The notes beneath the pieces were generated by a model. That model was not told the origin of the DNA and made no database searches. It worked only from the letters and a program-made list of their open reading frames with translations. DNA of 64,000 nucleotides. It comes from Reyranellaceae bacterium. GTDB taxonomy: Bacteria; Pseudomonadota; Alphaproteobacteria; Reyranellales; Reyranellaceae. Numbering within the stretch: the first letter of the stretch is position 1; every line of letters starts with the position of its first letter. A program made the translations under genes and the position numbers. Of this stretch, positions 1 through 64,000 are shown one piece after another. The DNA lies in contig JALHMM010000016.1 of NCBI GenBank assembly GCA_022844045.1, positions 19,806-83,805 on the forward strand, written 5' to 3'.

Positions 1-253
1 GAACCTTCGGCAGCTTGGGGTGCTTGACGATGTCCTCGACGCCGGCGGCGCGGCTGAACATCGCCTTCAGGTTGGGAAAGGCGGGAAACTGGTTGAGGTC
101 GGGATGCATGAAGGCGAGGTACTCGATGTCCTGCGCCGCGCCGACATCGGGCCAGAAGCGGATCGGCAGATCTGGGAGCTGCGCCGCGAAGGCCTCGCGG
201 AAGGCCTGAGCGCTGCCGATGACCTTGTCCAGATTGATGATGAGCAACGCCAT
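1..253 (-). CDS. D-2-hydroxyacid dehydrogenase family protein (GhrA-like), first 84 codons only; the rest lies beyond the left edge
   Basis: My own minus-strand translation from the ATG at 253-251 gives MALLIINLDKVIGSAQAFREAFAAQLPDLPIRFWPDVGAAQDIEYLAFMHPDLNQFPAFPNLKAMFSRAAGVEDIV. This resembles the N-termini of glyoxylate/hydroxypyruvate reductase A type enzymes. It is absent from the ORF track because there is no stop in the window. Confidence 0.55.
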   Translation of the reverse strand, partial: MALLIINLDKVIGSAQAFREAFAAQLPDLPIRFWPDVGAAQDIEYLAFMHPDLNQFPAFPNLKAMFSRAAGVEDIVKHPKLPKV

Positions 254-345
254 GCGGCCTCCGGGGCGACGCCAAAGGCGGCGTGTCGCGCGCAAAGATG
301 ATAGAGGAGAAGACGGATCAACCCAAATCGCGGGAGACCGACCTC

Positions 346-741
346 ATGACTCTCACCCTTGCGGAAGCCAATCGCATCATCGCCGGCGCCATCGACAAGG
401 CGCGCGAGATCGGCGCCAAGATGAACATCGCGGTATGCGACGCCGGCGGACGGCTGCTCGCCTTCCAGCGCATGGATGGCGCGATGTGGGCCGGCTCCTT
501 CGGCAGCCAGGGCAAGGCCATGGCCTCGGCCGCCTTCGGCCGCCCGAGTGGCGATCTCACACCACGCGCCGACCATCCGACCCTGCGCGGCATCGCGGCG
601 GCCGAAGGCAACCACATGTTCTATGGCCAGGGCGCCGTGCCGATCTTCCGCGGCGGTGTGCTGATCGGCGCCTGTGGCGTCGGCGGCGGCACCGCGCAAG
701 AAGACGAGGACTGCGCCCGCGCCGGAGTCGAGAAGCTCTGA
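346..741 (+). CDS. GlcG/HbpS-like heme-binding protein (DUF336)
   Basis: Lies within ORF 283..741. GGGAGA sits 8 nt upstream of the ATG at 346. The sequence MTLTLAEANRIIAGAIDKAREIGAKMNIAVCDAGGRLLAF...GGVLIGACGVGGGTAQEDEDCA is typical of the GlcG family. Confidence 0.8.
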   Translation: MTLTLAEANRIIAGAIDKAREIGAKMNIAVCDAGGRLLAFQRMDGAMWAGSFGSQGKAMASAAFGRPSGDLTPRADHPTLRGIAAAEGNHMFYGQGAVPIFRGGVLIGACGVGGGTAQEDEDCARAGVEKL

Positions 742-757
742 AGCTCGATACGCATGT

Positions 758-820
758 GTCATCCCGAGCGTAGCGAGGGATCTAGGGCTGGCCTGGATCC
801 CTCGCTACGCGCGGGATGAC
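758..820. repeat. REP-like palindromic element (family 3)
   Basis: gtcatcccgagcgtagcgagggatctagg...ctggatccctcgctacgcgcgggatgac forms an imperfect inverted repeat. A near-identical copy lies at 46443..46505. Confidence 0.8.
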
Positions 821-836
821 GGAGTGACTCAATCGT

Positions 837-1415
837 CTAGGGCGACGGAAAGTCGCGCATCACGACTTCCTCCGTCACCGTGTCGAGCACGGCGCAGCTC
901 AGCTGCCCGCCGTTGCGCGGATCACGGCTTTCGCCGGCCGAGCCGGGATTGACCACCAGCACCCGGCCGATGCGCCGCACGACTGGCCGGTGCGTGTGGC
1001 CATAAAGCACGATGTCGGCGTCGGCTTCACCGAAGCGCAGCAGCTCTGAACTGGTGGGCTGAACATAGGCGCCGCGTGGTTCCCACGGCGTGGAGTGCAC
1101 CATCAGGATGCGCTTGCCGCCGATATGCAGCTCGCGCCGATGCGGCCGCTCGGCGAGCCAATCGAGCGATCGCCGGTCGATGTCCTGATGGGACCGCGCC
1201 CGCGCGCCGCCCGCGCCGAGGAACATCTCCTCGTGATTGCCCAGGATGGTGAGCGCGTCGAGCTCGCGCAGCCGGCCGATCACCGCGTTCGAGAACCTGT
1301 ACTGATAGATGCTGTCGCCCAGGCACAGCAGCGCATCGATGCGACCCATCGCTTCCAGGGCGCGATCGAGACCATCGATGTTGCAATGCAGGTCGGAGAC
1401 GATGCCGAGCTTCAA
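837..1415 (-). CDS. metallophosphoesterase (YfcE/MJ0936 family)
   Basis: Full ORF. Carries the motifs MKLGIVSDLHCN, GDSIY, GNHE, GHTH and NPGS. Confidence 0.85.
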   Translation of the reverse strand: MKLGIVSDLHCNIDGLDRALEAMGRIDALLCLGDSIYQYRFSNAVIGRLRELDALTILGNHEEMFLGAGGARARSHQDIDRRSLDWLAERPHRRELHIGGKRILMVHSTPWEPRGAYVQPTSSELLRFGEADADIVLYGHTHRPVVRRIGRVLVVNPGSAGESRDPRNGGQLSCAVLDTVTEEVVMRDFPSP

Positions 1416-1701
1416 CGGGAGCCTCTGATTCGAACGGCCGATGACCGTGTCTTAACAGACTAATGGCACCTCGGAACGTTTTCATTCGGCCCGGCCAGGA
1501 GAGGCTCACCACGCTTGAGGAACAGCTTCCTCAAAAAAAGTCTCATAGGCGCCGTGCGCCTGTCGCAATCCGCTTCTATTGCTCAGCTCAGCGCTCGGTA
1601 GCACGGGCGTAAGGCAATAGCGGTTGGAGACAACCGGGCCTTCTTGTGTGGTGGCTGTTGCAGTAAGGGCCCCCCACACAAAGATCAGTTGGAGACCGCA
1701 C

Positions 1702-1815
1702 ATGCGGGCGACATTGATCTTCGAGGGCCGCGGTCCGACCGGTGCGAGTTACCAGATTGAGATCAGCCTGGGCTTTTTCGCCTTGGCTTGGCTCTTGAAG
1801 TTGCTCGGATCGTAA
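1702..1815 (+). CDS. hypothetical 37-aa small protein with hydrophobic C-terminus (alternatively part of an sRNA)
   Basis: The ATG at 1702 is preceded by ggaga. Translation is MRATLIFEGRGPTGASYQIEISLGFFALAWLLKLLGS, followed about 30 nt later by an intrinsic terminator. The locus is less GC-rich than its flanks. Confidence 0.35.
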   Translation: MRATLIFEGRGPTGASYQIEISLGFFALAWLLKLLGS

Positions 1816-1845
1816 GACCACCCGAGAGGCCGTTGAGAAGCGGCA

Positions 1846-1878
1846 GGGGGCCGCCCGCGAGGGCGGCCCCTTTTTCTG
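1846..1878 (+). terminator. rho-independent terminator
   Basis: gggggccgccc-gcga-gggcggcccc followed by tttttctg. Confidence 0.75.
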
Positions 1879-1979
1879 TTCCGGCTGCGTCGTCCGCCGC
1901 TCGGTGTGGACTTCAGCCCACCGATGCTAGACTCTTTCGCAAGATCAGCAATCCATCGCCGTGAGACGGCAGAGGCGAG

Positions 1980-2921
1980 ATGTCCACGACGCAACCACAC
2001 GGCACACGGCTCGCGCTCGCGGCCACGATCGGCCATATCCAGCTGCTGCCGTTCGGGGTTCGCGACCGGATCGTGCGCCTGCTCGCCCGTCCTGAGATCT
2101 GCCCCGCGCGACCCTTCACGGTCGACTTTTTCGGCCAGCGTTACTCCGGCCGGCTCGACAGTTTCATCGACTGGTGCGTGTACATGTTCGGGGTCTACGA
2201 GCCTTCGGTCTCGGAGGTGATGCGACGCGTCGCGCGCGGCGGTTTTGCCACGCCGCCGGTCGTCTGGGATCTCGGCGCGAATTGCGGCCATCATGTGCTG
2301 CTCGTCGCGCGACACGCCAAAGCCGTGCATGCGTTCGAACCATTACCGTCGCTCTGCGAGTCGATCGCGGTGAAGGTACGCGAGAACGATCTGCGCAACG
2401 TGACCATCCACCAGATCGGCCTGGGCGACACGGAAGGCGCGGTCCCATTCCTTCCGCCGCTCGGCGGGAACCTTGGCGACGGCTCCTTCTACCAGCCCGG
2501 CCTTCGGGACGGGGAAGACATCTGGCGCGATGGCGAAAACCTGCCGACGCTTCCGGTCACGACGGGCGATGCCGTCGTCGCCAGTGGGACCGAGGCGCCC
2601 GACATGATGAAGATCGACATCCAGGAGTACGAGTATCAGGCCTTGGTCGGCATGCAGGCGACGCTGCGCGCCGCTCGGCCGGTGATCTTCCTGGAATACG
2701 GCCGCCTGCTGGAGCAGCAGACCGCGGGCCTTCGGCGCGGCGACGAACTCTTCGGCGAAAACTATTCCTGGTTCCTGATCGGCCAGGGATCCGGTGGTTT
2801 CAGCCTAACGCCCTTCGACGGGGCGCCGCCCGAATTGCAGGGGACGGGCTTCTTCGTCGATATCGTCGGCATACCGGCGGAGAGGTCGGAACGCGTTCAC
2901 GCGGCGTTGGCACGCGCCTGA
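1980..2921 (+). CDS. FkbM family methyltransferase
   Basis: Full ORF. VWDLGANCGHH, the SAM-binding loop typical of FkbM, followed by HAFEP and IGLGD. Confidence 0.75.
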   Translation: MSTTQPHGTRLALAATIGHIQLLPFGVRDRIVRLLARPEICPARPFTVDFFGQRYSGRLDSFIDWCVYMFGVYEPSVSEVMRRVARGGFATPPVVWDLGANCGHHVLLVARHAKAVHAFEPLPSLCESIAVKVRENDLRNVTIHQIGLGDTEGAVPFLPPLGGNLGDGSFYQPGLRDGEDIWRDGENLPTLPVTTGDAVVASGTEAPDMMKIDIQEYEYQALVGMQATLRAARPVIFLEYGRLLEQQTAGLRRGDELFGENYSWFLIGQGSGGFSLTPFDGAPPELQGTGFFVDIVGIPAERSERVHAALARA

Positions 2922-2973
2922 CGGCCTTTGCCGCATCTCGACGGTCGCGTTGAACGACCATCGTCCGCGACGC

Positions 2974-4098
2974 CTAAACGCGCTCGAGGATCGACAGCCC
3001 CCTGATGCGATCGATCAGATAGATCAGGCCGCGGTGATCGACGTAGACATCGTTGCTGCAGACGCGATCGGCGCCCGGCGGCACGTCGGGCATCCACCAC
3101 GCGGCCTGCTTCATCGACAGTGGATTGGAGATGTCGATCACCTGGAGCCCGTTGGCGAACCAGGCGGCGGGAACCTCGGTGCCGATGATGGTTTCGACGG
3201 TCTGGTGGCAGGCCGTCATCAGCGGCGTCTCGACGCCGACCAGTTCCGGCAATTGGAAGCAGCTCACCGGCACCGGTCGGGTCTCGTCGGTGATGTTCAC
3301 CATCCACACCGCCGCCGGCAGTTGCGGCGAGAGCTTGGCATCGAGCGGCTGCACGTGCTCGTCGGCGACCAGCATCCAGCGATGGCCGGCGATCGGCTGA
3401 TCGATCGGCACCAGGCTGTGCGTCGGCCAGCCGAAGGGCGGGCTCCAGTCGATGCTGGAGATCAGCTTGGGCTTGCGCATGTCGCTGATGTCGAGGATGA
3501 CGCCGCCGCCGTACCAGTAACTGACATAGAGGCGATCGCCGCGCCGGATCGGATGGTGACAGCGGTGGTTCTTGGCCTGCCAGTCGGGTTTCTCGCCGCC
3601 GGCGATCCACTGCCCGTCCATCCACCAGCGACCGACCTCCTCGGGCTTCGTCGGATCCTTCAGGTCGAGGATCATGACGATGGTGCCGAGCCAGCCCTCC
3701 TGCTCCGTGGAGATATACGCGTAGCGGCCATCGAAGGTGAAACGGTGCACGCCCGTGCCGTCGCACTGCCAATGGCAGATGTCGCGCGGCTTGTCCGGCC
3801 GGCTGACGTCGAAGATGCGCAGGCCGACGAAATCGTCCTCTGGCATCTGTCCCCGCGCACGTTCGCGGTTCACCACCATGATGTCGTTGGCCACGCGCAC
3901 CTTGTGCGAATGCAGCCCCGGCGGAATGTCGAACGAGGCGACGATCCTGGGGTTCTTCGGGTCGCGCACGTCGATGACCGATGTGCCGTGCGGCTGCGCC
4001 ATATGACCGACATAGGCGTAACCGCCATCGGTGACGACCTGACCGCCGCCGGCGATATCGAGCCACGCGACCTCGCGAATGCCGGAACCGTGACCCAT
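2974..4098 (-). CDS. LVIVD-repeat beta-propeller protein
   Basis: Lies within ORF 2974..4194; start taken at MGHGSGIREV. Shows recurring hydrophobic-x-D segments such as VIDVRDP, LRIFDVS, ILDISD and VIDISNP. Confidence 0.7.
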   Translation of the reverse strand: MGHGSGIREVAWLDIAGGGQVVTDGGYAYVGHMAQPHGTSVIDVRDPKNPRIVASFDIPPGLHSHKVRVANDIMVVNRERARGQMPEDDFVGLRIFDVSRPDKPRDICHWQCDGTGVHRFTFDGRYAYISTEQEGWLGTIVMILDLKDPTKPEEVGRWWMDGQWIAGGEKPDWQAKNHRCHHPIRRGDRLYVSYWYGGGVILDISDMRKPKLISSIDWSPPFGWPTHSLVPIDQPIAGHRWMLVADEHVQPLDAKLSPQLPAAVWMVNITDETRPVPVSCFQLPELVGVETPLMTACHQTVETIIGTEVPAAWFANGLQVIDISNPLSMKQAAWWMPDVPPGADRVCSNDVYVDHRGLIYLIDRIRGLSILERV

Positions 4099-4238
4099 GG
4101 TGCTCTCCCAACAAGTCGGCGCGTCGCCTCTCGTCGTCCGCCGACTCGGGCGATCATCTATAGGGTTCAGGATAATGTACACTAGCGCCCACAACGACCA
4201 CAGAGCTGGACGCTCTGAAGGAAGGGCCGGAGCCGACG

Positions 4239-4601
4239 ATGAAGAACCTCACGATGGTGATTGCCGTATTCGTCCTCGCCTGGGCGACGGGATCGAGCGG
4301 TGCGATGGCGGAATCGTGCTTTGAAACCCGATTCATCCAGATCAACCAAACGATCAACCTCGCCGCGAACGACACGAATGCCGTCGTGCGATACAAAGTG
4401 TGTCTAACAGGCGAACGGACCGCGACTGCCGACGTCCTAAATCCAAGCAACATCCTGATTACGATCGAGTACTTCCCCGACGGACCCGAAGCCGGATGCG
4501 CCTTCGTCATTTCAAACAGATCAATCGCCGCCAGGCTGATTACGTATGAGGGCTCGACGAGCAAGGCAAACGCCACGCTGAACGTTTGTGTCCTGCCGTA
4601 G
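4239..4601 (+). CDS. hypothetical secreted protein
   Basis: Signal-peptide-like N-terminus MKNLTMVIAVFVLAWATGSSGAMA. The gene and its surroundings are visibly AT-richer than the flanking genes. Confidence 0.5.
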   Translation: MKNLTMVIAVFVLAWATGSSGAMAESCFETRFIQINQTINLAANDTNAVVRYKVCLTGERTATADVLNPSNILITIEYFPDGPEAGCAFVISNRSIAARLITYEGSTSKANATLNVCVLP

Positions 4602-4634
4602 AGACGTGGCCGATAGACGGCGGCGTGAGATCGC

Positions 4635-5105
4635 TCACGCCTTCGGATACGCGATGCTCATCGTCTCGGCGATGCAGGCCGGGCGGTCCTTGCCCTCGAT
4701 CTCGACGGTCCACTGGTAGGTCATGCGGATGCCGCCATTGGGCATGTCGTCGGCGGCGAGCAGCTTCTGGCGGCCGCGGATGCGCGCGCCGACCTGCACC
4801 GGGTTGGTGAAGCGCACCTTGTTCGAGCCATAGTTGATGCCGTTGCGCACGTTCTCGATCTTCAGCACGTTCTGGCCGAAGGTGGAGATCACCGACAGGG
4901 TGAGCATGCCGTGCGCGATGGTCTTGCCGTCGGGCATGTCGGTCTTGCAGCGTTCGACATCGACATGGATCCATTGATGGTCGCCGCTGCATTTGGCGAA
5001 GGTGTCGATGCGGTCCTGCGTCATCTCCAGCCAGTCGCTGACGCCCAGCTCCTGGCCGACCAGCGCCTTCATCGCCTGCGGGCTCTCGACAATTCGCTTG
5101 GGCAT
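4635..5105 (-). CDS. MaoC-like (R)-specific enoyl-CoA hydratase / hot-dog dehydratase
   Basis: Start at MPKRIVESPQ, with the complement of ATG at 5105-5103. Carries SGDHQWIHVD and IAHGMLTLS motifs. Confidence 0.85.
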   Translation of the reverse strand: MPKRIVESPQAMKALVGQELGVSDWLEMTQDRIDTFAKCSGDHQWIHVDVERCKTDMPDGKTIAHGMLTLSVISTFGQNVLKIENVRNGINYGSNKVRFTNPVQVGARIRGRQKLLAADDMPNGGIRMTYQWTVEIEGKDRPACIAETMSIAYPKA

Positions 5106-5116
5106 GATGTCCTCCT

Positions 5117-6151
5117 TCAGACCAATCCGGCCGGGATCTTGTAGGTGCGCGCCGCCGTCTTCGCGAACAGCGCGGCTTTCTCGTCGCGGGACGCACCTGA
5201 TGCCAGACGTTTGCAGGCGTTCCAGAACACAGGATAGCTGCTCCAGCGCTTCTGGACGGGAAAGTTGCTCTCGAACATGCAGCGCTCGGCGCCGAACAGC
5301 TCGAGGCAGGCGTCGAACCAGGCGCGCCAGGCGGTCGCGATATCGGTCGACGACAGCGGCAGGCCGCCGGCCTCCTTGCTGGGTCCCGTCCGGCGCACTG
5401 GCAGCGCGCCCAGCTTGACGCGCACGTTCTTGTGCGTGGACAGCCTGCGCATGGACTCGCGCCACGCCTGGAACACCTCGTCCTGCCGCTTCGCGTTGGG
5501 GCCGCCGAGAACCGGGCTGCCGAAATGGCAGAGCACGATGGTCAGCCCAGGGAACGCCGCGGCAACGTCACCGACCTCGTCGATCTGGTTGTGAAAGACC
5601 CAGGCATCGAAGGCGATGCCGCGACGATCGAGGCACGCGAGCCCCTGGCGCACGAGAGGATCGGCCAGGCGATGGGCCACGGGCACGACGTTGGGAACGG
5701 CCTCGCTGGGATGCCAGGCGGTGGAGTAGCGCACGGCGCTGAATCGGCCGCCGCTCGCGGCGATGTGCAAGTCGAGCACCCGCGCGACATCGCCGCCGAG
5801 CATGAGATCGATATTGCCGACCATGGAAGCGCAGGCGCGCGCCGGCCCGAACGCGCCGCTGGCGCTCATCGCGGCGACGCCGGTGACGAACTCCGTCTCG
5901 CCCAGCGAGCGCAGCTCGACCGGGCCATCGATGCGATACATCGAATGGCATTCCTCGAACACGGTCGCCTTGACGGCGTGGCCGGAGGCGAGATCGGCGA
6001 CCAGTTCCGGCAACATGTAGACATTGCCCGGGCGCAGCCACAGATGGTGGTGCGGATCGACGATCGGCAAGTCGGGTTCGAGGATCTCCTCGACATGACG
6101 CGCGAGCCACGCCTCATCGACGCTGCCGGAAAAATGATCGCGTTCGGCCAT
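5117..6151 (-). CDS. amidohydrolase family 2 protein (TIM-barrel metal hydrolase)
   Basis: Full ORF. Carries VDPHHHLW and a C-terminal FESNFPV motif, typical of COG3618-like amidohydrolases. Confidence 0.8.
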   Translation of the reverse strand: MAERDHFSGSVDEAWLARHVEEILEPDLPIVDPHHHLWLRPGNVYMLPELVADLASGHAVKATVFEECHSMYRIDGPVELRSLGETEFVTGVAAMSASGAFGPARACASMVGNIDLMLGGDVARVLDLHIAASGGRFSAVRYSTAWHPSEAVPNVVPVAHRLADPLVRQGLACLDRRGIAFDAWVFHNQIDEVGDVAAAFPGLTIVLCHFGSPVLGGPNAKRQDEVFQAWRESMRRLSTHKNVRVKLGALPVRRTGPSKEAGGLPLSSTDIATAWRAWFDACLELFGAERCMFESNFPVQKRWSSYPVFWNACKRLASGASRDEKAALFAKTAARTYKIPAGLV

Positions 6152-6197
6152 GGCGGATCCTTTGCCTATCGGAGCTTATCGCATATCGATCTTGATC

Positions 6198-6321
6198 TAC
6201 CTTCCCCCGGAGGGGGAAGGTGGCGCGAAGCGCCGGATGGGGGATGTTTCAACGCATCAGGTATCCGTCTTCGACATCCCCCATCCGCCCTTCGGGCACC
6301 TTCCTCCTCCGGGGGAAGGTA
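6198..6321. repeat. 124-bp nested palindromic element (family 1)
   Basis: Both termini are taccttcccccggagggggaaggt, each itself a hairpin. The interior palindrome is ggatgggggatgt...acatcccccatcc. Confidence 0.85.
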
Positions 6322-6342
6322 AGACCAGGTCGAAGTGCGGCG

Positions 6343-7125
6343 ATGGAGGATGGGATGCGACTGCGGGGCAAGGTGGCGCTGCTGACCGGGGCTGCGGCGG
6401 CGATCAAGGGCGAGCTGATGGGCTTCGGCGGCGCGGCGGCGCATCTGTTCGTGCGCGAGGGCGCGAAGGTGGTGCTGACCGATATCCGCGACGACCTGGG
6501 CGAGCGCGCGGCCGCGTCGCTGCGCGCCGATGGGCATGACGCGCGCTACCTGCGTCTCGACGTGACGTCGGAACAGAACTGGGCCCACGTGATGGACACG
6601 GTGATGGCGGCGCACGGACGCCTGGACATCCTGTTCAACAACGCCGGCATCGCCGTGCCCGGCAAGGTCGAGGACATGACGGCCGACACCTGGGACCGCG
6701 AACTCGGCGTTCACGCCAAGGGCGTTTTCCTCGGCACGCGTGCGGCGATCCCGGCCATGCGCAAAGGCGGTGGCGGGTCGATCATCAACACGTCCTCGGT
6801 CATGGGCCTCGTCGGCAGCCCCACCGCGCCGGCCTACTCGGCCGCCAAGGGCGCCATCACGCTCTTCACCAAGTCGGCGGCGCTGCAATACGCGAAGGAG
6901 AACATCCGCATCAACTCGGTGCATCCTGGCTACGCCGACACACCGCTGACCGACAAACGCTTCGGCGATCCGGCCATCCGCAAGGCGCTGATCGATCGCA
7001 CGCCGATGGGCCGGCTCGGCACCGCGGAGGATATCGCCAACGGCGTGCTGTTCCTGGCGTCCGACGAGTCATCCTGGATCACCGGCTCGGAACTGGTGAT
7101 CGATGGCGGCATGACGGCGCAGTAG
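6343..7125 (+). CDS. SDR family oxidoreductase
   Basis: Lies within ORF 6220..7125; start at 6343 or 6355. Carries GKVALLTGAA, NNAG and YSAAKGA motifs. The upstream part of the ORF runs through a repeat. Confidence 0.85.
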   Translation: MEDGMRLRGKVALLTGAAAAIKGELMGFGGAAAHLFVREGAKVVLTDIRDDLGERAAASLRADGHDARYLRLDVTSEQNWAHVMDTVMAAHGRLDILFNNAGIAVPGKVEDMTADTWDRELGVHAKGVFLGTRAAIPAMRKGGGGSIINTSSVMGLVGSPTAPAYSAAKGAITLFTKSAALQYAKENIRINSVHPGYADTPLTDKRFGDPAIRKALIDRTPMGRLGTAEDIANGVLFLASDESSWITGSELVIDGGMTAQ

Positions 7126-7132
7126 GTTTCTT

Positions 7133-7320
7133 TGGGCGCGCCGGCGTCCCGCCGGCATCATGAGGCCAACCACAGAGGCACAGAGGAAGACAAAGGCGAG
7201 AAGACCAGCACCACGCGCTTCGCGCGCGTAGTGCCCTCTCTTCGTTTTCCTCGGTGTCTCGGTGCCTCTGTGGTTCGTCTTCTTCAAGATGCCGGCGGGA
7301 CGCCGGCGCTCCCAGGAAGA
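7133..7320. repeat. about 190-bp long-armed palindromic element (family 2), inverted relative to the other copies
   Basis: Arms are gccggcgtcccgccggcat...aaccacagaggcacagagg / cctctgtggtt...atgccggcgggacgccggc. The terminus is cccaggaaga. Confidence 0.85.
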
Positions 7321-7331
7321 CATGGGTCTCC

Positions 7332-8099
7332 TCACATCGCCGTCATGCCGCCGTCGACGAACAGCAGGGCGCCGGTGACGTAGGAGGCGTCGTCGGAGGC
7401 CAGGAACAGGATCGCGGCGGCGACTTCCTCCGCCCTGCCCGGCCGCTTCAGCATGGTGCCGCGCGCGGCCTGGACGTTGTACTGCTCGACGGTCTCGCCG
7501 GCCGCCGCGATGCGCCGGGCATGGAACGGCGTGAAGATCGGGCCCGGGCCGACGGCGTTGACGCGAATGCCCTGCGGCGAGTGGTCGGCGGCGAGCGCGC
7601 GCGTCAGGCCGGCGATCGCGGCCTTGGTCGTGTCGTACTGCAGATTGCCGCCGCCGGCGACGATGGAGCGGACGGAAGCGACGTTGACGATGGCGCCGCC
7701 CTTGGCGCTGCGCATCAGCGGCACGGCGGCCTTGGCGCAGAAGACGTAGCTCATCAGGTTGACGCTGAGGATCTCGTTCCAGCTCGCCGCGCTCGCCACG
7801 TCGACCGTCTCGTATTTGCGGATGCCGGCGTTGTTGACGAGGATGTCGAGCTGCCCGAAGCGCTCGGCCGCGCCGTTGACGAAGGCGAGGCATGCGGCCT
7901 CGCTGCCGACATCGGCCTGCGTGAAGGCGACCTTGGCGCCCGCGGCCTCGAGCTCGGCTGCGACGCCACGACCGCGCTCTCCATCGCGATCGCAGAACGC
8001 CACGCTCGCGCCCTCGGCGACGAAACGCCGGACGGTCGCCTCGCCGATTCCCGACGCGCCACCCGTCACCGCCGCGACCTTGCCCTGGAGACGATTCAT
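7332..8099 (-). CDS. SDR family oxidoreductase
   Basis: Full ORF. Carries GKVAAVTGGASGIG, NNAG, the catalytic Y-x3-K of YDTTKAA, and a DGG tail. Confidence 0.9.
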   Translation of the reverse strand: MNRLQGKVAAVTGGASGIGEATVRRFVAEGASVAFCDRDGERGRGVAAELEAAGAKVAFTQADVGSEAACLAFVNGAAERFGQLDILVNNAGIRKYETVDVASAASWNEILSVNLMSYVFCAKAAVPLMRSAKGGAIVNVASVRSIVAGGGNLQYDTTKAAIAGLTRALAADHSPQGIRVNAVGPGPIFTPFHARRIAAAGETVEQYNVQAARGTMLKRPGRAEEVAAAILFLASDDASYVTGALLFVDGGMTAM

Positions 8100-8118
8100 C
8101 TCTGCTGCTCCTCGCCGT

Positions 8119-8150
8119 CACTCCCTCCCCCCGCAAGCGGAGGGAGAAAG
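8119..8150. repeat. short GC hairpin repeat (family 4)
   Basis: cactccctccccccgcaagcggagggagaaag. Confidence 0.6.
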
Positions 8151-8272
8151 ACCCCGTATGCGGCGGCCATTATGGGCGTCGTCGCCAGAGGTTTCGAGCG
8201 TGACGATGGAGGATGCGATGTGACCGCGGGCGCGCCGGCAGCGCCGGCCCTGCTGCTCGCCGGGACGGCTGC

Positions 8273-8758
8273 TCAGAACGGCGCCACTGGGCAGCGGATC
8301 GCCACGACCCGACTGGCGTGGCCCGCGCGCGTGATACTGATGGTGCCGTGGTTTACGCGGGACGCGAGGCCGCGAAGATAGCTGGCCCATGCGGCTTCCG
8401 TCGTGTTTTGGCTGAGCAGCGCGGCGAGCGAGGCTCCAACGCCGAAGTTGATCGCTACACCGCTCGGCTTGAACAGCCGGACGAGCCGAGCGAGGCCCGG
8501 GCCATCGGCGTGATGGATGCGTTGCAGACAGGTATCCGGCGACGCGGTCGCCTCGTCGTGGAACTGCAGCACGCTGATGTTGGAGCCTGCCGCCATGATG
8601 CTCGAGGCCGCGATGGCATCCGCCAGCGCACCGGCGGATTGGCCAAAGCGCCAGATGACGTGCGATTGGACGCCACCGGACCTGGAGGCGGTACTACCGG
8701 GGACGTTCCAGGTGGCACCTAAAGGCAAAGACGCCACACGAATTATGAGCCCCGACAT
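8273..8758 (-). CDS. hypothetical protein
   Basis: A 161-aa ORF with protein-like A/S/G-rich composition. The overlapping plus-strand ORF is Arg/Gly-rich shadow. I recognise no motif. Confidence 0.35.
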   Translation of the reverse strand: MSGLIIRVASLPLGATWNVPGSTASRSGGVQSHVIWRFGQSAGALADAIAASSIMAAGSNISVLQFHDEATASPDTCLQRIHHADGPGLARLVRLFKPSGVAINFGVGASLAALLSQNTTEAAWASYLRGLASRVNHGTISITRAGHASRVVAIRCPVAPF

Positions 8759-8888
8759 AGCGACCAGTCCGTGATCGGAATTTCTATTCGCGCGAGATCA
8801 TGCAACAAAAGTGACCGTTCAGTCAATTATCATATGGCGCATGGTGTGGAGATTTGTGCGTGCGGAGAGAGAAGCGAACGCCGTCACG

Positions 8889-9716
8889 TCACCACTTGTA
8901 GACCCTCTGCAGCGTCCCGCCCATGAGCGCCGCCTTGTCGCTCGCGGACAAGCGCCTGGTGTCGCGAAACGGCGCCACGCCCTGCTCGTAGGTCAGCATG
9001 CCGATCGTGCGCGTCCAGTCGGTGCCCCACATGCAGCGATCCAGCCCGAACGCGTCGATGATCCGCAGCACCGGCTCCCAGATATCATCGTAGGGAAACG
9101 GCTGCTGCGACATCGTGCAGGCGCCGCTGACTTTCACCCGGACGTTTCTGTACTGCGCCAGATCGAGCAGCTCGGGCAGACGCGCCCAGACATCGGCCGG
9201 CACGGGCGGGTGAAACGGTTGCAGCAAGCCGAGATGGTCGATGACGATGACCGTATCGGGATGCTGCCTGATGTGCGGCAGGCCTTTGTCGATCATGCCC
9301 CAGCACAGCAGGTTGACCGGCAGGCCATGTCGCGCCGCCGCGGCGAAGGCGCGCTTCAGGCCGGGATGGTCGGCGTCCATCGGCAGGTCCTTGCCCATGC
9401 GGATGCGGATGCCGCGCGCGCCCGGCGTCTTCGCCCAGCGCGCCACCGCATCGTCGATCGCCGGATCGGTCGCGTCGACCGGCGTGACGACGCGGAACTT
9501 GTCGGGATAGGCGGTGTAGACCTCGAGCGCGTAGCTCGGATCGTATTTGTAGGCGTTGAACGACGACACCATGATCGCGCCATCGACGCCGACGCTGGTC
9601 ATCGCCGCGACCATTTCCTCGCCCGTGGCCGAGTCGAGTCCGTGCGAGGGGCTGGCCCACGGCCGTCCCGGATGATCGCGATCGAAGGGGTGAACCTGCA
9701 CGTCGATGATCGGCAT
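8889..9716 (-). CDS. amidohydrolase family 2 protein
   Basis: Full ORF. MPIIDVQVHPF at the N-terminus and WGTDW near the C-terminus. Confidence 0.8.
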   Translation of the reverse strand: MPIIDVQVHPFDRDHPGRPWASPSHGLDSATGEEMVAAMTSVGVDGAIMVSSFNAYKYDPSYALEVYTAYPDKFRVVTPVDATDPAIDDAVARWAKTPGARGIRIRMGKDLPMDADHPGLKRAFAAAARHGLPVNLLCWGMIDKGLPHIRQHPDTVIVIDHLGLLQPFHPPVPADVWARLPELLDLAQYRNVRVKVSGACTMSQQPFPYDDIWEPVLRIIDAFGLDRCMWGTDWTRTIGMLTYEQGVAPFRDTRRLSASDKAALMGGTLQRVYKW

Positions 9717-9802
9717 GGCGGTATGGACCTCTAGCCTGAACTGCCCGGGGACACGCTCACTGGAATCTGGTGGAATGGCCGCGTCAGCAAAAGGAAAAAC
9801 GC

Positions 9803-10744
9803 GTGACCAACCCGCTCCGATTCTCCGTGCTCGTGCTGCCCAACGTGCCGTGGCCCGAATTCCTGCGGCGCTGCCGCGAGGTCGAGGCGCTGGGCTTCGA
9901 CGGCATTGGTCTCGCCGACCATCTCGTCGATTGGACCGGCACCAAGGGACCGTGGTTCGAGCTGTGGACGCAGGTCGCGGCTGTCGCCCAGGCGACCACG
10001 CGTATCCGGCTGACGACCCTGGTCGCGCAGATCCCGCTGCGCAACCCCGCGCACTTCGCGCACCAGGCCCTGACCGCCGATCACATTTCCGGCGGCCGGC
10101 TCGATGTCGGCCTGGGCACCGGCCTGGAGTTCGACCCCTCGTGCAGGATGATGGGCATCGAGAACTGGAGCGCGAAGGAGCGCGTGGCGCGTTTCGGTGA
10201 GTATGTCGAGATCGTCGGCCGGCTGCTGTCGCAGGAGGAAACGACGTTCAAGGGGCGCTACTACCAGGTCGATGGCGCCGCCCTCGGGCCGCGCCCCGTC
10301 CAGTCGCCACGCCCGCCGATCCTGATCGCCGGGATGGGACCGGTGATGCTGGGGCACACCGCGCGCCACGCCGATATCTGGAACAGCATCAGCTTCGCCA
10401 AGACCTTCGAGGAACAGCTCGCGGAGACGCGCGGTCGCGTCGCCACCCTCGACGCGAAATGCGCCGCGATCGGCCGCGATCCCGCCTCCATCAGGCGCTC
10501 CTATCTCATGTTCGACGCGGCGGCCCGCCAGAGCGGCGGCCGGGTCAACTACTACGACTCCGAGGAGTCCTTCACCCGCATGGTCGAGCGAGTGATCGCG
10601 CTGGGCATCACCGACATCGGCCTCTACTACCCGATCGCCGAGGAGCAGAAGCCGGTCTACGAGCGCATCGCCCGCACCGTCCTGCCGGCGATGAAGGCGG
10701 CGTTTTCCTCCCTCTCCCCGCGTGCGGGGAGAGGGTCGGGGTGA
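9803..10744 (+). CDS. LLM-class (luciferase-like) flavin/F420-dependent oxidoreductase
   Basis: Lies within ORF 9770..10744. I prefer the GTG at 9803, which follows aggaaa. Carries LADHL and GGRLDVGLGTG. The last 12 codons run into a family-4 hairpin repeat. Confidence 0.8.
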   Translation: MTNPLRFSVLVLPNVPWPEFLRRCREVEALGFDGIGLADHLVDWTGTKGPWFELWTQVAAVAQATTRIRLTTLVAQIPLRNPAHFAHQALTADHISGGRLDVGLGTGLEFDPSCRMMGIENWSAKERVARFGEYVEIVGRLLSQEETTFKGRYYQVDGAALGPRPVQSPRPPILIAGMGPVMLGHTARHADIWNSISFAKTFEEQLAETRGRVATLDAKCAAIGRDPASIRRSYLMFDAAARQSGGRVNYYDSEESFTRMVERVIALGITDIGLYYPIAEEQKPVYERIARTVLPAMKAAFSSLSPRAGRGSG

Positions 10745-10748
10745 GGGG
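10706..10748. repeat. short GC hairpin repeat (family 4)
   Basis: tcctccctctccccgcgtgcggggagagggtcggggtgagggg. Overlaps the 3' end of the LLM CDS. Confidence 0.6.
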
Positions 10749-10804
10749 CTGATTCTGGTTGGCCTCGGCGGGTTGAGAGAGCCCCTCACGAAGCGGGGCG
10801 AGGG

Positions 10805-12127
10805 TCATCTGCGATCGCCCCGCCGCGCCAGCCTGGCGTCCTTCCACGCGAACCAGCGCATCGCCAGCGGCAGGAACCACGGATCGCCGCGATAAAGCGG
10901 CACGGTTGGAAACGCCGCCGTCTCGAAGGCGGTGGCGCCGTCCGGCGACCCGAGAATCTTCTGCGCGATCTTCAGGCCGAAGAACGATCCCATGGGAACG
11001 CCGGCGAAGTTGTAGCCCATGCCGTACCAGACGCCGTCGTGGCGGCCGACATGCGGCATCATGTCGAAGGTGCCGGCGCATTGCCCGGTCCAGACATGGC
11101 TGAGCCTGACGTCGGCGAGATCCGGCAGCGCGCGCCGCAGCCGGCCGTGCAGCAGCGCGGCGATGGCGGCGGGATCCTCGAGACCGTTGGCGGTGGCGCC
11201 GCCGAACAGCAGCCGCGACGAGTCGGGCGCGGGCCGGAAGAAATCGATGTCGAGATTGGAATCGATCACCGTGCGCCGGTGGGGCAGCTGCTTCGCCAGC
11301 AGGTCAGGCGGCAAGGGCTCGGTCGCCGCCATGTAGCCTGTGAAGGGAATGACCCGCCGCGCGTGCCAAGGCAGGCTCTTGGGCGTGTAGCCGTTGGTGG
11401 CGACCAAGACATCGCGCGCGCGCGTCCGCCCGGCTGATGTGGTGACGCGGAAGCCGTCGCCCTGCCCGCCCCGCTCGACCGCGGTGACGTCGCACTCGCC
11501 GAAGATCGTCACGCCGGCTTCCAGCGCGCGCGTCATCAGACCCCGGTGGTAGAGACCGGGATGCAGCGATCCGAGATCGGGAATGACCGCGCCGCCATCG
11601 TAGAGGTCGCTCGCCATTTCCTCGCGCAGCCGGGCGCGCGGCAGCATGGCATAGGGGAGGCCGAGATCGGTCCGCATGCCCTCCAGCTCGCGCTCCAGCC
11701 CGGCGTAGTGCGCGGCCGACGTCGCGGCGATGAGACGGCCGCAGCGCACGGCGTGGCAGTCGATGCCTTCGGCTTCGATGAAAGCCAGCGTGCTCTCATA
11801 GGCCATCGACAGGTCGCGATAGATGGACAGCGCATAGGCGGCGCCCTTGGCGGCTTTCAGGTCGACATAGGCATGCTTCAACGTGCGGCCGAGAAAGCCG
11901 GCATTGCGACGCGACGCGCCAAAGCCCGGCTTCTCCTTGTCGAACACCGCGACACCGCGCCCCGCCCGCGCCAGCGTCAAGGCGGCGCGCAAGCCGGTAT
12001 AGCCCGAGCCGATCACGGCCACGTCGTAGGACGGCGCCAGCGCGCCGCCGGGACTCCCGGTCAACGGCGCCGCGTCCCACCAATAGGGCGCGTGCTTGAA
12101 GTCCGAGGTAAGCGGGTCTGTCATCAC
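10805..12127 (-). CDS. FAD-dependent oxidoreductase (DAO family, gamma-glutamylputrescine oxidase-like)
   Basis: Full ORF. Carries the dinucleotide fold YDVAVIGSGYTGL. Confidence 0.85.
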   Translation of the reverse strand: MMTDPLTSDFKHAPYWWDAAPLTGSPGGALAPSYDVAVIGSGYTGLRAALTLARAGRGVAVFDKEKPGFGASRRNAGFLGRTLKHAYVDLKAAKGAAYALSIYRDLSMAYESTLAFIEAEGIDCHAVRCGRLIAATSAAHYAGLERELEGMRTDLGLPYAMLPRARLREEMASDLYDGGAVIPDLGSLHPGLYHRGLMTRALEAGVTIFGECDVTAVERGGQGDGFRVTTSAGRTRARDVLVATNGYTPKSLPWHARRVIPFTGYMAATEPLPPDLLAKQLPHRRTVIDSNLDIDFFRPAPDSSRLLFGGATANGLEDPAAIAALLHGRLRRALPDLADVRLSHVWTGQCAGTFDMMPHVGRHDGVWYGMGYNFAGVPMGSFFGLKIAQKILGSPDGATAFETAAFPTVPLYRGDPWFLPLAMRWFAWKDARLARRGDRR

Positions 12128-12442
12128 ATGAGCGTCCCAGGCGACATCTCAGTCATACGCCGAGGCTTTGGCAGAAGTCACGGGCGCCAACGTTGCGCGG
12201 AACTCTAGCCGAATGAGCCAGTATCCCTTCACGATCTCTATTCGCCGGGTGAGCGCGGTCCGCGCGTTCTCCCCAAGCTCAAGGCGCAACACACCGAAGC
12301 GGCCGAGCCTCTGTTTGTGTGATCTTGCCGCTTTGGCCAGGCCGAACAGCGCCGACCTGTGGTACACTCGTCGCCTCGGCCCGATCAAATAGTCCCGCGT
12401 GATTATGTCGTCCGTTGTGCGCTTTGTTTCAGGAGACGAGCC

Positions 12443-12832
12443 ATGGGAGTTGAAGACACAAAGGTCGACAAGATCAGCATTTTTCACAAGATCTCGAAGA
12501 AGCATGCGGGGACCCTGGAGCTCAACGAAACGAAAACGTCCAGCGGCGCGATCGTGACCCGCTGGAGCTGGCTGGGTGGCCCGCAGGGACCGGACTCGGG
12601 CGAGTTCGCATGGAACGATGAGAATCCGGCGCTGGCGCTCTTCAGTCTGTCGCTCCGCCGGACCCGCCTGTTGTCGAACCCCGCGTGGCACGGCATTCAT
12701 CGGCCCCCAGAGCGCCCGTGGTTCAGGTCGATCGATAAACTCGAACTCATCGACTACGAGTTCAAGGAGCCTGACGGAATCCGCAAGAACTTCGTCTGGG
12801 ACTGCAAGCTCATGCTGGCCGCGAAGGCCTGA
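12443..12832 (+). CDS. hypothetical protein
   Basis: The ATG at 12443 is preceded by aggaga. A 129-aa product in a lower-GC stretch, with no recognisable motif. Confidence 0.4.
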   Translation: MGVEDTKVDKISIFHKISKKHAGTLELNETKTSSGAIVTRWSWLGGPQGPDSGEFAWNDENPALALFSLSLRRTRLLSNPAWHGIHRPPERPWFRSIDKLELIDYEFKEPDGIRKNFVWDCKLMLAAKA

Positions 12833-12887
12833 TCACGCGGCCTGTGGATGTCGTGGTTACAGCCAGGCGGAAGGTTGGAGCGACGAG

Positions 12888-12951
12888 CCTGATCCCGAGC
12901 GCAACGAGCGTCCCGGCCGCTTCGCTCGATCCCTCACTATGCTCGGGATGA
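12888..12951. repeat. degenerate REP-like element (family 3)
   Basis: cctgatcccgagcgcaacgagcg...cgctcgatccctcactatgctcgggatga. Confidence 0.55.
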
Positions 12952-13042
12952 AAGCCGCGTCTGACTAACCGCTGGTCGCTCTAACCGATGGTATCGCCGC
13001 GCGACTGGTCATAGAGTCGCCAGAACACGACGGAGCGATGCC

Positions 13043-13888
13043 ATGCGCAACACGCGTCTCGGGATTCGTCTGCTCTCCGGCGCCGGCGGCGCGGAGATCT
13101 CCGGCGTAGACGTGGCGCGGGATCTCGACGACGAGACCATCGGCGAGATCCGCGACGCCTTGAACGAGCACTGCGTGGTGTTCTTTCGCGACCAGGATCT
13201 CGACGTCGCTCAGCACAAAGCCTTCGCGCGCCGCTTCGGCGAGATCTTCATCCATCCCAACTATCTCGGCATGGGCGACGATCCGGAGATCGTCATGGTG
13301 CGGCGTCAGCCCGGCGACACCGGCTATGTCGGCGAGGATTGGCATGCCGACACGACGATGGTCGCCGAGCCACCGATGGGCGCGATCCTCTATGGCATCG
13401 ACGTGCCCGACCATGGCGGCGACACGATGTTCGCCAACCAGTATCTCGCCTATGAAACGCTGTCGTCGGGCATGAAGAAGATGCTCGACGGGCTGCGCGC
13501 GGTGCACAGCGACATCATGGTGGCGGGCCCACAGGCCGGCAAGAACAAGGGCCGCTCGACCAAGCATCGCGACGGCGCGGACTGGCGCGAGACGCGCAAC
13601 GTCCACCCCGTGGTGCGCACCAATCCCGAGACCGGCCGCAAGATGCTGTTCGTCAACAAGTCCTACACCGTGGGCTTCGAGGGCATGACCGAGGCCGAGA
13701 GCAAGCCGCTGCTCGATTTCCTGATGGAGCATGGCAACCGGCCGGAGTTCACCTTCCGCTATCGCTGGCGCAAGGGCTCGATCGCCTTCTGGGACAACCG
13801 CAGCACCAAGCACATCGCCGTGGGCGATACCGGCCCCTTCCACCGCTTGATGCGCCGCATCCAGATTTGCGGCGACAAGCCGGTGTGA
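13043..13888 (+). CDS. tauD: TauD/TfdA family Fe(II)/2-oxoglutarate dioxygenase (taurine dioxygenase-like)
   Basis: Full ORF. WHADTT supplies the H-x-D iron ligands, with FWDNRSTKH near the C-terminus. Confidence 0.85.
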   Translation: MRNTRLGIRLLSGAGGAEISGVDVARDLDDETIGEIRDALNEHCVVFFRDQDLDVAQHKAFARRFGEIFIHPNYLGMGDDPEIVMVRRQPGDTGYVGEDWHADTTMVAEPPMGAILYGIDVPDHGGDTMFANQYLAYETLSSGMKKMLDGLRAVHSDIMVAGPQAGKNKGRSTKHRDGADWRETRNVHPVVRTNPETGRKMLFVNKSYTVGFEGMTEAESKPLLDFLMEHGNRPEFTFRYRWRKGSIAFWDNRSTKHIAVGDTGPFHRLMRRIQICGDKPV

Positions 13889-13897
13889 GCGCGGAGA

Positions 13898-14458
13898 CTA
13901 CCAGATCAACGGTGGCGGCTTCGCTTTGTCAACGACGGTTTTGCCGCCCGGTGCAAAGCCCAGCACCGGCGGCACCCACTCCAGATCTGTTTGATAAGCG
14001 CTCGATGCGTAGACCCAGCACGCGAGTTGCTTGGCGAGCTCCCGGCACAGCTGATCGCCGACCTTACCGGCCGCGATAGAGCAGCCATGCAGTTCGAGGC
14101 GCGCGACCGGGCTCATCGCCTCCGCCAGAGCTTTGAGCCTCGTCGGAACGACGTTGTTGAAGTAGGTGCCCGTGTCGTAGTCCCGGCGGATGCCGAGGCC
14201 GGCGTTATCCTGCGTCACCCTCTCCGGTATCGTGCCAGCCGCGATCGGCACGATGCCGGGCAGGCCGTGGCCCCAGATGCGGACCACGTAGGCACCGCGC
14301 GGCCCCGCGCTCTGCAGGATGTCGTTTCCCATCCGCTCGACGACATTCGGCATGTTCTCGTAGCGCAGGATGGTCGTCTTCCCCATGGTGACGAGCCGGT
14401 TGTATAGCGGCACCATGTCCGGCGAGGTGCCATCGACCACGTCGAAGAAGCTCGGCAT
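13898..14458 (-). CDS. hypothetical His...Cys domain protein (resembles DUF4347 from memory)
   Basis: Start at MPSFFDVV, with ggaggggag RBS upstream. Carries VVRIWGHGLPG and LELHGCSIAAGKVGDQL...VYASS motifs. Confidence 0.55.
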   Translation of the reverse strand: MPSFFDVVDGTSPDMVPLYNRLVTMGKTTILRYENMPNVVERMGNDILQSAGPRGAYVVRIWGHGLPGIVPIAAGTIPERVTQDNAGLGIRRDYDTGTYFNNVVPTRLKALAEAMSPVARLELHGCSIAAGKVGDQLCRELAKQLACWVYASSAYQTDLEWVPPVLGFAPGGKTVVDKAKPPPLIW

Positions 14459-14619
14459 GCTCCCCTCCACGAGTCCGTCGCGACGGCGTGGCGCCCAGCG
14501 CGCGCTGAGGTCGGCGCCAACCGTTCGCATTATACCCGCGCGCAGCCTGTCCATGTCGAGCAATGCACTTGCGCGTCGCGCGCGAATTTCAGGCCAGCAT
14601 TGAAGAACGCGCCGATCCG

Positions 14620-14706
14620 CGACCGCGCGCAAGATGCTGCCGCCCGATTCCTGATGGGGAGCATGGCAACCGGTCGGCGTTCACCTCCCGGTATCGCTGG
14701 CGCAAG
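14620..14706 (+). pseudogene. decayed fragment of a tauD-like gene (3' portion)
   Basis: 14646..14706 (gattcctgatggggagcatggcaaccggtcggcgttcacctcccggtatcgctggcgcaag) aligns by eye with tauD 13725..13783. It carries indels that break the frame. Confidence 0.65.
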
Positions 14707-14759
14707 CACCGACAGGTCGCACGCTCGCGGCCGACCAGTCAGCGGCGAACCGGGCTACC

Positions 14760-15425
14760 TCACGCAGTCGCCGGGATGACTCCGATCACCAGCGCACTGG
14801 TCCATACCTTGTTGAATTGAACGGCATAAACCTTGGCCCATTCCGTGAAGAACGCCGCGATCTTCGCCGGCTCCACTTCATACTCGCCGACATTCGGATC
14901 GAAAAATCTGATCATCTTTCCCGCTTTGACGAAGGCGATGGCGTGGGTCGTGCCCTTGCAATCGAGGCTGAGAAACACACCCAGGCATCCCGACCCCCAG
15001 CAAATGTTCATCGCGAACGGAAACGCCTCGGCCATCGCCTTCTGGCCACCCAACTCAGGGTGGGGCTTCAACTCCATCAGCTTGAACAGGTACATGAAGG
15101 CATCGAAGTTCGTCGTCCCTTCGTTCTGCGCTCTGTAGTTCATCTGGTACTGCGACAGGTCACCCGCGTGATTGAGGAACTTCGCAGCCTGCTTTGTATG
15201 ATTGAGGTGCTCGTGCAGCTTGTCCTTGTCTCGCGAGAGATACGCGGGCGACAGCTGCTGCGTCTTCAACCAGAGCATCGTCAGCGGGAAGCAGATTCCC
15301 TCGGATGTGTACTTTATGAACTCGATTCCCCTGGAACTCATCAACGGCAACAAGGTGTCTTGCTTGAATTTCGACAGCTTGGTTCCGTGGTCCTTTAGAT
15401 TCTTGAAGTAGTTGAATGAACCCAT
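14760..15425 (-). CDS. peptidase C58 family cysteine protease (YopT/AvrPphB/NopT-like)
   Basis: The ATG at 15425 follows ggaga. Ordered Cys-His-Asp signature: EGICFPLTMLW, THAIAF, FFDPNVGEY. The gene is clearly AT-richer than its neighbours. Confidence 0.7.
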   Translation of the reverse strand: MGSFNYFKNLKDHGTKLSKFKQDTLLPLMSSRGIEFIKYTSEGICFPLTMLWLKTQQLSPAYLSRDKDKLHEHLNHTKQAAKFLNHAGDLSQYQMNYRAQNEGTTNFDAFMYLFKLMELKPHPELGGQKAMAEAFPFAMNICWGSGCLGVFLSLDCKGTTHAIAFVKAGKMIRFFDPNVGEYEVEPAKIAAFFTEWAKVYAVQFNKVWTSALVIGVIPATA

Positions 15426-15763
15426 ATCGATCTCCACGGTCAATATTCTAGCCCGGAGAAAGAAAGCAAGTCAGGATGGTCGACGACAACCGATCCCGAT
15501 CAAACGCCAGCGGCAAATCATGTCGGACTATAGCGCGGTTGCATGAACTTCGTTGCCGGTATGCGCGTGAGGCGGCGCCGACCGTGATGGCGGCGTCACC
15601 GGTGTCGCCGCATACCGGTTCCTCGACGACTCGATGATGATCGCGCCGACAAAGCCGGTCAACCAGGTGATGTCCGAGTTCGCGCGGCCACGCGCGAGCG
15701 GCGATGCGCGCCGCCGGTGTCCGGACTAGACGCGCGGGACGCGCCGCCATAGAACCAGCGCCC

Positions 15764-16801
15764 ATGAAGCTAGCCATCGAGATCGGCGCCCTGCGGCCGG
15801 AGAACCTGGCGATCACCACGCAGTGGGTGCGCCACGCCGACAGGCTGGGCGTGGCGCTGGCGTTCTCCGCCGAGGCCTGGTGGAGCGACGCCGCGACGCC
15901 GCTCGCCTATCTCGCCGACAAGACCACGGACATCCGCCTCGCCACCGGCATCATGCAGGTCACCGCCCGCACGCCCGCCATGGCGGCGATGACGGCGCTG
16001 ACCCTGCACGACCTGTCGGGCGGGCGGTTCATCCTCGGGCTCGGCGCCAGCGGCCCGCAGGTCGTCGAGGGCCTGCATGGCGTGCCCTACAAAATGCCGC
16101 TCACGCGCCTGCGCGAGACCGTCGAGATCTGCCGCCTGATCTTCGCCGGCGAACGCGTCCAATATGACGGCAAGGTCTTCAAGCTGCCGCTGCCGGACAG
16201 CGAGGGCAAGGCGCTGCGCATCGCGCACGATCCGGCGCACATCCCGATCTACCTGGCGACGCTCGGACCCGCGGCGCTGCGCTACACCGGCGCGGCGGCG
16301 AATGGCTGGCTCGGCACGTCCTTCTCGCCCGACCATGCCGGCGCGCATCTCGACTTCATCCGCGAGGGCGCCGCGTCGGCGGGCCGCACGCTGGCAGATA
16401 TCGACCTCTGCGTCTCGGTGCGTGTCGAGATCGGCGACGACGTGGACGCGATGGTGGCGCGGCGCAAGGCCGGCGTCGCCTTCAACATGGGCGGCATGGG
16501 CTCCGCCACGACCAACTTCTACAACGAGGCGTTCCGCCGCGCGGGCTTCGACGAGGACGCCCGCGCCATCCAGGCGCTGTGGCTCGCCGGCAAGCGCGAC
16601 GAGGCCGAGCGCCGCGTCCCTGATGCGATGGTCACGGCGTTCCAGGCGCTGGGCACGCGCGACATGGTGAAGGAACGGCTGCGCCGCTACGCCGCCGCCG
16701 GCATCAATACGCTCAAGCTCGGTCTCGACAGCGTGCCGCAGGGCCCCCGGCGCTTCGCGCTGCTGGAAGAGATCGTCGAGCTGGTGAAGGACATACGATG
16801 A
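15764..16801 (+). CDS. LLM-class F420/flavin-dependent oxidoreductase
   Basis: Start at MKLAIEIG. Carries GGRFILGLGASGPQVVEG. Confidence 0.85.
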   Translation: MKLAIEIGALRPENLAITTQWVRHADRLGVALAFSAEAWWSDAATPLAYLADKTTDIRLATGIMQVTARTPAMAAMTALTLHDLSGGRFILGLGASGPQVVEGLHGVPYKMPLTRLRETVEICRLIFAGERVQYDGKVFKLPLPDSEGKALRIAHDPAHIPIYLATLGPAALRYTGAAANGWLGTSFSPDHAGAHLDFIREGAASAGRTLADIDLCVSVRVEIGDDVDAMVARRKAGVAFNMGGMGSATTNFYNEAFRRAGFDEDARAIQALWLAGKRDEAERRVPDAMVTAFQALGTRDMVKERLRRYAAAGINTLKLGLDSVPQGPRRFALLEEIVELVKDIR

Positions 16802-17430
16802 AGCTGTACATGGTGCCGCTGGCGCCCAATCCGACGAAGGTCATGCTCTACATCGCCGAGCGCGCCGAGCGCGGCCTCGACATGGGCATCGAGCAGATCG
16901 TGGTCAACACGGTCAAGGGACGGCACAAGGAGCCGGCGCACCTCGCGCGCAATCCCTTCGGGACCGTGCCGACCCTGGAACTCGACGACGGCGGCTACAT
17001 CGTGGAGTCGCTGGCGATCATCCACTACCTCGAAGCGCGGTTCCCCGAGGGCGCGCTTCTCGCCGGCACGCCCGAGGCGCGCGCGCGGGCGCTCGATGTC
17101 GAGCGTATCGTCGACCTGCGCATCGGCGGCCCCATGGGCGCCTATGGTCACGCCACCCGCTCGCCGCTCGGCCGGCCGCCCAATCCCGAGGCGGCCGCGG
17201 CGGCCATGGCCGCGCTGCGGACGCCCCTCGACTACCTCGAGCGAATGCTGGGCGACGGCCGGCCGCTGCTGCTCGGCGAGCACGTCTCGATCGCCGACTG
17301 CACGCTGCAATCGTCGTTGCAGTTCATGCGCTACGTGGAGGCGGACGTCTTCGGCGACCGGCCCCTGCTGCGCGCCTGGGACGTCCGCTATCGCGCCCGC
17401 CCTGCGGCGCTGAAGGTCCTGCGCTGGTAG
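16798..17430 (+). CDS. glutathione S-transferase
   Basis: Full ORF with a 4-nt overlap onto the upstream LLM gene. Carries the GTVPTLELDDG...ESLAIIHYL motif. Confidence 0.85.
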   Translation: MKLYMVPLAPNPTKVMLYIAERAERGLDMGIEQIVVNTVKGRHKEPAHLARNPFGTVPTLELDDGGYIVESLAIIHYLEARFPEGALLAGTPEARARALDVERIVDLRIGGPMGAYGHATRSPLGRPPNPEAAAAAMAALRTPLDYLERMLGDGRPLLLGEHVSIADCTLQSSLQFMRYVEADVFGDRPLLRAWDVRYRARPAALKVLRW

Positions 17431-17449
17431 CGGCTGGCTGACTTGGTCT

Positions 17450-17573
17450 TACCTTCCCCCGGAGGGGGAAGGTGCCCGGAGGGCGGATGGGGGATGTCGA
17501 AGACGAACACCTTACGCGTTGAGACATCCCCCATCCGGCGCTCCGCGCCACCTTCCCCCTCCGGGGGAAGGTA
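17450..17573. repeat. 124-bp nested palindromic element (family 1)
   Basis: Same termini and core as 6198..6321. Confidence 0.85.
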
Positions 17574-17587
17574 AGCCCTGATGTGCC

Positions 17588-18289
17588 TTACCAGACCTCG
17601 CCGTGCGGTCGAATCTCGACATTGAAAGACCATGCCGAGCGATCCTGATGGGCGATATGCCAGGCTTCGTCGGCGATCGCGGCCGGCTTGATGAAGAAGC
17701 CGTCGGGCTTGCCGGCGAAGCGCTCGCGCGTCCAGGCGATGTCGATCACGGCGTCGATCACGATATAGGCGACATGGACGCCCTTGGGACCGAGGTCGCG
17801 CGCCATCGCTTCGGCGAGGATTCGCTGCGCCGCCTTGGTCGGCGCGAAGCCGGTGTAGCGCGGCCGGCCGCGCAGCGCCGAGGTGTTGCCGGTGCAGATG
17901 ATGGCGCCCTTGCCGGCGGCGATCATCGCCGGGGCGACACGGCGCGCGAGGTGAAGCAGGCCCATGGTGTTGATCTGGAACGCGCGGTTCATGTGCGCGG
18001 GGTCGATATCGAGGAAGTTGCCGAACACGCCCCGGACGGCGTTGTGGATCAGCACGTCGGGCTTCCCGAGCGTGGCTTCCACATCCGTGATCGCGGCGTC
18101 GATGCGGGCGGGATCGGCGACGTCGCACGGGAAGGCCTTCGCATTGGGGATGTCGGCCTCCAGCGCGGCGAGCCGCTCGGCGTTGCGCGCCAGCATGGCG
18201 ACACGATAGCCGCCGGCCGCGAAGCGCCGCGCGAGCGCGCTTCCCGTTCCGGGACCGACGCCGGTCACGACACACACCGGTTGCGACAT
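17588..18289 (-). CDS. SDR family oxidoreductase
   Basis: Full ORF. Carries VCVVTGVGPGTGSA and an Y-x3-K-like YTGFAPTKAA motif. Confidence 0.8.
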   Translation of the reverse strand: MSQPVCVVTGVGPGTGSALARRFAAGGYRVAMLARNAERLAALEADIPNAKAFPCDVADPARIDAAITDVEATLGKPDVLIHNAVRGVFGNFLDIDPAHMNRAFQINTMGLLHLARRVAPAMIAAGKGAIICTGNTSALRGRPRYTGFAPTKAAQRILAEAMARDLGPKGVHVAYIVIDAVIDIAWTRERFAGKPDGFFIKPAAIADEAWHIAHQDRSAWSFNVEIRPHGEVW

Positions 18290-18326
18290 GGGTTCACTCC
18301 TGTTTCAAAGCCGATGAGCGTGGTCG

Positions 18327-18983
18327 TCAGGCGGCGGCGATCGCCGGGTTGTTGCTGGCGGTGGCGGTGGCGAAGGTTGGTCGGGCGTTGGCGCGCGCTT
18401 CGTAGGCGAGCGCCGCGTCCGACACGATCACGCCGTAGCGCCCGGCCCAGGTGAGCGTGGTCGCGAGGATGATGTCGGCCGCGCTGAAGCGGTCGCCGGT
18501 GATATAGCGACGACCATCGCCCAGCGCGCGCTCGACGCTGCGCATCTGCTTGTGGAAGTAGGCGACCGCCGCCTCGTTGGCCTTCGGCGCCTCGCCGTAG
18601 ATGTGCTTGAGGCTGTCGTGCCGGCGCAGGACGTAGAGCGACGTGGCGTCGAGCTCGGTCGCCGCGAACAGGCACCATTCCATGCAGGTCGCGCGCTCGC
18701 GCGCGCCGGTGGGCACCAGCCGGTTGTCGTCGCGGCCATAGGCGTCCGAGAGATAGGCGACGATCGCCACGCTTTCCGTGATCGTCAGCTCGCCGTCCTG
18801 CAGCAACGGGATCTTCTGACGGGCGTTGAGCGCGGTGTATTCGGCCGTCTCCATGTCGGGCGTCCGGGTCCGGATCGGCCGGATTTCATAATCGAGGCCG
18901 AGTTCGTGCATCGCCCAGTGCGCACGGATCGTGCGCGCGCTCGCGACACCCCACAGGATCAAGCCACTCTTTCCAGCCGGCAT
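18327..18983 (-). CDS. glutathione S-transferase
   Basis: Start at MPAGKSGLILWG. Carries KIPLLQDGELTITESVAIVAYL. The upstream part of track ORF 18327..19451 runs through a repeat. Confidence 0.8.
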   Translation of the reverse strand: MPAGKSGLILWGVASARTIRAHWAMHELGLDYEIRPIRTRTPDMETAEYTALNARQKIPLLQDGELTITESVAIVAYLSDAYGRDDNRLVPTGARERATCMEWCLFAATELDATSLYVLRRHDSLKHIYGEAPKANEAAVAYFHKQMRSVERALGDGRRYITGDRFSAADIILATTLTWAGRYGVIVSDAALAYEARANARPTFATATASNNPAIAAA

Positions 18984-19021
18984 TCTCTCTCTCCAGGGCC
19001 CAGGGCGATGGATTCCGATCC

Positions 19022-19147
19022 TACCTTCCCCCGGAGGGGGAAGGTGCCCGGAGGGCGGATGGGGGATGTTGAAGACGAACACGGGAGTCCGTCTTCGACA
19101 TCCCCCATCCGTCGCTGCGCGCCACCTTCCCCCTCCGGGGGAAGGTA
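19022..19147. repeat. 124-bp nested palindromic element (family 1)
   Basis: Same termini and core as 6198..6321. Confidence 0.85.
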
Positions 19148-19177
19148 AATTCCATTCCATATGCGATCGCCCTGCCG

Positions 19178-20374
19178 TCACTCCGCCTGCTTCGCCGCGC
19201 GCGCCGCCCGTGACGCCTTGAGCGCGCCGATGTCCTCGGCAAGATAGCCGGCTTCGGCGAGGATCGCGTCGGTATGTTCGCCGATGCGCGGCGCGGGCCC
19301 AGCGATGCGGGCCGGTGTCGCGGAGAACCGCGCGGCCGGACGGGGCTGGCGCACGGTGCCGAATGTCGGCTGCTCCAGGGTCTCGATCAGGCCATTGTTG
19401 ATCACCTGGGCGTCGTTCATGACCTCGCCGCGCCGCAGCACCGGCGCGCACGGCACGTCGGCCGCGTCGAGCCGGTCGAGCCAGTCCCGGCTATGACCGG
19501 TCGCCAGGACTTCGCCCACCAGCCGCAGCCGTTCGGCCGCGTTCGCCGACCGCCCCGAGGGCGCCTTGAAGCGCGGATCGTCGATCCACTCCGGGTGTCC
19601 CAGCACGCCGCACAGGCCGCGCCACTCCTCATCGGAGACCGAGCCGACGGTGATGTAGCCGTCGAGCGTCTTGAAGATGAGATCGGGTCGCGCGGTCGGA
19701 TTGACGCCGCCGCCTTCCTTGCCGACCACGGTGTACTGCGTCATCGCCTCGGGCCAGATGAAGGCGACCATCGTGTCCAGCATGGACAGCCGAATGTGCT
19801 GGCCTTCGCCGGTGCGCGCGCGCGCCACGAGCGCGGCGCAGATCGCCTGGGCGCCGAACACACCGGTGGTCTTGTCCGCGACGATGGTGCGGATCATCTG
19901 CGGCCGGCCCGTCGACTGGTCGGCCTGCACGTCGGCGAGCCCCGACAGGGACTGGATGATCGGGTCGTAGACACGCTTCTTCACGTAGGGGCCGGTCTCG
20001 CCGACGCCCGAGATCGAGAGGTACACGAGCCGGGGATTGAGCGTGCGCATGGCCGGCTCGTCGAGCCCGAGCCGCTCCATGGTGCCGGGCCGGAAATTCT
20101 GCACGAGCACGTCGGCGGTGGTGATCAGCTTGCGCAGCGCCTCGATCGCCTCCGGTCGCTTCAGGTCGAGCGCGACCGACCGCTTGCCGCGATTGGACGA
20201 CACGAACAAGGCCGTGAACTCGCCGTCGCCGGCCGTGCGGCGCGCGATGTCGCCACCGGGCGGCTCGATCTTGATGACGTCGGCGCCCTGATCGGCCAGC
20301 AACATCGTGCAGACCGGTCCGGAGATGACCGTCGTGAGATCGATGACCCGTATGCCCGCCAGTGGTCCCGCCAT
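19178..20374 (-). CDS. CaiB/BaiF family (class III) CoA-transferase
   Basis: Start at MAGPLAGIRVIDLTTVISGP. Carries LLADQGADVIKIEPP. Confidence 0.9.
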   Translation of the reverse strand: MAGPLAGIRVIDLTTVISGPVCTMLLADQGADVIKIEPPGGDIARRTAGDGEFTALFVSSNRGKRSVALDLKRPEAIEALRKLITTADVLVQNFRPGTMERLGLDEPAMRTLNPRLVYLSISGVGETGPYVKKRVYDPIIQSLSGLADVQADQSTGRPQMIRTIVADKTTGVFGAQAICAALVARARTGEGQHIRLSMLDTMVAFIWPEAMTQYTVVGKEGGGVNPTARPDLIFKTLDGYITVGSVSDEEWRGLCGVLGHPEWIDDPRFKAPSGRSANAAERLRLVGEVLATGHSRDWLDRLDAADVPCAPVLRRGEVMNDAQVINNGLIETLEQPTFGTVRQPRPAARFSATPARIAGPAPRIGEHTDAILAEAGYLAEDIGALKASRAARAAKQAE

Positions 20375-20487
20375 GGTGCTCTCCCCGCTTCCGCCGATGT
20401 CCACGCCTAGCATTTTTTATCGGCGCTCGCAGATCGAGCTCGCGGGGCCAGGCGCCTCGCGGCTGGAGCGACGAGGGATTCATGGTG

Positions 20488-20673
20488 TCTTCCTGGGACC
20501 GCCGGCGTCCCGCCGGCATCTTGAAGAAGACGAACCACAGAGACACAGAGACACAGAGGAAAACGAAAAGAGAGGGCAAACGCGGCAGTATCGGTCTTCT
20601 CGTCTTTGTTTTCCTCTGTGTCTCTGTGCCTCTGTGGTTGGCCTCTTGAGCCGGCGGGACGCCGGCGCTCCCA
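20488..20673. repeat. about 190-bp long-armed palindromic element (family 2)
   Basis: tcttcctgggaccgccggcgtcccgccggcatcttgaagaagacgaaccacagagacacagag...ctctgtgcctctgtggttggcctcttgagccggcgggacgccggcgctccc. Confidence 0.85.
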
Positions 20674-20691
20674 AAGAGATCCCTCGCCGCT

Positions 20692-21756
20692 CTAGCCATC
20701 CATGATCCACTCGGCGTTGGAGTGGCGCGCGACGTCGCGGACCTTCGCCAGCAGTCCCGGCCCGACCGGGATACCCGTTTCGCGGCGCAGCGCGGCCGTC
20801 CGCCGCTCCGGATCGCCCGCGACCTGAACCGGTTTGCCCGGATCGACAGGCTTCGTCGCGCGCAGCGTGTCGCAGAACGACGCGACATCGGCGCGGAAAT
20901 CGCCGGCGTCGCGGAACAGGCCGGGATCGATCGCCAGCATGAAATGGCCGATGTCCATCGTGCCGGCTTTCTTGGTGTGCACAGGATCGGTCACCATCGT
21001 GGCGCCCGACAGCGCTGAGGACAGGATGTTGACCATGGCGGCCAGCCCGTAGCCTTTGTGGCTGCTGCCGTCAGGCGTGCCGCCGAGCGGCGTCATGAAG
21101 CCGCCCTTGCTGACCTCGCGCGGATCCGTGCTGGGCTTGCCGTCGGCCGTGACCAACCAGCCAGGCGGCGTCGGCAGATTCTCGTTCGCCTTGTTGCGGA
21201 TCTTGCCGGCGGCCACGGTCGTCGTCGCCATGTCGAGCAGGAAGGGCTCGCCCGGCTTGCCGGGCGCACCGAACGCGATCGGATCGGTGCCGAGCCGCGC
21301 CTGCGCGCCGTGTGTCGGCGCGACCTGGATGCCGCTCGCCGAGGTCGTCACCATGCCGATCAGGCCGGCTTCGACCGCCATCAGCGCGTAGAAGCCGCAG
21401 GCGCCAAAATGCGCGGAGTTGCGCACCGGCACGATGCCGACGCCGATCGTCTTGGCTTTCTCGATGGCGGTCGCCATGGCCAGCCGCGCCGCGGGATGGC
21501 CGAGCCCGCCGCCGCCATCGACCAGCGCCGACACCGGCGTGTGCCGGGACACCGTGGGCACCACGCTCATGTCGATCTTGCCGGCGCGGCGCCGCTCGTC
21601 GTAGGGCGGCACCATCGAGATGCCGTGCGTGTCGATGCCGTGCAGGTCGGCCCAGCTCATGATCTCGGCGGTGTCGGCGGCGATCGGCTCGGCCATGCCC
21701 CAGGCCCGCAGGATCAGTTCGAGCTGACGACGATGGGTCGCGTATGATGCGGGCAT
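20692..21756 (-). CDS. Ldh2 family malate/L-lactate/ureidoglycolate-type dehydrogenase
   Basis: Start at MPASYATHRR. Carries GIDTHGI, NSAHFGA and HKGYGLA motifs. The upstream extension in the track ORF crosses a repeat. Confidence 0.85.
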   Translation of the reverse strand: MPASYATHRRQLELILRAWGMAEPIAADTAEIMSWADLHGIDTHGISMVPPYDERRRAGKIDMSVVPTVSRHTPVSALVDGGGGLGHPAARLAMATAIEKAKTIGVGIVPVRNSAHFGACGFYALMAVEAGLIGMVTTSASGIQVAPTHGAQARLGTDPIAFGAPGKPGEPFLLDMATTTVAAGKIRNKANENLPTPPGWLVTADGKPSTDPREVSKGGFMTPLGGTPDGSSHKGYGLAAMVNILSSALSGATMVTDPVHTKKAGTMDIGHFMLAIDPGLFRDAGDFRADVASFCDTLRATKPVDPGKPVQVAGDPERRTAALRRETGIPVGPGLLAKVRDVARHSNAEWIMDG

Positions 21757-21824
21757 GGTTCGGTCCTGACGCTGGTCGATGGCGCGCGAGCCTAAAGCAT
21801 CGAACGCCAAAAGGAACTCCGCTA

Positions 21825-22019
21825 TCTTCCTGGGAGCGTCGGCGTCCCGCCGGCATCTCGAAGAAGACGAACCACAGAGACACAGAGACACAGAGGAAAA
21901 CCAAGAGAGGGCAAGACGCGCGCGAAGCGCGCAGTACTGGTCTTCTCGTCTTTGTCTTCCTCTGTGTCTCTGTGTCTCTGTGGTTGGCCTCATGATGCCG
22001 GCGGGACGCCGGCGCTCCC
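21825..22019. repeat. about 190-bp long-armed palindromic element (family 2)
   Basis: Same architecture as 20488..20673. Confidence 0.85.
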
Positions 22020-22050
22020 AAAGACGCGAACGTCGCGGCGGAGAAGATCG

Positions 22051-22950
22051 ATGACCATGCAGCTCGGCGCTTCCATCCCGGTCGGCGACCTCGGCCCCGG
22101 CCCGCAGGTGATGCGCGACTACGCGCAGGCCGTCGAGGGGCTGGGCTTCGACTATCTGGTCGCGCCCGACCACGTGATTGGCATCGATCCGGCCAAGGTG
22201 CAGCCCGGTCAGCGCGGGTCGAACGCCACGGCCTATCACGATCCCTTCGTGCTGTTCGGCTTCCTCGCCGGCGTGACCAAGAAGATCGGCTTCGCCGCCG
22301 GCGTGCTCATCCTGGCGCAGCGCCAGGCGGCGCTGGTCGCCAAGCAGGCGGCGTCGCTCGACGCGCTGTGCGAGGGACGCTTCCGGCTGGGCGTCGGCGT
22401 CGGCTGGAACGAGATCGAGTTCCAGGGTCTCGGCATGGACTTCCACACACGCGGCGTGCGCTCGGCCGAGCAGGTCCGCTTCATGCAGGCGCTATGGGCC
22501 AAGGACGGCATCACCTTCAAAGGCAAGTACCACGAACTCATCGACGGCGGCATCAATCCCCGGCCGAAATCCGGCAAGGTGCCGGTGTGGTTCGGCGGGC
22601 ACGCCGAGCAGACCTTGAAGCGCGTCGCCAAGTACGGCGACGGCTTCATGCCCAATCGCTGGCCGCCGGGCGACGAGGTGCTGAAGATCTTCGATCGGCT
22701 ACGGGGCATGATCAAGGACGCCGGCCGCAAGCCCGAAGATGTCGGCCTCGAAGTCTGGGTCTCGCCCGGCAAGGGCACGCCCGACGACTGGCGCCGCGAG
22801 ATCGCGTTCTGGAAGAAGGCGGGCGTTGGCCACGTGCTGGCGCACACGACCTTCACCAGCGCGCTGCACGAGCGCATCAAGGGCAAGTCCTACGACGATC
22901 ACCTCACCGCGGTGAGCCGCTATCGCGACGCGGTGAAGGACCTGCTGTAA
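22051..22950 (+). CDS. LLM-class F420-dependent oxidoreductase
   Basis: Start at MTMQLGASIP. Carries APDHV and GRFRLGVGVGWNEIEF. Confidence 0.85.
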   Translation: MTMQLGASIPVGDLGPGPQVMRDYAQAVEGLGFDYLVAPDHVIGIDPAKVQPGQRGSNATAYHDPFVLFGFLAGVTKKIGFAAGVLILAQRQAALVAKQAASLDALCEGRFRLGVGVGWNEIEFQGLGMDFHTRGVRSAEQVRFMQALWAKDGITFKGKYHELIDGGINPRPKSGKVPVWFGGHAEQTLKRVAKYGDGFMPNRWPPGDEVLKIFDRLRGMIKDAGRKPEDVGLEVWVSPGKGTPDDWRREIAFWKKAGVGHVLAHTTFTSALHERIKGKSYDDHLTAVSRYRDAVKDLL

Positions 22951-23017
22951 GAGCCAGCACGCCGCGATGTCGGCATCGGCGACGAACCCGAGTTGGCCGA
23001 TGCTGGAATGTCAGATG

Positions 23018-23080
23018 TTAATAGACATTATGCCGGTTATTAATATACATTCTGCCGGGTCATAATTGACATACTGGCAT
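23018..23080 (+). promoter_or_regulatory. three direct repeats phased at 22 bp upstream of fic (putative operator or iteron-like site)
   Basis: ttaatagacattatgccgg, ttaatatacattctgccgg and taattgacatactggca. The ACAT cores sit at 23025, 23047 and 23069. Confidence 0.4.
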
Positions 23081-23100
23081 TCCGATGCCACGCCCCGCAC

Positions 23101-24270
23101 ATGATCTACGCCGTACCCAAGCTCGGCCAGGCTGACCACGAGGTGCTGGCGCTCATCGCCGACCAGAAAGAACGCCTGCGCCTGTTCACCCAGAACAGTC
23201 CCAATCGCTGGATGGGCTCCTTGCGGCGCAGCACCTTCGCGCGCGCGATCGTTGGATCGAACAGCATCGAGGGCTATCACGCGACCGTCGGCGATGCGAT
23301 CGCGGTGGTGCAGCACGAGCAGACCATGGAGGCGTCGGACGAGACCGTGGCCGCCCTTCAGGGCTACCGCGACGCCATGACCTACATCATGCAGGCGGCC
23401 AGCGATCCGTATTTCGAGTTCTCGCAGCAGTTCCTGAAAAGCTTGCAGTTCATGATGATCCGTCACGACATGACGAAGAATCCCGGGCAATGGCGGCCTG
23501 GGGCGATCTTCATCGTCGAGCAGGCGACGGGAAAAACCGTCTATGACGGCCCCGAGGCGGAACAGATCAATGCGCTGATCGAGGAGCTCATCGCGTTCCT
23601 GAAGGCCGATAACGGCACGCCTGTCGCCGTCCGCGCGGCGATGGCCCACCTCAATCTGACGATGATCCACCCCTTCAAGGATGGAAACGGGCGGATGGCG
23701 CGGGCGCTACAGACCTTCGTGCTGGCGCGCGAAGGTGTCCTCCACCCCGTCTTCTCCAGCATCGAGGAGTGGCTCGGCAATCACACGCCGCAGTACTACC
23801 GAATCCTCGCTGAGACCGGCAAAGGGCGCTGGAACCCGGGCCGCGACGCGCTGCCGTGGGTGCGATTCTGCCTGACCGCGCATCATCAGCAGGCGGCGAC
23901 CTTGATCCGCCGCAACGATGAATACGCGCGGCTCTACGAGCTGGTCGTCGCCGCCGTCGAAAAGGCGGGCACGCACGAGCGTTGCACCATCTCCGTGTTC
24001 GACGCCGCGCTGGGATGGCCGATCACCAACCCGCGCTATCGCGCCGACGCGGAGGTCGGCGAGTACATGGCCACGCGGGATTTGAAGAGCCTGTGCGAGG
24101 CCGGCCTGTTCGAGCCCATCGGCGAGAAACGCGGACGCTTCTATCGCCGGACAGCCGTGCTGGAGAAGATCCGCAATGCTGTTCGCATCAAGCGCCCGCT
24201 GGAGAATCCCTACGACCTCGTGAAAACGCCGACGCGGTATCGTTTGCCCTCTGCCGAAGGGCGGCGTTGA
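23101..24270 (+). CDS. Fic family protein (AMPylase-type) with C-terminal winged-helix-like region
   Basis: Full ORF. HPFKDGNGRMAR matches the canonical HxFx(D/E)GNGRxxR Fic motif. Confidence 0.9.
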   Translation: MIYAVPKLGQADHEVLALIADQKERLRLFTQNSPNRWMGSLRRSTFARAIVGSNSIEGYHATVGDAIAVVQHEQTMEASDETVAALQGYRDAMTYIMQAASDPYFEFSQQFLKSLQFMMIRHDMTKNPGQWRPGAIFIVEQATGKTVYDGPEAEQINALIEELIAFLKADNGTPVAVRAAMAHLNLTMIHPFKDGNGRMARALQTFVLAREGVLHPVFSSIEEWLGNHTPQYYRILAETGKGRWNPGRDALPWVRFCLTAHHQQAATLIRRNDEYARLYELVVAAVEKAGTHERCTISVFDAALGWPITNPRYRADAEVGEYMATRDLKSLCEAGLFEPIGEKRGRFYRRTAVLEKIRNAVRIKRPLENPYDLVKTPTRYRLPSAEGRR

Positions 24271-24292
24271 CGCTGTGTCGCGCGCTGTGCGG

Positions 24293-25996
24293 CTACGCGC
24301 GTTGCCGCAGCAGCCTGCCCGATGGCCGCGTCGGTGGCGTGCCGGGTTCGGGCAGGGTCACGCCGTTGACGATCACCGCCTTGACGCCCAGCGGCCGGCT
24401 GATCAGGCGATCCTCGCCCGCCGGCAGATCGTGCACGCGTTCGAGCTTGCTGGCGCCGACCGTAACAGGATCGAACACCACGACGTCGGCCGGCAGGCCA
24501 AGCCCCAGCCGGCCGCGATCCGTCAGGCCGAAGATGTCGGCCGGCCGTTGCGTCAGTTGATGGATCGCCTGCTCGAGGCTGATCGCCCCGTCGTCGCGCA
24601 CCCAATGGCCGAGCAGGTGCGTGGCGTAGCAGGCGTCGCAGAGCTGGCTCATATGCGCGCCGCCGTCGCCCAGCGCGATCAGCACGTTGGGGTCCTGGAT
24701 GATCTCGCGCACCTCGGCTTCCTCGAAGTTCAGCACGTTGGCGCGCATCTTGATGCGCAGGTCCTGGCCGGCGAGGTCGAACATCAGGTCGACGGGATCG
24801 ACGCCGCGCTCAGCCGCGACATCGAACAGCCGGCGCTCGATCAGCCTCTGATCGCCGATCGAGGAGATCACGAGGTTGCGGAACATCGCCCGCCGCGAAT
24901 CGCCTTCGGCTTGCTTGCCCATGAAGAACGCGTCGTCGGGGCCGGGCCCCGCCAGCTGCGTCTTCACGCGCGCGCGGAACGCCGTGTCGGCATAGACCGC
25001 CTGGCGCGCCGCGTCGTCGGGCGCGGCGCGCAGGCGCTCGAACGAGGCGAAGGTGTCGAAGACCACGGGCGAACGGAAATCGAACTCGATCTGGATCGGC
25101 CGGCAGGCGCCCTGCGGGTAGATCGGCAGCCCGCGCCCGATCAGCTCGCGCGACTTGTCGAGCTGTGGCCGGTGCGAGTTGGGCCCGAGCGAGCCCGCCA
25201 GCAGCGCCGTCCAGATGATCGGCCGGCCGCTCTTGTAGTGGAGTTGCTCGTACTCGTCCCAGCGCGGACCACGACCGACATTGTAGTGGATGATGCCGTG
25301 ACCCGATCTGCCGACGGCGTCGGCGATCTCCAGCATCTCCTCGAACTCGGCGAGCCGGCTCGGCACCGGCCGGCCGGAATAGCCGACATGGACCTTCGAC
25401 ACCGACGTCGCGAAGCCGACGGCGCCCGCGTCCATCGCCTCGGCCACGATGGCTTTCATCGCGGCGATCTCGGCCGGCGTTGCGGCGCGCGTTGTCGACT
25501 CATCGCCCATCACCGACAGCCGCACCGGCGTGTGGCCGACCATCACCGCGACGTTGATGCCCAGCGGCCGGCGCTCGAGCGCGTCCATGTATTCGGGGAA
25601 GGTCTCGAACGGCCACGTCGCGCCGATGCCGGCCTCGAGCGCCGCCAGGCTCATGCCCTCGACCCGCTCCAGGGTGCGCAGGATCAGTCCGCGGTGCTCG
25701 GGCTTGGTGGGCGCGACGCCAAAGCCGCAATTGCCGACCACCACCGAGGTGACGCCGTGCCACGGCGAGATGGTGAGCATGGGGTCCCACAGCACCTGCG
25801 CGTCGTAATGCGTGTGGATGTCGACGAAGCCCGGCGCCACGACCATGCTCGAGGCATCGATGGTCTCGCGCGCCGCATCAGGCGCGGCGCCGAGCGCCAC
25901 GACCTTGCCGTCGGTGATGCCGACGTCGCCCTTGAAGCGGGGCTTGCCGCTACCGTCGACGATCTCGCCGCCGACGATCTTGATGTCGTACGCCAT
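24293..25996 (-). CDS. N-acyl-D-amino-acid deacylase (D-aminoacylase) family amidohydrolase
   Basis: Start at MAYDIKIVGGEIVDGSG. Carries PGFVDIHTHYD. Confidence 0.85.
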   Translation of the reverse strand: MAYDIKIVGGEIVDGSGKPRFKGDVGITDGKVVALGAAPDAARETIDASSMVVAPGFVDIHTHYDAQVLWDPMLTISPWHGVTSVVVGNCGFGVAPTKPEHRGLILRTLERVEGMSLAALEAGIGATWPFETFPEYMDALERRPLGINVAVMVGHTPVRLSVMGDESTTRAATPAEIAAMKAIVAEAMDAGAVGFATSVSKVHVGYSGRPVPSRLAEFEEMLEIADAVGRSGHGIIHYNVGRGPRWDEYEQLHYKSGRPIIWTALLAGSLGPNSHRPQLDKSRELIGRGLPIYPQGACRPIQIEFDFRSPVVFDTFASFERLRAAPDDAARQAVYADTAFRARVKTQLAGPGPDDAFFMGKQAEGDSRRAMFRNLVISSIGDQRLIERRLFDVAAERGVDPVDLMFDLAGQDLRIKMRANVLNFEEAEVREIIQDPNVLIALGDGGAHMSQLCDACYATHLLGHWVRDDGAISLEQAIHQLTQRPADIFGLTDRGRLGLGLPADVVVFDPVTVGASKLERVHDLPAGEDRLISRPLGVKAVIVNGVTLPEPGTPPTRPSGRLLRQRA

Positions 25997-26033
25997 AGGC
26001 CTAACCCCGACTATCGTTGAAGGGTGAAGGGTC

Positions 26034-26231
26034 TCTTCCTGGGACCGCCGGCGCCCTGCCAGCGTCTCGAAAAGGTTCACCACAGAGACACAGAGACACA
26101 GAGGAAAACGAAGAGAGGGCAAAACGCGCGCGAAGCGCGCAGTATTGATCTTCTCGTCTTTGTCTTCCTCTGTGCCTCTGTGCCTCTGTGGTTCGTCTTC
26201 TTCAAGATGCCGGTGGGACGCCGGCGCTCCC
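26034..26231. repeat. about 190-bp long-armed palindromic element (family 2)
   Basis: Same architecture as 20488..20673. Confidence 0.85.
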
Positions 26232-26248
26232 GAAGATCCCTCGCCGCC

Positions 26249-27217
26249 CTACTCCACCTTCACCCCGGTGTACTCGATCATCATCTTCCAGTAGGCGAGG
26301 TCGTCCTTCTGGATCTTGGCGAACGCCTCCGGCGTGCTGCCGATCGGATCGAAGCCCAGCGTCTTCCACTTCTCCAGCGAGTCCGGATCCTTCAGCGCCT
26401 TGTTGATGTCGGCCGACAGCTTGTCGACGATCGCCTTGGGCGTCTTGGCCGGCGCGAACATGCCGTACCAGCCGTCGACCACGAAATCAGGAAAGCCCGC
26501 CTCGACCATGGTCGGCAGATCGGGCGCCGAGGACGAGCGCGTGCGGCAGGTCTGCGCCAGCGCCTTGACGCGGCCGGCGCGCGCCTGCGGCAGGGCCGAC
26601 GGCAGATTGTCGAACATGTAGGTGACGCGGCCGGCCATCAGATCGGGCTGCGCCTGGGCGCTGCCGCGATAGGGCACCAGCCCGCCCTTGAACGCCGCGC
26701 GCCGCACCAGCAGCTCGGCCGCGATGTGCTGGCTCGATCCCGTCACCGCGGCGTAGGTCGCGGGCGCGTCCTGCTTCTTGATCCACTCCACCAGTTCCTT
26801 GGGCGTGGTGGCCGGGATCGAGTTGGGGATGACCAGCACCATGCACGCCGTGCCGAGCAAGGTCAGCGGCTCGAAGTCGGTGATCGGATCGTACGGCAGG
26901 TTGGGATAGAAGATCTTGTTGGAGCCGTTGGTGCTCTGCGTGCCGAGCTGGATGGTGTAGCCGTCGGGCGGCGACTTGGCGACGAAGTCGGTGCCGATCG
27001 CGCCCGCCGCCCCGCCCTTGTTCTCGATCACGATGCCCGCCTTCCACGTCTCGCCCAGCTTGGCCGCGAGGATGCGCGAGAGCGTGTCGGTCGGCCCGCC
27101 CGGCGGGAACGGCACGACCCAGCGGATCGGCCGGCTGGGATAGTCCTGCGCGACAGCGGGCACGGCGAGGACGAGGCCGGCGAGGACGGTGACGGCGGCG
27201 GCGAGAATTCTGCGCAT
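26249..27217 (-). CDS. Bug family (TctC-like) tripartite tricarboxylate transporter substrate-binding protein
   Basis: Full ORF. A signal peptide is followed by YPSRPIRWVVPFPPGGPTD. Confidence 0.9.
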   Translation of the reverse strand: MRRILAAAVTVLAGLVLAVPAVAQDYPSRPIRWVVPFPPGGPTDTLSRILAAKLGETWKAGIVIENKGGAAGAIGTDFVAKSPPDGYTIQLGTQSTNGSNKIFYPNLPYDPITDFEPLTLLGTACMVLVIPNSIPATTPKELVEWIKKQDAPATYAAVTGSSQHIAAELLVRRAAFKGGLVPYRGSAQAQPDLMAGRVTYMFDNLPSALPQARAGRVKALAQTCRTRSSSAPDLPTMVEAGFPDFVVDGWYGMFAPAKTPKAIVDKLSADINKALKDPDSLEKWKTLGFDPIGSTPEAFAKIQKDDLAYWKMMIEYTGVKVE

Positions 27218-27250
27218 GGGAGTTCCCCTATCGGTAAGGCTCGCATATGG

Positions 27251-27292
27251 CTCCCTCTCACCGCGTACGGCGAGAGGGTTGGGGTGAGAGAG
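27251..27292. repeat. short GC hairpin repeat (family 4)
   Basis: ctccctctcaccgcgtacggcgagagggttggggtgagagag. Confidence 0.55.
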
Positions 27293-27653
27293 GAGTCGCT
27301 GGTTGCGCAGGGCGGTTGTGCGCCACCTGCCTCAGCCCCTCGCCCCAGCCCTCTGCCCGCTCGCGCTGATTGATGCACATATCTTTGTGCGGCGGAACGA
27401 CTCAGCGAGGAAATTGGGACTTCCGAGATGACGGGGCGGCGTGATGCTGTTGAGGGCACCTCGGTTCGGACGAGGTGCGGTCGCGGAGCGGTATTCGCCG
27501 GGTCGGTTCGCGGATCGCGCGCAAGTCGTCCGCTACGGTCGTTATCACTGGGCCTCAAAACCCTCTCGACGCTCCATAGCCCTTGACCATCAACACACCA
27601 ACCGCGCCAAGGCCGCAGCCTGACTTGTTGGTCTTCATTTCGGAGTCAGGCCA

Positions 27654-34267: not shown

Positions 34268-35098
34268 CTACCAGGCGAAGCGGTAGGTGACCGCCGAGCC
34301 GATGGTGAACTGATCGCGGCGCCCGGCCGGGCCGCTGACGATCGGCGAGTCGCCGGCCGGCCCCACCAGTCGGCCATAGCTGAGGATCGCGACCGTGGTG
34401 ATGCTGTCGGTGACGTTCCACAGGGCGCTGGCGCTCGCGCCGACGCTGCGCACGCCGAAGCCGGGCTCGTAGCGGGCGTAGCCCGATCGCGCCGATTGCG
34501 CCTGGTCGACGCCGAAGAAGGCGCGATTGTAGCCGCCATCGGCGATGGAGAGCCGCGGCCCGGCCGAGAAGCCCACCGGTCCCAGGCGCGCGCGCGCGTC
34601 GGCGCCGATATCGACGAGCCAGCCGTTGTGGCCGCCCAGGCCACGCCTGACCTCGACCCGCGCTTCGGCATGCCGACCGAGATCGTACTTGGCGAACGCG
34701 CCGCCCTCGATGGTGAGCGGCACGCCGCCGAGGCCGTTCAGGCCGGCGCTCGCCGATTCGCCGCGGCCGCCGTTCAGGCGCAGGATCGGACCCGCCCTGA
34801 AGCCGTCGAGAGTCAGCAAGGTCGCGCCGACGCCTTCGCGCACCGAGACAAAGAACAGGTCCTGCTTGTAGCGCAGGTCGACAACCGGGATCGGCAGGAC
34901 GCGCCGCTCGCGGGCGCCTTCGAACGTCGGCGTCCACAGCACGCCGGGGCCCAGATGTATCGCCCAGGTCGTGCTCGGGGCCGTCTCCGGCGGGACGGAC
35001 GGCAGAACGGGGTCGGCCACCGCCGCGCCGCCGAGGGCCAGCGACAAGGCGACCATGACTCCGCCCCAAGCCTGAATCGCCAACCGTACGATCACCAC
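34268..35098 (-). CDS. MipA/OmpV family outer-membrane protein
   Basis: Signal-like VIVRLAIQAWGGVMVALSLALGGAAVA with a C-terminal YRF-A-W beta-barrel end. Start is ambiguous (GTG 35098 or 35095, or ATG 35056). Confidence 0.75.
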   Translation of the reverse strand: MVIVRLAIQAWGGVMVALSLALGGAAVADPVLPSVPPETAPSTTWAIHLGPGVLWTPTFEGARERRVLPIPVVDLRYKQDLFFVSVREGVGATLLTLDGFRAGPILRLNGGRGESASAGLNGLGGVPLTIEGGAFAKYDLGRHAEARVEVRRGLGGHNGWLVDIGADARARLGPVGFSAGPRLSIADGGYNRAFFGVDQAQSARSGYARYEPGFGVRSVGASASALWNVTDSITTVAILSYGRLVGPAGDSPIVSGPAGRRDQFTIGSAVTYRFAW

Positions 35099-35413
35099 TT
35101 CCCCCAACGCTCCTGGAGCGGCGTTTTGCCCAACCACCCGGGATACCCACATAATAGCATGGCGCGGGATAATTGTACGGCATAAGCGATAATTTAGTTG
35201 AGAAAAATTATGCAAGCCGTTGATAGAACGTAACTCTCAACGCCCGAATACAGGCCCGACTCTGCGCGATGGCGTCAGGACGACGCTATTGCGTTGTTTC
35301 CGGCATCGGACGTCCGCGCAGAGGGCTCTCCGCGATGTATACAGAATTTATCCATGTATACCGTTGTATGCCCAATCGTTGATATACTCCCCTTACAATG
35401 ATAGAAATCCCCC

Positions 35414-36607
35414 ATGGATCCCGTCAGGAACCCCTTCGCACCGGGCGCGGGGACCCAGCCGCCTGCACTGGCGGGTCGCGACCACATCATCGACGCCGCG
35501 TCCATCGCCCTTCAGCGGGTCATCCAAGGGCGGCACGACAAGTCGCAAATCCTCCTGGGATTGCGCGGAACCGGCAAGACCGTCCTGCTCAACAAGATCG
35601 AAGAGCTGGCGACGAATTTCCACCACGTCACGTCGTTCATCGAAGCGCCGGAGGGCCGCTCGCTCGTCGCCCTCCTGTACCCCAAGGTCTTCCAGGCGCT
35701 GCGTCGGCTCTCCCTCGTGGAGAGCGCCAAGGCCAACGCCCATGGCGCGATGCGCGCGCTACGGAGCATCGCGAGCGCCTTCAAGATCAAAGTGGGCGAT
35801 GTCTCGATCTCGGTCGATCCCGAACCCGGCGTGGCCGACAGCGGCAATCTGGAATTCGATCTGGTGGACCTTTTCATCAGGATCGGCGAGGCCGCGCGCG
35901 CGGCGCGCTCCGCCTGGACCTTGCTGATCGATGAAGTGCAGTACCTCTCCGACAGCGAGCTGTCGGCCGTCATCGTCGCGCTTCATCGCTGCAATCAGAA
36001 GACGCTGCCTGTTCTGTTCTTCGGCGCCGGTCTTCCGCAGATCGCCGCCCTCTCGGGCGACGCCAAGTCATACGCCGAGCGCCTGTTCGACTTCCTGCCT
36101 GTCGGCGCGCTGGAGGCCGACGCGGCCAAGGCCGCGATTCGCCAGCCGATAGAGAAGGAAGAGGAGAAGATCGCGGACAATGCGCTCGACCTGATCCTGA
36201 AGCAGACCCGGGGCTATCCGTACTTCCTCCAGGAATGGGGCTACCAGGCGTGGAACACCGCCGAGCGGTCTCCCATCAAGGTCCGGGATGTCGAGCGAGC
36301 GTCGACGCTCGCGCTGCAACGGTTGGATGACGGGTTTTTCAAGGTGCGGCTCGATCGGCTGACGCCGAAGGAGCGCGAATACGTGATGGCGATGGCGCGC
36401 CTGGGCGCCGGTCCGTACCGCTCGGCCGACGTCGCCGATGCGCTTGGTGAATCGATCCAATCGCTCGGGCCGCGCCGATCGAAGATCATCTCCAAGGGCA
36501 TGATCTACAGCCCGGCGCATGGCGATATCGATTTCACCGTGCCGATGTTCGACGACTTCCTGCGCCGCACGGGCGGCGAACCGAAGCCGCCCGCGCGGGC
36601 TTCGTGA
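35414..36607 (+). CDS. AAA-type ATP-binding protein (Arch_ATPase/ORC-like) with C-terminal winged-helix-like region
   Basis: Walker A is GLRGTGKT and Walker B is LLIDEVQ. An AT-rich upstream region carries tgtatac-type repeats. Confidence 0.75.
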   Translation: MDPVRNPFAPGAGTQPPALAGRDHIIDAASIALQRVIQGRHDKSQILLGLRGTGKTVLLNKIEELATNFHHVTSFIEAPEGRSLVALLYPKVFQALRRLSLVESAKANAHGAMRALRSIASAFKIKVGDVSISVDPEPGVADSGNLEFDLVDLFIRIGEAARAARSAWTLLIDEVQYLSDSELSAVIVALHRCNQKTLPVLFFGAGLPQIAALSGDAKSYAERLFDFLPVGALEADAAKAAIRQPIEKEEEKIADNALDLILKQTRGYPYFLQEWGYQAWNTAERSPIKVRDVERASTLALQRLDDGFFKVRLDRLTPKEREYVMAMARLGAGPYRSADVADALGESIQSLGPRRSKIISKGMIYSPAHGDIDFTVPMFDDFLRRTGGEPKPPARAS

Positions 36608-36885
36608 TCATCGTTGTAATGGTGGCAGTAGCAGTGAAGGCGACACATCACCAGAGAAGATGGCGATCGTGGACACCATCTGCGGATCGGATGATCCCAG
36701 ACCGGCGATCTTCACCGCCTCGAATGCTTACCCGTTAAGATTTTTCGAGAAAAGGACTATCTATTACGAGCGCTCCAGACAGGAGCAACGAGATAGACGA
36801 GTGAGCCGGCTCATCCGACAGGCCGCGTTATGCGGTGCGCTTCGGCGCTCGGGGTGGGCCGGCTCCATTCTTTTGGGGGAGGACG

Positions 36886-37509
36886 GTGGCACAACCACTG
36901 TACGCCATCATGTTGGATGGCGGCTTCCTGACTAAGAAACTCTATGAACGACTGAGCCGGCATCCAACCGCCGATGACATTGTCGCGGAGTGCGACACGC
37001 GGATGAAGCTGCCGCAAGTCGCCGGCTATGAGCTGCTTCGCATCTACTACTACGACGCTCACCCTTCCACGGATCGGGTGAAGCGACCTGTTTCCCGCTC
37101 CGACCTCCAGCTTGGGGCGACCCCTCGCTATCGCCAGTCGCAAAGCCTCTTCGATCAACTCGATCTCAGGCCGCATTTCGCCCTTCGAATGGGACAGGTG
37201 ACCTTGTCGCCGACCAAATGGCGAATTCGACCGAGGGTGATGAAGGACCTGCTGAAAGCGCCTCGCGCCCTGACCGATGCCGACTTCGATCTCGACATGT
37301 CTCAGAAGGGCGTCGACATGCACGTGGGCATGGATATGGCCCGGCTTGCCCTGAAGGAACTCGCACGCACGGTCATTGTCGTGACCGGGGACTCGGACTT
37401 CGTGCCCGCGTTCAAGTTCGTACGCCGCGAGGGCGTAAAGGTGATCCTGGCGACGCTGGGTCACAACGTCCGGACTGAACTTCGCCAGCACGCCGACATC
37501 GTCATCTAG
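36886..37509 (+). CDS. NYN domain (LabA/DUF88-like, PIN-fold) putative ribonuclease
   Basis: Carries AIMLDGGF, QKGVDMHVGMDM and VIVVTGDSDFVPAFKF. Start is the GTG at 36886 after GGAGGA, or the ATG at 36910. Confidence 0.75.
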   Translation: MAQPLYAIMLDGGFLTKKLYERLSRHPTADDIVAECDTRMKLPQVAGYELLRIYYYDAHPSTDRVKRPVSRSDLQLGATPRYRQSQSLFDQLDLRPHFALRMGQVTLSPTKWRIRPRVMKDLLKAPRALTDADFDLDMSQKGVDMHVGMDMARLALKELARTVIVVTGDSDFVPAFKFVRREGVKVILATLGHNVRTELRQHADIVI

Positions 37510-37539
37510 CAAGCGACCAAAGTCGTCGCGCGAAGCCCC

Positions 37540-38415
37540 CTACTCCGCCGCCCGCTTCGGCGCCTCGCGGAACTGCGTGCGATACCGGTCCCACTCCGCC
37601 GCGCCGTTGAGGTTGAAGCCCTGCTGCGGCGTGATGTCGGATGACGGTACGGGATGGCGGCCTTTGGCGCGCAGCTCGGCCAGCGCCGCGTCGCAGGCGC
37701 CGACCACGGTGCGGGTGAGCACGCCGGGCAGGATCATCACGGCGTAGTTCATGCCGGTCGCCTCGTCGATCGACAGGTCAGGCGTCTTGCCGCGCCACAC
37801 CATGTTGAGCAGGCACGGGCCCTTGACCAGCTTCGGGACATTGGCCGTTTCCTCGAGCGTCTGCGGCGCCTCGACGAAGGCCATGTCGGCGCCGGCCTCG
37901 ATCGCGGCGTTGGCCCTGCGGATCGCCTCCTCGTAGCCCAGCACGGCGCGCGAGTCGGTGCGGGCGATGATCAGGAAGTTGGGATCGACCTTGGCGCTGA
38001 CCGCGGCGCGGATCTTGGCGACGTAGTCGTCGAGCGCGATGATCACCTTGTTCTCGAGGTGGCCGCACTTCTTGGGGAAGTCCTGGTCCTCGATATGGAT
38101 GCCGGCCACGCCGCGCTTCTCGTACTCGCGCACGGTGCGGATGGCGTTGAGCTCGTTGCCGTAGCCGGTGTCGGCGTCGGCGATCACCGGAAGACTGACC
38201 GCCGAGGCGATGCGGCCCGCGTTGTCGGCCATCTCCGACATCGTCACCAGGCCGTAGTCGGGATAGCCGAGCGTGGCTGCGGTGCCGGCGCCGGTCATGT
38301 AGAGCGCCTCGAAGCCGGCGCGCTCGATCGAGCGCGCGGTGATGCAATCGAAGCACCCCGGCGCCGTCACCATCCCGCGCTTCATCGCCTCGCGGAAGAG
38401 CTTGCCTTTGGACAT
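37540..38415 (-). CDS. isocitrate lyase/PEP mutase family protein (methylisocitrate lyase / carboxyvinyl-carboxyphosphonate phosphorylmutase-like)
   Basis: Full ORF. Carries DADTGYG, IEDQDFPKKCGH and IIARTD. Confidence 0.85.
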   Translation of the reverse strand: MSKGKLFREAMKRGMVTAPGCFDCITARSIERAGFEALYMTGAGTAATLGYPDYGLVTMSEMADNAGRIASAVSLPVIADADTGYGNELNAIRTVREYEKRGVAGIHIEDQDFPKKCGHLENKVIIALDDYVAKIRAAVSAKVDPNFLIIARTDSRAVLGYEEAIRRANAAIEAGADMAFVEAPQTLEETANVPKLVKGPCLLNMVWRGKTPDLSIDEATGMNYAVMILPGVLTRTVVGACDAALAELRAKGRHPVPSSDITPQQGFNLNGAAEWDRYRTQFREAPKRAAE

Positions 38416-38435
38416 GGTCGGTCTCCTTTCAATCT

Positions 38436-38559
38436 TACCTTCCCCCGGAGGGGGAAGGTGCCCGAAGGGCGGATGGGGGATGTTTCAACGCACTCGGAGT
38501 CCGTCTTCGACATCCCCCGTCCGTCGCTGCGCGCCACCTTCCCCCTCCGGGGGAAGGTA
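38436..38559. repeat. 124-bp nested palindromic element (family 1)
   Basis: Same termini and core as 6198..6321. Confidence 0.85.
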
Positions 38560-38561
38560 GT

Positions 38562-39635
38562 TCAGAACGTCATCCCCATCGCGTTCGCCTGGCGCGTATC
38601 GAAGGCGCGGCGGGTGGTGTCGTAGTGGTGGCCCTTCATGCCGCCGCGCACGGTGTTGGGCTCGGCGGTGCCGAAGAAGACGGCCCAGCTTTTGGGCAGC
38701 GGCCGCGCGCCGGGAGGTGCCAGCCACAGCCGATAGAGCGTGCGCTTCTTCGCCTCTTCGGGGTGATCCTCGAAGCTGGTGCGGGAATGCAGCATGGACT
38801 GGTTGCACAGGATCTGGAGATCGCCGGGCTCGAGATACATCGTGAACATGTTGTCGGGCCGCCGCAGCACCGCATCGAAATACTCCATCGCGTCGCGCTG
38901 CATTTCAGTCAGCACGGCCACACCGGGGAGCTTCTGCGCGTTCTCGATGCGGTTGCGATTCCAGCGGCAGAAGACGCGGCCGTCGTGCGGCGTGCAGATC
39001 GGCACCGCGTACCACGGCGCCTGATCCTCGGCCTGCTCGCCGTTGCGGCTGAACGCGTAGTCCGACGTCAGCGTGCGCGCGTAATCCGGCCGCTCCACCG
39101 CCACGATATCGAAGGCGGTGGCGGCGCTGGCGCACATCGTCATGCCGCCCACGGGCGCCTGGTTGTAGCAGGACAGCAGCACGACATCGGCGCTGTCGCT
39201 GTGGAAGTCGAGCTCGGCTTTGGAGTTGTAGCCGCGACCGCTCGGGCCGCGATAGGCGCTGCCGACGTCCTTGACCTCGGTGATGTAGTCGCTGGCGCGG
39301 TTCTGCGGTCGCGCGACGCCGAAGTGCAGGCCGATCGCCCAGGTCATCAACTTGAACTGCGAGGGCGTCACACCGACACGCGGCAGATTCTTGACCAGCG
39401 CCATGCCGCGACCATCGCGCACTTCGGCAAACGCGCGCGCGAGCGTCGGCAACGCCGCGTCGAGCGCGAAGTCCTCGCGCCGCCAGTCGAGCAGCGGCCG
39501 ACCATCCGGATCCCCCACCGCCCGCACCGCCGCCAACAGCGCCGCGCTCTCGGCGGCGGAGAGTCGGTAAACCCAGCTTCTGTCGGCCTCGACATCGCCG
39601 ACGGTCCACGCGGCGGCGGCGGACGCTGTCGTCAT
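38562..39635 (-). CDS. TauD/TfdA (clavaminate synthase-like) family dioxygenase
   Basis: Start at MTTASAAAAW. LDFHSDSAD supplies the H-x-D ligands, and MLHSR lies near the C-terminus. Confidence 0.8.
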   Translation of the reverse strand: MTTASAAAAWTVGDVEADRSWVYRLSAAESAALLAAVRAVGDPDGRPLLDWRREDFALDAALPTLARAFAEVRDGRGMALVKNLPRVGVTPSQFKLMTWAIGLHFGVARPQNRASDYITEVKDVGSAYRGPSGRGYNSKAELDFHSDSADVVLLSCYNQAPVGGMTMCASAATAFDIVAVERPDYARTLTSDYAFSRNGEQAEDQAPWYAVPICTPHDGRVFCRWNRNRIENAQKLPGVAVLTEMQRDAMEYFDAVLRRPDNMFTMYLEPGDLQILCNQSMLHSRTSFEDHPEEAKKRTLYRLWLAPPGARPLPKSWAVFFGTAEPNTVRGGMKGHHYDTTRRAFDTRQANAMGMTF

Positions 39636-39644
39636 GACACACCT

Positions 39645-39670
39645 CCCTTCCCCCGGAGGGGGAAGGTAAG
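39645..39670. repeat. solo terminal hairpin of family 1
   Basis: cccttcccccggagggggaaggtaag. Overlaps the ribosome-binding region of the gene starting at 39635. Confidence 0.65.
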
Positions 39671-39690
39671 ACCGAGTCGACTCCACGTGC

Positions 39691-40656
39691 CTAATCAACT
39701 GTCAGGCCGAGCCGGCGGATAGCGACGCCCGACTCCCTGATGTCGCGCTGGAAGCGCTCGTTGAACGCCGCCGGCGTGTCGCCGCCGGGCAGCGAGCCGA
39801 GCTCGGTCAGCTTGGCGATGAACTCGGGTCGCGCCAGCACCGTGGCGATGTCGCGATGGATCGCCGCGACGACATCGGGCGGCGTGCCCGCCGGCGCGAA
39901 CAGCCCGGCCCATGAATTCTCCTCCAGCCCGGCGAAGCCCTGCTCGGCGAAAGTCGCGACGTTGGGCAGCGCCGGGATGCGCTGCTTGCCCATGATGCCC
40001 AGCGACTTCAGCTTGCCGGCGTTGATCAGCGACAGGCCCGACGTGACGCTGGCGGCGCCGGTGTCGACGCGGCCGGCCGCGATGTCCTGCACGAAGGCCG
40101 CGGCGCCCTTGTAGGGCACGTGCAGCAGCTTGATGCCGGCCTTCTCGAAGATGCGCTCGGCGATCAGCCGCGTGCCCGGCTCGGGGCTGGCGAAGGAGCG
40201 CTTCTCCGGCCCCTCCTTCTCGACCAGCGCCTTCAGCTCGCGCAGATCGTTGGCCGGCAGGCTTGGCGTGGCGAGCAGAGTGGCGACCGGATAGGACACG
40301 GCGGTGATCGGCGCGAAGGCCGTCGCGGTGTCGTAGGGCAGCTTCAGCAGATGGCCGTTGATGGCTATGCCGGATACCGCGAGCACGAGCGTGTGCCCAT
40401 CCGGCGGCGCGCGCGCGACGATCGCCGCACCAATCGAGCCGCTGCCGCCGGTACGGTTGTCGACGATGACGGTCTGGCCCCACATCGGCTCGAGCGCCTG
40501 CGCCATCAGGCGGCCGACCACATCGGTGCCGCCGCCCGGGCTGTAGGGCACGATGATGGTCACGGTCTTCGTCGGCCGGAACGCCGCCTTGTCCTGCGCG
40601 AGCGCCGGCGCGGCCAGGCAGAGCAGCGCCATCACGATTGCGATCACGAGTCTCAT
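39691..40656 (-). CDS. Bug family (TctC-like) substrate-binding protein
   Basis: Start at MRLVIAIVMALLCLAAPALA. Carries TIIVPYSPGGGTD. Confidence 0.9.
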   Translation of the reverse strand: MRLVIAIVMALLCLAAPALAQDKAAFRPTKTVTIIVPYSPGGGTDVVGRLMAQALEPMWGQTVIVDNRTGGSGSIGAAIVARAPPDGHTLVLAVSGIAINGHLLKLPYDTATAFAPITAVSYPVATLLATPSLPANDLRELKALVEKEGPEKRSFASPEPGTRLIAERIFEKAGIKLLHVPYKGAAAFVQDIAAGRVDTGAASVTSGLSLINAGKLKSLGIMGKQRIPALPNVATFAEQGFAGLEENSWAGLFAPAGTPPDVVAAIHRDIATVLARPEFIAKLTELGSLPGGDTPAAFNERFQRDIRESGVAIRRLGLTVD

Positions 40657-40719
40657 CACGCTTCCTCCTGTTCGTTGCCGCGTAGTCTTCAACGTTACCG
40701 CGCGAATATCGACCGTTAT

Positions 40720-40753
40720 TTCCTCCCTCTCCCCGCTCGCGGCGGAGAGGGAA
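40720..40753. repeat. short GC hairpin repeat (family 4)
   Basis: tcctccctctccccgctcgcggcggagagggaac. Confidence 0.55.
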
Positions 40754-40769
40754 CAAGAAGCGCTGAGCC

Positions 40770-41183
40770 TCACTCGAACCGACCCGCCTGCAGCACGCGC
40801 AGCAGATGATGGGCGCAGCCGTGCACGCCGGCGAGGAGCTGCAGGTCGGGCGAGACGATGCGCAGGTCGTAGGCGCCGCGCTTGCTGTAGTCGGTCCATC
40901 GCCACCAGTACCCGCGCACCTTCACGCGCATGCGCCGGCGCATGCCGCCGATGTGGGCCGTGCGCTGGATCTCGAGCTCGAAGCGCGCCTCGAGCAGCGC
41001 GATGGCGTCGCGTATGACGCGCATGTTGACGCCCAGCGCATGGGCCAGCACCTCGTTATCCGGGCACGGATGGCCGGCGCGCCCGGCGATCAGCTTGCGC
41101 AACCGCGCCGTGACCCGCGACGGCTCGACCACCGCCTTGCGGCCGCGCCGGCGGTTGACGAAGCGGCGCATGCGCTGTTTCAC
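40770..41183 (-). CDS. hypothetical protein, prophage-remnant module
   Basis: The GTG at 41183 overlaps the upstream stop (GTGA). Alternative ATG at 41171. Basic N-terminus and an HTH-like middle region. Confidence 0.5.
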   Translation of the reverse strand: MKQRMRRFVNRRRGRKAVVEPSRVTARLRKLIAGRAGHPCPDNEVLAHALGVNMRVIRDAIALLEARFELEIQRTAHIGGMRRRMRVKVRGYWWRWTDYSKRGAYDLRIVSPDLQLLAGVHGCAHHLLRVLQAGRFE

Positions 41184-41500
41184 GGCTGATCGCACGGGCC
41201 GAGCCCGAGCGCCTCGCGGATCTCGCCGATCTGCCGCCGCCACTCCTCGCCCGCGGGGATCGCGCCGTAGCGCTTGACCCGGTGACGGCTCAGCACGCGC
41301 ATGCGGCAGAGCTCGGTGTCGCGCGCGTTCCAGTCGATGTGGCCGATGCGCGCCAGCCGCTCGCGCGCCTCGCTCAGCATCTCTTGGCGCACCTCCTCCG
41401 GCTCGCGCTCCAGCCGTGCGCGCCGCCGCTCGGCCCAGGCCTCGAGCGCCTGGCGGTCTTCCGCGCGCCTCATCGCGCGGCGCGATGCGATGTCGTGCAT
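41180..41500 (-). CDS. hypothetical protein, prophage-remnant module
   Basis: Start at MHDIASRR, overlapping the stop of the DUF1376 gene (ATGA). Charged helical composition. Confidence 0.5.
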   Translation of the reverse strand: MHDIASRRAMRRAEDRQALEAWAERRRARLEREPEEVRQEMLSEARERLARIGHIDWNARDTELCRMRVLSRHRVKRYGAIPAGEEWRRQIGEIREALGLGPCDQP

Positions 41501-42315
41501 CACGCCGCCTCGCGTTCGTCGGCGAACCATCCCAGGCGATGCTTGCGGCTGATATTCTCCAGCTCGCGCGCCGCCTCGATGTGGCCGTCGTCGTCGGGAT
41601 CGCGCGCCGCGAACAGCAGCCCCCAGGCGCGCTCGCCGTTCATGCCGCCTTTCGTGGTCAGCCAGCGCACCATGTCGCGATCGGCGATGTCCTGCGGCTT
41701 CAGCCGCTTCGCCGCGCCCCCCTCGCGCCCCACCGCGTCGCGCATCGAGCCCAACAGGGCGAGATCGCCCGCCCGCGTCTGGCGCAAGCCGTTGGCACTG
41801 CGCCGCTCACTCGCCGGCGGCCCTGCCACCATGTGCTGGGATTCGATTCCTCTCGTTTCGTCTCCTGTCGTCTCGTCTCCTCTCCTCTCGCCCGTTCCAG
41901 GACCGTCTCCGTCCGCGTTCCGTGACCGTTCACGCCAGCGCTCCTTGCGCTTGCGATCCTTCAGCCGGCGATCCCAGGCCGACAGCGCCAGCTCGGCGAG
42001 CGCGCGATGGTAGAAGCGGCCGTCGGCGCAACGCGCGAAGCCGTGCAGCGCGCGCTCGCGCACCGCGCGCCAGCTCCGCAGATCGCGGCCCAGGCCGGCG
42101 AGGCGGCAGAGCGTCACCTCGTCGTCGGGCAGGCTGGCGGCCGGCACCTGGTTCCAGGCCGACCACCACAGGTTGAGCGCGGCGCGGAACTCGGCGTCGC
42201 TGGCATGGGCGTCGAAATCGGAGGCGAACAGCCGGTGGCCATAGAGCGGCATCCACTCCAGGCCACGCAGATCGCAATCCGGCGGGGTCAAAGGCTGGGG
42301 GAGATCGTCGGTCAT
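41500..42315 (-). CDS. DUF1376 (YdaU-like) phage-associated protein
   Basis: The N-terminal segment CDLRGLEWMPLYGHRLFASDFDAHASDAEFRAALNLWWSAW is typical of DUF1376. Confidence 0.7.
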   Translation of the reverse strand: MTDDLPQPLTPPDCDLRGLEWMPLYGHRLFASDFDAHASDAEFRAALNLWWSAWNQVPAASLPDDEVTLCRLAGLGRDLRSWRAVRERALHGFARCADGRFYHRALAELALSAWDRRLKDRKRKERWRERSRNADGDGPGTGERRGDETTGDETRGIESQHMVAGPPASERRSANGLRQTRAGDLALLGSMRDAVGREGGAAKRLKPQDIADRDMVRWLTTKGGMNGERAWGLLFAARDPDDDGHIEAARELENISRKHRLGWFADEREAA

Positions 42316-42406
42316 GGCTTATAATTTCTTATTTTACGAATTAGATCAAGCGTAATTTCGCAAAACAAGAACAGACATAGCGACGCGTTGGGGACATTCT
42401 GCCCCC

Positions 42407-43042
42407 ATGGCCCAGCCACCGCAGAAAATAAGACGCTACCGCCGCCCGCAGCCCGACGACTCCGCGCTGCGACGCCTGCGGCTCACCCGCCAGCTCTCGC
42501 TCGAGGAAGTCGGCCAGGCGTTGCACACCTCGGCCTCGGTGATCCACCGCCACGAGACGGTGCCCAACGCCGTCGACTGGAAATGGGCGATGGCCTATGC
42601 CCGGCTCTACGACGTCGATCCGGCCGACGTGATGTTCGGCGGCGAGCGGCCCAAGGTGCCGATCGTCGGCTACATCGGCGCCGGCGCGCAGATCCTGCCG
42701 ATCGACGACTTCCCCAAGGGCACCGGGCTGGACGAGGTGCCCTGCCCCAGCGGGCTCAACCCGGCGCGCACCGTGGCCGCCATCGTGCGCGGCTCATCGA
42801 TGGAGCCCGCGATCCCCGACGGCTGGCGCGTCTTCTACAGCCGCGACCCCGAGCAGGACGTCAACGGCGTCGTCGGCAAGCTCTGCGTCGTGAAGCTCGC
42901 CGAGGGCCCGACGATGCTCAAGCAGGTGCGCCGCGGGCATACGACGGGGCGCTTCAACCTGATCTCGACCAACGCCGCGTTGCTGGAGGACCAGGCGCTG
43001 GAGTGGGCGTCACCGGTGCGCCATATGCAGGCGCCGGAGTAG
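42407..43042 (+). CDS. CI/LexA-like repressor: XRE-type HTH plus S24 peptidase domain
   Basis: HTH is LRRLRLTRQLSLEEVGQALHTSASVIHRHE. S24 Ser motif GSSMEP and a downstream Lys in MLKQV. Divergent from the DUF1376 operon across a 90-bp AT-rich spacer. Confidence 0.8.
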   Translation: MAQPPQKIRRYRRPQPDDSALRRLRLTRQLSLEEVGQALHTSASVIHRHETVPNAVDWKWAMAYARLYDVDPADVMFGGERPKVPIVGYIGAGAQILPIDDFPKGTGLDEVPCPSGLNPARTVAAIVRGSSMEPAIPDGWRVFYSRDPEQDVNGVVGKLCVVKLAEGPTMLKQVRRGHTTGRFNLISTNAALLEDQALEWASPVRHMQAPE

Positions 43043-43102
43043 CCCACGTAAGGCTTGAATATCGGCGTCCTTGAGCTACATTGTAGCCCAAGGAGTAACC
43101 CC

Positions 43103-43366
43103 ATGGCCGAGAACGCAGTTGTCCGTGCCCGCATCGACGAGCGGGTGAAGAACGAGGCTGCCGCCGTGCTGGCGGCGATGGGCCTCACCGTGTCCGACGC
43201 CTTCCGGCTGATGATGGTGAAGATCGCCGCCGAGAAGGCCCTGCCCTTCGAGCCGCTGATGCCGAATGCCGAGACCATCGCGGCGATGAAGGCGGCGCGT
43301 CGCGGCGAACTGGTAACGGCCGGCTCGCCGGACAAGCTGATCGCGAGCCTGAATGAGGACGATTAG
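43103..43366 (+). CDS. DinJ/RelB family antitoxin
   Basis: aggag RBS. Carries VRARIDERVKNEAAAVLAAMGLTVSDAFRLMM. Overlaps the downstream toxin gene. Confidence 0.85.
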   Translation: MAENAVVRARIDERVKNEAAAVLAAMGLTVSDAFRLMMVKIAAEKALPFEPLMPNAETIAAMKAARRGELVTAGSPDKLIASLNEDD

Positions 43367-43634
43367 GTACACGACGCGATTCAAGCGCGACTACAAACGA
43401 GAGAAATCTGGCCGCCACGGCAAGACCCTCGATGCCGAGCTGATGGCCGTGGTGGATTTGCTCGCGGCCGATGAGCCGCTACCGCGCCGGCACTTCGATC
43501 ATGCGCTGACCGGCGACTGGAAGGACTATCGCGACTGTCACATCAAGCCGGATCTGGTGCTGATCTATCGAAAGCCCGACGCCGAGTCGCTCGACCTCGT
43601 CCGGCTCGGCTCCCATAGTGAACTGGGACTCTGA
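43353..43634 (+). CDS. YafQ family type II toxin (RelE/ParE superfamily mRNA interferase)
   Basis: Carries YTTRFKRDYKR, HALTGDWKDYRDCHIKPDLVLIY and GSHSEL. Confidence 0.85.
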   Translation: MRTIRYTTRFKRDYKREKSGRHGKTLDAELMAVVDLLAADEPLPRRHFDHALTGDWKDYRDCHIKPDLVLIYRKPDAESLDLVRLGSHSELGL

Positions 43635-43782
43635 GGCCACCACCGCGTCGCTAGTGCCGAATCTGTTTCCCGATCAGGCTTGAAGACTCCGGCGATGCTT
43701 CTTCACGATCAGTGCAATGTCCCACCCGCGCTGGCGTCTTGATTGACGGCCACAACGCGTCTGTGCGAGTTGCTCGGCCGCA

Positions 43783-44844
43783 ATGCAGTCCGCTTCTTCT
43801 CCCGTCATCGTCTTCGACAACGTCCGCAAGACCTACGCCGCGCGCCGCGCCTCGCCCGAGGTCGGCGCGCTCGACGGCGTGTCGCTGTCGGTCGGCGCCG
43901 GCGAGATTGTCGGCGTGATTGGCCGCAGCGGCGCGGGCAAGTCGACCTTGATCCGCCTGGTCAACGGGCTGGAGAGGCCGACTACCGGCAGCGTGACGGT
44001 CGACGGCACCGAGATCTCCGCGCTCGACGAGCGTGGCCTGCGCGCGGCGCGGCGCTCGATCGGCATGATCTTCCAGCACTTCAACCTGCTGTCCTCGCGC
44101 ACCGCCTTCGGCAACGTGGCGCTGCCTCTGGAGATCGCCGGGCGCCCGTCCAGCGAGATCAAGGACCGCGTCGGCATGCTGCTCGAGCTGGTCGGCCTCG
44201 CCGACAAGCGCGACCGTTACCCGGCCGAGCTGTCGGGCGGCGAGAAGCAGCGCGTCGGCATCGCCCGCGCGCTGGCGACCGCGCCCAAGGTGCTGCTCTC
44301 GGACGAAGCGACCTCGGCGCTCGATCCCGAGACCACGGCGCAGATCCTGGCGCTGCTCAAGCGCATCAACCGCGAGCTCGGGCTGACCATCCTGCTGATC
44401 ACGCACGAGATGGCCGTGGTGAAGACCATCGCCGACCAGGTGATCGTGCTCGAAGCCGGGCGCATCATCGAGCAGGGCGCGACCTTCGACATCTTCGCCC
44501 ATCCCAGCCATCCGACGACGCGATCCTTCGTCGGCTCGGTCACCGGCTCGGCGCTGCCCGAGGATCTCCGTGGCCGGTTGCGCGCGGAGCCCGTCGCCGG
44601 CGGCCAGGCGGTGCTGAAGATCGTGTGGACCGGCGAGCAATCGGGCGATCGCGTGCTGGGCCAGCTGGCGCGCGCGCTGTCGATCGACGTGTCGCTGCTG
44701 CATGGCCAGATCGACACCATCGCCGGCCGGCCGTTCGGCACCTTGACCATCGCGATCCCGGGCGACGCGGCGACCTTGCGGGCGGCGCTCGACGCGCTGG
44801 CGCGCCAGGACCTGCGCACGGAGGTGCTCGGCCATGTCGCCTGA
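43783..44844 (+). CDS. metN: methionine ABC transporter ATP-binding protein
   Basis: Walker A is GRSGAGKST, the signature is LSGGEKQR, and there is a C-terminal NIL-like domain. Confidence 0.9.
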
Positions 44845-45502
44845 GGTGCTGCTGGCGATCTTCAACGCGACGATCGACACCCTGATCATGGTCGCGGTCG
44901 CCGCCGGGCTGGGCACGGCGCTTGGCCTGCCGCTGGGCGTCTTCCTCGCCACCAGCCGCGCCGGCGAGCTGTTCGCCTCGCCCTGGGCCAACCGCGTGCT
45001 GGGCCTGATCGTGAACGCCACGCGCTCGACGCCGTTCATCATCCTCGTGGTGGCGATCATCCCCTTCACGCGCCTGATCGCCGGCACCTCGATCGGCACC
45101 GCGGCCGCCATCGTGCCACTGACCGTCGCCGCGACGCCGTTCATCGCGCGTCTCGTGGAAGGCGCGATCCGCGAGCTCGACCACGGCCTGATCGAGGCGG
45201 CGCGCGCCATGGGCGCCAGCCCGCTGCAGATCGTGCTCAAGGTCCTGCTGCCCGAGGCGCTGCCGGCGATCGCGCTGGCGCTGACGCTCGCCACCGTCAG
45301 CCTGATCGGCTTTTCGGCCATGGTCGGCGCCGTCGGCGGCGGCGGGCTGGGCGATCTCGGCATCCGCTACGGCTATCAGCGCTTCATGCCCGACGTGATG
45401 GCCGCCGTCGTCATCGTCCTCATCGTCATCGTCCAGGCCGTACAGACGCTGGGCGACCGGCTCGCGCGCCGGCTGGACAAGCGCAAGCGAGATCAAGCAT
45501 GA
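44834..45502 (+). CDS. metI: methionine ABC transporter permease
   Basis: Full ORF, hydrophobic, overlapping the metN stop. Confidence 0.9.
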
Positions 45503-45515
45503 CTGTGTCTTGTTC

Positions 45516-45548
45516 TTTCTCCCTCTCCCCGCAGGCGGGGAGAGGGAG
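45516..45548. repeat. short GC hairpin repeat (family 4)
   Basis: ttctccctctccccgcaggcggggagagggagc. Confidence 0.6.
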
Positions 45549-45584
45549 CAAGCCTCCAATCTTTGTTTAACGAGGAGCGTCCTC

Positions 45585-46373
45585 ATGTCACCGCGTCGTC
45601 TGTTCATCACGGCTCTCGCCGCATCGCTGCTCGTCGGCGCTACTGGTGTGACGGCCCAGACCACCATCAAGGTCGGCGTCACCGCCGGCCCGCCGGCCCA
45701 GATCATGGAGGCGGTCAAGGCCGTCGCCGCCAAGAAGGGGCTGACGATCCAGATCGTCGAGTTCACGGATTTCATCATCCCCAACACCGCGCTCGATGCC
45801 GGCGAGATCCAGGCCAACGCGTTCCAGCATCAGCCCTACCTCGACAACCAGAAGACCGATCGCAAGTTCAAGATCGACTCGGTGGCCCAGACCTACACCG
45901 TGCCGCTCGGCATCTACTCGAAGAAGCACAAGACCTGGGCCGACGTGCCGTCGGGCGCCTCGATCGCCATCCCCAACGATCCGACCAATGGCGGCCGCGC
46001 GCTCCTGCTGCTGCAGGCCAAGGGCGTGATCAAGCTCAAGCCCAATGTCGGGCTGCGGCCGACGCCGCTCGACATCGTCGACAACCCGAAGAGGCTCAAG
46101 ATCATCGAGATCGACGCGGCGCAGACCTCGCGCTCGCTCGACGACGTCGCGGCCGCTGCGATCAACACCAACTACGCCGTGCAGGCCGGCCTCGACCCGG
46201 CCAAGGACGCCATCCTGCAGGAGGACCCGCAGGGCCCGTACGTGAACATCATCGCCGTGCGCACCGCCGACAAGGACCAGCCCTGGGTAAAGATCCTCGT
46301 CGAGAGCTACCGCTCGCCCGAGGTGAAGGCCTTCATGGCCGAGAAGTTCAGGAGCTTCCTGCCGTCGTGGTGA
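45585..46373 (+). CDS. metQ: MetQ/NlpA family methionine-binding protein
   Basis: Start at MSPRRLFITALAA after gaggag. Carries NAFQHQPYL and IAIPNDPTNGGRAL. Confidence 0.9.
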   Translation: MSPRRLFITALAASLLVGATGVTAQTTIKVGVTAGPPAQIMEAVKAVAAKKGLTIQIVEFTDFIIPNTALDAGEIQANAFQHQPYLDNQKTDRKFKIDSVAQTYTVPLGIYSKKHKTWADVPSGASIAIPNDPTNGGRALLLLQAKGVIKLKPNVGLRPTPLDIVDNPKRLKIIEIDAAQTSRSLDDVAAAAINTNYAVQAGLDPAKDAILQEDPQGPYVNIIAVRTADKDQPWVKILVESYRSPEVKAFMAEKFRSFLPSW

Positions 46374-46442
46374 ATCGGGGGCGCGGGTTTCGTCCCCGCG
46401 CGTGCCGGCCTCGGCGCGCGTTCCTGTCGAACTGACCCACTT

Positions 46443-46505
46443 GTCATCCCGAGCGCAGCGACGGATCTAGGCTGGCCCTGGATCCCTCGCTACGCTCGGG
46501 ATGAC
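46443..46505. repeat. REP-like palindromic element (family 3)
   Basis: gtcatcccgagcgcagcgacggatctagg...ctggatccctcgctacgctcgggatgac. Confidence 0.8.
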
Positions 46506-46523
46506 AGGTGGCCGCTCGACACT

Positions 46524-47243
46524 CTAGCGCACGCCGTACTTTACGTAGACGTCGGCGATGCCGGGCATGATCGACTTGGCGCGCGCGATGTCGGCGGCGG
46601 CGCCGGCCGCGTCGCCCTTGCGCTGGCGCGCGATGCCACGGCCGTAGAGCGCCGAACTCGATCTCGGCTGCTGTTGCAGCACGGCGTCGAAATCGCCGAT
46701 GGCGGCGTCGAGGCGGCCGGCCTTGAGGTGCACGACGCCGCGGCCTTCGATCGTATGCGCATCGCCCGGCCGCAGCCGTAGCGACTCCTGGCAATCCTTC
46801 AGCGCCGCCTCGAGCTCGCCGACGATCGCGGCCGCCCAGCAGCGGCTGGTCCAGGCATCCGCATCGGCGGGGGTGAGCCGGATCACCACGCTGTAGTCCC
46901 GCAGCGCGCGGGCGTGCTCGCCCTTGCCCGACAAGGCGATGCCCCGGTTGAAGTAGGCATCGGTGTAGGACGGGTTCAGCCGGATCGCCTCGCCGTAATC
47001 CTCGATCTCGCGGTCGGCTTGGCCCTTCTCGCGCCAAGCGATGGCGCGGTTGTAGTGGGCCTTGGCGAGGTCGGCATTGCCGCGCCCGCCGGCCTGGATC
47101 ACCGCGCCGCAGCCGGCGATGACGGCGTCGGGCGTATCGCCGTTGCAGCGCTTCCAGCTATCCTCGCGCGTTTGCGCCAGCACAGGCGCCGTCGCCAGCG
47201 CGACCGCCAACCCAACGCCCAGCGCGCATACCCCGAGCTTCAC
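46524..47243 (-). CDS. secreted tetratricopeptide (TPR) repeat protein
   Basis: A signal peptide MKLGVCALGVGLAVALATAPVLA followed by repeated A-x-x-Y-x-R-G / A-x-x-D-F TPR signatures. Confidence 0.8.
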   Translation of the reverse strand: MKLGVCALGVGLAVALATAPVLAQTREDSWKRCNGDTPDAVIAGCGAVIQAGGRGNADLAKAHYNRAIAWREKGQADREIEDYGEAIRLNPSYTDAYFNRGIALSGKGEHARALRDYSVVIRLTPADADAWTSRCWAAAIVGELEAALKDCQESLRLRPGDAHTIEGRGVVHLKAGRLDAAIGDFDAVLQQQPRSSSALYGRGIARQRKGDAAGAAADIARAKSIMPGIADVYVKYGVR

Positions 47244-47410
47244 GACACGCTCTCCCCCACCGCTCCCGCGGCTCGGCCAAGCTAGCGCGATAGCCGGCGA
47301 GTGTCGCGCCCGCTATTTCGGGGATGTTTCGCCCCACGGCCGCGTAGTAGTCTCGTACACGATGCTGAATCACTCGTGTCAGCGAGCCAACACAGGCGAC
47401 GGAGGCGAAG

Positions 47411-47680
47411 ATGAGCAGGATACTCGACAGGCTTTCGCGGAGCGCGGCGACGATATCGGTCGCATCCTTCCTGACCGTGACGATTTCGGTCGGATCCTTC
47501 CTGGCGGCGACCCTTACTCCCGACATGCTGTTCGCCAAGGATGTCGACAACAAGAACAGCATCGAAATCACAACCCGGGCCCCGAAGGTCAAGTCCGGCG
47601 GGCAGCCAACCGGCACCGATGGCAAGGCACCGACCCAAAAGAGTGGTGCGCCAGCGCGTCCGCCGGCCGACAAGCGATAA
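47411..47680 (+). CDS. hypothetical small protein with hydrophobic N-terminal segment
   Basis: ggaggcgaag lies before the ATG. Lower-GC segment with no recognisable motif. Confidence 0.4.
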   Translation: MSRILDRLSRSAATISVASFLTVTISVGSFLAATLTPDMLFAKDVDNKNSIEITTRAPKVKSGGQPTGTDGKAPTQKSGAPARPPADKR

Positions 47681-47803
47681 CCGGCCATTCGGCTGGGCCC
47701 TTTTCGTGCCGGGTGAGGGGCGTTCCCGGCGCGATGGATACTGACGACAATCAAGATCGGGCGCGATCGAGTCCACGGGCTGGCCCAGAGGCGTCGCCCG
47801 CGT

Positions 47804-48202
47804 CTACGCGCTGTCGCCGGCCGGGAAGGAGTGGTGTTCGTGCGCTACCATCCAGCGCCCGTCGACCTTGCGCAGGCCAACGGAAAGTCGGCCGGTCGCC
47901 TCAGGCACCGCCTCGCAGCGCAGCAGCGCATGCGCCCAAGCCACGTCGGCGCCGGCGACGATCCTCAACTCGCGCAGCTCGAAGTCGCGCGAGCCATCCG
48001 ATTCGAAATAGCGCGGCCAGGTGTTGCGGTACGCCTCGATGCCCTTCTCCTGCATCGGCGGCGGGACATCGAACATCACGATATCTCGCGTGCGATCGGC
48101 CACCACGCCATCGAGGTCGTGGGCGCGTACCCTCGCAGCCCATGTCTCCAGCAATATCAGGATGGCACGTTCGTCGTCCGTCTGCCGCATCATGCGCTCC
48201 AT
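47804..48202 (-). CDS. SnoaL-like / DUF4440 (NTF2 fold) protein
   Basis: Start taken at MERMMRQTDDERAI. Carries the C-terminal GRWMVAHEHHSFP motif. Confidence 0.7.
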   Translation of the reverse strand: MERMMRQTDDERAILILLETWAARVRAHDLDGVVADRTRDIVMFDVPPPMQEKGIEAYRNTWPRYFESDGSRDFELRELRIVAGADVAWAHALLRCEAVPEATGRLSVGLRKVDGRWMVAHEHHSFPAGDSA

Positions 48203-48365
48203 CGTTCGATAGAGCCCGAGTGCCCGACGTTTGATTTCCTGTGAAGTGCCGGAGTTGTCGCGATACATTGTGCGGAATGCGCCTCGGTCTTCATGTCGAT
48301 CGGCAGGTGATACGGCTCGTCGCCGAGCGCATCGACGTCGGGCAGCCGCAGATCGGCCCGAGCCT

Positions 48366-50612
48366 TCAGGCCACTTCCGCCGTGTTCAGCAGCTTGTCGA
48401 TGGTGATCGGGAAGTCGCGCACGCGTTTGCCGGTGGCGTGGAAGATGGCGTTGGCCACCGCGGCGGCGGCGCCGACGATGCCGATCTCGCCCAGGCCCTT
48501 GACGCCGATCGGGCTCGTCTTCGCGTCGTGCTCGTCGACGAAGATCACCTCGATGTCGCCGACGTCGGCGTTCGCCGGCACGTGATAGTCGGCGAAGTTG
48601 TGATTGACGACGCGGCCCAGCCGGTGGTCGGTCACCGTCTCCTCGTGCAGCGCCATGCCGATGCCCATGGCGATGCCGCCGAGGATCTGGCTGCGCGCCG
48701 TCTTCGGATTGAGGATGCGGCCGGCGGCCGTCGCGCAGACCACACGCGTCACCCGCACCACGCCCAGCTCCTCATCGACACGCACCTCGGCGAAGACGGC
48801 GGATTGGGCGTAGCTGGCGTACTTCATCATCCGCAGCACCGGCGGCCAGGCCCTGCCCTTGCCCTCGATGCGCTCGACCTGCGCCGTCCGCATCGCCTCG
48901 CCGAGGCCGACGCCGCGCGCCGGCTCGCCGCGCCGCGCGATGCGGCCGCCATCGAAGACCACGTCGTCCAGCTTGGCGTCGGCCAGCGGCGAGCCGGTCA
49001 TGCGCCGGGCATGGCGCAACAGCGTCGCGCGGATGTCGTCGCAGGCTCTGGTCACCGCCGTGCCCGACGACGCGGCGGTCCACGAGCCGCCTTCGACCGG
49101 CGCCCACGGCAGGTCGGTATCGCCCAGCCGCACCGTCACCGCTTCCATCGGCAGCCCCAGGGCGTCGGCGGCGATCTGCGCGAGGATCGTGTAGGTGCCC
49201 GTGCCGATGTCGCTCGCGGCGGTCTCGACGAGAAGGCTCGCGTCGGCCTTCAGGATCACGCGCGCGTTGCTCAGCATCGTCATGGCGTCCCACGCGCCGC
49301 TCGCCATGCCCCAGCCGACCAGCTCGCCGCCCTCGCGCATCGAGCGCGGCGCGAGGCCGCGCCGCCGCCAGTCGAAGGCATCGGCGGCGGCGGCGTAGCA
49401 GGCCTCGAGCGACTTCGAGGTGAACGGCTTGTCGTCGTTGGCGTCGCGCTCGGCGTAGTTGCGCCGGCGGAATTCGAGCGGATCGATGCCGGCGGCGAAG
49501 GCGAGCTCGTCGATGGCGCATTCCAGCGCGTTGACGCCGCTCGCCGCGCCGGGCGCGCGCATGTCGCAGGGCGTGCAGGTGTCGAGCTTCGCCAGCCTGT
49601 AGTCCAGCCTGACACTGTCGCTGCGATAGAGAAGCCCCGACCAGTTGACCAGGTTCTCCTGGTAATCCTCGTGGCGCGAGGTCGCCGCGACGCCGTCATG
49701 CGTCACCGATCGCAGCCGGCCCTGGCTGTCGCAGGACAGGCCGATGGTGTGCAGGGTGTCGGGCCGGTAGCCCGTCGTGAACATCTCCCGCCGCGACAGG
49801 CAGACGCGCACCGAGCGCTTGAGCGCCAGGCTCGCCATCACGGCGCAGAAGGCGTTCGCCTGCGGGCGCAGCCCCACGCCGAAGGCGCCGCCGACATAGG
49901 CGCTGACCACGCGCACGTTCTTCTTCTTCAGGCCGAAGACCTTGGCGATGTAGCTGCGTACGTTCGTCGCGCCCTGCGTCTTGTCGTAGAGCGTCAGGCG
50001 GCCGTCGCCCTCCCAGACGCAGGTCGTGGCGAACATCTCCATCGGATTGTGATGCTGGGGCGGCAGCCCGTACCGCGCCCGCAGCTTGAACGGCTCGGCG
50101 GCGAACGCCTTGTCGACATCGCCGCGCGGCTTGGGCGGACGCGGCACGCCGAAGCGCTTGCGTGGCGGGCGATAGGCGTTGTCGACCTCCTGGTGGAGGT
50201 CGGTGCGGTGCGCGGCCTGCTCGTAGGTGACCTCGACCAGCGCGGCGGCGTCGCGCGCCGCCTCCCAGGTCTCGGCGACCACCAGCGCCACGGGCTGGTC
50301 GGCGAACTGGATCTCGTGGGACTGCAACGGCCTGAAGGGTGAACCGGGCGGCGCCACCATGTCGCGCCACCTGAAGTCGAACCGGGCGACATCGCCGCGA
50401 TCGGCGTGCGTGAAGACCCGCACCACGCCGGCGATCGCCAGCGCGGCGGCCGCGTCGATGCTCGCGATACGGCCGCGCGCGATGCGCGAAGGCACCAGGC
50501 ACCCATGCAGCAGATCGGGCGCATCGTACTCGGCGGCGTAGCGCGCCTGGCCGGTGACCTTGAGCCTGCCCTCGACGCGCGAGCGCGCCTGACCGACGTG
50601 GCGAGCCGTCAT
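48366..50612 (-). CDS. xanthine dehydrogenase/aldehyde oxidase family molybdopterin-binding subunit
   Basis: Full 748-aa ORF. Carries KVTGQARYAAEY and a C-terminal GLGEIGIVG motif. Confidence 0.9.
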   Translation of the reverse strand: MTARHVGQARSRVEGRLKVTGQARYAAEYDAPDLLHGCLVPSRIARGRIASIDAAAALAIAGVVRVFTHADRGDVARFDFRWRDMVAPPGSPFRPLQSHEIQFADQPVALVVAETWEAARDAAALVEVTYEQAAHRTDLHQEVDNAYRPPRKRFGVPRPPKPRGDVDKAFAAEPFKLRARYGLPPQHHNPMEMFATTCVWEGDGRLTLYDKTQGATNVRSYIAKVFGLKKKNVRVVSAYVGGAFGVGLRPQANAFCAVMASLALKRSVRVCLSRREMFTTGYRPDTLHTIGLSCDSQGRLRSVTHDGVAATSRHEDYQENLVNWSGLLYRSDSVRLDYRLAKLDTCTPCDMRAPGAASGVNALECAIDELAFAAGIDPLEFRRRNYAERDANDDKPFTSKSLEACYAAAADAFDWRRRGLAPRSMREGGELVGWGMASGAWDAMTMLSNARVILKADASLLVETAASDIGTGTYTILAQIAADALGLPMEAVTVRLGDTDLPWAPVEGGSWTAASSGTAVTRACDDIRATLLRHARRMTGSPLADAKLDDVVFDGGRIARRGEPARGVGLGEAMRTAQVERIEGKGRAWPPVLRMMKYASYAQSAVFAEVRVDEELGVVRVTRVVCATAAGRILNPKTARSQILGGIAMGIGMALHEETVTDHRLGRVVNHNFADYHVPANADVGDIEVIFVDEHDAKTSPIGVKGLGEIGIVGAAAAVANAIFHATGKRVRDFPITIDKLLNTAEVA

Positions 50613-50794
50613 CGCCGCCCTCCCCCGACCTCAGTGCTATCGCATAAGGATTGTTGGCTGCCTTGGGGCCGCGCCGCTCCAGTGGCGCGTCTTCTCGATC
50701 GGCCGTCGCGCCTCTGGAGTGGCGCGCCCCCAGCCTCGAACGTCATATGCGATCGCCCTGCCCCGGACCGCACGCCGCGGAACCTGCGACAGCC

Positions 50795-51811
50795 TCATGC
50801 GACGCGCTTGTCGGACTGCGACTGCGGCGTGCCGCGCGCCGCCTGGCTCAGCGCACGCGCCAAGGCGCGGCGCGCGAGGCCGATCTTGAAGTCGTTCTCG
50901 CCCTGCCCTCTGGCGCCGGCGAGGAAGCGATCGGCGAAGCCCTCGAAGGTCGGGCGGCTCGCGTCCTGCCCGATCAGCCACGCCTCGGCCGCGCGATCGC
51001 GCCATGGCCGGTGCGCGACACCGCCCATCGCCACCGCCGCGCCGGCGATCCGATCGCCATCGAGATCGAGCAGCACGGCGACCGAGACGAGCGCGAAGGC
51101 ATAGGACAGCCGGTCGCGCAGCTTGAGGTACGTGTGGTGCGGCCCGCCGGTACGCGCCGGCAGCTCGACATGCGTGATCAGCTCGCCATGCGCCAGCGTG
51201 TTGTCGAGATGCGGGGTATCCCCGGGCAGGCGATGGAAATCCTGGAACGGCATGAAACGCTTGCCCCGCGGTCCCTCGACATGGACGACCGCGTCGAGCG
51301 CGGCGAGCGCCACGCACATGTCGGAGGGATGGGTCGCGATGCAGCGCTCGCTGGCGCCGAGGATCGCGTGCATGCGATTGCGCCCGCCGATCGCGGGGCA
51401 GCCGGAGCCGGGCTCGCGCTTGTTGCACGGCGTGGCGCGGTCGTAGAAGTAGTGGCAGCGCGTGCGTTGCAGCAGGTTGCCGCCGGTGGTGGCGGCGTTA
51501 CGCAGCTGCGCCGAGGCGCCGGCGAGGATGGCGCTCGACAGCAGCGGATAGCGCCGCTCGACGCGCGCATCCCAGGCGAGGTCGCTGTTGGGCACCAGCG
51601 CGCCGATGCGCAGGCCGCCGCCATCGACGTCCTCGATCGCCGACAGCGGCAGCCGGTTGATGTCGACCACACGCGAGGGCCGCGCGACCTCGACCTTCAT
51701 CAGGTCGACCAGATTGGTTCCGCCGGCCAGCGCGCAGGCGTCGGGCACCGCGACGATCGCGGCGACCGCTTCGGCCACCGAGCTGGCGCGGATGTATTCG
51801 AAGCGCCTCAT
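50795..51811 (-). CDS. xanthine dehydrogenase family FAD-binding subunit
   Basis: Start at MRRFEYIRASSVAEA. Carries AGGTNLVDLMK. The start overlaps the stop of the 2Fe-2S subunit gene. Confidence 0.9.
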   Translation of the reverse strand: MRRFEYIRASSVAEAVAAIVAVPDACALAGGTNLVDLMKVEVARPSRVVDINRLPLSAIEDVDGGGLRIGALVPNSDLAWDARVERRYPLLSSAILAGASAQLRNAATTGGNLLQRTRCHYFYDRATPCNKREPGSGCPAIGGRNRMHAILGASERCIATHPSDMCVALAALDAVVHVEGPRGKRFMPFQDFHRLPGDTPHLDNTLAHGELITHVELPARTGGPHHTYLKLRDRLSYAFALVSVAVLLDLDGDRIAGAAVAMGGVAHRPWRDRAAEAWLIGQDASRPTFEGFADRFLAGARGQGENDFKIGLARRALARALSQAARGTPQSQSDKRVA

Positions 51812-52311
51812 TCGGCGGCCGCCTGTGCCTGGGCCTGATCTTGGGCCCGGTCCTGGCCAAGCACGTCCTCGATGGCGGCGACGATGTTGGGGTAGGCGCC
51901 GCAGCGGCAGAGATTGCCGCTCATGTTCTCGCGGATGTCGTCGCGCGTACGCGTCCTGCCCTCGGCGAGCAGGCCGACGGCCGAGCAGATCTGGCCGGGC
52001 GTGCAATAGCCGCACTGGAAAGCGTCGCGCTCGATGAAGGCCTGCTGCAGCGGATGCAGGGCGCCGGCTTGCGTCAGGCCCTCCACGGTCGTCACCTCGG
52101 CGCCATCGAGCGTGACGGCGAGCAGCAGGCAGGCGTTCTTCCGCCGGCCGTCGACCAGCACCGTGCAGGCGCCGCACTGGCCGTGATCGCAGCCCTTCTT
52201 CGAGCCGCGCAGATCCATGCGCTCGCGCAACAGATCGAGCAGGGTGACCCACGGCTCACAGACGATCTCGCGCCGCGCGCCGTTCAGGATCAAGACGACG
52301 GCGACGAGCAT
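51808..52311 (-). CDS. (2Fe-2S)-binding small subunit of the molybdo-hydroxylase
   Basis: Start at MLVAVVLILNG. Carries CDHGQCGACTV and QCGYCTPG...CRCGAY cluster motifs. Confidence 0.9.
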   Translation of the reverse strand: MLVAVVLILNGARREIVCEPWVTLLDLLRERMDLRGSKKGCDHGQCGACTVLVDGRRKNACLLLAVTLDGAEVTTVEGLTQAGALHPLQQAFIERDAFQCGYCTPGQICSAVGLLAEGRTRTRDDIRENMSGNLCRCGAYPNIVAAIEDVLGQDRAQDQAQAQAAAE

Positions 52312-52408
52312 GACGGCGTTCCCGGGATCGACTCCAATAGGGCTCAACGTGCCTCGGCGCGCGAGGTTGCCGCAAGGCTTCCCGCGCGACAACGCCGCGC
52401 GCCCGCCG

Positions 52409-53503
52409 TCAGGCCCTCATGTCGATCGGCAGGTGATACGGCTCGTCGCCCAGCGCATCGACGCGGGCCCAGAAGTCGGGGCCGGACGCCGTGCCGCTTG
52501 GCGCCTTTGTCGCGGACTGGCGGAAGATGTTCCAGGAGCGTGGATGCAGGCGGTTGGCCTCGTCGTAGTGGCGCCGCGCCTCGTCCTCCCGGCCCTTCAG
52601 CTTCAGGTGCTGTGCCAGCTTGAAGTGCACATGGGCCCGCGCGGCGTCACCGTCGGGCAGGCGCAGATGGGCGCGCGCCGCGCTCTCGTCGAAGGCGTGA
52701 ACGCTCGACGCGCCGTTGAGCACCCAGTCGCGGATCGCCTGGACATAGCCGTTCTTGATGCGCGCGCGCTCTGCCGTCTGCTCGGGCGTCATCTCGCCGG
52801 TGGCGCGGTTCATCCGGCGGAAGGCGTCGGACTGGCCGGCATTCTCCGCCGGCCGCACGATGCGGCCCCGCTCGTCGATCCACACCGCCTGCGGCACGTT
52901 GACCATGTGATAAAGCTCGGCGACGCGATGCTCGCGGTCGACCACGCAGGGATACTCGGGCGAGGCCTGCTCGATCCACGGCCGCGCCGCCTCGGGCTCG
53001 TCCAGGGCGACGGCCAGCACGACGAAGTCGCGGTCACGAAGCTCGGCGTAGAGTTGCTGCCACACGGGCAAGTCAGCGCGGCAGCCTCACCACGAGGCCC
53101 AACTCACCAGCAGCACCTTCTTGCCGCGATGCGCCGCGAGCGTGTGCGACGTGCCGGCGAGATCGGGCAGCGCGAAGTCCGGCGCCGCCAGCGAGCGCAG
53201 TCGCTCGGCACGCTCGGCCGCGCTGGTGCCCAGCACCCAGGTCTCGCGCGCTTCATCGTGCGCCAGCGGCATGTCGAGATGGCGCCACAGGGCCGCCACG
53301 TTGATCTCGCCCTGCGCGCCGACGAGGGATGGCGCGCGCCCCGGCGGCACCGGCACGCAGATCTCGCCCTTGCAGAAGCCCTCCGGCTTCACCGTCCAGC
53401 CGGTGGCGCGCGCGGCGTCATCCGACGACAGCCACAAGCCATCGTCCGCCGTGCGCGCCTTGGCGATCTCGACGGTGGTCTCATCGGTCATGACAGTGAT
53501 CAT
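52409..53503 (-). CDS. TlpA/ResA-type thioredoxin-fold protein with in-frame TGA (53089-53087) at the first active-site position: candidate selenoprotein, alternatively a nonsense pseudogene
   Basis: Track ORFs 53087..53503 and 52409..53071 share one frame. The read-through is APDFALPDLAGTSHTLAAHRGKKVLLVSWASW-TGA-GCRADLPVWQQLYAEL...VNVPQAVWIDERGRIVRP, a redoxin pattern with the stop where WC(xx)C normally has its first Cys. Confidence 0.6.
53056..53085 (-). other. hairpin immediately 3' of the in-frame UGA (possible bacterial SECIS)
   Basis: On the RNA, GCUGCCGCGC pairs with GUGUGGCAGC: 6 Watson-Crick pairs plus 4 more including 2 G-U pairs. The loop is UGACUUGCCC, and the stem starts 1 nt after the UGA. 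Confidence 0.4.
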
Positions 53504-53653
53504 GGTCGGTCTCTCGGCGGCTGGTGAAGGCTGGTCCCGGGCGGCATCTTAGCCTGCCCATCCGGCGGGGGAAGCGCGGCGCGCTCCTCTTTCGGCGAGC
53601 CCACGCGAGTTGACGCCTGGGGAACTCCGCGAGCACGCGGGCTTTACCCTGGC

Positions 53654-53944
53654 ATGGCTTGGCGCGCACAACTGCTATCGATCGGCCTGACGATCGCAAC
53701 GTCGATGGCGTCCGTGCTGGCCGCCACATCGGGCGACATGCTGGTGGCTTCCGAGGTCGTCCGCGGCGAGAGCGCGCTGACCGTCGTGCGCTGCACCTAT
53801 GTCAGGGGACTGCGAAGCGAGACGCTGCATTTCGTGGTGACCCCGGAGGGCTCGAGCCATTGCGCATGGTCCCGACGTCGCGCCGCCGAGCAAAGCCCAT
53901 CGGCCGGCCATCATCCTCGGGGCCACACGCGGCCCCGAGGGTGA
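53654..53944 (+). CDS. hypothetical small protein with signal-like N-terminus
   Basis: MAWRAQLLSIGLTIATSMASVLAA. No recognisable motif and weak support. Confidence 0.3.
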   Translation: MAWRAQLLSIGLTIATSMASVLAATSGDMLVASEVVRGESALTVVRCTYVRGLRSETLHFVVTPEGSSHCAWSRRRAAEQSPSAGHHPRGHTRPRG

Positions 53945-54007
53945 CAGGTCGATCCGCATAGCCAGCCGCCCGCCGCGATGGTGCGCGGCGGGCGACGGCG
54001 TATGTCC

Positions 54008-54181
54008 CTACTGCCGTTGGCCGCCCTTCTGCGGCTCCTGGTCCTTGTCGAAGCCCGGCCGCTTGCCGCTCTCGTTCTGCTTCTGCTGATCCTGGCGCTG
54101 CTGCTGCTCGCGCTGGCGCTGCTGCTCCTGCTGCTCCTGCTGATCCTGCTTCTGGTCGGGCTTCTGGTTCGGGTTGTTCAT
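54008..54181 (-). CDS. 57-aa highly hydrophilic Q/E/K/R-rich small protein (not in ORF track)
   Basis: My own translation is MNNPNQKPDQKQDQQEQQEQQRQREQQQRQDQQKQNESGKRPGFDKDQEPQKGGQRQ. GAGGAG lies 6 nt upstream of the ATG at 54181. Confidence 0.5.
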   Translation of the reverse strand: MNNPNQKPDQKQDQQEQQEQQRQREQQQRQDQQKQNESGKRPGFDKDQEPQKGGQRQ

Positions 54182-54361
54182 GGGCTACTCCTCGGGGTTA
54201 GCGGCGAACTGGCCGCGCTATTGAAACTCGCCGCAATCGCGATCGTTGCCGATTCTCCCCGCTTGCGGCGAGGCCACCAACGCGTGCCGAGGACAGCAAA
54301 AAGCTGGTCGCCCAGGGAACAGCGGTCGCCTCGCCGCGTTACGCACGCCAGGCCCAAGTCA

Positions 54362-55507
54362 ATGCCCAGGCCCAAGTCAATGCAACGCCCTCTTCTGATC
54401 GACGAACCGCCCCCGACGGATACACCGCCGCCGGACGACGATCCCATGCCGTTGCCCAGCAACCCCGTGGCGATGCTGCTCGCCGGGATTTTCGGCTTGC
54501 TCGCCATCTACGCGCTGTGGGTGACCGCCGAGGTCGCGATCCCCATGGTCATGGCGTTCATGCTGTACCTGGTGCTGCAGCCGGCGATCCGCCTTCTGGA
54601 GCGCCATCATCTGCCGCGCCCGTTGGCCGCGGTGCTGGTGCTGGTCACGCTGTGCGGCGGCGTCGCCATGCTCACGATCATGCTCGTCAACCCGGTGTCG
54701 GCCTGGGCCGCGCGGCTGCCGGCCACGCTCGACAGGGTCGAGGAGCGTTTTTCCGACGTCACCCGCATCGTCAAGCAGGTGCAGCGCGCCGGCCGCCAGG
54801 TCGAAGCCAAGATCGCGACGGATTCTCCCGTCACGCCGGTCACCGTGCAGGGCCCGACGCTGTCGACCCAACTGCTGACCGGCACGCGCGAGCTGGTCGT
54901 CAGCCTGCTCACGATCATCATGCTGCTCTTCTTCCTGCTGCTGTCGGGCGACATCTTCCTGCGCCGGCTGGTCGAGGTGCTACCGACGCTCACCAACAAG
55001 AAACAGGCGGTGGAGATCACGACCGAGATCCGCACCGGCGTGTCGGCCTACCTGCTGACCATCACCTCGATGAACGTGGCGGTCGGGGTCGCCACGGGCC
55101 TGGCGGCCTGGGCCTGTGGGCTGCCCGATGCCGTGCTGTGGGGCAGCGTCGCGTTCTTTTGCAACTACATCCCGTTCCTCGGCCCGCTGCTGTGCGGCGG
55201 CCTGCTGCTGATGCTCGGGATCGCGACGTTCGACGATGCCTGGCTGGCCGTCCTGCCGTTCCTGCTCTACTACGCCATCCACCTGATCGAGAGCCAGTTC
55301 ATCACCCCGCTGCTGCTGGCGCGGCGCTTCATCCTCAATCCGGTGATCGTCATCGTGTCGATCGTCTTCTGGTACTGGATGTGGGGCATTTCCGGCGCGG
55401 TGCTGGCGGTGCCGGTGCTGGCCACGATCAAGATCGTCTGCGACCGCATCCGCGGCCTGGCCGCCTTCGGCCACTTCCTGGCGGCGGAGCGACGCGCCAC
55501 CCCATGA
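54362..55507 (+). CDS. AI-2E family (PerM/YhhT-like) transporter
   Basis: Multi-pass hydrophobic protein with an NYIPFLGP motif. Start at 54362 or 54380. The two ATGs arise from an 18-bp tandem duplication. Confidence 0.8.
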   Translation: MPRPKSMQRPLLIDEPPPTDTPPPDDDPMPLPSNPVAMLLAGIFGLLAIYALWVTAEVAIPMVMAFMLYLVLQPAIRLLERHHLPRPLAAVLVLVTLCGGVAMLTIMLVNPVSAWAARLPATLDRVEERFSDVTRIVKQVQRAGRQVEAKIATDSPVTPVTVQGPTLSTQLLTGTRELVVSLLTIIMLLFFLLLSGDIFLRRLVEVLPTLTNKKQAVEITTEIRTGVSAYLLTITSMNVAVGVATGLAAWACGLPDAVLWGSVAFFCNYIPFLGPLLCGGLLLMLGIATFDDAWLAVLPFLLYYAIHLIESQFITPLLLARRFILNPVIVIVSIVFWYWMWGISGAVLAVPVLATIKIVCDRIRGLAAFGHFLAAERRATP

Positions 55508-55526
55508 CGAGCCACGCGACGCGGCC

Positions 55527-55814
55527 GTGATGGACCGGCTCGACGCCTGCCCCTTCTGTCACGAAGTTGTCGCCCGGCCGGCGCGCGAGGGCGCCGAGCG
55601 ATTTGTGACCTGCGGCGCCTGCGGCGCACGCGGACCCCGCAAGACCACGCCCGAAGATGCGGCCAAGGCCTGGAATACCCGGCGCGCCGGCGGCGCCGGG
55701 ACATCGCGGCCACAAGCTCCGGACAATCCGGCGCCCGACAATGCGCGGCAAGCCGCCGAGACGGGCCCGATCCCGCTGCTCGGCGGCGACATCGAAGAAC
55801 CCGACAAGGGCTGA
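55527..55814 (+). CDS. Lar family restriction alleviation protein
   Basis: Carries CPFCH...VTCGACGARGP...AAKAWNTR, the pattern of the Lar family. Confidence 0.6.
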   Translation: MMDRLDACPFCHEVVARPAREGAERFVTCGACGARGPRKTTPEDAAKAWNTRRAGGAGTSRPQAPDNPAPDNARQAAETGPIPLLGGDIEEPDKG

Positions 55815-55919
55815 TGCAGCGGGGCCAGACGCCTTGCCCGGCTGGAGATCGTCCAGGAACGGATAGCCCTGGGCGAGGCCCTCACAGATCGCAGGCAACC
55901 AAGTCGGATCCCCGGCGTT

Positions 55920-57455
55920 ATGTCCAACCAGCAAACGGAGTTGGGAGCGATGGAGGCTGAAGAGAGCAATGTGGGCAATACCGGGACGGGGATAACTGGT
56001 CTGGATGAAGTGCTCGCCGGCGGCCTGTCGGCGGGCAACGTGTTCCTGCTCGAAGGCAATCCCGGTACCGGCAAGACGACCATCGCGCTCAGCTTCCTGT
56101 TGCAGGGTGCGGCCCGTGGCGAGAAGGGCCTCTACATCACGCTGTCGGAGACCGAGAAGGAGTTGCGCGCGAGCGCGCGCTCGCACGGTTGGACGATCGA
56201 CGAGCACATCGATGTCTTCGAGGTCGTGCCGCCGGAGAATCTGCTCGACGAGGATCATCATCAGAGCCTGCTCTATTCATCCGATCTCGAGCTCGGCGAG
56301 ACCGTCAAGCTGATCCTGGAGGCCTTCGAGCGCACCAGGCCGCGGCGCGTTGTGCTCGACAGCCTCTCGGAGATCCGCCTGCTGGCGCAGGGCTCGTTGC
56401 GCTACCGCCGCCAGATCCTCGCCCTCAAGCATTTCTTTTCGCGGCGCGACACGACGGTGCTGCTGCTCGACGACCTGACCGCCGACACGCTCGACAAGAC
56501 GGTCCACAGCATCGTGCACGGCGTTATCCAGCTGCAGGAGATGGCGCCCGAATACGGCGCCGAGCGGCGTCGTCTGCGCATCTCGAAGTATCGCGGACGG
56601 CGCTATCGTGGTGGCTACCACGACTTCAAGATCCACACCGGCAGCGTGGCGGTCTATCCGCGCCTCGTCTCGTCGGAGTATCGTACGAAGTTCAAGCGAA
56701 ACCAGCTGACAACGGGGATCGACGAGCTCGACAAGCTGCTGGGCGGCGGCATCGAGCAGGGTTCGAGCACGCTGGTGCTCGGCCCGGCCGGCACGGGCAA
56801 GAGCCTGTTGGTACTGCGGCTCATGACGGCCGCCATCGCCCGCGGGGAGAAAGCCGCGTTCTTCGTCTTCGACGAGGAACTCGGTCTGCTGTTCGACCGC
56901 ATGAGAGCACTGGGTACCGACCTCGAGGCGCTGCGCGACAGCGGCGCCCTGCACATCGAGCAGATCGACGCCGCCGAGCTGGCGCCGGGGGAGTTCGCTC
57001 ACCGCGTGCGAAAAAGGGTCGAGGAGGCGCGGGCCAAGACGGTCGTGATCGACAGCCTCAACGGCTACCAGGCGGCGATGCCCGAGGAGAACGCGCTCAT
57101 TCTTCACGTCCACGAGCTGCTTCAATACCTCAACCGGCAGGGTGTCTCGACCTTCCTGACCGTGGCGCAGCACGGCCTGGTCGGCGACATGAAGTCGCCC
57201 TTCGACATCACCTACCTCGCCGACACCGTGATCCTGCTGCGCTATTTCGAGGCCATGGGGAAGGTTCGCCGGGCGATCTCCGTGGTCAAGAAGCGCACCG
57301 GCGCGCATGAGGACACCATTCGCGAGTTCCGGATCGGCCACGGCGGGCTGACGCTGGGCGCGCCGCTGACGGACTTCCAGGGCGTCCTGCGTGGCGTGCC
57401 GAGCTTCGTGGGGCAGCCCGCGCCGTTCCCGCGGCAACCGAACGAAAGCGAGTAA
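55920..57455 (+). CDS. kaiC: KaiC homologue (double RecA-like ATPase)
   Basis: Two Walker A motifs (GNPGTGKT and GPAGTGKS) and two Walker B-like motifs (VVLDSL and VVIDSL). Confidence 0.85.
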   Translation: MSNQQTELGAMEAEESNVGNTGTGITGLDEVLAGGLSAGNVFLLEGNPGTGKTTIALSFLLQGAARGEKGLYITLSETEKELRASARSHGWTIDEHIDVFEVVPPENLLDEDHHQSLLYSSDLELGETVKLILEAFERTRPRRVVLDSLSEIRLLAQGSLRYRRQILALKHFFSRRDTTVLLLDDLTADTLDKTVHSIVHGVIQLQEMAPEYGAERRRLRISKYRGRRYRGGYHDFKIHTGSVAVYPRLVSSEYRTKFKRNQLTTGIDELDKLLGGGIEQGSSTLVLGPAGTGKSLLVLRLMTAAIARGEKAAFFVFDEELGLLFDRMRALGTDLEALRDSGALHIEQIDAAELAPGEFAHRVRKRVEEARAKTVVIDSLNGYQAAMPEENALILHVHELLQYLNRQGVSTFLTVAQHGLVGDMKSPFDITYLADTVILLRYFEAMGKVRRAISVVKKRTGAHEDTIREFRIGHGGLTLGAPLTDFQGVLRGVPSFVGQPAPFPRQPNESE

Positions 57456-57532
57456 GGACCATTTCCGATGCGGCCTCCACTGCCCTGATCTTCGCGCCCC
57501 TCGGGCGGGACGCGGAGGTCGCGCGCGGCCTG

Positions 57533-59506
57533 TTGCGGGAGGCCGGTGTCGCCGCGGCGATCTGCGGCGATCTCGCGACGCTGGAGCGCGCCATCAACGA
57601 CAGCACCGCCTTCGTCCTGCTGACCGAGGAGGCGATGGTAGGCGGCGACCTGCGGGGCATCGCAACGTGGCTCGCGGCGCAGCCGGCTTGGTCCGATCTG
57701 CCGTTCATCGTGCTGACGCGTCGCGGCGGCGATGTCGAGCGCAATCCCGCCGCCGCCCGGGTCTCCCAGGTGCTGGGCAACGTCACGTTCCTCGAGCGTC
57801 CGTTCCATCCCACGAGCTTCGTCAGCCTCGCCCGCACCGCCGTGCGCAGCCGCCTGCGCCAGTTCGAGGCGCGCACGCGCATGCGGGAGCTGGTCGAAGG
57901 CGAGCAGCGCCTGCAGACCGCGCTCCTCGCCGGGCGATTGGGATCGTGGGAGTTCGACGTGGCCAGCCGGCGCGTGACGGCGTCGGACGCGTTCAAGGCG
58001 CTGTTCGGCCGCCAGCCGCACGAAAGCCCGACCTACGACGATCTGGTGAGCAGCATCCACCCCGAGGATCGATCGTGGTCGCAGGACGCGATGCGCCGCT
58101 CGATCGCCAGCGGTGGCGACTACACCATCGAGTATCGCACGGTCTGGCGCGACGGCAGCGTGCGCTGGGCCGAGATCAGGGCGCGGGTGGTGCGCGACGC
58201 GGGAAACGGACCGCGCCTGATCGGCGTGTCGGCCGACATCACCGAGCGCAAGACCGCCGAGGAGCGTCTGCGCCAGCTCAACGAGACGCTGGAGGAGCGC
58301 GTCGCCGAACGTACCCGGGCGCTGGAAGACGCGCATCGCGTCGTCGTGGCCGAGATCACCCAGCGCGAGCGGGCCGAGAACCAGCTTCGCCAGGCGCAGA
58401 AGATGGAGATGATCGGCCAGCTCACCGGCGGCATCGCGCATGACTTCAACAATCTGCTGATGGCGGTGCTCGGCAATCTCGAGATGCTGCGCAAGTACGT
58501 CCCCGGCGATGCGCGCGCGAATCGGCTGATCGAGGGTGCCTCGCAGGGCGCGCAGCGCGGCGCCGTCCTGACTCAGCGGCTGCTCGCCTTCGCACGCCAG
58601 CAGGAGCTGCGGGCGGAGCCGAGTGACGTCGCCGCGCTGGTGCGCGGCATGACCGACCTGCTGTCGCGCTCGATCGGCACGCGAGTCGAGCTGACGATCG
58701 ACGTGCCGGACGACCTGCCGAACGCGATGATCGACGGCAACCAGGTCGAGCTGGCGCTGCTCAACCTCGCCGTCAACGCGCGCGACGCCATGCCCGATGG
58801 CGGCTCGCTGGCGATCAGGGCGGAGGCAGTCGACAACAGCGCCGGCGGCGATCTCGCGCCGGGTCGCTACATCCGCCTGTCGGTGGCGGACACGGGGTGT
58901 GGCATGGATGCCGAGACACTGGCCAAGGCGACCGAGCCCTTCTTCTCGACGAAGGAGGTCGGCAAGGGAACCGGGCTCGGCCTGTCGATGGTCCACGGCC
59001 TGGCCGTCCAGCTCGGCGGCGCGTTGCGCCTCACCAGCCAATTGGGCAAAGGCACGGTGGCGGAACTCTGGCTGCCGGTCACCGACAGCCCCGTCTCGGG
59101 CCAGGAAGACGCATGCGCCATGGCCCCTCGACTGGACCCTGCGCGCGGCTTGAAAGTGCTTGTCGTCGACGACGACGTGCTGATTTCGATGAGCACGGCG
59201 GACATGCTTCAGGACCTCGGGCACGACGCGATCGAGGTCAATTCGGGCGAGCGCGCGCTCGAGGTCTTGGCGCAGGGCACGCCCGTGGACCTGATCATCA
59301 CCGATTTTTCGATGCCGCGGATGACAGGCGCCGAGCTGGCCGTCAAAGTGCGCGAAATGCGCCCCACCCTGCCGATTCTTCTGGCGACCGGCTATGCCGA
59401 AACGCCTGCCGGTCCCGACCTTCCCCGCCTGTCAAAACCCTATCAGCAGGCCCAGCTTGGCGAGGAGATCGTGAAACTGATGACCGGTCGCGTCCGCCAG
59501 TCTTGA
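57533..59506 (+). CDS. hybrid sensor histidine kinase/response regulator (pseudo-receiver, PAS, HisKA, HATPase_c, REC)
   Basis: H-box [12 protein letters not shown]-box [12 protein letters not shown]-boxes DTGCGM and GTGLGLS, receiver VLVVDDD...[10 protein letters not shown]. The true start probably lies upstream at a non-ATG/GTG/TTG codon such as CTG 57485, because the in-frame [18 protein letters not shown] continues the N-terminal domain. Confidence 0.85.
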
Positions 59507-59542
59507 CCGCCGCGCATCGGCTCGGTCGGTGTCCGGGAGAGC

Positions 59543-59734
59543 TCAGGAGGCGGCGCAATACTGTCTTTGGCAGGCCTGCCGCTCAAGCTCGTCGGCCTCA
59601 GCCTCGAGCGCGTCCGCATAGGTTCCGAGATCGGCCCTGTCCGACTGAAGGGCGAGTTGACGCGACAGACGGCGCGCGCGCGCCGCGGCGGCGCGGCGGT
59701 CGTTGATTCGGCGACGTAGTGTTTCCTGATCCAT
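59543..59734 (-). CDS. hypothetical small coiled-coil protein
   Basis: Start at MDQETLRRRI, with ggag 8 nt upstream. Confidence 0.4.
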   Translation of the reverse strand: MDQETLRRRINDRRAAAARARRLSRQLALQSDRADLGTYADALEAEADELERQACQRQYCAAS

Positions 59735-59859
59735 TACGCCTACTCCATCGCTGATGCCGCACACCTCCGTCTTCGCGGCAACCGTAACGCAACAATGGCA
59801 CTGGCCCCCGTCGGTTCCATCCAGGGCCGTGCCTTACTTTCAGTCAATTTGGCAACGGC

Positions 59860-60813
59860 CTAGCGCACGAAGGTATTGCGCACACGGCGCGACAGCAGGA
59901 AGTAGCCCAGCCCGATGGCGGTCACGGCGAGCGGCGGGTACAGCAGCCACCAGGGCAGCTCCATGAAGTCGCCATCGCCGACGGTCAGTCGGGTACCGTC
60001 GGCCATCCACGGCAAGCCGCCCAGCGCGAGCAGCCAGAGGCAGTAACCGAGGCGCGCGCGCCGCGAGCGGCGGAAATGCAGCCACAGGACGATGACGGAC
60101 AGCGCCGCCACGGCCGCTATCGTCAACGGCAACACGACGAGCCCGGCCCGAATCACGTCCGCCGGGTACTCGCTCAGCACGTCGATGAGCCTGGCGAATC
60201 CCAATGTCGCGATATAGCCCAGCCCGACAGCCAGCAGCACCAGCGCCACCAGCCAGACGATGAGCAAGCCACCCAATCCAACGGGCTCCGCGCGTGGTGC
60301 CGGCGCGGGAGCGGATGTGGGTGTAGGTGCGGGTGCAGGCGAGGGTGTCGGGGCCGGCGCGGGCGGCGGAATGATCGGCGCCGCCGGCGCGTCTGTCAGG
60401 CCGACCCATGACGCCTCGCCGGATGACGCCGACGGCGGCGCCCGGCGCTCGACCACCATCGAGGTCGTTTCGGGCGCTGGGTAGGTCGACGGCAGGGCGC
60501 CGCGACCGCCGGCGAAGGCCACGGCGCGCAGCACCGGCACCATGATCGCCTTGCGGATGCCGAGGTCGGTGTCGACGCGCTCGGCATAGCGGTCGATCTC
60601 GAAGTCGATCCGGTCGAGCCGGGCCGCGCCGATCGCGCGCATCGCGCCATTGTCGATGGCGATCCCGACCAGCCGGATCTGACGCGCCGCCCCCGGCAGG
60701 TTGTCGGACAGCAGGGCCGTCACCCGGCGCCGATCCTCGAGCGCGCCCTCGCCCAGGCGCGCGCGGATATCGGCCAGCGTCTTCGCCAGGGCGTCGTGGA
60801 TGTCGTCGGCCAT
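59860..60813 (-). CDS. hypothetical membrane protein with Pro/Ala-rich linker
   Basis: Start at MADDIHDAL. A soluble N-domain, then a PAPAPTPSPAPAPTPTSAPAPAP linker, then four hydrophobic segments. Confidence 0.6.
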   Translation of the reverse strand: MADDIHDALAKTLADIRARLGEGALEDRRRVTALLSDNLPGAARQIRLVGIAIDNGAMRAIGAARLDRIDFEIDRYAERVDTDLGIRKAIMVPVLRAVAFAGGRGALPSTYPAPETTSMVVERRAPPSASSGEASWVGLTDAPAAPIIPPPAPAPTPSPAPAPTPTSAPAPAPRAEPVGLGGLLIVWLVALVLLAVGLGYIATLGFARLIDVLSEYPADVIRAGLVVLPLTIAAVAALSVIVLWLHFRRSRRARLGYCLWLLALGGLPWMADGTRLTVGDGDFMELPWWLLYPPLAVTAIGLGYFLLSRRVRNTFVR

Positions 60814-60908
60814 TTGGGGGCCATGGTCAGGTGGCGTCGCGCGCGACACGCGACCGGGCCGGCTCATGGTAGCGCGCCGGCAGGCCACTATGAAGCCCCG
60901 CCCCGAAA

Positions 60909-60950
60909 CGCGGCGAGGGATCCAGAACGACCCTGGATCCCTCGCGTCTG
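60909..60950. repeat. partial REP-like element (family 3)
   Basis: cgcggcgagggatccag...ctggatccctcgcgtctg. Confidence 0.5.
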
Positions 60951-60968
60951 AGGCTATGACGAGGCGCG

Positions 60969-61241
60969 CTAGCGCAGCGGCAGTGTAACGCCGAAATGTA
61001 CGCTGCCCGGGCCGGGATAGACCGGGTAGACCGGCTGCGGCGGCGGGTAGTACACCCGCGGCGGCGGCGCGTAGTAATAGGCCGGCGGTGCGACGTAGAC
61101 CGGCTGCGCCGGCACCACGATATAGGAGTGCGGCCGCCACTTCTTGCCGCGTCCGCCTTCGCCACCTTCGGCGGTCGTGGCCAGCGTCGACGCAGCCCCG
61201 ATCATACCGACGAGCAACCCGGCTTTCCTGGCGATCGACAT
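60969..61241 (-). CDS. small secreted Pro/Tyr-rich protein
   Basis: AAGGAGG RBS. A signal-like MSIARKAGLLVGMIGAASTLATTA followed by PAQPVYVAPPAYYYAPPPRVYYPPPQPVYPVYPGPG. Confidence 0.6.
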   Translation of the reverse strand: MSIARKAGLLVGMIGAASTLATTAEGGEGGRGKKWRPHSYIVVPAQPVYVAPPAYYYAPPPRVYYPPPQPVYPVYPGPGSVHFGVTLPLR

Positions 61242-61373
61242 GATGCGAAACCTCCTTGCCTTGTCTTCCACCCGCTAAGTTGGCCATCGAATACGGCCGA
61301 AATGTGCGCGATGCCATGCGTGATCGCCGGGGCCGTTCTGTGGCCACATTTCGTCGAAGATGATGCGCATACG

Positions 61374-62750
61374 ATGAACGAGTTCCCTTTCGCCAGCGCA
61401 CTGCCCGACATGGCGATGCCCGCCGCTATCTCGCCGCGCGGCATGGCCAGCCTGTCCTTCCTGTTCCAGCTCGAGCGCAGCCAGTGGTGGCCGCCCGAGC
61501 GGCTGCGCCACGGCCAGCAGGCGCAATTGCGGCGCCTGCTCGCGCACGCCGACGCGCACGTGCCGTTCTGGCGCGGCCGCCTTCGCCCTCTCATAGACGC
61601 GCCGCAGGGCGAGGCTTTCTGGGCGCGCTGGCGCGAGCTGCCGCCGCTCACGCGCCGGCAGATCCAGGACGCCGGCGACGCGCTGATAAGCCCCGCCATG
61701 CCCGAGGGCCATGGCGATCTGTCGGAGATCTTCACGTCAGGCTCGACCGGCCAGCCGATCCGCGCCGTACGCTCGGAACTATGGGAACTGCTGTGGAGCG
61801 CCTTCACGGTGCGCGAGCATCTCTGGCACGCGCGCGATCTGTCGGCGAAGCTCGCGGTGATCCGCTATTCCGACAAGGGCAAGGCGCTGTGGCCCGACGG
61901 CAAGCGCTACGACAGCTGGGGTTTCTCGACCGGCGACATCTTCAAGACCGGTCCCTGTGTCAGTCTCAACATCACCACGCCGATCGAACGGCAGCTCGAC
62001 TGGCTCGAGCGCGAGGCGCCCGATTACCTGCTGACGCATCCCACGCTGCTCGACCGCCTGCTGCGCGCCTCAGGCGACTTCCGGCCGGCGCGGCTGAAGC
62101 AGGTGCTGACCATTTCGGAGATCCTGGCGCCCGGCCTGCGCGCGCTCTGCCGCGAGCGCTGGGGCGTGCCGGTCATCGACACCTACTCGACGCGCGAATG
62201 CGGCTACCTCGCCTTCCAGTGTCCGGAACACGCGCACTATCACCTGCAGGCCGAGAGCGCGCTGATCGAGATCGTCGACGAAAGCGGCGCGGCCGTGCCA
62301 TCAGGCGCGATCGGCCGCGTCCTCGTCACGCCGCTGCACAATCTCGCCATGCCGCTGCTGCGCTACGACCTCGGCGACTACGCCCAGACCGGCGACGGCG
62401 CCTGCTCCTGCGGTCGCGGCCTGCCGGTGATCACCAGCATCCTCGGCCGGCGCCAGAACCTCCTGCGCCTGCCCGACGGCGGCGAACGCTGGCCTCTGCT
62501 GTCCTCCGGCGACATCGGCGCGCTCATGGCTGTGGCGCCGATCCGCCACTACCAGGTCGCGCAGACCGCGCTCGACCGCATCGAGCTGCGCCTGCAGACC
62601 GCGCGACCGCTGACCGAGGTCGAGAGCGCCAAGGTGCTGGATTGGGCACGGGTGAAGTTCGGTGCCGGTTTCCACTTCGACCTAGCCTTCCCGGCCGAGC
62701 TGGAACGCAGCGCGGCGGGGAAGTTCGAGGATTTCGTGTCGCTGCTTTGA
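61374..62750 (+). CDS. phenylacetate-CoA ligase family (PaaK/F390 synthetase-like) adenylate-forming enzyme
   Basis: Start at MNEFPF. Carries the FTSGSTGQP AMP-binding motif, YSTRECG and GRRQN. Confidence 0.8.
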   Translation: MNEFPFASALPDMAMPAAISPRGMASLSFLFQLERSQWWPPERLRHGQQAQLRRLLAHADAHVPFWRGRLRPLIDAPQGEAFWARWRELPPLTRRQIQDAGDALISPAMPEGHGDLSEIFTSGSTGQPIRAVRSELWELLWSAFTVREHLWHARDLSAKLAVIRYSDKGKALWPDGKRYDSWGFSTGDIFKTGPCVSLNITTPIERQLDWLEREAPDYLLTHPTLLDRLLRASGDFRPARLKQVLTISEILAPGLRALCRERWGVPVIDTYSTRECGYLAFQCPEHAHYHLQAESALIEIVDESGAAVPSGAIGRVLVTPLHNLAMPLLRYDLGDYAQTGDGACSCGRGLPVITSILGRRQNLLRLPDGGERWPLLSSGDIGALMAVAPIRHYQVAQTALDRIELRLQTARPLTEVESAKVLDWARVKFGAGFHFDLAFPAELERSAAGKFEDFVSLL

Positions 62751-62918
62751 GCTCATCGGCCCAGGGAACAATTGATTTCTTATTTTCCGAAAAATACTGT
62801 TGACTTAATTTTCCCCTTTTGCGAATATCCATCCGTGCCGGCGAGCCCCCTCGATTAACGCCGCCGGCCAGAGGGGACAGGGGTCCCGGGCATAACCTCC
62901 CCCACGCCCGGGACCCCG

Positions 62919-63218
62919 ATGTCCTCTGCCCCTTCCTCTCTCGCGGATGGCTCCGAGGCGCGTGACATGCTGGACACCGATCGGGCGGCGATGGCCGCCA
63001 GGCTCGAGGCGCTCGAGCGGGTGATCGACGGGGCGCGTCACATCGCGCCCTACCGCGGCGAGCTCGCCGATCCGAACGAGCAGGACGCCGCCGCCCGCCT
63101 CGACCGTCTGCTGCGCGACGCCATCCGCGAGTCCTCGGCGCTGCGCAAGCGCTTGGGCCTGCCGACGCCGTCGGAGCGTGTGGCGATCGGCTGCGTCGCG
63201 GTATGGCCGGCGCTGTGA
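62919..63218 (+). CDS. hypothetical protein (start uncertain)
   Basis: First gene of a tightly packed three-gene string downstream of an AT-rich promoter-like region (TTGACT at 62801, 17-nt spacer, GAATAT). Confidence 0.4.
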   Translation: MSSAPSSLADGSEARDMLDTDRAAMAARLEALERVIDGARHIAPYRGELADPNEQDAAARLDRLLRDAIRESSALRKRLGLPTPSERVAIGCVAVWPAL

Positions 63219-63221
63219 GCG

Positions 63222-64000: not shown

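Follow-up and report, generated by a model that had tools for sequence, protein, structure and literature searches.

The window, a 64,000-nucleotide stretch from a Reyranellaceae bacterium, carries on its minus strand two open reading frames, 53503-53087 (138 aa, ATG start) and 53071-52409 (220 aa, TTG start). As the first-pass annotation had stated, they share one frame and are parted only by a TGA: translation of 53503-52409 with TGA read as selenocysteine (Sec, U) yields 364 residues with a single internal TGA, at position 139 (...KKVLLVSWASW-U-GCRADLPVWQQLY...). A relative with 93% nucleotide identity has the same ATG, internal TGA and stop, and public gene calls in close relatives split the gene into fragments of 138 and 218 aa, labelled 'hypothetical' or 'AhpC/TSA'. 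The features of the locus are collected in Table 1. They very probably make up one intact gene, whose product is a cytoplasmic selenoprotein of 364 residues in the 'UGC-containing Prx-like / TlpA-like redoxin' family NF041054, and the two open reading frames should be merged in the annotation as a single selenoprotein gene.

Table 1. Features of the predicted selenoprotein gene, in window positions.
Feature	Position	Strand	Basis
Complete predicted selenoprotein gene	52409..53503	-	364 codons (53503-52412) plus terminal TGA (52411-52409); ATG start at 53503
In-frame TGA, read as predicted selenocysteine U139	53087..53089	-	TGA conserved in homologues; alignment with first Cys
Active-site motif W-A-S-W-U-G-C, residues 135-141	53081..53101	-	Invariant residues; structure model
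N-terminal domain, beta-rich, residues 1-100	53204..53503	-	Invariant C44 and C49 (CxxxxC)
Thioredoxin-fold (ResA/TlpA-like redoxin) domain, residues 105-220	52844..53191	-	Pfam and Foldseek matches; invariant Pro204
C-terminal helical domain with one TPR-like repeat, residues about 227-350	52454..52825	-	Model helices; TPR profile
Conserved SECIS candidate, stem UUGCC/GGCAG, apical loop CGUGU	53057..53071	-	RNAalifold consensus; covariation
10-bp hairpin GCUGCCGCGC ... GUGUGGCAGC	53056..53085	-	Stable in this gene; mutually exclusive with the small hairpin

The gene lies in no conserved neighborhood that would point to a substrate. A scan of 52200-54000 for promoters and terminators returned none, and clustering of the open reading frames that flank 101 homologous loci (21 from genomes of the same taxonomic family and 80 species-representative loci) identified, besides the gene's own shadows, no neighbor recurring in more than 9 loci. 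A link to the downstream xanthine-dehydrogenase-type operon (48366-52392) was considered and rejected: the 93%-identical relative has other genes there, and a 2Fe-2S subunit lies near the gene in only a few distant loci, at other positions.

The AF2 model of the protein (pLDDT 95.5) comprises three domains. The N-terminal domain is modeled with a pLDDT of 91.3; searches of Pfam at E<=10 and of PDB folds at E<=0.001 gave it no match. The central domain belongs to the TlpA/ResA type proposed in the first-pass annotation, with Pfam matches over residues 106-216 (AhpC-TSA, 73.3 bits; Redoxin, 50.3 bits) and a Foldseek match to B. subtilis ResA (2f9s) at an rmsd of 1.4 A over 113 columns. U139 is placed between a strand (129-135) and a helix (140-158) and lines up with the first CxxC cysteine of solved ResA/Trx-family structures, bearing out the earlier observation that the stop falls at the first redox Cys. 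In 3kcm, for example, the matching residue is the first Cys of WCPPC(R), with a one-residue deletion in the window protein, and the Pro of the segment 'gvPetfvid' aligns with P204, which is invariant together with N202 and V203. The C-terminal domain is modeled as helices at 240-266, 285-302, 306-319 and 342-350; matches to TPR_2 and TPR_14 lie below their cut-offs, and the profile of this region matches consensus TPR proteins at positions 287-326. No hydrophobic segment of the kind expected for a signal peptide or transmembrane helix was found in the protein (maximum 19-residue Kyte-Doolittle mean, 0.96; N-terminus, 0.22).

The gene is a member of an already catalogued selenoprotein family, not of a new one. 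NF041054 is the NCBIfam entry for the 'ResA-like WAxxUGC motif-containing protein' (WAxxUGC_long), with a curated cut-off of 300 bits. With C put in place of U, the window protein scores 304.1 bits (E 1.5e-90), and a six-frame search in which the stop is read gives 297.5 bits, so that the margin around the cut-off is narrow. The match to the model spans positions 9-322 of 354, and the C-terminal 30 residues of the window copy lie outside it. The 'long' architecture of an N-terminal domain, a redoxin domain and a C-terminal helical extension is present, and the protein aligns over its full length with 20 family members. Shared with the family are the WAxxUGC motif with TGA at U, the three-part architecture, a length of about 355-365 aa, the Pfam AhpC-TSA/Redoxin core and the existence of Cys (CGC) homologues. 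Profiles of the ResA/TlpA/CcmG thiol-disulfide oxidoreductases do not reach their curated cut-offs (ResA, 72.6 vs 170 bits; TlpA, 50.7 vs 230; DsbE, 23.6 vs 123). An entry with the same motif and core domain, 'Prx-like (UGC-containing)', pfam00578, motif UGC, has been published (PMC2398784), and by sequence the window gene belongs to this family of Zhang and Gladyshev (2008). Its status in the literature is 'predicted with high confidence' only. Literature searches by family motif and NF041054 identifier returned no papers, the family having been traced via a 2026 review and the GOS paper, and it is absent from the main text of Peng et al. (2016; PMC5029168).

The family has a very wide distribution among soil and freshwater Proteobacteria and Rokubacteria. 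Within it, the window copy is a divergent paralogue, 49-55% identical to the standard copy of its taxonomic family; the standard copy is present in every genome of that taxonomic family and, in this genome, lies on contig C14 with one TGA. The nearest named relatives of the window copy come from Reyranella MAGs (71-73% identity). The window gene adds little biology beyond that of the family, its by-products being a likely family-wide SECIS, the two diverged copies and the N-terminal CxxxxC domain.

That the in-frame TGA is a genuine codon for selenocysteine, in a protein of thioredoxin fold, is almost certain. The homologous codon is TGA in 99 of the 101 loci, which come from several phyla, and TGC in the other two, placing the position of the TGA far beyond chance. 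TGA occupies it in all 21 loci extracted from same-family genomes, and each of the 24 genomes in that taxonomic family has a copy with exactly one TGA. The 80 species-representative loci, which cover Alpha-, Beta- and Gammaproteobacteria, Rokubacteria/Methylomirabilota, Binatia, SAR324 and others, have TGA in 78 cases and TGC in two (L072 and L080). WASW-TGA-GC is identical in 99 related loci, and among 72 aligned homologues W135, S137, W138, C/U139, G140, C141 and R142 are invariant. The U-G-C spacing, flagged as odd in the first-pass annotation, is the family's defining motif and therefore not a sign of damage; where Cys counterparts at a normal CxxC spacing might have been met, the Cys forms found read C-G-C instead, including 78 full-length protein clusters, all single chains with W[AS]SWCGC. 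Sec insertion itself at U139 is inferred, and the product is a predicted selenoprotein.

Two other readings of the TGA can be weighed against the same data. The first, already raised in the first-pass annotation, is that of a decaying gene, in which a TGC- or TGT-to-TGA nonsense mutation in a CGC-type redoxin leaves only a 138-residue fragment to be made. The TGC forms (L072, L080 and the 78 protein clusters) mean that a single-base change could yield TGA, and selA and selD were not found in the assembly. However, the same codon is TGA in 99 loci of several phyla, and selection is equal in both halves of the gene, with dN/dS values of 0.104 before and 0.103 after the TGA (dS about 0.23-0.26) against the 93%-identical relative. 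Past the TGA no invariant residue of the family has been lost, and synonymous sites there are frozen, unlike those of a dead gene. Decay is contradicted by these data and extremely improbable.

The second reading holds that two polypeptides are made, with a stop at the TGA and a restart at the TTG at 53071, or that UGA is read through by a near-cognate tRNA as Trp or Cys. Public callers do give open reading frames of 138 aa and 218-220 aa, and many members have a TTG, GTG or ATG six codons past the TGA; yet the putative restart codon is a Leu codon within a conserved hairpin, the Cys forms are single chains and, in the structural model, splitting the protein would sever strand beta1 of the thioredoxin fold from the active-site helix. 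A genome with a dedicated tRNA-Sec and SelB also argues against either variant, which together are very unlikely.

Reading of the TGA as selenocysteine requires the corresponding machinery, and part of it was found. The tRNA-Sec gene (selC) lies at C85:23171-23266, and selB (466 bits) lies on the same contig. A second kind of TGA-containing gene, fdhA for formate dehydrogenase (1482 bits), has one TGA. Neither selA nor selD was found in the assembly, a MAG of 92% completeness and 5.8% contamination. A genome of the same genus has selD, selA and selB side by side; the gene that comes after selD there is the one within which contig C31 of this assembly begins, and C85 breaks off 130 nt upstream of selB. 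By this gene order, the missing selA and selD fall in one gap bracketed by the start of C31 and the end of C85. The first-pass annotation had named a genome lacking Sec machinery as grounds for abandoning its proposal; selC and selB are present, but with selA and selD lacking from an incomplete assembly the objection is answered only in part. On the combined weight of the family match, TGA conservation, Cys counterparts, equal selection on both halves, tRNA-Sec, SelB and fdhA, the candidate selenoprotein that it proposed is well supported.

The possibility that the window's contig, C16, is a contaminant, and that the Sec genes on C85 come from another organism, was examined and rejected. C16 has a core composition (rank 8 of 144), a neighboring KaiC-like gene shares 79-81% identity with two genomes of the same genus, and SelB on C85 shows 95% identity to same-genus SelB. 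A putative third selenoprotein on C118, with two TGAs, was likewise discarded; it is an ordinary thioredoxin (WAEWCGPC), and the stops lie upstream of the gene.

Bacterial Sec insertion is directed by a hairpin downstream of the UGA, and two mutually exclusive structures can be drawn here. The first-pass annotation had pointed to a 10-bp stem with a 10-nt loop that starts one base after the UGA. This long hairpin is the minimum-free-energy fold of the region (stem, -18.4 kcal/mol; 66-nt context, -26 kcal/mol; pair probabilities near 1), although dinucleotide shuffles give it a z-score of just -0.92, since the DNA is 67% G+C. Across the family it is not conserved: 76.7% of alignment cells pair, and its covariation score is reached by 490 of 500 shuffles. 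The fold is real in this gene, but it is not the element that the family conserves.

A smaller hairpin, the RNAalifold consensus of 99 loci, is the conserved, covarying SECIS candidate by comparative sequence analysis. Its stem of 5-6 bp starts 15 nt and its loop 20 nt after the UGA, 93.1% of its alignment cells are paired, and its covariation score is reached by 0 of 500 shuffles. Covariation is seen, for example, at pair 18/34 (CG 35, UA 11, UG 7) and pair 19/33 (CG 49, UG 37, UA 4). Synonymous sites are frozen at codons +15 to +32, with raw counts in the 99 loci of only YUG for Leu, YCC for Pro/Ser in 93/99, GUG for Val in 93/99 and CAG for Gln in 94/98. Published bSECIS elements have a loop of 3-9 nt, a stem of 4-16 bp, a G in the first two loop positions followed by U, a distance of 16-37 nt from the UGA and an MFE of <= -7.5 kcal/mol. 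The small hairpin falls within these bounds in loop (5 nt, CGUGU), stem and distance, and only marginally in energy (-4.7 kcal/mol alone; -8.3 kcal/mol for the best structure containing it). An Rfam scan of 52800-53300 at E<=10 identified no SECIS family, its sole match being a chance one to a Pyrobaculum sRNA.

Could the long hairpin nonetheless be the functional SECIS of this selenoprotein? It dominates the isolated RNA, where it is far more stable than the small one (-18.4 vs -4.7 kcal/mol) and its pair probabilities exceed 0.99, and its core UGYC/GGCA occurs in all members. Against this, in 90 distinct sequences its covariation does not exceed that of shuffles, pairs 5/34, 6/33, 12/27 and 13/26 fail in 35-55 sequences, and its 10-nt loop and UGA-to-loop distance of 11 nt lie outside the bSECIS ranges. 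With the UGA in the A site, moreover, its 5' arm would lie inside the ribosome, as known from ribosome footprints, which counts against it as a SECIS. Such a role for the long hairpin is unlikely.

The preferred reading, with the small hairpin as SECIS, suggests an order of events on the ribosome. When the UGA is reached, the mRNA channel would enclose the first ~12-15 nt downstream. Unwound by the ribosome, the 5' arm of the long hairpin could then no longer pair, so that GGCAG could pair with UUGCC instead and the 5-bp hairpin with its CGUGU loop could form 15 nt after the UGA. SelB-GTP-Sec-tRNA(Sec) would bind this hairpin, and selenocysteine would be inserted. The arrangement resembles the E. 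coli fdhF SECIS and bSECIS elements in being a small apical hairpin inside the coding region with G-U in the loop, and the fdhF loop also lies about 20 nt after the UGA. It differs in its stem of only 5-6 bp, in a spacer of 14-15 nt rather than the 11 nt of fdhF, and in that no conserved bulged U was identified and no Rfam model matches.

Among redoxins, the protein is closest to ResA, TlpA and CcmG (DsbE), with which it shares the thioredoxin-fold subtype, the WxxW-Cys context and the invariant Pro. In contrast to their CxxC, its U-G-C is one residue shorter. Those proteins are membrane-anchored or exported, whereas the window protein lacks a signal peptide or transmembrane segment, and they have neither an N-terminal CxxxxC domain nor a TPR-like tail. 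Membership in the peroxiredoxins (AhpC/TSA, PrxQ/BCP) was rejected: PxxxTxxC is absent, with Ala136 at -3 and Leu132 at -7 from U139, and the PrxQ and BCP profiles, with cut-offs of 140-260 bits, score 23-25; the generic Pfam domain alone passes. CXC proteins, such as B. subtilis YphP, the thioredoxin CGC mutant and the CGC tripeptide, likewise have two redox residues with one Gly between them, in or near a thioredoxin-like site, but the first position here is selenocysteine, and the likeness is one of mechanism, not of family membership. To our knowledge, the window protein is unrelated in sequence to YphP/DUF1094.

The protein probably works in the cytoplasm as a selenol/thiol oxidoreductase. 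Its redox chemistry and substrate role are proposed here by analogy. Sec139 would replace the first Cys, the nucleophile at the start of helix alpha1 in a ResA-like thioredoxin fold, and Cys141, one residue away, would act as the resolving partner in a CXC-type center. A strained selenenylsulfide may form between them. Such a center would suit disulfide exchange, isomerisation or de-thiolation more than strong reduction, since reported potentials of CXC motifs are -130 to -200 mV, more oxidising than thioredoxin (PMC3173608). The two flanking domains, CxxxxC at the N-terminus and TPR-like at the C-terminus, probably hold a partner or relay to it.

A more ambitious, tentative and on balance doubtful proposal is that the protein is a new, self-contained cytoplasmic redox relay, in which the N-terminal CxxxxC domain, its fold apparently novel, exchanges electrons with the U-G-C center, or delivers substrate or metal to it, and the TPR-like tail recruits the client. 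If so, its activity would be distinct from those of ResA/TlpA and of peroxiredoxins, and the two diverged paralogues in one genome would represent two client specificities. The family is a reasonable target for students of bacterial selenoproteins.

The minus-strand reading frame opens with an ATG at 53503, closes with a TGA at 52411-52409 and contains a sole internal stop, the TGA at 53089-53087. As the first-pass annotation had described, translation and the mechanical ORF list both yield two in-frame ORFs split solely by this TGA. Read-through gives a product of 364 residues, with the stop in the context ...KKVLLVSWASW-U-GCRADLPVWQQLY.... This product matches the NCBIfam model NF041054 ("WAxxUGC_long, ResA-like WAxxUGC motif-containing protein") over nearly its full length, scoring 304.1 bits (E 1.5e-90) against the curated cut-off of 300 bits for this equivalog model, and it lies far under every cut-off of the NCBIfam ResA, TlpA, DsbE and PrxQ models. 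In Pfam, residues 106-216 match AhpC-TSA/Redoxin and residues 290-322 give a weak TPR match. Because of the NF041054 match, the U-G-C spacing, previously regarded as odd, is no anomaly but the motif by which a curated selenoprotein family is defined. The same family was reported from Global Ocean Sampling data as "Prx-like (UGC-containing)" (pfam00578, motif UGC), where it counted 46 Sec sequences and 855 Cys homologues (PMC2398784). The gene is thus not novel, its family being already curated in NCBIfam and listed in the selenoproteome literature.

Features of the selenoprotein gene and of the selenocysteine machinery (C14, C23 and C85 are contigs of the same genome)
Feature	Location	Strand	Remarks
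ORF upstream of TGA	window 53087..53503	minus	138 aa, mechanical ORF list
ORF downstream of TGA	window 52409..53071	minus	220 aa, TTG start, mechanical ORF list
N-terminal domain	window 53204-53503 (residues 1-100)	minus	beta-rich, invariant C44 and C49 (KPEG-x-C-x4-C-VP)
Conserved SECIS candidate, small hairpin	window 53071-53057	minus	RNAalifold consensus and covariation
tRNA-SeC, anticodon TCA	C85:23171-23266		one found by ARAGORN
selB	C85:26680-28563		466 bits, cut-off 242
Formate dehydrogenase alpha subunit	C23:18930-21974		TIGR01553, 1482 bits, one in-frame TGA
Second WAxxUGC gene	C14:15215-16207		one in-frame TGA

The internal TGA is conserved well beyond this genome. When the genome and 40 relatives were searched with NF041054, each of the 24 genomes from the same taxonomic family gave a match of 275-317 bits containing a single TGA; the relatives outside that family gave just weak redoxin matches without stops. 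TGA occupies the identical codon (WASW*GCR) in 21 of 21 extracted loci. In a family scan with one genome per prokaryotic species, the 80 best loci, from Alpha-, Beta- and Gammaproteobacteria, Rokubacteria/Methylomirabilota, Binatia, SAR324 and others, carry TGA (78) or TGC (2) at the homologous codon. Uninterrupted homologues of ~360-375 aa are numerous in the protein database, and W[AS]SWCGC is present in 78 of the 79 examined; the Cys form therefore has the same one-residue spacing. Taken together, the family match, the conserved TGA and the Cys counterparts argue that the first-pass annotation had found, and rightly interpreted, a genuine selenoprotein gene.

A recent nonsense mutation, the competing explanation for the interrupted frame, can be ruled out because purifying selection is equal on both sides of the TGA. 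The nearest relatives found, three JGI metagenome contigs, share 93.2% nucleotide identity with the gene (96% identity in the C-terminal half of the protein) and have the same ATG, internal TGA and stop. Against these relatives, the 138 codons before the TGA have a Nei-Gojobori dN/dS of 0.104 and the 225 codons following it one of 0.103, at a dS of 0.23-0.26. The protein also keeps every residue invariant among 72 homologues, including W135, S137, W138, G140, C141, R142, the N202-V203-P204 segment and C44/C49. In public gene calls, Sec forms appear as ~220-aa C-terminal fragments that start with V/M-W-Q directly past the motif. The three JGI contigs and many database clusters carry the selenoprotein cut into ORFs of 138 aa and 218-222 aa, labelled 'hypothetical protein', 'AhpC/TSA family' or 'TPR repeat protein'; the second ORF has a false start codon (TTG, GTG or ATG) that lies within or adjoins the SECIS hairpin.

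The elements that would direct Sec insertion were sought in an alignment of 48 nt from the UGA onward, covering 99 Sec-form loci. Synonymous positions +15 to +32 are almost frozen: the Leu codon is CUG or UUG only, the Pro/Ser codon CCC or UCC (93/99), the Val codon GUG (93/99) and the Gln codon CAG (94/98), whereas four-fold sites outside this region vary freely. RNAalifold returns a single consensus helix, columns 19-23/29-33 (column 1 being the U of UGA), with the loop CGUGU. In its six-pair version, this small hairpin is paired in 93.1% of cells (25-66% in slid-partner controls) and shows 15 double-sided changes against 4.4 expected. Its pairing and covariation scores were reached by 0 of 500 shuffles, a significance that is overstated because the sequences are related, a relatedness that the slid-partner controls retain. 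At the outer pair 18/34, column 34 is A or G whenever column 18 is U (18 sequences), and the four sequences with CAA in place of CAG all have UUG, not CUG. No Rfam family matched the SECIS region.

The 10-bp stem GCUGCCGCGC/GUGUGGCAGC, originally proposed as the SECIS, does exist and is the minimum-free-energy fold, at -18.4 kcal/mol in the window sequence versus -4.7 for the small hairpin. It is, however, not the conserved candidate: only 76.7% of cells are paired across the family, four pairs are broken in 35-55 of 90 sequences, with no covariation above that of shuffles. Its z-score against shuffles (-0.92) is unremarkable because the DNA is 67% G+C. The bSECIS model specifies a loop of 3-9 nt, an upper stem of 4-16 bp, a UGA-to-loop distance of 16-37 nt, and a G at loop position 1 or 2 with G or U next to it on the 3' side (PMC13188914). 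The small hairpin fits this model, with a 5-nt C-G-U-G-U loop 20 nt from the UGA, whereas the long hairpin, with a 10-nt loop at 11 nt, falls outside it. As is known from ribosome footprints, a UGA in the A site puts the nucleotides just downstream inside the mRNA channel. The long stem would have its 5' arm held there, and the GGCAG thereby freed could pair with UUGCC, so that the small hairpin would be presented to SelB. The long stem is perhaps an addition particular to one clade.

AlphaFold2 modelling with 72 homologues (mean pLDDT 95.5, pTM 0.92) predicts three parts. The N-terminal domain, also predicted with confidence alone (pLDDT 91.3), matches nothing in Pfam even at E<=10 and no fold in the PDB at E<=0.001. 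The part at residues 105-220 can be superposed on B. subtilis ResA (1.4 A, 113 columns), and the part at residues 227-350 is helical and includes a single TPR-like repeat. A profile alignment to a Geobacter thioredoxin-family protein of solved structure sets WCG-CR opposite WCPPCR; Sec139 thus corresponds to the first Cys and Cys141 to the second, with one residue deleted. In the model, Sec139 would occupy the position of the nucleophilic residue, the first Cys, where helix alpha1 begins. With no predicted signal peptide or membrane segment, the protein should be cytoplasmic, which sets it apart from ResA and TlpA. In contrast to peroxiredoxins, it lacks the PxxxTxxC motif, as read directly from the translation. 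CXC centres are reported to be more oxidising than thioredoxin, with quoted potentials of -167 mV for a CGC tripeptide, -200 mV for a thioredoxin CGC mutant and -130 mV for YphP (PMC3173608). By analogy, the protein would work in selenol/thiol exchange, isomerase-like or de-thiolating reactions and not as a strong reductase.

The genome, a MAG, comprises 144 contigs (6.4 Mb; completeness 91.9%, contamination 5.8%). The search for Sec machinery proposed in the first-pass annotation recovered selB and tRNA-Sec; neither selA nor selD was found in this incomplete assembly, and tblastn with same-genus proteins likewise returned no fragments. The Sec pathway is consequently only half visible. In one same-genus genome, a neighbouring gene (gene X) and selD are followed by divergent selA-selB. 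C85 terminates 130 nt upstream of selB, within the selA-selB spacer, and contig C31 starts at residue 100 of gene X (86% identity). Given these contig ends and the same-genus gene order, selA and selD therefore probably lie in a single unassembled gap of ~4-5 kb. Between tRNA-Sec and selB on C85 (locus 23171-28723) are a 190-aa ORF (26047-26616) and a ~900-aa ORF. In three same-genus genomes (G002, G005 and G006; for example, locus L036), a ~300-codon selD match sits within an open frame of 744-799 codons, which might encode a fusion protein or simply reflect the long open frames of G+C-rich DNA. The formate dehydrogenase alpha subunit is the commonest bacterial selenoprotein, and the gene on C23 represents a second selenoprotein class in this genome. 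There was no reason to regard the window's contig, C16, as a contaminant, given its core composition (tetranucleotide distance, rank 8 of 144) and its KaiC-like neighbour gene, 79-81% identical in two same-genus genomes.

The window copy shares just 49-55% identity with the copy common to all same-family genomes. The C14 gene is the orthologue of that common copy in 24 of 24 such genomes and shares 52.6% identity with the window copy, which means that this genome has retained two diverged paralogues. The window copy, whose nearest named relatives are Reyranella MAGs (71-73%), is a diverged second paralogue that retains the TGA, motif, small hairpin and all invariant residues. No conserved gene neighbourhood was found across 101 loci. 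Directly downstream on the same strand (48366-52392, minus) is a three-gene xanthine-dehydrogenase/aldehyde-oxidase-type operon encoding 2Fe-2S, FAD and molybdopterin subunits. In a 93%-identical relative, CitMHS_2 and 2OG-Fe(II) oxygenase genes replace this operon, a difference that places a rearrangement breakpoint just past 52409.
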